Assembly: GCA_040143965.1 (NCBI GenBank)
Contig: JASJQH010000049.1
Coordinates: 1-38,204 of the forward strand
DNA: 38,204 bases
Source of the DNA: Basidiobolus ranarum
Taxonomy: Eukaryota
Reading direction: 5' to 3'
Shown here: positions 1 through 38,204 of the stretch, piece after piece
Numbering within the stretch: the first letter of the stretch is position 1
Layout of the letters: each line of letters starts with the position of its first letter
Translations under genes and position numbers: made by a program
Notes under the pieces: generated by a model
What the model saw: only the letters and a program-made list of their open reading frames with translations
Databases searched by the model: none
Told to the model about the DNA's origin: nothing

Positions 1-2
1 CA

Positions 3-305
3 AAAGAAGCAATATGGTTAAGAAAACTCTTAACATATTTGAGTTATTCTCAAAATTCACCAACTACATTATTTCTAGATAATCAAAGTTGTATCAAATT
101 AGCTAAAAATCCCATGTTTCATAATAGAAGCAAACATATAGGTATTAAGCATCACTTCATTAGAGAGACTATAGAGAATAAGTTTATTGACTTAACTTAT
201 TGTGCTACAGAAGATATGATTGCTGATATATCAACCAAATCATTAGCTAGACAGAAATTTGAGAAATTTAGACCTTTATTAGGATTAGTTTATGTGACTA
301 TTTAG
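3..305 (+). mobile_element. Ty1/Copia retrotransposon pol, C-terminal RNase H (truncated by window start)
   Basis: Open frame from base 3 reads KEAIWLRKLL...LFLDNQSCIKLAKNPMFHNRSKHIGIKHHFIRE...TEDMIADISTKSL. This matches the Copia RNase H motifs EAIWL, DN.S, RSKHI(D) and AD.(F)TK.L. Directly followed by PPT and LTR. Confidence 0.95.
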
Positions 306-316
306 TTGAGGGAGAG
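306..316 (+). mobile_element. Polypurine tract (PPT) of the Copia element
   Basis: TTGAGGGAGAG lies between the pol stop codon and the TG start of the LTR. Confidence 0.85.
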
Positions 317-664
317 TGTTGAAAATAGCATTGCCTAAACACCTATATAGTCATATATAGCTTAGTACTTAGTTATCTTATAATTTACTAAGATATTATC
401 AATTATTATCAATGGGAATTTACTTAAAATATTTCTGCCAACTTAGAAGTTCTCAGATATATAGATTTTTCAAACTTGTGCTAGAAGCCCAAAACTCTGC
501 ACACATGTTCCTGGGAGCTTCCTTAACATATTCTACATGTTAGTTTGCTTACATCTTGACAAAACTATAAATGTCAACTTTCTACTCAATAAATCAGTGG
601 GTGAAAACCACCAATTCCTCTAATTCTCCCAACCACTACCAACAGGCTCCCAAATACTTTAACA
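317..664 (+). mobile_element. 3' LTR of the Copia element (~348 bp)
   Basis: Starts TGTTGAA right after the PPT and ends TTTAACA (TG...CA with short terminal inverted repeat). The 3' boundary coincides with the end of homology to the inverted copy at 952. Confidence 0.9.
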
Positions 665-951
665 GCAATCACACAAAATGTTACTTTTCTTCTTAAAGTG
701 CCTTTGACTACAATAGGTAAATTTCCCACAACCAATTAATGCATTTTCTTCATTCTTTTAGCTGAATCCTGTTTTACATAAATTTTCATCCAGGAGTGTG
801 CCAAATTTATAATTTAGTGTAGAGTTTTCAGTACTAGATTCTAGAGCCTTTACTAGTCTCTGAAACTTGTGTGGCAGACTATTCAAGACTATTGCTATGA
901 TAGGCTGATCAAAGGTAGGTACTCCAATGCATTCCATTTCTTCCACTAATA
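665..951 (-). mobile_element. Degenerate Copia gag fragment
   Basis: LVEEMECIGVP...IIAIVLNSLPHKFQRLVKALES...LLDE resembles the Copia gag UBN2-type 'L.SLP..Y..LV.ALE' motif. After an in-frame stop it continues KNEENALI...ILCDC, possibly the start of a zinc knuckle. Cut at both ends by LTR termini. Confidence 0.75.
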
Positions 952-1230
952 TGTTGAAGTATTTGGCAGCATGCTAGAAGTGGCTAGGAGAGTGAAAGGA
1001 GTTGGTGGTTCTCACTTATTGATTTATTGAGTAGAGAGTTGACATTTATAGTCTTGTCAAGATTTAAGCAAACTAATGCATAAGATGTGCTGAGGAAGGT
1101 CCCAGCAACATATGTGCAAAGCTTCAGGCTTCTAGCACAAGTTTGAAAAATCTATATATCTGAGAACTTCTAAGCAGGTAAAAATATTCCAAGTGAATCA
1201 CAATTGAGAGTAATGGGTAATATCTTAGTG
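952..1230 (-). mobile_element. Second LTR copy of the same family, inverted and 5'-truncated
   Basis: Reverse complement aligns with ~386-664 (roughly 80% identity by eye), including an identical ~48-bp core CTTAGAAGTTCTCAGATATATAGATTTTTCAAACTTGTGCTAGAAGCC. Ends TTCAACA. Confidence 0.9.
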
Positions 1231-1715
1231 AACAACTTTGTTGATGTATAGACATATTATACAAAGGTTTGAATTACATATCTACTTCAATATATGGGAT
1301 CTTAACTACTAACCTAGTGAGAGTATTGTGTTAAGCATCTCAGCTTTCATATAGCTTGCTGAATGTGTTTTTTACTGAAGATTTCTCCAGTCAAAAAGGA
1401 GCCATCAAATTTGATAATGAAAAGACTTTGTAAGGAATATTGTGACAAGCAAATTTATCACTTGTTGGCATTGCATGACCATCACCTAGATATTATACAC
1501 TTGGAGTCCATGGAAGGTAGTGTCTCAATTTGGATATGATAAACATTAGGGTGGTACTGGTGGCTAACAAAATGATTTGTAGATATATTTGGCTATGCAT
1601 GTGGTTTATGAATGCCGCACATGATCATGCTGACAAATGAAATTTCAACGTTGTCATGGTTATATTGAACTTGGGTTTATCAAGTGCAGAGAGCTGAGCA
1701 TAAGCTTGAAAGAAA

Positions 1716-2902
1716 ATGGTGCAAACAAGCGATATGCCTTTGCTTCGGCTAAAGGGAGAGCTTCGACAGGTAGATGTAGAGAATGAGATAGAAGCAATTC
1801 ACGAATGGCTAAAAAAATATTCTCATCGTTTACCAATATTATTGGGTTTAGTAAGACGAGATATAGCTAAGCAGTCCAGACCAGTGTATTTCACTACCTT
1901 CAAAACCTTTGACCATCTTGAAAGAGAATTGGGTCTTGTGGTCAGAATAAGTAAACAAGTAAACTTTGTAGTCACTTCAGAGATAACTCTTAGACAAGCG
2001 CCTAGAACCGAAACTGGCTTTTTGTTGGCTGAGCATCAAAGGTTATTTGACGAGAGTGTGAAGTTATTGGAAAAGACTTTTGAAACTTTAAACTTAAAGG
2101 TGGGAGGTAAGTGTGGTCTCTTTGGTTAGTCGCCTTAGCTCTTTTGTATTGAAGGGATTTCTCTTGCAGAGGAGGTTTTTATCGGAGGTTTAGACTGTAT
2201 GTGGAAGCCCACCGTGTGGAAATATACCACTCCGATATTCGATACTCCCTGTAACCTGTACTCCCTCTCGTGGAAAAGTTTCCTTGAAAAGTATGGAAAC
2301 CTTAGTGACGATAATCTCAATTTTGACCGGGAGAAATATGAACTTGGTCAGGTCTTGAGCACTGACTTGGATTTGGTAAAAGGAGGAACTTTTGTTTTCG
2401 GTGGAATTATTATTAATCATTTGTATTGTTCTCTGTTGCTTTCTATTGCTGTAGGTACTTGAGCATAATAAAATCAAGTATGACCAAGAATATTTACTGA
2501 GCTGCCTCGAGTTCTCCCGGTGTTTGAGATCCAAGGAAACTGGTACTCTAGTTGCGTGGTCATTGACTCATGACAATTGTAGGTAACCGGAATGAACATC
2601 AGATCACTTTCAACCTCTAACTAGACCTCTCTTTGGCAGACTCTATCTCTTCTCTTCACGCACTCCCATCTACACGTCGACAGGGTCTGGCCACCGTAGT
2701 ATTAACTTCGTGGCTACATGGACTTTTGCAATATTATCGAGAGAACTTCGATCCTGATACAGTGTCCATAGAAAATAGAATATTTCATTCGACTATGGAA
2801 GTGTGGAATGAAGTTTCGGTTAATTTCTTTACTAGATATGGCTTTCAGCCACTTAGCATTGTCACCTGGACAATGGTTTCGGGGCGTGCATCCCAGGAGT
2901 AG
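1716..2902 (+). CDS. GNAT-family (FR47-like) N-acyltransferase, 4 exons, ~327 aa
   Basis: Exons 1716-2106, 2170-2375, 2455-2578 and 2640-2902 join in frame across GT-AG introns. The C-terminus LVAWSLTHDNYSISSLHALPSTRRQGLATVVL...NEVSVNFFTRYGF carries GNAT motif A (R-R-Q-G-L-A) and motif B (N..S..FF...GF). Confidence 0.8.
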
Positions 2903-3073
2903 TAGAATATTGATTAAAGACCAGCATATTAACTAATCTGTTTATTGTTTTGTTTAAGTACACTAGCAACGGCATTTGATGGATTCAGAATATATGTACA
3001 TGGTTTCTTTCTTTCAGTAGACAAGAAAGGAGGGTTTGTAGTATACAACAGGTTAACCTGAACCCACGATAGT

Positions 3074-4216
3074 TCATTTGGTATATTTGAATAAAAGCAA
3101 CGTGATGACCGCACCTATACCTACACCACTACCAAGAACCTGCCAAGACTTCCAATTATTCTCAACTTGCCATTTCTCCTTTTCCTCTTCAATATGGTGA
3201 ATTAACTGATTTCTCAACTCCACCATCTCAACCTTCCATTGATCCACACTGGCTTGCAGTAACACCCACTTTACTTTCTCTTTGTTGGCTTCTTTGCTCA
3301 TCTTATCCGCCAACATGGACATTTCTTTCTCTAGATTTTGAGTGAGAGACATTTGATGGCTATTCAACGTTTCGTCCAGATCCATCTGAAAGTTCACATT
3401 GTGATCCTGTAAGTTGAGTGTCAATTCCTGATGGAAACGTGTTTGTTGTTCGTACAAGCGAGCCTGAAAATCATGGATAAGAATTTGACGCTCTTCCTCG
3501 AGACGTCGGCGGAGTATACGATCGATTTCTTCGGAATTTAGTTCTTTTAGAGATGGAGGCAGTGTATGACTACGGGGTGTATGACTAGCAATTTTCTCAT
3601 TGAGCACCTGTTTGTCAAAGAATAGCTGATTTGGTGTTGGTGAAGTAACGTAAGATAGACCGCTCTCTTGTTTCTCGTAACTGCTTGGTTTGTCGCTCCT
3701 GAGCTGAGGTCTAGGGGATGGCGGGGATCCGTAAGGTATTGGCTCTTCATAAAGCACTGTGGTATCGGGTTCCGATGGACTAGAAACGGAGCCTCGATCA
3801 GAGATCATATCCGAAGGTTCAGTGGAAGGCACAGTTTGAGATCTATTTTTCGCAGTAACTAGAAGGAAGTGTTAGTGAAAATAGATTAAATGCAAATGAC
3901 AGTTAATAAGTTTACCTCTTCGTTTTTTCTCTATCTCAAGAGCATCAATTAAGGTACGACTCCATCTTGGATTGATTGAGGTCATCTTGAAATCGTCCAA
4001 TTTAAGTTTGACAAATTTTTTCCCATCTGTATGATTTTTACTAAGAAATTCGTTGATTTGCTTGGCGCCATCCGGGGGTAATAATGAGACGCCGTTAACA
4101 AAATGTCGGATATCTTTGGCAGACCATTTCACCATCGGTGCTGGGCAGGTCGGCCACTTTCCCTCGGTTATGCTGGGGTTGTGGGCCTCGTCTCGATACG
4201 TTGTGGTTTTTATCAT
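3074..4216 (-). CDS. Hypothetical protein: N-terminal SAM-like domain, S/P-rich linker, coiled coil, C-terminal tail anchor; 2 exons, ~361 aa
   Basis: Exons 4216-3916 and 3858-3074 join in frame (intron GTAAAC...CTAAC...TTCTAG). The N-terminus KWSAKDIRHFV...FLSKNHTDGKKFVKLKLDDFKMTSI fits the SAM pattern. It has an E/Q/L-rich heptad region and ends WQVLGSGVGIGAVITLLLFKYTK. TATATAAA lies ~40 bp upstream of the ATG. Confidence 0.75.
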
Positions 4217-4589
4217 TGGGGATGGGGGTGTTGAAGTGTGTTGGGAAGGGGCTCTTTATATACAGACTCTGCGCAGTCGAAACAATGATGTGGTGGGAAG
4301 TGAAGTGTAAGGCGTATGCTATGACGGTGAGTTTGTTCGATCCATGGACATTTGATGGCTTATGTAGTTCAATTCACCTTACGGGTCTGCAATCGGGTAT
4401 TGAATCGCCTGCACTGCATAAAATGAAGTCACTTCCTGATTGGCCTAGACTCGGGTGCACATTAATTGGAATGTCTGGATTCTCTAAGTGCTAGTTCATG
4501 ATCGTGATAGCAGGTGATACAAGCAGTCGTATTTGGGCTGCACACGGGTCTCGCTCTAAAACATTACTTGGATGTCTCAGTGGATACCT

Positions 4590-4674
4590 ACAAGCCTAGA
4601 CTTACTTTGTTACTCTAATTACTCCACAAGCTAAGACTTACTTTGTTACTCTAATTACTCCACAAGCTAAGACT
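4590..4674. repeat. 36-bp tandem repeat, ~2.4 copies
   Basis: ACAAGC(CT/TA)AGACTTACTTTGTTACTCTAATTACTCC at 4590-4625 and 4626-4661, with a partial copy at 4662-4674. Confidence 0.9.
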
Positions 4675-4698
4675 AAACTACAATCCTAACTTGCTTCT

Positions 4699-4800
4699 CT
4701 AGGCGATATATAAACCACAGCGGACTTGTTAAGCTTAACGTTTGACTAGGCTATATATAAATCACTGCGGACTTGTTAACTAAGCGATATATAAACCACA
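4699..4800 (+). repeat. Three copies of a ~34-bp unit containing ATATATAAA
   Basis: CTAGGCGATATATAAACCACAGCGGACTTGTTAA (4699-4732), CTAGGCTATATATAAATCACTGCGGACTTGTTAA (4746-4779) and CTAAGCGATATATAAACCACA (4780-4800). Confidence 0.85.
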
Positions 4801-5001
4801 ACCGCTAGTCTAACTAGCTCATAGTGAGGTTTCAAGTCAGAGTTTGACAGTTTTGTGGCGCTTCCAACCAAAAAGAAACACTCAAACTAATTACGGTGTT
4901 TCAGGTGTGCCACACAAACTGAGAAACAGTACATAAAATATCGGATCGTATCGTTGAGGAAATCCACTTTCCTTTCGTTAACACCTCCTATTAGCGTGAT
5001 C

Positions 5002-5469
5002 ATGATTAAGGCTACACAAATCCATTATGAACATCATCACTTCAAATCTCTCGATTCAGTTCGTGTGCCTAAAACCCATTTATTTAGCAACGCCGAACTC
5101 GAAGCATTTGGGTTGGCAACGGAATTTACCAGTATAGATACGCTACACACCCCTGCTACTCCTGAAAAGGCTGTCCTCCTTGAACGGATTCTGCCACCAG
5201 AGCACTTTGGCCAATCGATAACTGAGGTGGCATCGGATTTGCCTCTACCAGAGAAGTCTCTTTGTTACTTCTCCATCAACAAAGATAGTCGTACACTCAT
5301 CTGGCCGTTGGATAGTGTTATCAGGGAAACGAACCTTGAGGATGCAAGAAGGAAGATGAGAATGGTCCCCAGTTTTGAGCACATGTTGGTTAACGGGTTC
5401 GTTAGTGAAAATGGTCAACGGGAGATGACTGTCACGTTTTCCATTACTCCGCCCATTGTTAGGTCCTGA
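5002..5469 (+). CDS. Small hypothetical protein A (155 aa) with a C-terminal domain shared with 6462-6803
   Basis: Intronless ORF from the first ATG (5002). C-terminus RETNLEDARRKMRMVPSFEHMLVNGFVSENGQREMTVTFSITPPIVRS is homologous to the neighbouring ORF, which supports both being coding. Confidence 0.8.
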   Translation: MIKATQIHYEHHHFKSLDSVRVPKTHLFSNAELEAFGLATEFTSIDTLHTPATPEKAVLLERILPPEHFGQSITEVASDLPLPEKSLCYFSINKDSRTLIWPLDSVIRETNLEDARRKMRMVPSFEHMLVNGFVSENGQREMTVTFSITPPIVRS

Positions 5470-6461
5470 CACCTGGGCTCATCTTTAATAATAGTATACG
5501 ACTCTGCTTTAACCGTTAACCCTATGCATTGCTAGACAGAAAAAATATCTAGATTTCATTCAATAAATGAGTATATTAATGAACTAATTTAGCCGCAAAT
5601 GCGAGATTTCTTGATTCGGTTGTCGGTGGCACTAAATTTTTCTATTTCAGTTTATATTCTCTATGCTATATATCTCTCACTTGTATGTGCTTCCACAAGT
5701 ATCATGTATGTTAGAGCTTTGCGATGTACCGAGCACTTAGCTACCAATTGTCACTTTTCCAGTGACGATGGAGGGTAGAAAGGTAAAGGTGTTGCTTCTT
5801 CTGTAAGCTATGAGTTATGGCTACGTTTCTGAGGTGATTTCAACGCCTACAGTTAATATGGATGGTCTAATACATTATTGGAATATACTTAGGGTTAGTA
5901 AGCCAAGTCTACCCCATATTAATACTTACTAACACCTCTCGTCAATGTAAAGTCAAGGTTCAGCATTCCAGAGACCATCTATTTAAGAAATTCTTCATCA
6001 GCTAAAACGCCATACATCACCGATCCAACTTCAATTGCCCGGTAAAAGCACTTTCCTTCTTCACTTTATGATAATTCCAGATCACTTGAAAGTACCGCAA
6101 ATCAACACTCGAATAAGTATCGGAAAAATGAGGATCTAGATGATCTATCTTACCAGTGTCGATAGTGAGGTCATCTTGCATTTTTCAAAGCAATCCACAT
6201 TCCCCGGTGGGTTTCGGCACTAGATACTCCGCATGTTTGTTGGCTATAATGGCTGTGGGTGCTCTATGGTTATAATGGCTGTTTATTGATTCGTTATGGA
6301 ACAAGACTGAACATTCTATATAGGAAGTGGATAAATATTTGCAACATGAAAATTTTACATCTAAGAAGAACATAGTGAGTATACAACAAAATAGTGAAAA
6401 GTGTAGACAATCTTTGTAAATACAGTGGTTCAGAACTCCAACCATTCAGCTCAGCTCAGCT

Positions 6462-6803
6462 TCAACTATCAGTGTAGTCTCGTGCTAAGATAGGAGTCAA
6501 TGAGAACCGGACAGTAGGCTCACGATATCCAGTCTTCACATCAACCAAAAATCCATTCTCTATCATATCATCGAAGTCATAGACTGATTTGAGTTTCTTC
6601 AAGGCCAGGAGCAGCTCATTAGTCCCTCTACGTTCCAACTCTTCCTGCTCCCGAGCACGTCTCTCGGCGCGAAGATTTTTGAACGTTGCTTTATGGGCTA
6701 GCTTACGTAGATGCGTAGTAAAACTAGTTGTGGAGGAGTTGTTACGCAAAGTTGGTGCTGGAACTAACGCTGAGGTATGGGCTGGTGATGAGGATGGAAA
6801 CAT
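6462..6803 (-). CDS. Small hypothetical protein B (113 aa), paralog of 5002-5469
   Basis: Intronless ORF from ATG 6803. C-terminus RGTNELLLALKKLKSVYDFDDMIENGFLVDVKTGYREPTVRFSLTPILARDYTDS. A TATAAG lies ~90 bp upstream. Confidence 0.8.
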   Translation of the reverse strand: MFPSSSPAHTSALVPAPTLRNNSSTTSFTTHLRKLAHKATFKNLRAERRAREQEELERRGTNELLLALKKLKSVYDFDDMIENGFLVDVKTGYREPTVRFSLTPILARDYTDS

Positions 6804-8618
6804 AGCTGCGACGACCAAAGCTACTATATACAAGAATTATAGAAAGAAAGTTTAAGTGCGTATTGTACCAACTTGTTCCGAGTCAGTTACTTATAAGGAG
6901 GACCGGCCCCCATCAGCAGGCAAAACAATGGAGAGGATAGATATGATCACACAGGTTGTCAACAAGTAATTAATAACGTGGCTGAGTGAATCGTGTGTTT
7001 ACTAGGCTACACAAGTTCTAGTCAAAGTTCTTAGTCGGCAGATTTCATTAACATCAATAGCCATTTAAGATACTTTTAATGGTGATGATGAGAATAACAT
7101 ATGTGGTGGAACATCAAATAGATGAGTTTCATAGCTCCAACAAGAATATCGCCCTAATCCTGCTGCATCAGGTGTGCTCCAGGTACAACTGGTGGGTGTC
7201 GTTAGGTGAGAAAAAAATTCATGTCTAGGCATTATTGTTATAACAATGGAGCTTTAATTGGCTTAAGGTTTTGCATAAAGTTACCAAGCGTTGATGTTGC
7301 CTAGAGTCACTAGCATGATGGTTTTTATTAAAATCAATGTTGTCAAGGGCAGATCCTTTTCTAGTGGTTCGTCATCAACATCACAAATACAGACAAATAA
7401 CCTCCACTTTACCAGAAATGGTGCAAGTGTTATCCGTAGCTGGTGGGGCGTCTTCTGGAATCATCTAGACTTGGATGTGAAGGGGCATTTAGCTGAGTGA
7501 CGACCACTGCTTTGAGTAAGATGTCTCCGATAGTCTTTTCTGAGGCCACTTTAGCGTTGATGAAGAGAATGCCTCGAAACCATGTGCTATGCAATGACCC
7601 TGAGCGTGCTGAACTCCTTTGTTTCCGCCGTCAAACTGTAAGTGATTAATCCATGCAGAGTTCACATTCTACCCCACCTTTGACATGCATCTGATGGGTA
7701 GGTGGAAGCTGGGGAGCACCATTTATACCATTCTCCTTTGAAGTGATTACCTCGATTTACTAAGCATTTAGCATTAATGCAGATTTTGGTTCGAACGTGT
7801 TGGAGTTGTTTAAATCAATATGGTCGGCATATAGTCACCCTCAACAACTGGCACAAACAAAGGCTGGATCAGCTTATTTATCAGTTGTATATGAACTTCC
7901 AGTATGAAACACTCTTGAAAGTCAACGTTGTTTAATCATTTTACAAGTAGAAAGAGGGCTGGGTTCTCATTGAAAACAACATCCCATCCATATGCTAAAG
8001 CGCCCATAAGGTAGTTATTGAATAATGTAGAATAAACAAATCAATATAAATTTCATAATAAGCCATCAAAACGGGGGGTATTGCTTCAATAAATCCGACC
8101 AAATCATCTCTGAATGTACTAGCAGTAAACTCTCTTGTTTCTAAACTAAGCTACACTGTCCTCTCTTGATTTTTATTGGTTTTTAATTTATTATATTTCA
8201 TAATCAACAGGAAACACTCGACGATATCCTTCTCTCTTTGGTAACACCTACTACACTGCAAGGGTTTCTTAACCATTAGTTCTTTCTTCAAATATTTCCA
8301 CGCTGATTTGGAAGTTGATTTCCTATCTACCCTTTTCGTTTTCAGCATCTTCAGCTTTACTATTGGAGATCTGTAGGAGGAATTCCTTTCAGTGTTTCAC
8401 CTTGGGTGATTTTCTTTTCAAACGACTATAAGAACTATCTTCAAGTCCTTCGTACTTGGAACGTGGGTGTTTTTTTTACATATCGATGTGCATGACCTGG
8501 TATATTTCACTTATCAAGTCGCAGAATCACTTCCCCTTCAAACTGAAAACCTAACTTGATAATAGCTTTAGTTGCTTAGATTCTACTTGCTCTTAGACAC
8601 TTGAGTAACCTACGTAAT

Positions 8619-13838
<5,220 letters not shown>

Positions 13839-14122
13839 CTATCCTTTCACTATGTTAATGGAGAAGGTATTTTCTTCCTTTTACAATAGAAATATTAAAG
13901 ATGTTTAAAAGTCACTCAATTGTTAAATGAAAATCTATTCCTATACTATCTAAACTACCTGGTTTTGAGGAGAAAGGGATGAAGGGAGTGCAAATGAAAG
14001 TTAAAGGTAAATTAGATGAAGTTAAGCAAGTTTAAAGAAAATCGGAATTCAGTAAGCAAATAGTATATTATATATAACTCGTCTTGTTTCGTTTCGTTTC
14101 CTTTCCTTTCATCACGTACTCT

Positions 14123-17100
14123 CTACACCGACCAAGAGCAAAGTTCTTCTTGTTCAGAGGAAGGAATAAAAGGTAAATCAATACTTTTAATCATTATATC
14201 TCCACATAAGTAACATTCAGATGCTACTAATTCATCTAATTCTTCTTTTTGTCCTTCTAATTTTCTAAATTCTTTCAAGCTCTCTATCTCCGGATGGAAA
14301 GATACTTGCGAATTAGATGAATTCGTACGACGTTGAACAGTTAGACCATGGGTGATTCTTCCTTGTAACTCTTGCAGTACACGTAGTTGTGTGGGATTAA
14401 GATGTTGCTTGACCTACGAATGAATCCGATAAATAGGAGCATTGAAAAGGAGAGGAGAGTAGAGGCAAAGAAGAGAAGGTAAAGGGGAGGAAATAAATAC
14501 CACACCAAGTCAAATAAAGTCAGTTTACCTTATTTATCAAACAATCGGCATGAAACCCATGTTGACAAGGAAAGATGTAAAATTGTCTAGTGAGAATCGG
14601 TTGATCACATAGAGCGCAACTCTTATCCAAACTAACGATAGCAAAGCTAACAGATTCAAAGGGAATTAATATTGTGCTCTTTCTAACTCTTGTGATTCAT
14701 ATACGTATCATTTACTCACCGATTCTTCAGTTCTCGAATATCTTGTCGAATATTCTCGGCATTTCGGGTGGCCTGATTCATCTCTCCCTTTAAATCTTCG
14801 ATATGTAGATCGTATTCTTCCAAAGCGGAACAGATTTCTTCCTGAAATGACGGTTTCTCATATCAATTAGTAAACTTTTCATGCGTGGGTGTGGGTGTGA
14901 GTGTGGATATAGATGAGTCAAGTCACCTTGAAATCATCGATATGAGTGAAATCGGGAAAGAAAGGCAATACATCTTCGATTTTTAACAAGTCGGATTCTT
15001 GAAGGAACTTCATAGCACTACATGAAAATGTAAAGACTGATTAATTTACGACATTTCGAAAGCAATCTATGGCGTGTTACGTTTTAACATCATGCTGTTG
15101 TTCGATTACGTATCTGGCTATCTTCAACCATAGCTTTTTTCTCAAGTCTTCGTCACCGTCAGGCTTGTCAGCATTGATGCGTGCGAGTTCTACATCTTGA
15201 TGCTATATATTGGGTTTGATCAATCTCTCATCAATCTCTCTGGGAGGGGAGAAAATCAACTCTTCGGAAAAGTTCACAAACCTCTAGGGCTAGGTCCACT
15301 GCCTCTTCATACATACCCATGCTCCCGTATATGAAAACACAGCTTTGTATGCGGTGATGCTTAGTACATAATCGGAGCGCGTAATCTTGGTTATATCTCA
15401 TCTCTCGTCCCTAACACAGTAAGAATCTTAATGTGAGACGATTAGAAGGATATAGAACTAACTATACCTCATAATTCAGAAAGCTCAGAAGATCCGACTC
15501 ATCTTCAGTAGGCTGGGTGGCATAAAGAGTGAGCAAATAGTTGTGAATTACCGGATCATTGTTATTCATCTTTTGCACCACAAATTGTAGATAGCGAATT
15601 GCTTGATTCTGACGAAGAAGTTTGCTAAGTAATCATTAAGTATGCATTGGAGATAATTCCATCTTACCTGGTCTGTCTCCTCTTGTGTCTTCGAGTGGTC
15701 ATATCTCAGTAGGGCAGGGATCAGATTTCTCGGGTTAAGATTTGTATGTCTCATCCACATGTTGACGGTCTCAACGGGTGCATGTTCCATGAGAACTGGA
15801 GAATATTTGTAATATAATTCTACAGAAGTCTTGGGCTTCAAGTTAGGTCCATGAACATTAGCAATACTGCGAATACTGAACATACTATACCTGCTTTCCT
15901 AGAGCATGCGACGCTTGGGTGAAATTTCTCTCTTGAATCCAATTCGATATGACCCGGTCATAGTCATGCATTAACGAAGCGTAGTGAAGTAAATCCTCAT
16001 TTCGACCATGGCTTCCAATTAAACCATAAGTAGTCTTGGGATCTAAACAACTCTAAGTGGTCGTATCAAATCGAAGGAAGGTTAAAGATACTTGCACCTG
16101 GCGGTGTGAACTTCAAAAAATTTACCTTGTAGGACCCTAAAAAAGCATAGAACTCCTCCGTTAGAATTCTCTGCTCTTCTTGGTAATTACGTTTCTCTTC
16201 TGGCCCAACCGATCCCATGACCAAGTCCTCGAGAACATTTAATTTGTTAAGATATATCTCAACTAGCCAAGTCCCGATGATAGTGATTTGAGTCAAATCC
16301 TACCCGAGAAATAACAAAGGGTTAGTTGATGTCTGGCTAGTTACGAAGTAGAATGTAGCTTACACTTTTTCTTAGTCTCTCGATCTTTTGAAGGAGATAT
16401 CTTTTTAAAGCGTCACGCTCATTGCACTCCACGAATTTGAGCACAACCTCCTCAAAAGACTTGGTAGTCTGAGCAAAATAGGTTGCCGACAGTAAATAGC
16501 GTTCTTGAGAGAAGTAATGCTCCGCCTGGGCAGTAAGGACTTTATCCTTCTGGATTGGATCCTATTCGTATACAGATTGGCATGAAATTCACATATCAAA
16601 TACATAGCGTAAAGTTACCTTTGCATATTGTAAAGCCACATCAAACATCTTTTTTTCTAGGTATAGGCTCCATATATTCTGATCCTCATTAACGACAACC
16701 AACTCGTATATGGAAGTGGTGGTATAAACCCAATACGTGTTCTTAGCCGAGTCTACAGCCATTCCTAATATGCGCTGAGTTGGGCCCTAAGTATTCGCAT
16801 CAGATTCTGATAGAAACAAAGACATTAAGAGAGGTTGCATGAGAATTTACCAATGAGATCAAATCGTCATAAACCACCTCATCGTTCAGTTGGCAAACCG
16901 CTCTAACTCTATCATCATAAAGAAGAATAAAATGGAACTCCGTAATAGCAATAGATATCGGGGTTTGTGCTTCGTTCAAGTTGCTCTCGTAGGATGCAGA
17001 GGTGTATCTGAATATATGAAAGCAACACCAGTTAGAATACTTCTTTCCAAGCAGCCTGTTCTAGACTCACGGTAGTAGTTGCGCACTATCAATCACACTG

Positions 17101-18521
17101 TCCCCAGATCCTTGAGACCCGAATACTAAGTCACCGTAATAAATTCCTGGAACTAATTTTCATGCGACAACATGTAAGTTCAAGATACGCCCAAGTTTAA
17201 TAAAAAGTCCTTATTACATGTCAACCAGCAGAACTTGCTAGCGGTACTCTGAACTTGAGCATCTTGATACTTGTTAGCGGTACTCTGAACTTGAGCATCT
17301 TGATACTTGCTGAAGAAATGGATTTCACTATGCGAAATTTCTCCGGGGATCTCCTGATAAGCTAGAAAAATATATATTTAATTCGCTTCATGAGCTAGTT
17401 TGATGAGCTACAAAGCCTACGGTCCGTTGAACTTACAAGGGCTAGTAGCATACTTGGAAAATAAACTCTGGAAAAGTGAACCGTCAGGAGAGCTTTTTTG
17501 TAAATCGACATTTCCGATGATTTGATAGAGTCGAGTTGGTGTCGTCAAAAGAATGAAATATTTCTTTGTGTTAACAGGAAACTGCTCAAACTTAATACCA
17601 GTGATCGCTCCAGCATCTTTTAGCGAGAAAACCTAATTTCTGAAATCAGCTCTTGCTTCTATCGATCGATAAAAGATGCCCTACCTCTTTGATGTATTTA
17701 TCCTCCTTCTTGAAATATTCATCTGTGGGCTCCAGCTCCGTTTCGAAGACTGTCCCACTCCTGGTTCCCAACAGAATTTCTTTTGTCGATGCACTTGTCC
17801 CTTTTCCGGTATCTGGATTCCAAGCAACCGATTCAATAGTAATCCCCTAGTTAAAATCATGAGGTTTAGCTCGTTTGAATAAAGACGTGAATATTGTCTA
17901 TCTTAAGGCTACCTTTAATTTGGCCAAGTTCTTACTTTTCTTCCATTGCGTGTGTAAATAATAATTATCCCCCTTGGTGGTGGTCACAAGAAGGTGCTTT
18001 CCGGTTGGATCAAAAAATATCTTATATATCTTGTTGTCAGGTGTGCGACGAGGCAATTCAATATCTATTTTAAACCGTGATGACAAGTCAAATTACTATC
18101 TATAAAACTAAGTGATATGATACATATGGTACCTTCTATATCATGAGCCTCTTGTAGATTTATCCTTAGGATGTGGTTATTCTCTAAAGCCATGGCAAGA
18201 ATATTATTTGAAACTTGCATCGAGATGAGTGGAGCGGGAAGTTGGAATTGAACTCTGTCTAAAGTAAATATCTCGGTTTCTTTCACATTGTCAATATCTG
18301 CACTAACAAAACCCGTACCCAACTGTTATGGTTTTTTGGTTAATACTAAGAAAAACTTCACGTATAGTATTATCTTTGGGTTCACTGACCAAAGCAGGCA
18401 CAGAATTCTCGAAACCTGAGCTGTCATTCTCCTCTAAAACTGGTATATTCGAATCTTGCAAAGAACTAAATTGGGGTCGCATTGACTCGCTATGCTCGAT
18501 AAAGTCCTCTATTAAAGACAT
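14123..18521 (-). CDS. VPS18: Vacuolar protein sorting 18 (Pep3/deep orange), HOPS/CORVET subunit, multi-exon
   Basis: Spliced product includes IFTLDRVQFQ, IFFDPTGKHLLV, GITIESVAWN, TWLVEIYLNKLN, LNPRNLIPALLRY, LLKIEDVLPFFPDF and the C-terminal RING CALC...FYIFPCQHGFHADCL...ASECYLCGDIMIKSIDLPFI. Stop TAG at 14123-14125. Confidence 0.95.
17233..17304. repeat. 36-bp tandem duplication inside a VPS18 exon
   Basis: ACTTG(C/T)TAGCGGTACTCTGAACTTGAGCATCTTGAT occurs twice with one mismatch and encodes KYQDAQVQSTA(N/S) twice. Confidence 0.95.
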
Positions 18522-18852
18522 AACACTCGTAATATTTCTTGGTTAAACTGTAGAATAGATTTTTCACTAACAAATAACGTGGTATGATGTTCAGGAATTA
18601 TGTATACATATATTATATCAGTTTCGAGTAAATTTCTTACGCTTACATGCTCACAAGTATTAATATAGATACCCCAGTATGCACAATGAAAGTTAAGGAT
18701 TCTGTCAGAATACACTAACCCCACTCAACCCCAGTCCCAACCCTATCCCAAAAAACTAATCATTTAACTGAAAGCTTGGCCATACAATTATATATATAAC
18801 TACCGTAGTGATTTATTTGTGATTAATAGAGCTAAATACTACTATGATCATA

Positions 18853-18860
18853 GTCACGTG
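18853..18860. promoter_or_regulatory. GTCACGTG E-box (Cbf1/USF/MiT-type) in the VPS18 / uL5m divergent promoter
   Basis: Exact RTCACGTG in an AT-rich 560-bp bidirectional intergenic region. Confidence 0.5.
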
Positions 18861-19081
18861 TAATTCAAATTTAGTGCCGAAAATTTGTTGCATTTGAAAA
18901 TTCTATCGTAGAGTAAATCTCAGCAAAGGATACAATTCAACCAAGGAAGCATTGGGTTTCTCTACGCTTATTGTAGGAATTTTTTTCTGCTGATAGCAAT
19001 TACTAGTTGGCAACTTTCTTCGAAATAAGTCTCCCTTCATTCTTTTATCTACCGCCTTCGAATAGAATATAGATAAATAAC

Positions 19082-19897
19082 ATGTACGCTTCCTCCAGTT
19101 TACTTCGTACTGGTCTCAGAGCCAGTGTTAACTCTGTGTTGGTCCGTAGCGCCATTTCCACTCGTAAGTTCACTAGCTCTGCTGTCGCCTCTGACCTTGT
19201 ACGTTTAGAAGAACACTACCACCATGTTGTGGAAGATGATCTTATGATTTTGAACTACGAACACGTCAAGCCCACTCCCAAATCCGATCTTCCTACCCTT
19301 TCAGGAAGACCTAGACTTTTTAAAAAATATCCCAGAAAGCCAGCCTCACCTACCAAGGATCATGAACACATTCCTCAACTCAAGAAAATTGACGTTCATT
19401 GTTACATGAAGGATGCTGTCTACAACAAATACAACCTTTTAAGTGCCTTTATCTCACTTCAATGTATTACTGGTCAATGCCCTGAGCCAGTCTTCTCTAA
19501 GAGCGACGCAGCTCCTTGGAAGTTGCGTCGTGGTATGCCAGTTGGCTGTCGTGTCACTTTGGAAGGTGAGAAGATGTATTCTTTCATCGAAAAGGTCACC
19601 GAAGTTGTGCTCCCCCGTATGAAGGAATACCAAGGATTACGTGAAAACTCTGGAGATGGCAATGGTAATATCGCATTCGGATTTCCTGCTGAAGCCATGG
19701 GTCTTTTCCCCGATATTGAAGGTGTCTACGATATGATTCCCAAGATGACCGGATTCGATGTCACCATCAACACTACTGGATACTCTGACACTGAGGCCAG
19801 ATTACTCTTGTCTGGATTCCAACTTCCTTTCCAATCCAGAAGAAAATCTGCCATCGCTAAACCTAAGGAGGCTGTCCCAGCTGAAGCAACAGCTTAA
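19082..19897 (+). CDS. MRPL7: Mitochondrial ribosomal protein uL5m (yeast MrpL7 ortholog), single exon, 271 aa
   Basis: R/S/A-rich acid-free presequence; ITGQCPE...KSDAAPWKLRRGMPVGCRVTLEGEKMYSF...VVLPRMKEYQG...SGDGNGNIAFGF...TEARLLLSGFQLPF. Confidence 0.95.
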   Translation: MYASSSLLRTGLRASVNSVLVRSAISTRKFTSSAVASDLVRLEEHYHHVVEDDLMILNYEHVKPTPKSDLPTLSGRPRLFKKYPRKPASPTKDHEHIPQLKKIDVHCYMKDAVYNKYNLLSAFISLQCITGQCPEPVFSKSDAAPWKLRRGMPVGCRVTLEGEKMYSFIEKVTEVVLPRMKEYQGLRENSGDGNGNIAFGFPAEAMGLFPDIEGVYDMIPKMTGFDVTINTTGYSDTEARLLLSGFQLPFQSRRKSAIAKPKEAVPAEATA

Positions 19898-20221
19898 CAT
19901 ACTAATATGCATTAAATAGAATTCCTAAGCGGTTCTCTCTTCATTTTCCATTTGTTCTTTACATATTACTTTTCTATTTCCACGAGAATAAACCAAAAGC
20001 ATCTACCTAACCAATTTTGTTACCAGAATATTTGCTTAATTCCAATGATATTAGAATGGCTGCAATCACTTTGAGGAGAAGACTAGCATCATGAGTTAAC
20101 ATCACCGAAATAATGAATTATTTATTTTTACACAAACACTACGTTTCGGGAAATTTCTTGAAGGTATGACAAGTTCAACAGAAGGGAGAAAGAAAGTTTT
20201 AGTATTTTGTATAGAGTGATA

Positions 20222-20844
20222 TAAGCCTTTTCCTTTAGATCAGGTATAGTTTTTCTATATCCGTACTAAGCCTTAGACTGGAACTTACGTTTCTCTTCGA
20301 GTTTTCTGACTATATTATCGTACTTCTAGTCAACCTCCGAACTTAAACAGTTCAATGCGGTATGCTTACGCTCAGGCTTAAAACGAAGAGTACTAAGTGT
20401 AGCAGGAATAACCACATGCTTAATGGTATCATATGGTGGTGAAATACTTCGGAAGAGCTTAAGATGCTCAATGGCAGCAGTACCACGAGCAGTTTTGTGT
20501 GGAATCATACCACTAATAGTATGTCAGAGAATACAAAGGAAAGAGCATGTAAATAATAAGGACCCTTAGAGGGATTTACGAGACAACGCTTACGGGGAAA
20601 CACCTGATACTCGACTAAAGAGTTCAATAACAAACATTCAATAAAACTACTTTCAAGTAATATAAGTCCCAAAGAATCCATTTTGTATGTCGAAGGTAAC
20701 AATTAACAAACACGGAAAAGAAACACCGCTAACATCTAATTCTTCACTACGGACGACAACGTCATTTTAGCCGATGGGAAACTGCTTCGAGATAACTGTA
20801 ACAAAGCGACCAAGAAGAAAGTCTCTACCGTCAACAACAACCAC
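20222..20844 (-). pseudogene. RPL16: Unprocessed pseudogene of cytosolic ribosomal protein uL13 (RPL16/RPL13A)
   Basis: VVVVDGRDFLLGRFVTVISKQFPIG*NDVVVRSEELDVSG, then an intron-like gap, then EYQVFPRKRCLVNPSKGPYYLHALS, a frameshift near 20530, then GMIPHKTARGTAAIEHLKLF..ISPPYD...SEVD*KYDNIVRKLEEKRKFQSKA*Y. Stops at 20767-69, 20326-28 and 20266-68. Confidence 0.92.
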
Positions 20845-21167
20845 CTATGTATTCAGTGAACATAAAAAGCTTAGTTACTGTGACGAACAGTATTTATTTA
20901 GGAAAGCAGTCATAATATATATTTACATAATTATGCCCAAGCAATATGAGGGCCATATTTTCATCTTTTTACTTATATTATGGGGACTTGTAGAATTTAC
21001 TCTCTTTGGTGATATCAAGCAATAGTTTAAAATACACTACTCAATTGTTAACCAAAAAAAAATACACACTACATTTTTACTGGTGGGATCATGAATTCCT
21101 TTTTTTCTCAATATTCCTATACTATGGAATTTCTGCCTAATCTAAAACGAAGACCTTTGTTAACTGG

Positions 21168-21175
21168 GTCACGTG
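21168..21175. promoter_or_regulatory. GTCACGTG E-box between the uL13 pseudogene and SF3B6
   Basis: Exact RTCACGTG ~100 bp upstream of the SF3B6 ATG. Confidence 0.5.
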
Positions 21176-21272
21176 GATACAAAGTTAGTGTAATTTCAAA
21201 CGATGAGATACAGGGTTTGAAGTGAGCTTGAGAAACACTCACGAGGTTCATTTACTTACTTGATTCAATAAG

Positions 21273-21932
21273 ATGGCGATGGCAGCAGCAAAGGCGAAGG
21301 CAAACGTACGTTAGATACTTACCACTGGATCAGATTACCCATGACCTACATTACAATTGATCGGCACTCTAACTTTTCAGATCTATTATAGGTTCGTTTG
21401 CCTCCGGAGGTGAATCGTGTATTATTTGTAAAGTAAGTATGGGTCACAATCGCTAGATAAGATCAAAGTGAACATGTTTTTCTCATTTGATTTCAAAACT
21501 TTAGGAATCTTCCATTTAAAATTACTGCTGAAGAAATGTACGATATTTTTGGGAAATATGGTCCGATCCGTCAGATTCGGGTGTAAGTATATTCTTAATC
21601 CCCTCCACCAACATTCCGGCAATGATGTTTAACTATAATGTATATAGGGGTACTGCCGCCGATACGCGTGGTACTGCATTTGTAGTGTATGAAGATATCT
21701 TTGATGCCAAGTCTGCTTGTGACCATCTTCAAGGCTTCAACATCCTTGGAAGATACTTAATTGTGCTATACTATCAACCTAACAAACAGACAAAGAAGAT
21801 GAATCTAGCCAAGAAAGAGGAGGAGCTGAATGAACTCAAAAAGTACTGTCTTTATTATTACTAACTTTGACCAGTGGATATGCATTAACATCTTTCATTT
21901 CCAGTCGTTATGGAGTTACCGATGATGATTAG
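21273..21932 (+). CDS. SF3B6: U2 snRNP branch-site protein p14 (SF3B6/SF3B14), 5 exons, 124 aa
   Basis: Exons 21273-21305, 21392-21432, 21505-21582, 21648-21842 and 21905-21932. [38 protein letters not shown]...[38 protein letters not shown]. Confidence 0.96.
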
Positions 21933-22064
21933 AAAGCCTTGACTCTGTTGAAGGGCTTTCTTTTGGTGCTAGTTTTAGAATATTTCCAAGCATGTCTTCC
22001 ACTATTTAGCCAGTATTGTAATATTACATTTGAAAGATTATACTTTCCCAATAAATCCATGTGA

Positions 22065-22474
22065 ACGCGTTGTAATTCTGTGTTGTTTCTCTATGCTCGC
22101 GCGTGAGCTCCGTGTATGTAAAGGTGGTGTATATATGCATCCACTCACCATCTCTGCAACAATCATTGATACCAATATAGACGAGTGTATGAATGATGCT
22201 CGTACACTAAATTCTGTATAATATATATGGCATATATTCCCTCGGTGGCGATTGGGAAGCAGAATTATGGAGAAAGTGAGATCATTTGGGTATTGGAGAG
22301 TATGATTGGTTTTGTGGACGAGAGCATTGTTTACATTAGAATGTTTAATCAAACCTAGGTTCAGCAATGATCAGAATGTTTGCTGTGGATTATTAAAAAC
22401 TTACAAAAATAATAATAAAGCTCAACTCAGTGATTTCTCTAATCGGCAAAAACACGATTTCGACTTCGACGCGT
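22065..22474. promoter_or_regulatory. Two MCB-like ACGCGT elements upstream of PDS5
   Basis: ACGCGT at 22065-22070 and 22469-22474, plus CGCGCG near 22098. PDS5 is a G1/S MBF target in budding yeast. Confidence 0.45.
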
Positions 22475-22642
22475 TCTCATCTGTCTAGTCGATTTTTAGT
22501 CTCAGCCATTACTGTTTAGCCCTTCTGTCACTCTCTACGCAGTTTCATACAATCTATAATATTTGTCCATCATTACATATCTGTGATAGAATTGACCTAG
22601 AGCTTTTCTCCTCAACACTTGATAAAATATTTACCTACCACA

Positions 22643-25600
22643 ATGGACTCTGAAGAACAGCGTGATACTTCGGCGCTTAAGAAATTGAAATTTAATCAAA
22701 AGATTTCAAGTACTGCTAAACCGCTTGCTACTAATGAACTTATGAAGAGATTGAAAGTAAAGCCCTTTCTATGTTTACCATCTCATCGACAATATTATAT
22801 CTGTCCATCGAGGCTTACCATATAACTTTTTAGATTTTACACAATGAACTCGCCCATTTGGACCAAGAAGAAGTCAATACCCAGTCCCTGTCCACAGTGA
22901 CACGCGAGTTACTTAATTCTTCCTTGATGCGCCACAAGGACAAGGGTGTCAGAATTCATGTTGCTTGTTGCATTGCTGATCTTTTAAGATTATATGCCCC
23001 AGACGCGCCTTATACTGACCGCGAACTTAGAGTAAGTTTATGTTCTTTGAGAGGGATTTTCAAGGAAATGTTTAACTAATCTCAGCGACATTTTTAACCA
23101 GGACGTATTCGACTTTTTCGTCAAACAATTACAATATGTCGGTCAAAGTGTGAATCCTTACTTCCCTCTTTATTTTTACCTTCTTGAAAGTCTCTCTACA
23201 GTTAAGAGTGTAGTCTTGGTAGTTGACTTGGAGAATTCAGATGAACTTATAACCGACTTTTTCCGAACTTTCTTTGATGTTGTTCAGTAAGTCACTTTAA
23301 CTTAAGAGCATATATGAATGCAATTAATGAACCATTGATTTTTCACTGTTAGTGAGGAGCAATCCAAAAATGTTCAGCTTTGTATGGTGGATATTCTCCA
23401 ACAGCTTATCGATGAGGGCTCTTCACTTCCCCAAGATGTAGTTGACATTATCTTAGCCCAGTTCCTCAAAAGAAGACAAGAAGAGAACCCTGCCGCTTTT
23501 AAAATGGCTACCGACTTATGTAATGGAACTGCCGATCGTTTACAGCGCTATGTGTGTCAGGTAGGCGTCATCAAACTTCATTTTCATGATTATATCCCTG
23601 ACTGATGTGGGTGTTTTTAGTACTTTGCAGATGTTATATTGGCAGCTGGAAAAGAAGGAACAACCCAAGAAGATATGGAAGATTATCGAACCGCCCATCA
23701 ACTTATCAAAGAGCTAAACCGAGTCACGCCTGGATTATTGCTTAATGTAATACCTCAGTTAGAAGAGGAACTAACGGTATGTCAATTCGTTGTCGTTTCC
23801 AACGATCAATCCAGAATGTACTCATAAATGTCTCTAGCTGGACGATCTTAATTTACGAACCTTAGCCACTACTATCTTGGGTGAGATGTTTTCTGAGGTT
23901 GGGTCCTCCCTAGCTAAATCTTACCCTTCCGTATGGAAATCTTGGCTACAAAGGTAAGTACCAGGCAGTCATAGTTTGAACCACACATTCTCACGCTGAT
24001 TGGCCACAGGCGCAACGACAAAGTAACTGCACTCAGATGTATGTGGGTCGACTTCTCAGTGGATTTACTTACCAACCATCCTGAACTCGGCAGAGATGTG
24101 ATTCGTGAGTAGAAGTGCATAATTTACATCTCCAACCATAGTGCTTATTTGCTTCATTTAGAATGCTTGGTTTCCAAATCTTCTGACCCTGAAGAGAAAG
24201 TGCGCATCAGTGTATGTAAAGCACTCGGAAAGCTTGAATTCCAAACAATCTTTGATTTGATCGATAAGGAGCTGTTAGTCCAGATTGGTCATCGCTGTCG
24301 TGACAAAAAGGTTAGTGCGCCATTTGTTTAGTCTTTTGCTAGGAGTTGGTGATATTGAGTAGCTGTGTTCAAATTCGTAGATCGGCCCCCGTCAAGAAGC
24401 CATTAGAACCCTTGGGCATTTGTATAATCTTGCCTATAATGAAATGTAAGTGGTTTGCTACATAGAGTGCCCTTTTGCTACTTGCTGATTGATTCGTATA
24501 CAGTGCCAATCAAGATATTTCGGTGGTTTCCAAGTTTGGATGGATTCCAAACATTCTATTCAAGCTATTCTACATTGACGACAACGAGACCTTGTGAGGC
24601 TTATTTCATTGGTATTGCTTTGGATCTCACATACTGATGTTTTTACTTCTCCAGCGCTGCCGTTGAAAAAGCTATACATGATGACATATTCCCTCCCAAC
24701 AATGACGATGAGCTGCGCTCAGAGCGTGTTCTTATTGTACTAGGCTCCTTGGATGAAAAAGCTAGAAAGGCCTTCCTTGCCCTAATCAGCAGACAATCTG
24801 CGTAAGTGGAATGATTGAACGCTGAATTTCACTGATATTTTCGTCTGATCTGTTATCAATTTGAAGAATTATCAAGGAAGGGCTGATGTATTTGGATCTT
24901 TGCGAGAAATATAACGTAAGCGAGCGATTGTACAAACATTACAACCTCTGGACCTCTTTTTGACTCGGTTTTTTCATCCTTTAGAGTGGGAAGGGGAATG
25001 AGAAGACTGAAAATATGCTGCATCAAATTATCAAAAGAATTTCCGGTACGTGTTGTATTATGTTCATGCTTCTGCTATGGAGGGGAGGCTCATACTCTCT
25101 TGGAATTTAGATAAACTTCCCGATCCAACTAAAGCTGCCACTCACTTCTCAAAGTTTGCCAAAATCACCGATTCCCGACTCTATAAGGCATTCAAAGAAT
25201 TTTTAGATATAGATGCGGACTATAAATCAATCAAGAAAGCCAGTGTATGTCAAACACTGTTGATTACTCTATCTTCATTGACTAATGATTCAGCATTTAT
25301 CTTCAGGGTGTATTCTTGAAGCGTCTTGAGCAGACATCACCTTCTTTGCTGGATACTTTTTCCATTTTTGTGCGCCGTGCGAGTTTGACTATTGTTAACA
25401 AAAACTTGATTCCTTACTTGGTTCGTTTGATCAAATCTACGAGTCCTGAGGATTTGGGAGATAGCAGCCTTGGCGCTGTCGCTCATGGGCTGCTCAAGGT
25501 AATACCAGAGAGGTGCATATCTTCATAATGTAGAAGACTAAATGATTTGTTTACAGGATATCTCGACTATGTTCCCGATGCTATATAGAACCCACGTCAA

Positions 25601-28117
25601 GGACTTTGCCAAATTACTTCAAGAGGAAAGCTCCACACTCGGTAATTAACCATGTATCGTTGATCGAAATAAGCTCATTGTGTACTTACATACACTTTTA
25701 CAGTTGCCGACGGACTGGAGGCTTTATCTCAATTCGTTAAGGCGTTTCCTGAGGAGGCACCCAATGATCCGTATGTAGCATTTACGTGTTTGATTGTGTG
25801 GGCTATTGACTAATGTATAAAATTTCCTATCCAATAGAAAATCTTTGAACCGTTTGGTCCAATGTATTTTGGAAGGTGGCCCGTCTCAAGCCAAATTCGC
25901 TACCATCATTATTTGCCATGCTCAATCTAAAGAGCAACATTGTAATCAAATTCTTCAGGTATGAATATACTATACAACTTTGTTCATTGTTTCCACTGCT
26001 CATTGGTTATGTTCTATATGAATTAGGAAATTGTACCCAACTTGTCCGCCGATTCTCCAAACCTTTTAAGTCATTTGAGTGCTTTAAGCCAAATTGTTCT
26101 ACATGCACCTGAGACTTTCGAAGAGCACAGTGATACCGTGATCCCATTCGTGGTCAAGAATATTTTGATGCAGCCCTCTCAAGCGGTATGTGTTTTGCGT
26201 AGCTATGTACTGATACCAATCTCTCATTAATGAACGTAATATCAAAGGTGTCTGGCTCATCAGAGGAGGAGTGGGAAGAGTATGAGAAAATTGATGATGA
26301 ATGCAAGGCTAAAGTGAGTACAGAGTAGTCTAAGCAGCATGTTCAACCTCAACTAACAGCAATCTAGTTGTTTGGAATCAAAATTCTAGTCAACCGTCTC
26401 ATTGGTTTGGCAAACGATGAAATTAACCACGAGCTTGCACAGCCTGCTTTTAAAATGCTTTGGAAGATCATTAAAGAAAACGGAGAAATCCTCGGTGGTG
26501 AATCCACAAAGTAAGTATATGTGAACATCTCTAATAACACTATTAGATGGCAAATTGTTAACGACACCTTTTAGTCCAATCCACCGTTCTTATTTACGTC
26601 TTGCTGCTGCAGTCTCCGTACTGAAGTTGGCTCGTCATCCAGTTTATGAAAATATGATTGCTCAGTCCGATTTCAACTGGCTTGCTCTAACTGCTCAGGT
26701 AGAACCTCACCAACTTGTTTAAAGTCTGTTACATCATATTGACGCTTACCACTTCAATGAATAGGATCCTTGCTTCCAAGTTCGCTCATCATTTGTCGCT
26801 AAACTTATCAAGTATCTTGGTCGCAAAGTATTGCATGTTCGCTATTTGCCCATTCTCTTCTTGGTTGCTCATGACCCCGAAAAAGAAATGCGCACTATGG
26901 TGAAGGGATTCTTTTACAGACAAACCTCATCCCGGGTCATTCGAGAGAACAACCCCTCGTTATTTGAGGTGATAGCTGCAAGATTGATACATCTGTTAGC
27001 TCATCATCCTGATTTTAGTAAGGAGTTGAATGATCTTAAACTTTTTGTCAAGTACGTAGATGTGCCATTAGTTATGCCTTTTCTGTCATTCTAAACTGCT
27101 CTCACCGTTAGATATATCGAATTCTACCTTGAAAATATCGCAAATGCGGAGAATATTGCTCTAATCTATCACATCGTGGTCCAACTCAAAACAGTGAGAG
27201 ATAGAGTATCCCCATCGAAAACCGAGGTATGCTTCACTTCTATAAGAACGACATCACCCGAAGCTAATCCATTCCTTGCAATAATAGAACTTGTACATTT
27301 TGAGTGAAATGGCTCAACTGTTGGTACAGGAAAAGAGCCACTCAGCTGGATGGTCTTTGACTTCATATCCTGGCCAGGTTAAACTTCCGATGGATTTGTT
27401 TGAGGTTCTACTGGACTCAAGCGAAATATTGAAGCAAGTATTCCTTCCGGAAGAATTTAAACGCTCAAGGATAGCTGCACAAACTCATCGTGGATCGAGA
27501 GCAGATAAGGTGAACATTCATTATGATAACCATTGAACTTGGTATGCAGGGTTATTTACCTTTAAATTCTATTCAAGCCTGAACGTGAAAAGAAACCTAA
27601 GCCACCGGGAACCCCCGTTAAAGCACCCAAAATCCCTAGAACCCCTAAAACACCAAGAGTTAAAGCAATAGCACTCCCCACTAGAACGTACGTATTAAAC
27701 TCGATACTTGATGTCATATCGAAATCATTCTCATCTAGAACCAACCCATTAGAACAACACCCCGTCGTGCTAAGGCCAATATTGGATCTATGGTCGAGGA
27801 ATACTCCGAAGGTGAAGCAGAGGATCAAGATGATGAAAGTGATGAAGAATCAGCAGTACCACAGTAAGTACTCTAAAGGAAATTCAAATATTCGTATAGT
27901 TATTAACCGAGAGCTTTCGTAGATCTCGTGTGCTCAAGAGCTACTCAAAGAAATCTTTGGAGGTTATGGTCGAGATTCCTACCGGTAAACATGATGTAAG
28001 ATCCATAACGTGTAATTTGTACTCATCTAAACACCTCCTAACAATTCTCATTGCACTCGGTAGCTCTCTGATTCCGATGAAGAACTACCCAACTCTGTAC
28101 GTCGTAGATTGGAGTAG
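22643..28117 (+). CDS. PDS5: Sister chromatid cohesion protein Pds5, ~29 exons
   Basis: Hand-spliced in frame over ~28 short GT-AG introns. Motifs: [91 protein letters not shown]/P-rich and acidic tail; stop TAG at 28115-28117. Confidence 0.95.
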
Positions 28118-28556
28118 AGATAAGGAAGTGTCACGTTGTCACAATTTATCCAAACTCCTCCACTGTCCCATTTACATTTACCAGACTTTTTGACCAAAAT
28201 TAACCTTTGGCGTTTCTTAAAAAGCACTATGCCAAATATTTATGTTCGAGTATTTTGCGTACATAGCTTAACAGTTCGAAAATTGTTAGAATATCCAGCA
28301 GAAAAGAATATTTATACTCTGCATTCATGTCACCTTTGTTTCGCTATCGAATCTTTCTCAATGTAACTTGCTTTTATTTTTTTTATGTGAAGAAATCCCT
28401 CTTTAATCTAGATCTTCCTTATCTCTGGCTGGAGAGTTTTATGTTCGTGTGGCCAGGTATTCATGATTCTTTTCATGACAGTAGTATCAATGTCTAATAT
28501 GGTTAACATCACTGCGTAATAAACTCCTTAAATTTACAATCCTACACCTGCCTTCA

Positions 28557-28600
28557 CACCCATACCCATACCCATACTCACACCCGCACCCGCACCCACT
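28557..28600. repeat. Degenerate hexamer microsatellite (CAYACC/CGCACC)n
   Basis: CACCCATACCCATACCCATACTCACACCCGCACCCGCACCCACT. Confidence 0.7.
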
Positions 28601-29448
28601 TCCCGCTAACCCTTTAAAGTACATTTAACCTTAAGCTTCAATAGTTAGTCACTAAGCCTGACAACATGGCTAGGGTTAGGGTTAAGGGGGCCAATATAAA
28701 GTATGGATGACTGCCAAAAGCAGATGTCAGATGCCCCAAAATCATCATTAGGTGGACCATTATGTCGACCATTAAGTGAGTATCTAGATTACTAATCGAT
28801 TTGACACCCTATCCCGCCTCGTGTGCAGTGACATCAAAATCGCCATTTCCATCCACTTTCCACCATTTCTATCCACTATCCACCATGGATCTTCTAGATG
28901 TGACAAACATTGACTAAGATTGCCCCATCATTATACTTGTTATTCCTGATTCCCGACCAACCCACAACTTGATGATGGACGCGATATGCTTGGTAGCGCG
29001 AGTTAGCTATCCAACAAGATCACGTGGGGCAATCCCCTTCCACTAACACCTCTATCATGTGATTGTGGGTAAGTTGGTTGAATTCTATAGCACGGGTTAT
29101 ATTTCGTGGCCCATTATTCTAAATTTAGATGGATGGGATGACACATAGAGACTTGACCAATGAACATGCCTTAAGAAGCTCGCGATAAAAAAAAGAATTG
29201 GTTGAATTACCAATTTCGTAAGGTAACTCATTCGTGATCATTGGCTCTAACACGGTTTGGGATGGATTTCAATTGACTAGGTTTGGAGATTGGGATTTCT
29301 GATTAAATTACTATTCCACTCTGGAACACTTTGATGTTTTTTGCAATTTCGTTCGTCAAAAAGTTCCATTCCTATTCCTTTTCCTTCTCCTACCCTACCC
29401 TCTCCACCCAACTCTAGAAATTTATTGGCTTCTTACACTTCACTTGTG

Positions 29449-30638
29449 ATGCCACCGCTTAACACTTGTGAGGAGCAAGTGGACCCTTATTACTCTCCTT
29501 CAAACTCTGCCTCTCGGGCAAACTCTCCCTTTGATGATGAGGATGACGAAGAGGATTTCCTTGAAGACGACTTGGATGATGACATAAAAGAGGAGAAAGA
29601 GGAGTACTCGGAGGAAAAGAACCCCGAACGTCCATTATTTCTCAACTTCAACGCTGATTTGAATCCACAAAATACAACCAAGAAACCCAAACCTAAAAAA
29701 GCCACCACCTACAAAGTAAATGGAGTGAATATCCTTAATAGAAAAAGTTTAGATAGTAAGACAGTGATGGAACGTTTGAAAAGACGAAGAGAGAACCATA
29801 ACCATGTAGAGCGTAAACGTAGAGATAATATTAATCATACTATTTTGGAAATATCTCAACTTATTCCTCACGAGGCCGCTACAAATGCAAAGTTGAATAA
29901 GGGAAGCATATTACGTCTGGCTGCTGATTACATTAAGGTTGGTATTTTCTATAATTGTTCTAGTTATAACCTTACCTCGTTTTGAACCTAGTTTATTAAC
30001 TTGATGCACAGGAGATTCAAGCTGAAAATCGGAGACTTGCTACGGAGGTAGAACGGAACAAGGCTGGTAGTCGAATTCCATCCAATACTGAGCAAGTTGG
30101 ATACCCTGTGAGACCCTATACTCAACTGTTACATGATCAACCTAGCTATCCTGTTCCTCATCAAATGAGAGGTATTTACGAGAACCCTCACTACTTGCCA
30201 TCCGAAGCTGGTCACTCGATCGGAGGATATCGTCAGAATAACAACACATCCCATTTAGCTGAGAATTACATGAACTCTTCTAATACCAACTCGCAATCTA
30301 TACATCGAACCCACTTGGCCGCGTCTCATCCATTACAACACACAATGCCTCAATCTCAACCTTTACACGCATCCACACCTGCACTTGCACATACACATTC
30401 AATATCTTATCAGCAGCAGCAACCTCGTCACACTCATCAACATGGCCACAACCCCTCAGTGCACACCTACCCTCCAGTCAGTTTACCGCATTCCAACAAT
30501 AGCCAGCTAAATGGGCCAGTATATGGGTATAACACTACGGCATCGGGGGTTCAGCACACGTTACCTCCTCTCTCTGCGCAACAGCAGCGGAAGGGCATGA
30601 TGTTCAACGAGTTTAGTGGAACGTTAAATTTGTTCTGA
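29449..30638 (+). CDS. bHLH-leucine zipper transcription factor (USF/Cbf1/MiT-like class), 2 exons, ~371 aa
   Basis: Exons 29449-29937 and 30012-30638. Acidic N-terminus; RRENHNHVERKRRDNINHTILEISQLIP...KLNKGSILRLAADYIKEIQAENRRLATEVE with the H-E-R signature of CACGTG binders; Q/H/P-rich tail. Confidence 0.92.
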
Positions 30639-31001
30639 TTCTATCTTTGACTGGCTCAAACCTTTTTATGTCACATCAATGCCAGATACTGCCAGATACT
30701 TAATTATTATTATTATCAACTGTTACGCTTCAACAGTTACGCTTTGGATCTACTTCACTCCTCCACTTTTACCCACCACTACTTATTCACCACTACCTTC
30801 AATTACTATTTTGATCGGATCATTCTATTGTATAAATTGTAGCCTTTTTGGAATGAATCGTTGTTATCTCTTGTTGGTGGGTTTTGGATTTCGCCCTTTT
30901 GGTGATGATTATTCAATTCACCTATTTATTTCTAATCATTATTGAACAAGTTGAAAAGGGTGTGAAAGGAAGGGAATAGGTTGGGTTGGGATGGAAAGAG
31001 A

Positions 31002-32023
31002 TTACATATTTTCGTGTAATAAGACGTATTCTCTCGTACTAGAACCAAATTTGATAATATCAGATACTTTTAATTCGTAGTACCGAGTAGCAGGTATTCT
31101 TTCACCATTCACAAAGGTACCATTAGTAGCTTCCAAATCAATAATAAATGGTCTAAGAAAAACCCAAGTAAGAGAAGATTAATGATATGAAAATTATTCA
31201 TTAATATGAATAGTATTCACTTACTTCACTAAACGTTTCACTTCACCTACTTCATTCTTCTCTACAACTTGTCGAAATTGAAAAGCAGCATGTTGTTTGG
31301 AACAAGAAGGATGATCTACTGGAATATCCGCAACCTAACATATATTTAAATAAATTAAAAGGTTTTGTAAAGTTGAAAACTTCACACCCTTGACTTACCT
31401 TTCGATCACGTCCTACGAGATACGCACTTTGTCTATGTATATGTAATAGATCTAAATAATAATAAAGAGTATTGATTAGAAAAAGAAGGGAAGAATGAGA
31501 AGGGAGGAGAGGGGATAGTTAATATTAAACTGCAGTGACACCACTTACCCACTTGTTCTTTTCCTTTAAAAACATAAAGTCTCCATTTTTTAGTAGGATT
31601 TCTAGCCTCTGGAGGTTCGTTATATTTCACTACTACCCCGTTATAAGTGTTGGTTTCAGCGGCAAGTTTTCCAGATAAACCAAAGTTCGGTTTTTCTTTT
31701 AATTTTTCTTCTTCTTCATCGAGTTTCTTTTGAGCAGCTGCCGCTGCTTCTTCTTCTGCTAAAGCTTCACCACCCCAACGTAATTCACTTTCTTGGATAT
31801 TTTCCTCTTTCTTATTATTATATTTGGTTCTTCTTTTAGGAGAGCGGGAACGTGAACTTCGTCTAGAAGTATGGTAATCTCTTGGAGGTGAGGTGGAACC
31901 CTCTCGTCTTCCACGTGAATATCTTCGTGAAGTATGAGGTGAAGAAGATCTTCCACGATAAACTTCTCTATCTTTTCCCTCTCTGGTATCCCGTCTAGGT
32001 GAACGCGCTTTATCTGTACCCAT
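31002..32023 (-). CDS. SNIP1: SNIP1/Pml1-like FHA-domain splicing factor (RES complex), 4 exons
   Basis: RS-rich N-terminus, KPNFGLSGKLAAETN, KYNEPPEAR..KWRLYVFKG, LHIHRQSAYLVGRDRKVADIPVDHPSCSKQHAAFQFR, PFIIDLEATNGTFVNG..IPATRYYEL..DIIKFGSSTREYVLL. Confidence 0.95.
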
Positions 32024-32571
32024 TGATATTTATTCTCTTGTTATATTTACCGAGAAATAAGTACCTATTATATATGTACTGAGTTGGTGCTCTTTTAAGT
32101 CCTCCCTTCTACTAATTCAAGAAATATTTAAATCATCGTGAAAATTTGTTCTATTTATCTTGACGTATCAAAGAAAATCCTATTTCTAATGGTCTATCTA
32201 AAATATCTTATTAAGAGCGTATACAATGTTGTTTAGTACAGTAAATCTGACATATATATATTATGCGATGTAACTTGCATATAAATTAAGCCATCACAAT
32301 GTGTCCAACAAGATAAATAAAGCTACTTGATTGATGCAACCAAGATTTTCAACAATAACTAATTCGAATAAATACTAGGGAACAAATATTCACAATGTGA
32401 AAAAAGACGTTTATTTTGTATAAGTTGCTTTCCATGGTAATTTGGATAAAGTCATGTGACACCTTCTATTATGACAATAATATTAATGGATATGGACGGC
32501 GGATATGATAATATAACAAGTGGAATGGGAGGAGTTTTACGAAAAGCATTGGGGTTTTAGAGTTAGAGCGA

Positions 32572-35500
32572 TTAGATATCATCTTCATCACTGCTGACAT
32601 CTTCACCGTTAGCAATTCTTTGAGCTCTCCACTTCTGCTTCTGCTTGAGTTCCTTACGGGTAAGCTTCTTCTTGGAGACAACCTTGGTAACGTTACCAAA
32701 TTGATCAACCTTGGTTTCAGCTTCCTTCTTTTCAGCGATCTTCTCACCAGCGTTGGTAGAGTAGTCGTTGCCTTCAAGAGTAACAGTACCGGCATCAACC
32801 TTCCAGGTCTCGGTACAGAGACTGGAGGTGAATTCGGTGTGATGGGAAATCATAACAACACCACCTTCATATTCCTTAATAGCCTCAGCGAGAGCACCAA
32901 GGGAATCACGATCGAGGTAATTGGTAGGTTCATCAAGAACGAGCAAATGGGGGTTGAGCCACATAGCAGCGGCAATGACGACCTTGACCTTTTGACCACC
33001 GGAGAGACCACGAATACGGTTATGGGTAGCGAATTCAGCTTCCAAACCGAGATCACCAAGATGCTTCTCAACTTCCTTGGCGGTCAATTGTCTGGTCCAA
33101 GCACCAGCAAGGGCAGCTTCCTTGGCATCATAGGCATCCAACATCTTCTTGAATCCCCATTTCTCCAAGTCTTCACGAGGAACCCAAGCGTTGTCTTCGT
33201 GACTCTTGCCAATCCATTGGACTTCGTATTCAGAAGAACGACCAGCCTTACGACGACCGTACAAACCTTCAACCTTAAGCTTCTCAGATTCCCAGACAAC
33301 AATGGTATCCATTTGCTTCTGTTCTTCTTCGGTGATTTGGTTGGAAGCCTTGCTCAAGGATTCACGATCCTCACCGCTCTGGTAACGCCAACGAATATAT
33401 TCGTTAGGAGTTTTGTCAAGATGCTCTTCAATGTGATGGAAAGCGTGCTGAGCAACGTAGGCAACACGAAGGTTAGGATGCTTCTTGATTTCACCACAGT
33501 CGGGAACAATCTCACCGGTAAGAACCTTGATCATGGTAGACTTACCAGCACCGTTAGGACCGAGAACGGCAACACGGGAGCTCAAAGAACATTGAACTGA
33601 GATATCGTGGAGAGCGACCTTGCTGGCTCCTGGGTAGGTATAACCAATGTTGGTCATCTTCAAAATAGCCTTACCCTTAGACTTGACACCATCCAAAAGA
33701 CCTGGAGGGGGAAGGGAGAACTTGTGGGTGGCACTGGAAAGTTCATAGTAGGACTTGGCCTCAGGGTATTGTTCAACGAAACGAGAAAGGTTACCCTTGT
33801 AGTTCTTCAACTTACGGCTTTCATAATGGATAATGTTGGTACAAACGTTATCCAAGAATCCGGAGTCGTGAGAAACAAGAATACTGGTAACATTGGTGAG
33901 ACCGTTAAGGTAGTTCTCCAACCAAGCGACGTTAGCAACATCCAAGTGATTGGTAGGTTCATCGAGGAGTAAGATATCGGCACCAATCAACATAGCACGG
34001 GCCAATTCCAACTTCATCTTCCAACCACCGGAAAGGGCGGTAACAAGACCAGTTTGCATATCCTCGGTGAAACCAACGCTGGAGAGCATGGTGGCGATTT
34101 CTTGCTCAGAAACGTGAGCAAGGTTCTTGTCCTTGGCAATGAACTCACGAACACCGAGCTCAGCTTCTTCAGCTTGAAGGTTGTGCTCGACGAAGATGGT
34201 CTTAAGCTCATCAGGAGAGGGGAAACCGTTAAGTTTGCCCTCAGCAATGGCTCTCATAAGGGTAGATTTACCAACACCGTTAGGACCGCAGAGACCATAA
34301 CGTTGTCCACGACGCAACTTTAGTTTGGTGTTGTTCAACAAGATCATACCACCATAAGCAAGGGAGAATTCGCAGTCGCAAAGTTCCTCACCTTCTTCAT
34401 CCTCAGCAGCAGCAGCAGCCTCACTAGAACGCTTCTCATCCCACTCAACATAGAACTTCAAGACAGCGGCGCAAACAGCGTCAGCGTTCTTTTGAAGAAT
34501 ATAAGGGGCAAGATAAGGAACAATGCACATATCCCATTCAACCAATTCGAAGGAACGACGGTTGACAAGACCGGTGCACATAACAGCGATGTAGTTAAGG
34601 GCGATGGGGGAAACCTCAATGTTGGAGACCTTGGCGATTTCGGCGTTGATGTTAGCCAAAACTTCGGCAACTTCAACAGTCTCGAAAACGGGGGCAGCAG
34701 CCTCAGCGTTAGCACCACCGACACGGACAAGAGTAGAACGAGCACGTTCAGCAACTTGACGTAATTCGGGGTTGGCACCAATCTCAATAATACGATCAAG
34801 TCCAGGAAGGAGCTTGGGCAAGAATTGAGCGGCATCAGCTGGGTTCTCAACCAACTTGCACATGTTGTCAATAATGACAGCAGTTTGACGCATGATGACT
34901 GGGGAACGTTCAGCCAAACCACGGGTGAGGAGAGGAGTCATAATGGCAAGAGCTGGGGCTTCAACTTGAGTAACGAAGGTAGTGGCGGCAAGTTGATGAA
35001 CACAGTCAGGAACATTTTCAGGAGCGGCAATACAACCGATCAAAGAATCCAAAGAGGGTTCAATATCAGGATTTCCGACGACATTGCAGACAGCACGCAT
35101 GGTAACCTTAGCAGCTGATTGAACTTCAGGCTTGGTATCCCACATGATTTCGGAAACGCGGGGAACAATATCGCAAAGGGAAACACGGACTTGTTCGGCA
35201 GAAGTACGGGCGAGTTCGCTGATCAAAGACAAACTGCCTAACTTGGTTTGCCACTTACCATTTTGGAGGGCATCGAAAAGAACTGGCAACAAAGCAGGAA
35301 CGGCGTGTTCACAAGGAAGAGCCATTAAAGCAGCACCAGCGACTTGAGCAGCGCTGCGGACAGCGGCAGACTTGTTATCGGAGTACCCGCCCAAAATGAT
35401 GGGTAATTCGGAAATGAGGTAAGGTTCGATAGTATGACCGAGTTTCTTGGCTAAGGCAGCGTAGACCAAAAGGGATCCTTCACGGTCAGTGGCGGATTTT

Positions 35501-35778
35501 TTGTTTTGGGCAGCGATTTTCAACATTTCGATCATTCCGAAGGTGTTGACGGCTTGGGCAACACCAACGTGCTCCACGAAGGAAGCAATCTCATCAGCAA
35601 CTTCACTCAACTTCTCGGAAGTCTCACATTCAGCCAACTTCTTAAGCAGCGCGGAGGCTCTTTCCCTGTCCACAGTACGAACTTGAGGGACACAGGTCTC
35701 GTCACATTGTTGTTCACACTTGTAGTGATTGTGAACTCCAGCGGGGAGGTCAGAAATCTCGTGGTTCAAATGCATCAT
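32572..35778 (-). CDS. YEF3: Translation elongation factor 3 (ABCF-type), single exon, 1068 aa
   Basis: HEAT repeats (KWQTK, MWDTKPEV), EEGEELCDCEFSLAYG, and two ABC domains (GPNGVGKSTL / LSGGWKMKL / LLLDEPTNHLD; GPNGAGKSTM / LSGGQKVKV / LDEPTNYLD) with a chromodomain insertion. Basic then acidic tail; strong codon bias. Confidence 0.96.
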   Translation of the reverse strand: MMHLNHEISDLPAGVHNHYKCEQQCDETCVPQVRTVDRERASALLKKLAECETSEKLSEVADEIASFVEHVGVAQAVNTFGMIEMLKIAAQNKKSATDREGSLLVYAALAKKLGHTIEPYLISELPIILGGYSDNKSAAVRSAAQVAGAALMALPCEHAVPALLPVLFDALQNGKWQTKLGSLSLISELARTSAEQVRVSLCDIVPRVSEIMWDTKPEVQSAAKVTMRAVCNVVGNPDIEPSLDSLIGCIAAPENVPDCVHQLAATTFVTQVEAPALAIMTPLLTRGLAERSPVIMRQTAVIIDNMCKLVENPADAAQFLPKLLPGLDRIIEIGANPELRQVAERARSTLVRVGGANAEAAAPVFETVEVAEVLANINAEIAKVSNIEVSPIALNYIAVMCTGLVNRRSFELVEWDMCIVPYLAPYILQKNADAVCAAVLKFYVEWDEKRSSEAAAAAEDEEGEELCDCEFSLAYGGMILLNNTKLKLRRGQRYGLCGPNGVGKSTLMRAIAEGKLNGFPSPDELKTIFVEHNLQAEEAELGVREFIAKDKNLAHVSEQEIATMLSSVGFTEDMQTGLVTALSGGWKMKLELARAMLIGADILLLDEPTNHLDVANVAWLENYLNGLTNVTSILVSHDSGFLDNVCTNIIHYESRKLKNYKGNLSRFVEQYPEAKSYYELSSATHKFSLPPPGLLDGVKSKGKAILKMTNIGYTYPGASKVALHDISVQCSLSSRVAVLGPNGAGKSTMIKVLTGEIVPDCGEIKKHPNLRVAYVAQHAFHHIEEHLDKTPNEYIRWRYQSGEDRESLSKASNQITEEEQKQMDTIVVWESEKLKVEGLYGRRKAGRSSEYEVQWIGKSHEDNAWVPREDLEKWGFKKMLDAYDAKEAALAGAWTRQLTAKEVEKHLGDLGLEAEFATHNRIRGLSGGQKVKVVIAAAMWLNPHLLVLDEPTNYLDRDSLGALAEAIKEYEGGVVMISHHTEFTSSLCTETWKVDAGTVTLEGNDYSTNAGEKIAEKKEAETKVDQFGNVTKVVSKKKLTRKELKQKQKWRAQRIANGEDVSSDEDDI

Positions 35779-35881
35779 TTTAGTGTGAATTTCTATGAAA
35801 GATGACGAGGAGGGAGGAGAAGCGTTGCTCTCGAATTCAGAAGAAAAGAGAGATAAGAAACAACAACGACAGTCCGAGATG

Positions 35882-35888
35882 ATTTATA
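35882..35888 (-). promoter_or_regulatory. TATA box of the eEF3 gene
   Basis: TATAAAT on the minus strand ~105 bp upstream of the ATG, followed by a CT-rich leader. Confidence 0.55.
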
Positions 35889-37249
35889 CTTTTTCCATCT
35901 TACGACCACTGTGTGCACGTTTTTTTTTTCGATCATTTTGATCAGATTTCAGGAACTAAACGAAAAAAAGAATTTCCTGGAAAGTAATTACTATTACCGT
36001 TACCGTTACCATTGATGCCAATGGATCAATAATCCTCGAAAAGATACCGTGACTATCACCGGATATTGCCTTTAAGATTAGATGTATCTCTGTATGCTGC
36101 GTGTGCTGCGTATGCTATGGTGTAGGTCCACTCCTGTGACTAGGTTTCCATTAATTATGCGGAGCTTATTTTAATCATTGTAAATTCTTTTAGAATTGTA
36201 GAACCTTTCATCGGGCTCCCATTGGCTATCACTGGAGAAACATGATTGTCATTGTATATAGTGTGTAGTACGAGAACCCTAAGCGAGCGCTGATTCATTA
36301 TCTTTCCTGCCATAATTGGAAGCAATCCCAGTTTAGCTGGTAATTGGAGTTTTTTTGCATCGATGGAAACTCCAGCCAATCGCTTAGCTGAGCGGGTTTC
36401 TTACTGGGATGTCCAGCACATCCATTGCACACCCATCCCATCCATTTCTTATCACTACCCCAAATACCCACAAACTACCCCTTATCGTCGTGATCGATCA
36501 ACCTGTTTGTTGAGTGAAATATTTGCCTGCCAGTATCTGTCCTTAGCTCGGGTCACCTTGTCTCCATTTGGAGTGATGTCATCCACCTTGTACTTTTACT
36601 AGGACGCTACCACTACTGAATTAGTTAATCAATTACCTAATGAACCAATCTATTCACAGCATGGAACAAGTCCAGCCCTAACCCTAAGTTCACTCATATG
36701 GTATTAGTGGTAAGCTGACTGAATTATCCTCAAATTAACCATCAATATACCAATGTTCATATGATGCCAGAGGATGCCAGAGGATGGCTTAATAATTCTG
36801 TTTTTCTCTTCCTTTTTCTCACAGTTCCAAGATATGTTCAATCAATCGTTTCGACTTTGATCGAACGTTGATTTCAATTAATCGTGACTTACGGTCAGAT
36901 GGGGTTGTGTTGGAAAAAAAACATGTCCAAGTACTCCATCTACAGTCCGATATTACTATATATGTAGACTGCTACTTTTGCCCCGATTGTTGGTGTTTTT
37001 TGTGTTGGAAGCAACTACTTCTCTGATACTTGAGTTTGCCTTCATTTTCCACTCTTTGGAAAGGGTCCACACGACATATGTAACTCTAGACTTTATCATA
37101 AACATACGTATATGCGCCACTAAATAGAAAGTTCAACTTAATTGTACATTGCACCGTGCAAGAGGATACTTTTGTGAATCTCTATACCTTTAAGGTTACT
37201 AAGTAGAACAAATCGGTAGAATTAAAAGCGAGTTTCTTATTAAACGAAA

Positions 37250-37306
37250 ATACAGGTCAGTTAGGGAGATATAGGTCAGCTAGGAAAATATGGGTCAGTT
37301 AGGCAA
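37250..37306. repeat. 19-bp tandem repeat, 3 copies
   Basis: ATACAGGTCAGTTAGGGAG / ATATAGGTCAGCTAGGAAA / ATATGGGTCAGTTAGGCAA. Confidence 0.8.
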
Positions 37307-37747
37307 TTTTGATACTAAGGGTTACCCTAAGCGATTCCACAGGAAAAGCCAAGGTCTAGATTTTAGATTAGTCCGATTCTAGACTGTAGTTCAGAGCACA
37401 ATATCCAATGATACATAAAAGTAGAGATTCTTTTCTATTGAGATACAAATGTTCACGGTATGGCTAGGGCCAGAATAAATGTTATGCCCAATGAATTAGG
37501 AAAAGCGGGATATACGACATGAAATTAGAATAGATACATGCTTGAATTGCGAACGCGTGATCTCTCAACTACTGCAAACCAGTAATACTTGAAACACTAC
37601 ACATCAAAGAAGGTATATGACGAATAGATATTGAATATTTATTTCTCAAATGAACTTGATGAAAATGATGCTAAACAGAAAGGAAAATAACAAAGTGAAC
37701 TATATATTCACATTTAGACATATAGAGAATGGCCATTCTAAGAACTT

Positions 37748-38204
37748 TTAAGCCCAGTCGCAAATGATAGAGTTGCCAGCGGTCTTACAGACGGTACCAG
37801 GGGCGCACATTTGTGATTCATATCTACCCCAGACACAAATTGTAAACTTGGCTGAAGTACCAGGTGCTTCACAGGCATATGATCCATGATTACATGTTGC
37901 TGGAGTAGCAGTAGGTAGTGGTGTGATTCCACCTGCAGTTACAGTGACTGTAGCGGTGCTGGTAACTGTGACGGTGCTAGCTTGACAAGTGGCAGTAGGG
38001 AAACCGGTTGGGACAGCAGTGCCGCTGGGAATGTTACCACCAGTACTAGTAGGAATGACGATACCACTAGAGGTACTTCCACCAGTACAAGTGCCAGGAG
38101 TGCTGTTCTTGTTCTGCTCATACCAGTTGCACATGGCCTTGTATCCGTTGGTATAACCATCTTGTTCAGCAGTGGTGCAGCCAACCATGCAGATACCAGC
38201 TTTA
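37748..38204 (-). CDS. 3' part of a probably secreted protein: Cys-containing domain, T/S/G linker, C-terminal CBM19-like chitin-binding module (5' end outside window)
   Basis: Frame is open to the window edge. Ends CNHGSYACEAPGTSAKFTICVWGRYESQMCAPGTVCKTAGNSIICDWA, matching the fungal CBM19 pattern C..G...C...F..C..G......CA.GT.C. Confidence 0.85.
   Translation of the reverse strand, partial: KAGICMVGCTTAEQDGYTNGYKAMCNWYEQNKNSTPGTCTGGSTSSGIVIPTSTGGNIPSGTAVPTGFPTATCQASTVTVTSTATVTVTAGGITPLPTATPATCNHGSYACEAPGTSAKFTICVWGRYESQMCAPGTVCKTAGNSIICDWA

What the first reader, a model, noticed from the sequence alone, without database searches (positions are those of the whole stretch)
5002..6803. Two small convergent genes share an unrecognised ~50-aa C-terminal domain: candidate undescribed protein family
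Seen: A = RETN-LEDARRKMRMVPSFEHMLVNGFVSE--NGQREMTVTFSITPPIVR; B = RGTNELLLALKKLKSVYDFDDMIENGFLVDVKTGYREPTVRFSLTPILAR. My manual alignment gives 22 identities in ~51 columns, with many conservative changes (consensus R.TN..L..A..K...V..F..M..NGF....G.RE.TV.FS[IL]TP...R). The N-termini show no similarity to each other. Both are intronless, lack signal peptides and TM helices, and are diverged at DNA level, so this is an old duplication conserved only in this module. Inference: a helix-plus-strand docking module with a terminal S/T-P (possible proline-directed phosphosite) on variable tails, as in small inhibitor or adaptor proteins. It loosely recalls an 'FD.LI....T...SLTP' motif I remember from uncharacterised fungal proteins; that recollection is unverified. 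This is the best candidate for a new system in the window.
Basis: partly seen in the sequence, partly recalled or inferred. Interest (0 to 1): 0.75.

Follow-up and report, generated by a model that had tools for sequence, protein, structure and literature searches.

The report
Undescribed fungal C-terminal docking-motif family
The two small genes are real members of a large, unnamed family of mostly unstructured fungal proteins that all end in the same short conserved motif, probably a handle for gripping one common partner protein that is still unknown.

Summary
The similarity is real: 22 identities in 50 columns, and 0 of 20,000 shuffles reach the BLOSUM62 score. But the two genes are not a two-gene system. 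They are 2 of at least 48 copies of one motif in this Basidiobolus genome, with relatives in Entomophthorales, Zoopagales and one Mucoromycota fungus, nearly all 'hypothetical' and without a Pfam match. Both genes have orthologues in B. meristosporus, apparently adjacent, and paralogue pairs show purifying selection.

The conserved core is bipartite: helix F-[DE]-[DE]-Φ-Φ, a variable linker, then T-Φ-x-Φ-[ST]-L-T-P. A and B add a basic helix and a GF hairpin (32 copies). AlphaFold gives disordered tails and a confident module with an unpaired strand.

Best reading (about 55%): a docking motif for a common partner, carried on variable regulatory tails. The terminal T-P is more likely a helix cap than a phosphosite. 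Partner, expression and self-association are untested. Earlier notes of this scan showed nothing by sequence.

The parts
5002..5469 (+). Gene A, 155 aa, intronless. Residues 1-109 predicted disordered, 110-155 the conserved module.
   Evidence: ORF; AlphaFold pLDDT 43-60 in blocks up to residue 110 and 87-93 beyond; orthologue ORX94617.1 in B. meristosporus
5323..5466 (+). Module of A (residues 108-155): basic helix 110-121, helix 125-131, GF, short hairpin, extended strand, terminal helix 151-154
   Evidence: 36/48 identical to the orthologue
5374..5400 (+). First half of the core motif in A (F125 to G132-F133)
   Evidence: F and G invariant in alignment A4; profile
5428..5451 (+). Second half of the core motif in A (T143-P150; T-Φ-x-Φ-S-I-T-P)
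   Evidence: T143, T149, P150 invariant in 61 aligned sequences
6462..6803 (-). Gene B, 113 aa, intronless. Ser/Thr/Pro-rich then basic tail, C-terminal module.
   Evidence: ORF; orthologue ORX94615.1 in B. meristosporus
6480..6629 (-). Module of B (residues 59-108)
   Evidence: AlphaFold mean pLDDT 83.9, pTM 0.50 for residues 49-112; 39/54 identical to the orthologue
6549..6575 (-). First half of the core motif in B (F77-F85)
6492..6515 (-). Second half of the core motif in B (T97-P104), extended and unpaired in the monomer model
6657..6710 (-). Basic stretch in the tail of B (residues 32-49), kept in the orthologue and weakly in paralogue C347(-)
   Evidence: 2 of 400 shuffles reach the tail-to-tail score with C347(-), the best of about 29 comparisons

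Best explanation
A and B are small cytoplasmic, largely disordered regulatory proteins of a big undescribed fungal family. SHOWN: the only shared part is a C-terminal bipartite motif, helix F-[DE]-[DE]-Φ-Φ plus a linker of variable length plus T-Φ-x-Φ-[ST]-L-T-P-x-Φ. It is under purifying selection, occurs in at least 48 copies in this genome, and comes in a long-loop form (extra basic helix, GF hairpin; A and B) and a short-loop form of about 20 residues. INFERRED: the core is too small and too tolerant of insertions to be an enzyme or a self-standing fold, so it folds on a conserved globular partner. The extended T-Φ-x-Φ-S/T-L segment adds as a beta-strand to the partner's sheet, and the two flanking helices (the last capped by T-P) pack beside it. 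The divergent tails then set where and when each paralogue acts (basophilic-kinase sites, in some a Cys-containing N-terminus). The small proteins would act as targeting subunits or competitors for a site that the larger multi-exon proteins also use. The partner is not identified.
For: Pairwise significance. 32 long-loop copies in the genome (31, with 0 hits at E 0.5 in reversed ORFs; one more) and 16 short-loop copies. First T present in 73 of 73 long-loop sequences without being required by the selection rule. GF-to-T loop of 3-31 residues, and GF missing altogether in the short form. Profile-profile match of the two forms: probability 96.6, E 6e-10. pN < pS in the module in 16 of 16 top-scoring paralogue pairs, e.g. 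0.08 vs 0.77, and in 4 of 4 short-form pairs. AlphaFold: tail disordered, module confident, strand unpaired. Motif within 4-20 residues of the stop in all 31 long-loop ORFs counted. [RK][RK]x[ST] enriched in tails: 25 vs 11.1 expected in own members and 34 vs 18.7 in external ones, 1 and 2 of 1000 shuffles.
Against: No partner and no experiment; expression of A and B not shown. pTM is only 0.50, so the packing of the elements is uncertain, and an unpaired strand fits self-association equally well. A has no [RK][RK]x[ST] site and B only one at the module edge, so tail regulation is a family-level inference; six patterns were tested and related sequences are not independent. The long/short link is partly circular, because 13 short-form copies were found with the strand pattern and picked by eye for the upstream box (2 of the 13 miss my own regular expression). 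Independent support is the C10 exon and 0 of 18 other pattern hits having the box. The C10 copy has A in place of the P and two others change the S/T position, so invariance is not absolute.
Confidence: 0.55

Rival explanations
1. The module is a self-association element: strands from two chains pair and the helices pack, so paralogues form homo- and heterodimers combinatorially (A with B among them), and the small proteins act as microProtein-like dominant negatives of the larger multi-exon members.
For: Confident local structure but low pTM and an unpaired strand in the monomer model. Both small and large carriers exist in one genome. One small gene lies divergently beside a large carrier on C1561.
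Against: Invariant polar residues (first T, S/T, second T) across very divergent copies suggest a fixed external surface more than a co-evolving self interface (inference). The short form lacks the long helix and hairpin.
Confidence: 0.22
2. The terminal L-T-P is a phospho-switch or phosphodegron read by a proline-directed kinase and a phospho-binding adaptor.
For: T-P is nearly invariant and C-terminally exposed.
Against: T-P lies at the start of the last predicted helix, a typical N-cap position (established knowledge). Full CDK context in 6 of 73; S/T-P not enriched in tails (37 vs 33.0, 67 vs 67.6). It does not explain the invariant F, G and first T. The C10 copy has T-A.
Confidence: 0.1
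3. The strand is a degenerate calcineurin PxIxIT (or PP1 RVxF) docking site, and the family are phosphatase-targeting proteins.
For: B's own hexamer fits the PxIxIT consensus [PG]xΦxΦζ (PMC6506691, passage), and the Φ-x-Φ-S/T register holds family-wide. RVxF-like words are mildly enriched in external tails (11 vs 4.6, 15 of 1000 shuffles).
Against: Only 15 of 74 long-form and 0 of 13 short-form hexamers fit the consensus; 1 of 73 strands fits RVxF and own tails are not enriched (3 vs 3.1). The most conserved residues (first T, L-T-P, upstream F) are not those these motifs need.
Confidence: 0.07
4. Not functional genes: chance ORFs, or remnants of a repeat or transposon.
For: No expression data for A or B; the contig end carries transposon-like remnants shared with many contigs.
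Against: Orthologues of both genes in another species; pN far below pS; flanks of family members do not resemble each other apart from segmental duplicates; no in-frame stops within the matched modules.
Confidence: 0.02

Closest known systems
Uncharacterised 'hypothetical proteins' of early-diverging fungi: B. meristosporus ORX94617.1 and ORX94615.1 (orthologues of A and B), Conidiobolus coronatus KXN67100.1, Entomophthora muscae KAJ9080582.1, Thamnocephalis RKP07547.1, Syncephalis KAI8058399.1, Calcarisporiella KAL1922608.1
   Same: Same long-loop C-terminal module.
   Different: They are database entries without a family name or function; tails are unrelated; the two Zoopagales proteins are 537-562 aa.
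Short-loop 'FD.L.....T.K.[ST]LTP' proteins of this genome, including three multi-exon genes with a ~200-aa N-terminal domain (C393, C1561, C10). That similar proteins exist in Dikarya and carry a histone-fold-like label is recalled, not shown by any search.
   Same: Same two core blocks and terminal helix; profile-profile probability 96.6.
   Different: No basic helix and no GF hairpin; in the large genes the motif sits on its own exon followed by an intron; their N-terminal exon has no Pfam or PDB-sequence match.
Calcineurin PxIxIT docking motif (consensus from PMC6506691 passage; Rga2 example PMC5328617 passages)
   Same: Alternating Φ-x-Φ-polar strand in a disordered protein; a model for how the strand could bind (strand addition is recalled knowledge).
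   Different: P or G at position 1 in only 15 of 74 and 0 of 13; invariant T, L-T-P and the upstream helix have no counterpart.
PP1 RVxF-bearing regulatory subunits (PMC6506691 passages)
   Same: Many unrelated disordered proteins sharing one short site for a common hub: the organisational analogy.
   Different: The aromatic position is F in only 41 of 73, and 1 of 73 strands fits the RVxF pattern.
Plant families of small, often intronless proteins with one conserved terminal module on variable tails, such as OVATE or VQ proteins (recalled)
   Same: Architecture and lineage-specific expansion.
   Different: No sequence match: Pfam scans returned no such family.

Membership tests
Any Pfam-A family | Match at or above the gathering score | tested here: not met
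   0 families for A and B at E<=1; none above cut-off for 18 long-form modules, 16 full proteins, 13 short-form modules
New long-loop family (this report) | F-x6-G-[FY] followed by T-Φ-x-Φ-[ST]-[LIM]-T-P near the C-terminus | tested here: met
   A and B both carry it; F-x6-G-[FY] in 72 of 73; first T in 73 of 73
New long-loop family (this report) | Purifying selection on the module | tested here: met
   pN<pS in 16 of 16 top paralogue pairs; A vs B pN 0.38, pS 0.81 over 40 codons
Calcineurin PxIxIT docking motif | [PG]-x-Φ-x-Φ-polar consensus conserved across homologues | tested here: not met
   15 of 74 long-form, 0 of 13 short-form; B fits, A does not
Calcineurin PxIxIT docking motif | Binding to the calcineurin A groove | not testable with these tools
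   needs a binding assay
PP1 RVxF interactors | [RK]-x(0,1)-[VI]-x-[FW] at the conserved strand (pattern as recalled) | tested here: not met
   1 of 73
CDK phosphosite / phosphodegron | Conserved [ST]-P-x-[KR] context (recalled) | tested here: not met
   6 of 73; does not exclude other proline-directed kinases
Any solved fold | Clear structural match of the module | tested here: inconclusive
   a 64-residue model with pTM 0.50 has little power
Self-associating (oligomerisation) module | Homo- or heterodimer of the module | not tested
Dikarya proteins with the recalled 'FD.LI....T...SLTP' tail | Homologues in Ascomycota or Basidiomycota | tested here: inconclusive
   No Dikarya protein among the 22 hits with an organism name; ESM Atlas nearest clusters are Ascomycota and Basidiomycota hypothetical proteins at 0.77-0.82, below the tool's 0.9 bar; the short form was never searched outside this genome except in PDB and Pfam

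The most novel reading that the evidence does not exclude
An unrecognised, possibly fungus-wide docking code: one conserved hub protein is bound through this helix-strand-helix motif, carried by a few large multi-exon proteins and reused in more than 40 small intronless genes that Basidiobolus deploys as a combinatorial set of targeting subunits or competitors, much as RVxF proteins serve PP1.
Probability: 0.25. Interest if true: 0.8.

Novelty: new variant of a known kind. Interest (0 to 1): 0.55.

Why it matters
A motif kept in at least 48 selected copies in one genome, and across at least two fungal phyla, with no name in Pfam and nothing found in the paper searches made, points to a binding site on a conserved fungal protein that nobody has mapped. 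Because the core is about 20-45 residues, one peptide pull-down could identify that hub and annotate dozens of 'hypothetical proteins' at once. It also turns two apparent orphan genes into members of a definable family. The value is limited until the partner is known: small disordered proteins with a shared docking motif are a familiar kind.

Tried and rejected
Fold searches: Foldseek against the PDB gave 0 matches at E<=10 for the B module; VIA-align best Z 2.9 of 48,161 chains, and none at Z>=2 for the full A model. These do not show that the fold is new.

PDB sequence searches gave only chance-level rows: AsnC-type regulator E 0.27, myosin-actinin chimeras E>1, formate dehydrogenase E 0.026 for the short form, taken as coincidence.

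Complex prediction (homodimer of the module) was not available, so self-association is open.

Word-index homologue searches were insensitive: none among proteins of 334-2000 aa, 6 hits, self only. Metagenome scans: 141 pattern hits, none confirmed; 4 hits, all chance matches in bacterial-looking DNA. Two of the 59 profile hits were dropped as repeat-protein artefacts (P0021, P0028). One hit carries a source label 'DNA polymerase II large subunit' (P0054, 121 aa), rejected as not fitting so short a protein.

My idea that A's 'HLFSNAEL' block matches an upstream block of the long Zoopagales proteins failed. No synteny was found between the window's neighbours of the pair and other family loci. 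A link to the neighbouring SAM-like gene was rejected. The Atlas lead 'YBR071W-like' (0.77) and a TCO89-bearing cluster (0.80, 40% of members) are below the bar and were not followed. A control DNA pattern with a pyrimidine-centred codon gave background only (39 vs 48).

Papers: eight searches listed nothing describing the family. Accession or locus-tag searches in the supplements of PMC11105155 (3 files) and PMC8778642 (1 file) were empty. The spreadsheet of PMC12262267 was too large to read and could hold expression data for Entomophthora members.

Full report
Setting. The window is a fungal contig (EF3, mitochondrial L5, bHLH and protein-kinase exons). A protein deposited as Basidiobolus ranarum matches another contig of the same genome at 100%, so the organism is that species or very near it.

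The observation. A (5002-5469, +, 155 aa) and B (6462-6803, -, 113 aa) are uninterrupted convergent ORFs. The local BLOSUM62 score of 81 is reached by 0 of 20,000 shuffles, and by 1 of 20,000 with BLOSUM50. Default pairwise BLASTP missed it. The N-terminal parts are unrelated to each other. Neither protein has a hydrophobic segment or a Pfam match.

A family, not a pair. Single-protein searches of the genome and a profile run over 7,127 ORFs of the fetched loci gave 31 ORFs with the module, one a contig-edge fragment; one further weak hit (E 0.18) was dropped, and reversed ORFs gave none. Three more divergent queries added no new locus and one found nothing. A profile search of 1.84 billion representatives gave 59 hits at E<=0.001: 2 repeat artefacts, 15 from this genome and 42 others. 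Of 30 hits looked up, 22 have an organism and all 22 are hypothetical or uncharacterised: B. meristosporus 6, B. ranarum 1, Neoconidiobolus 4, Conidiobolus 2, Entomophthora 4, Massospora 2, Syncephalis 1, Thamnocephalis 1, Calcarisporiella 1; 8 have no organism. No Dikarya protein was among them.

Real genes. A and B each have a B. meristosporus orthologue (ORX94617.1, ORX94615.1). Their accession numbers are two apart and both lie on a contig of 134,045 bases, which suggests but does not prove that the pair is kept. Identity is 36/48 and 39/54 in the module and 55/99 and 30/54 in the tails. In the 16 best-scoring paralogue pairs pN is below pS in the module every time (for example 0.08 vs 0.77), and the tails are also constrained, less so; A against B gives pN 0.38, pS 0.81. 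Expression could not be checked.

Anatomy. In 73 long-form sequences the first T of T-Φ-x-Φ-[ST]-L-T-P is invariant (the terminal T-P was part of my selection rule), and F-x6-G-[FY] is present in 72; the loop between them is 3-31 residues. AlphaFold on a 47-sequence alignment gives B residues 49-112 a mean pLDDT of 83.9 and pTM 0.50: long helix, short helix from the invariant F, hairpin after GF, an extended unpaired segment over the T...P block, and a last short helix. Full-length A shows the same elements at pLDDT 87-93 and a low-confidence tail. T-P falls at the start of the last helix, where S/T-P commonly acts as a cap (established knowledge).

The short-loop form. A DNA pattern for the strand found 62 places against 38 for the control; a sister pattern gave background only. 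28 were known members. Of the other 34 I examined 31 (two have a stop inside the match, one repeats another match). 13 carry an F-[DE]-[DE]-Φ-Φ-like box shortly upstream with no GF, chosen by eye; 0 of the remaining 18 have the box. Two more came (confirmed). Its profile matches the long form (probability 96.6, E 6e-10) and ranks 26 long-form ORFs first among 7,127, though this is partly circular. Four pairs show pN 0.02-0.16 against pS 0.59-0.95. Two copies lie on exons of larger genes that begin with a ~200-aa domain (C393, C1561). A third gene of that kind, found through the domain and not the pattern, also has a variant of the motif on a matching exon (C10). That makes 32 + 16 = 48 copies, a lower bound.

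Arrangement. Among 45 copies, 20 lie in 10 same-contig pairs: 5 convergent, 3 divergent, 2 tandem; the two later copies add two tandem pairs. One convergent pair is a recent inverted copy (96% over 28 residues), and some loci are segmental duplicates of each other. Two Neoconidiobolus members have consecutive accessions on one contig. In a 55-column tree with weak support A and B each group with their orthologue and not with each other. So the convergent layout reflects local duplication; nothing shows that A and B work together.

Tails. [RK][RK]x[ST] sites are enriched (25 vs 11.1 in 31 own tails; 34 vs 18.7 in 42 external ones), S/T-P is not. About 10 of 30 own members have a Cys near a plausible start, counted by eye and not tested against background. 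A has neither feature, and B one site at the module edge.

How it most likely works. Shown: a conserved bipartite motif at the end of unrelated, mostly disordered, selected proteins, tolerant of insertions and reducible to about 20 residues. Inferred: it folds on a common partner, the unpaired strand adding to a sheet and the helices packing beside it, while the tails give each paralogue its place and timing (0.55). Rivals: self-association (0.22), phospho-switch at T-P (0.10), degenerate calcineurin or PP1 site (0.07), non-functional (0.02). For the phosphatase motifs, the PxIxIT consensus quoted in PMC6506691 (passages; example in PMC5328617, passages) fits 15 of 74 long and 0 of 13 short copies, and RVxF fits 1 of 73. 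The motif may work like these but is not a member.

What is known. Pfam scans of modules and full proteins reached no cut-off. Eight paper searches (listings and abstract starts) showed no description; PMC8778642 (passages and supplement search) deals with CAZymes, peptidases and transporters and lists none of six accessions tried. The library lacks most subscription papers. That related proteins occur in Dikarya is recalled and supported only by sub-threshold Atlas leads. Earlier scan notes gave nothing by sequence; one note on three micro-proteins with a shared tail in this genome could not be tied to this family.

Verdict. Observation confirmed, interpretation partly supported. An undescribed, selected, much-expanded fungal motif family of a familiar general kind, with a cheap decisive test and an unknown partner. 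Interest 0.55.

Noticed in passing
window 3074-4216 (-): The 'SAM-like' ORF (3872-4216) and the coiled-coil ORF with a hydrophobic C-terminal end (3074-3808) are probably one gene: an in-frame 57-nt GT-AG intron fits at 3915-3859, and two paralogous loci (C7190, C8258) have both parts in the same order. The SAM label rests on a weak match to the ERG structure 1sxe (E 0.16).
   Followed up: partly
window 4590-4813: Upstream of gene A: a 36-nt tandem duplication (4590-4661) and three 34-nt repeats, each containing a TATATAAA box (4699-4813).
   Followed up: no
G000 C393, C1561 and C10 (L126:891-1499, L131:1826-2428, L151:1042-1704): Three multi-exon genes with a ~200-aa N-terminal domain that matches nothing in Pfam or PDB sequences and a downstream exon carrying the short-loop motif; C1561 also has a small long-loop gene divergently upstream.
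   Followed up: partly
window about 1-660 and 950-1240: Remnants of a repeat, in opposite orientations, shared with the ends of many other contigs; the open frame at 3-305 reads like the end of a Ty1/copia-type polyprotein (recalled).
   Followed up: no
G000 C7898 and C6936 (L006:1480-2235, L008:1129-1656), P0007, P0014: One subfamily carries a twice-repeated 'KR[HYF]G[RQ][IV]F' block in its tail, and the C7898 member a stretch resembling an RVxF site followed by hydrophobic residues (resemblance recalled, untested).
   Followed up: no
G000 C7316, C6976, C7633, C7215, C2567, C7894, C807, C3420: About 10 of 30 long-form members begin with a short hydrophobic, Cys-containing segment that could be a lipidation or membrane-binding signal (by eye).
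   Followed up: no
G000 C2567:1-84 and 674-1348: A recent inverted duplication of a family gene (96% identical over the 28 residues left at the contig edge).
   Followed up: partly
window 1716-2129 (+): 137-aa ORF with no Pfam match, followed by another unexplained open frame at 2139-2462.
   Followed up: no
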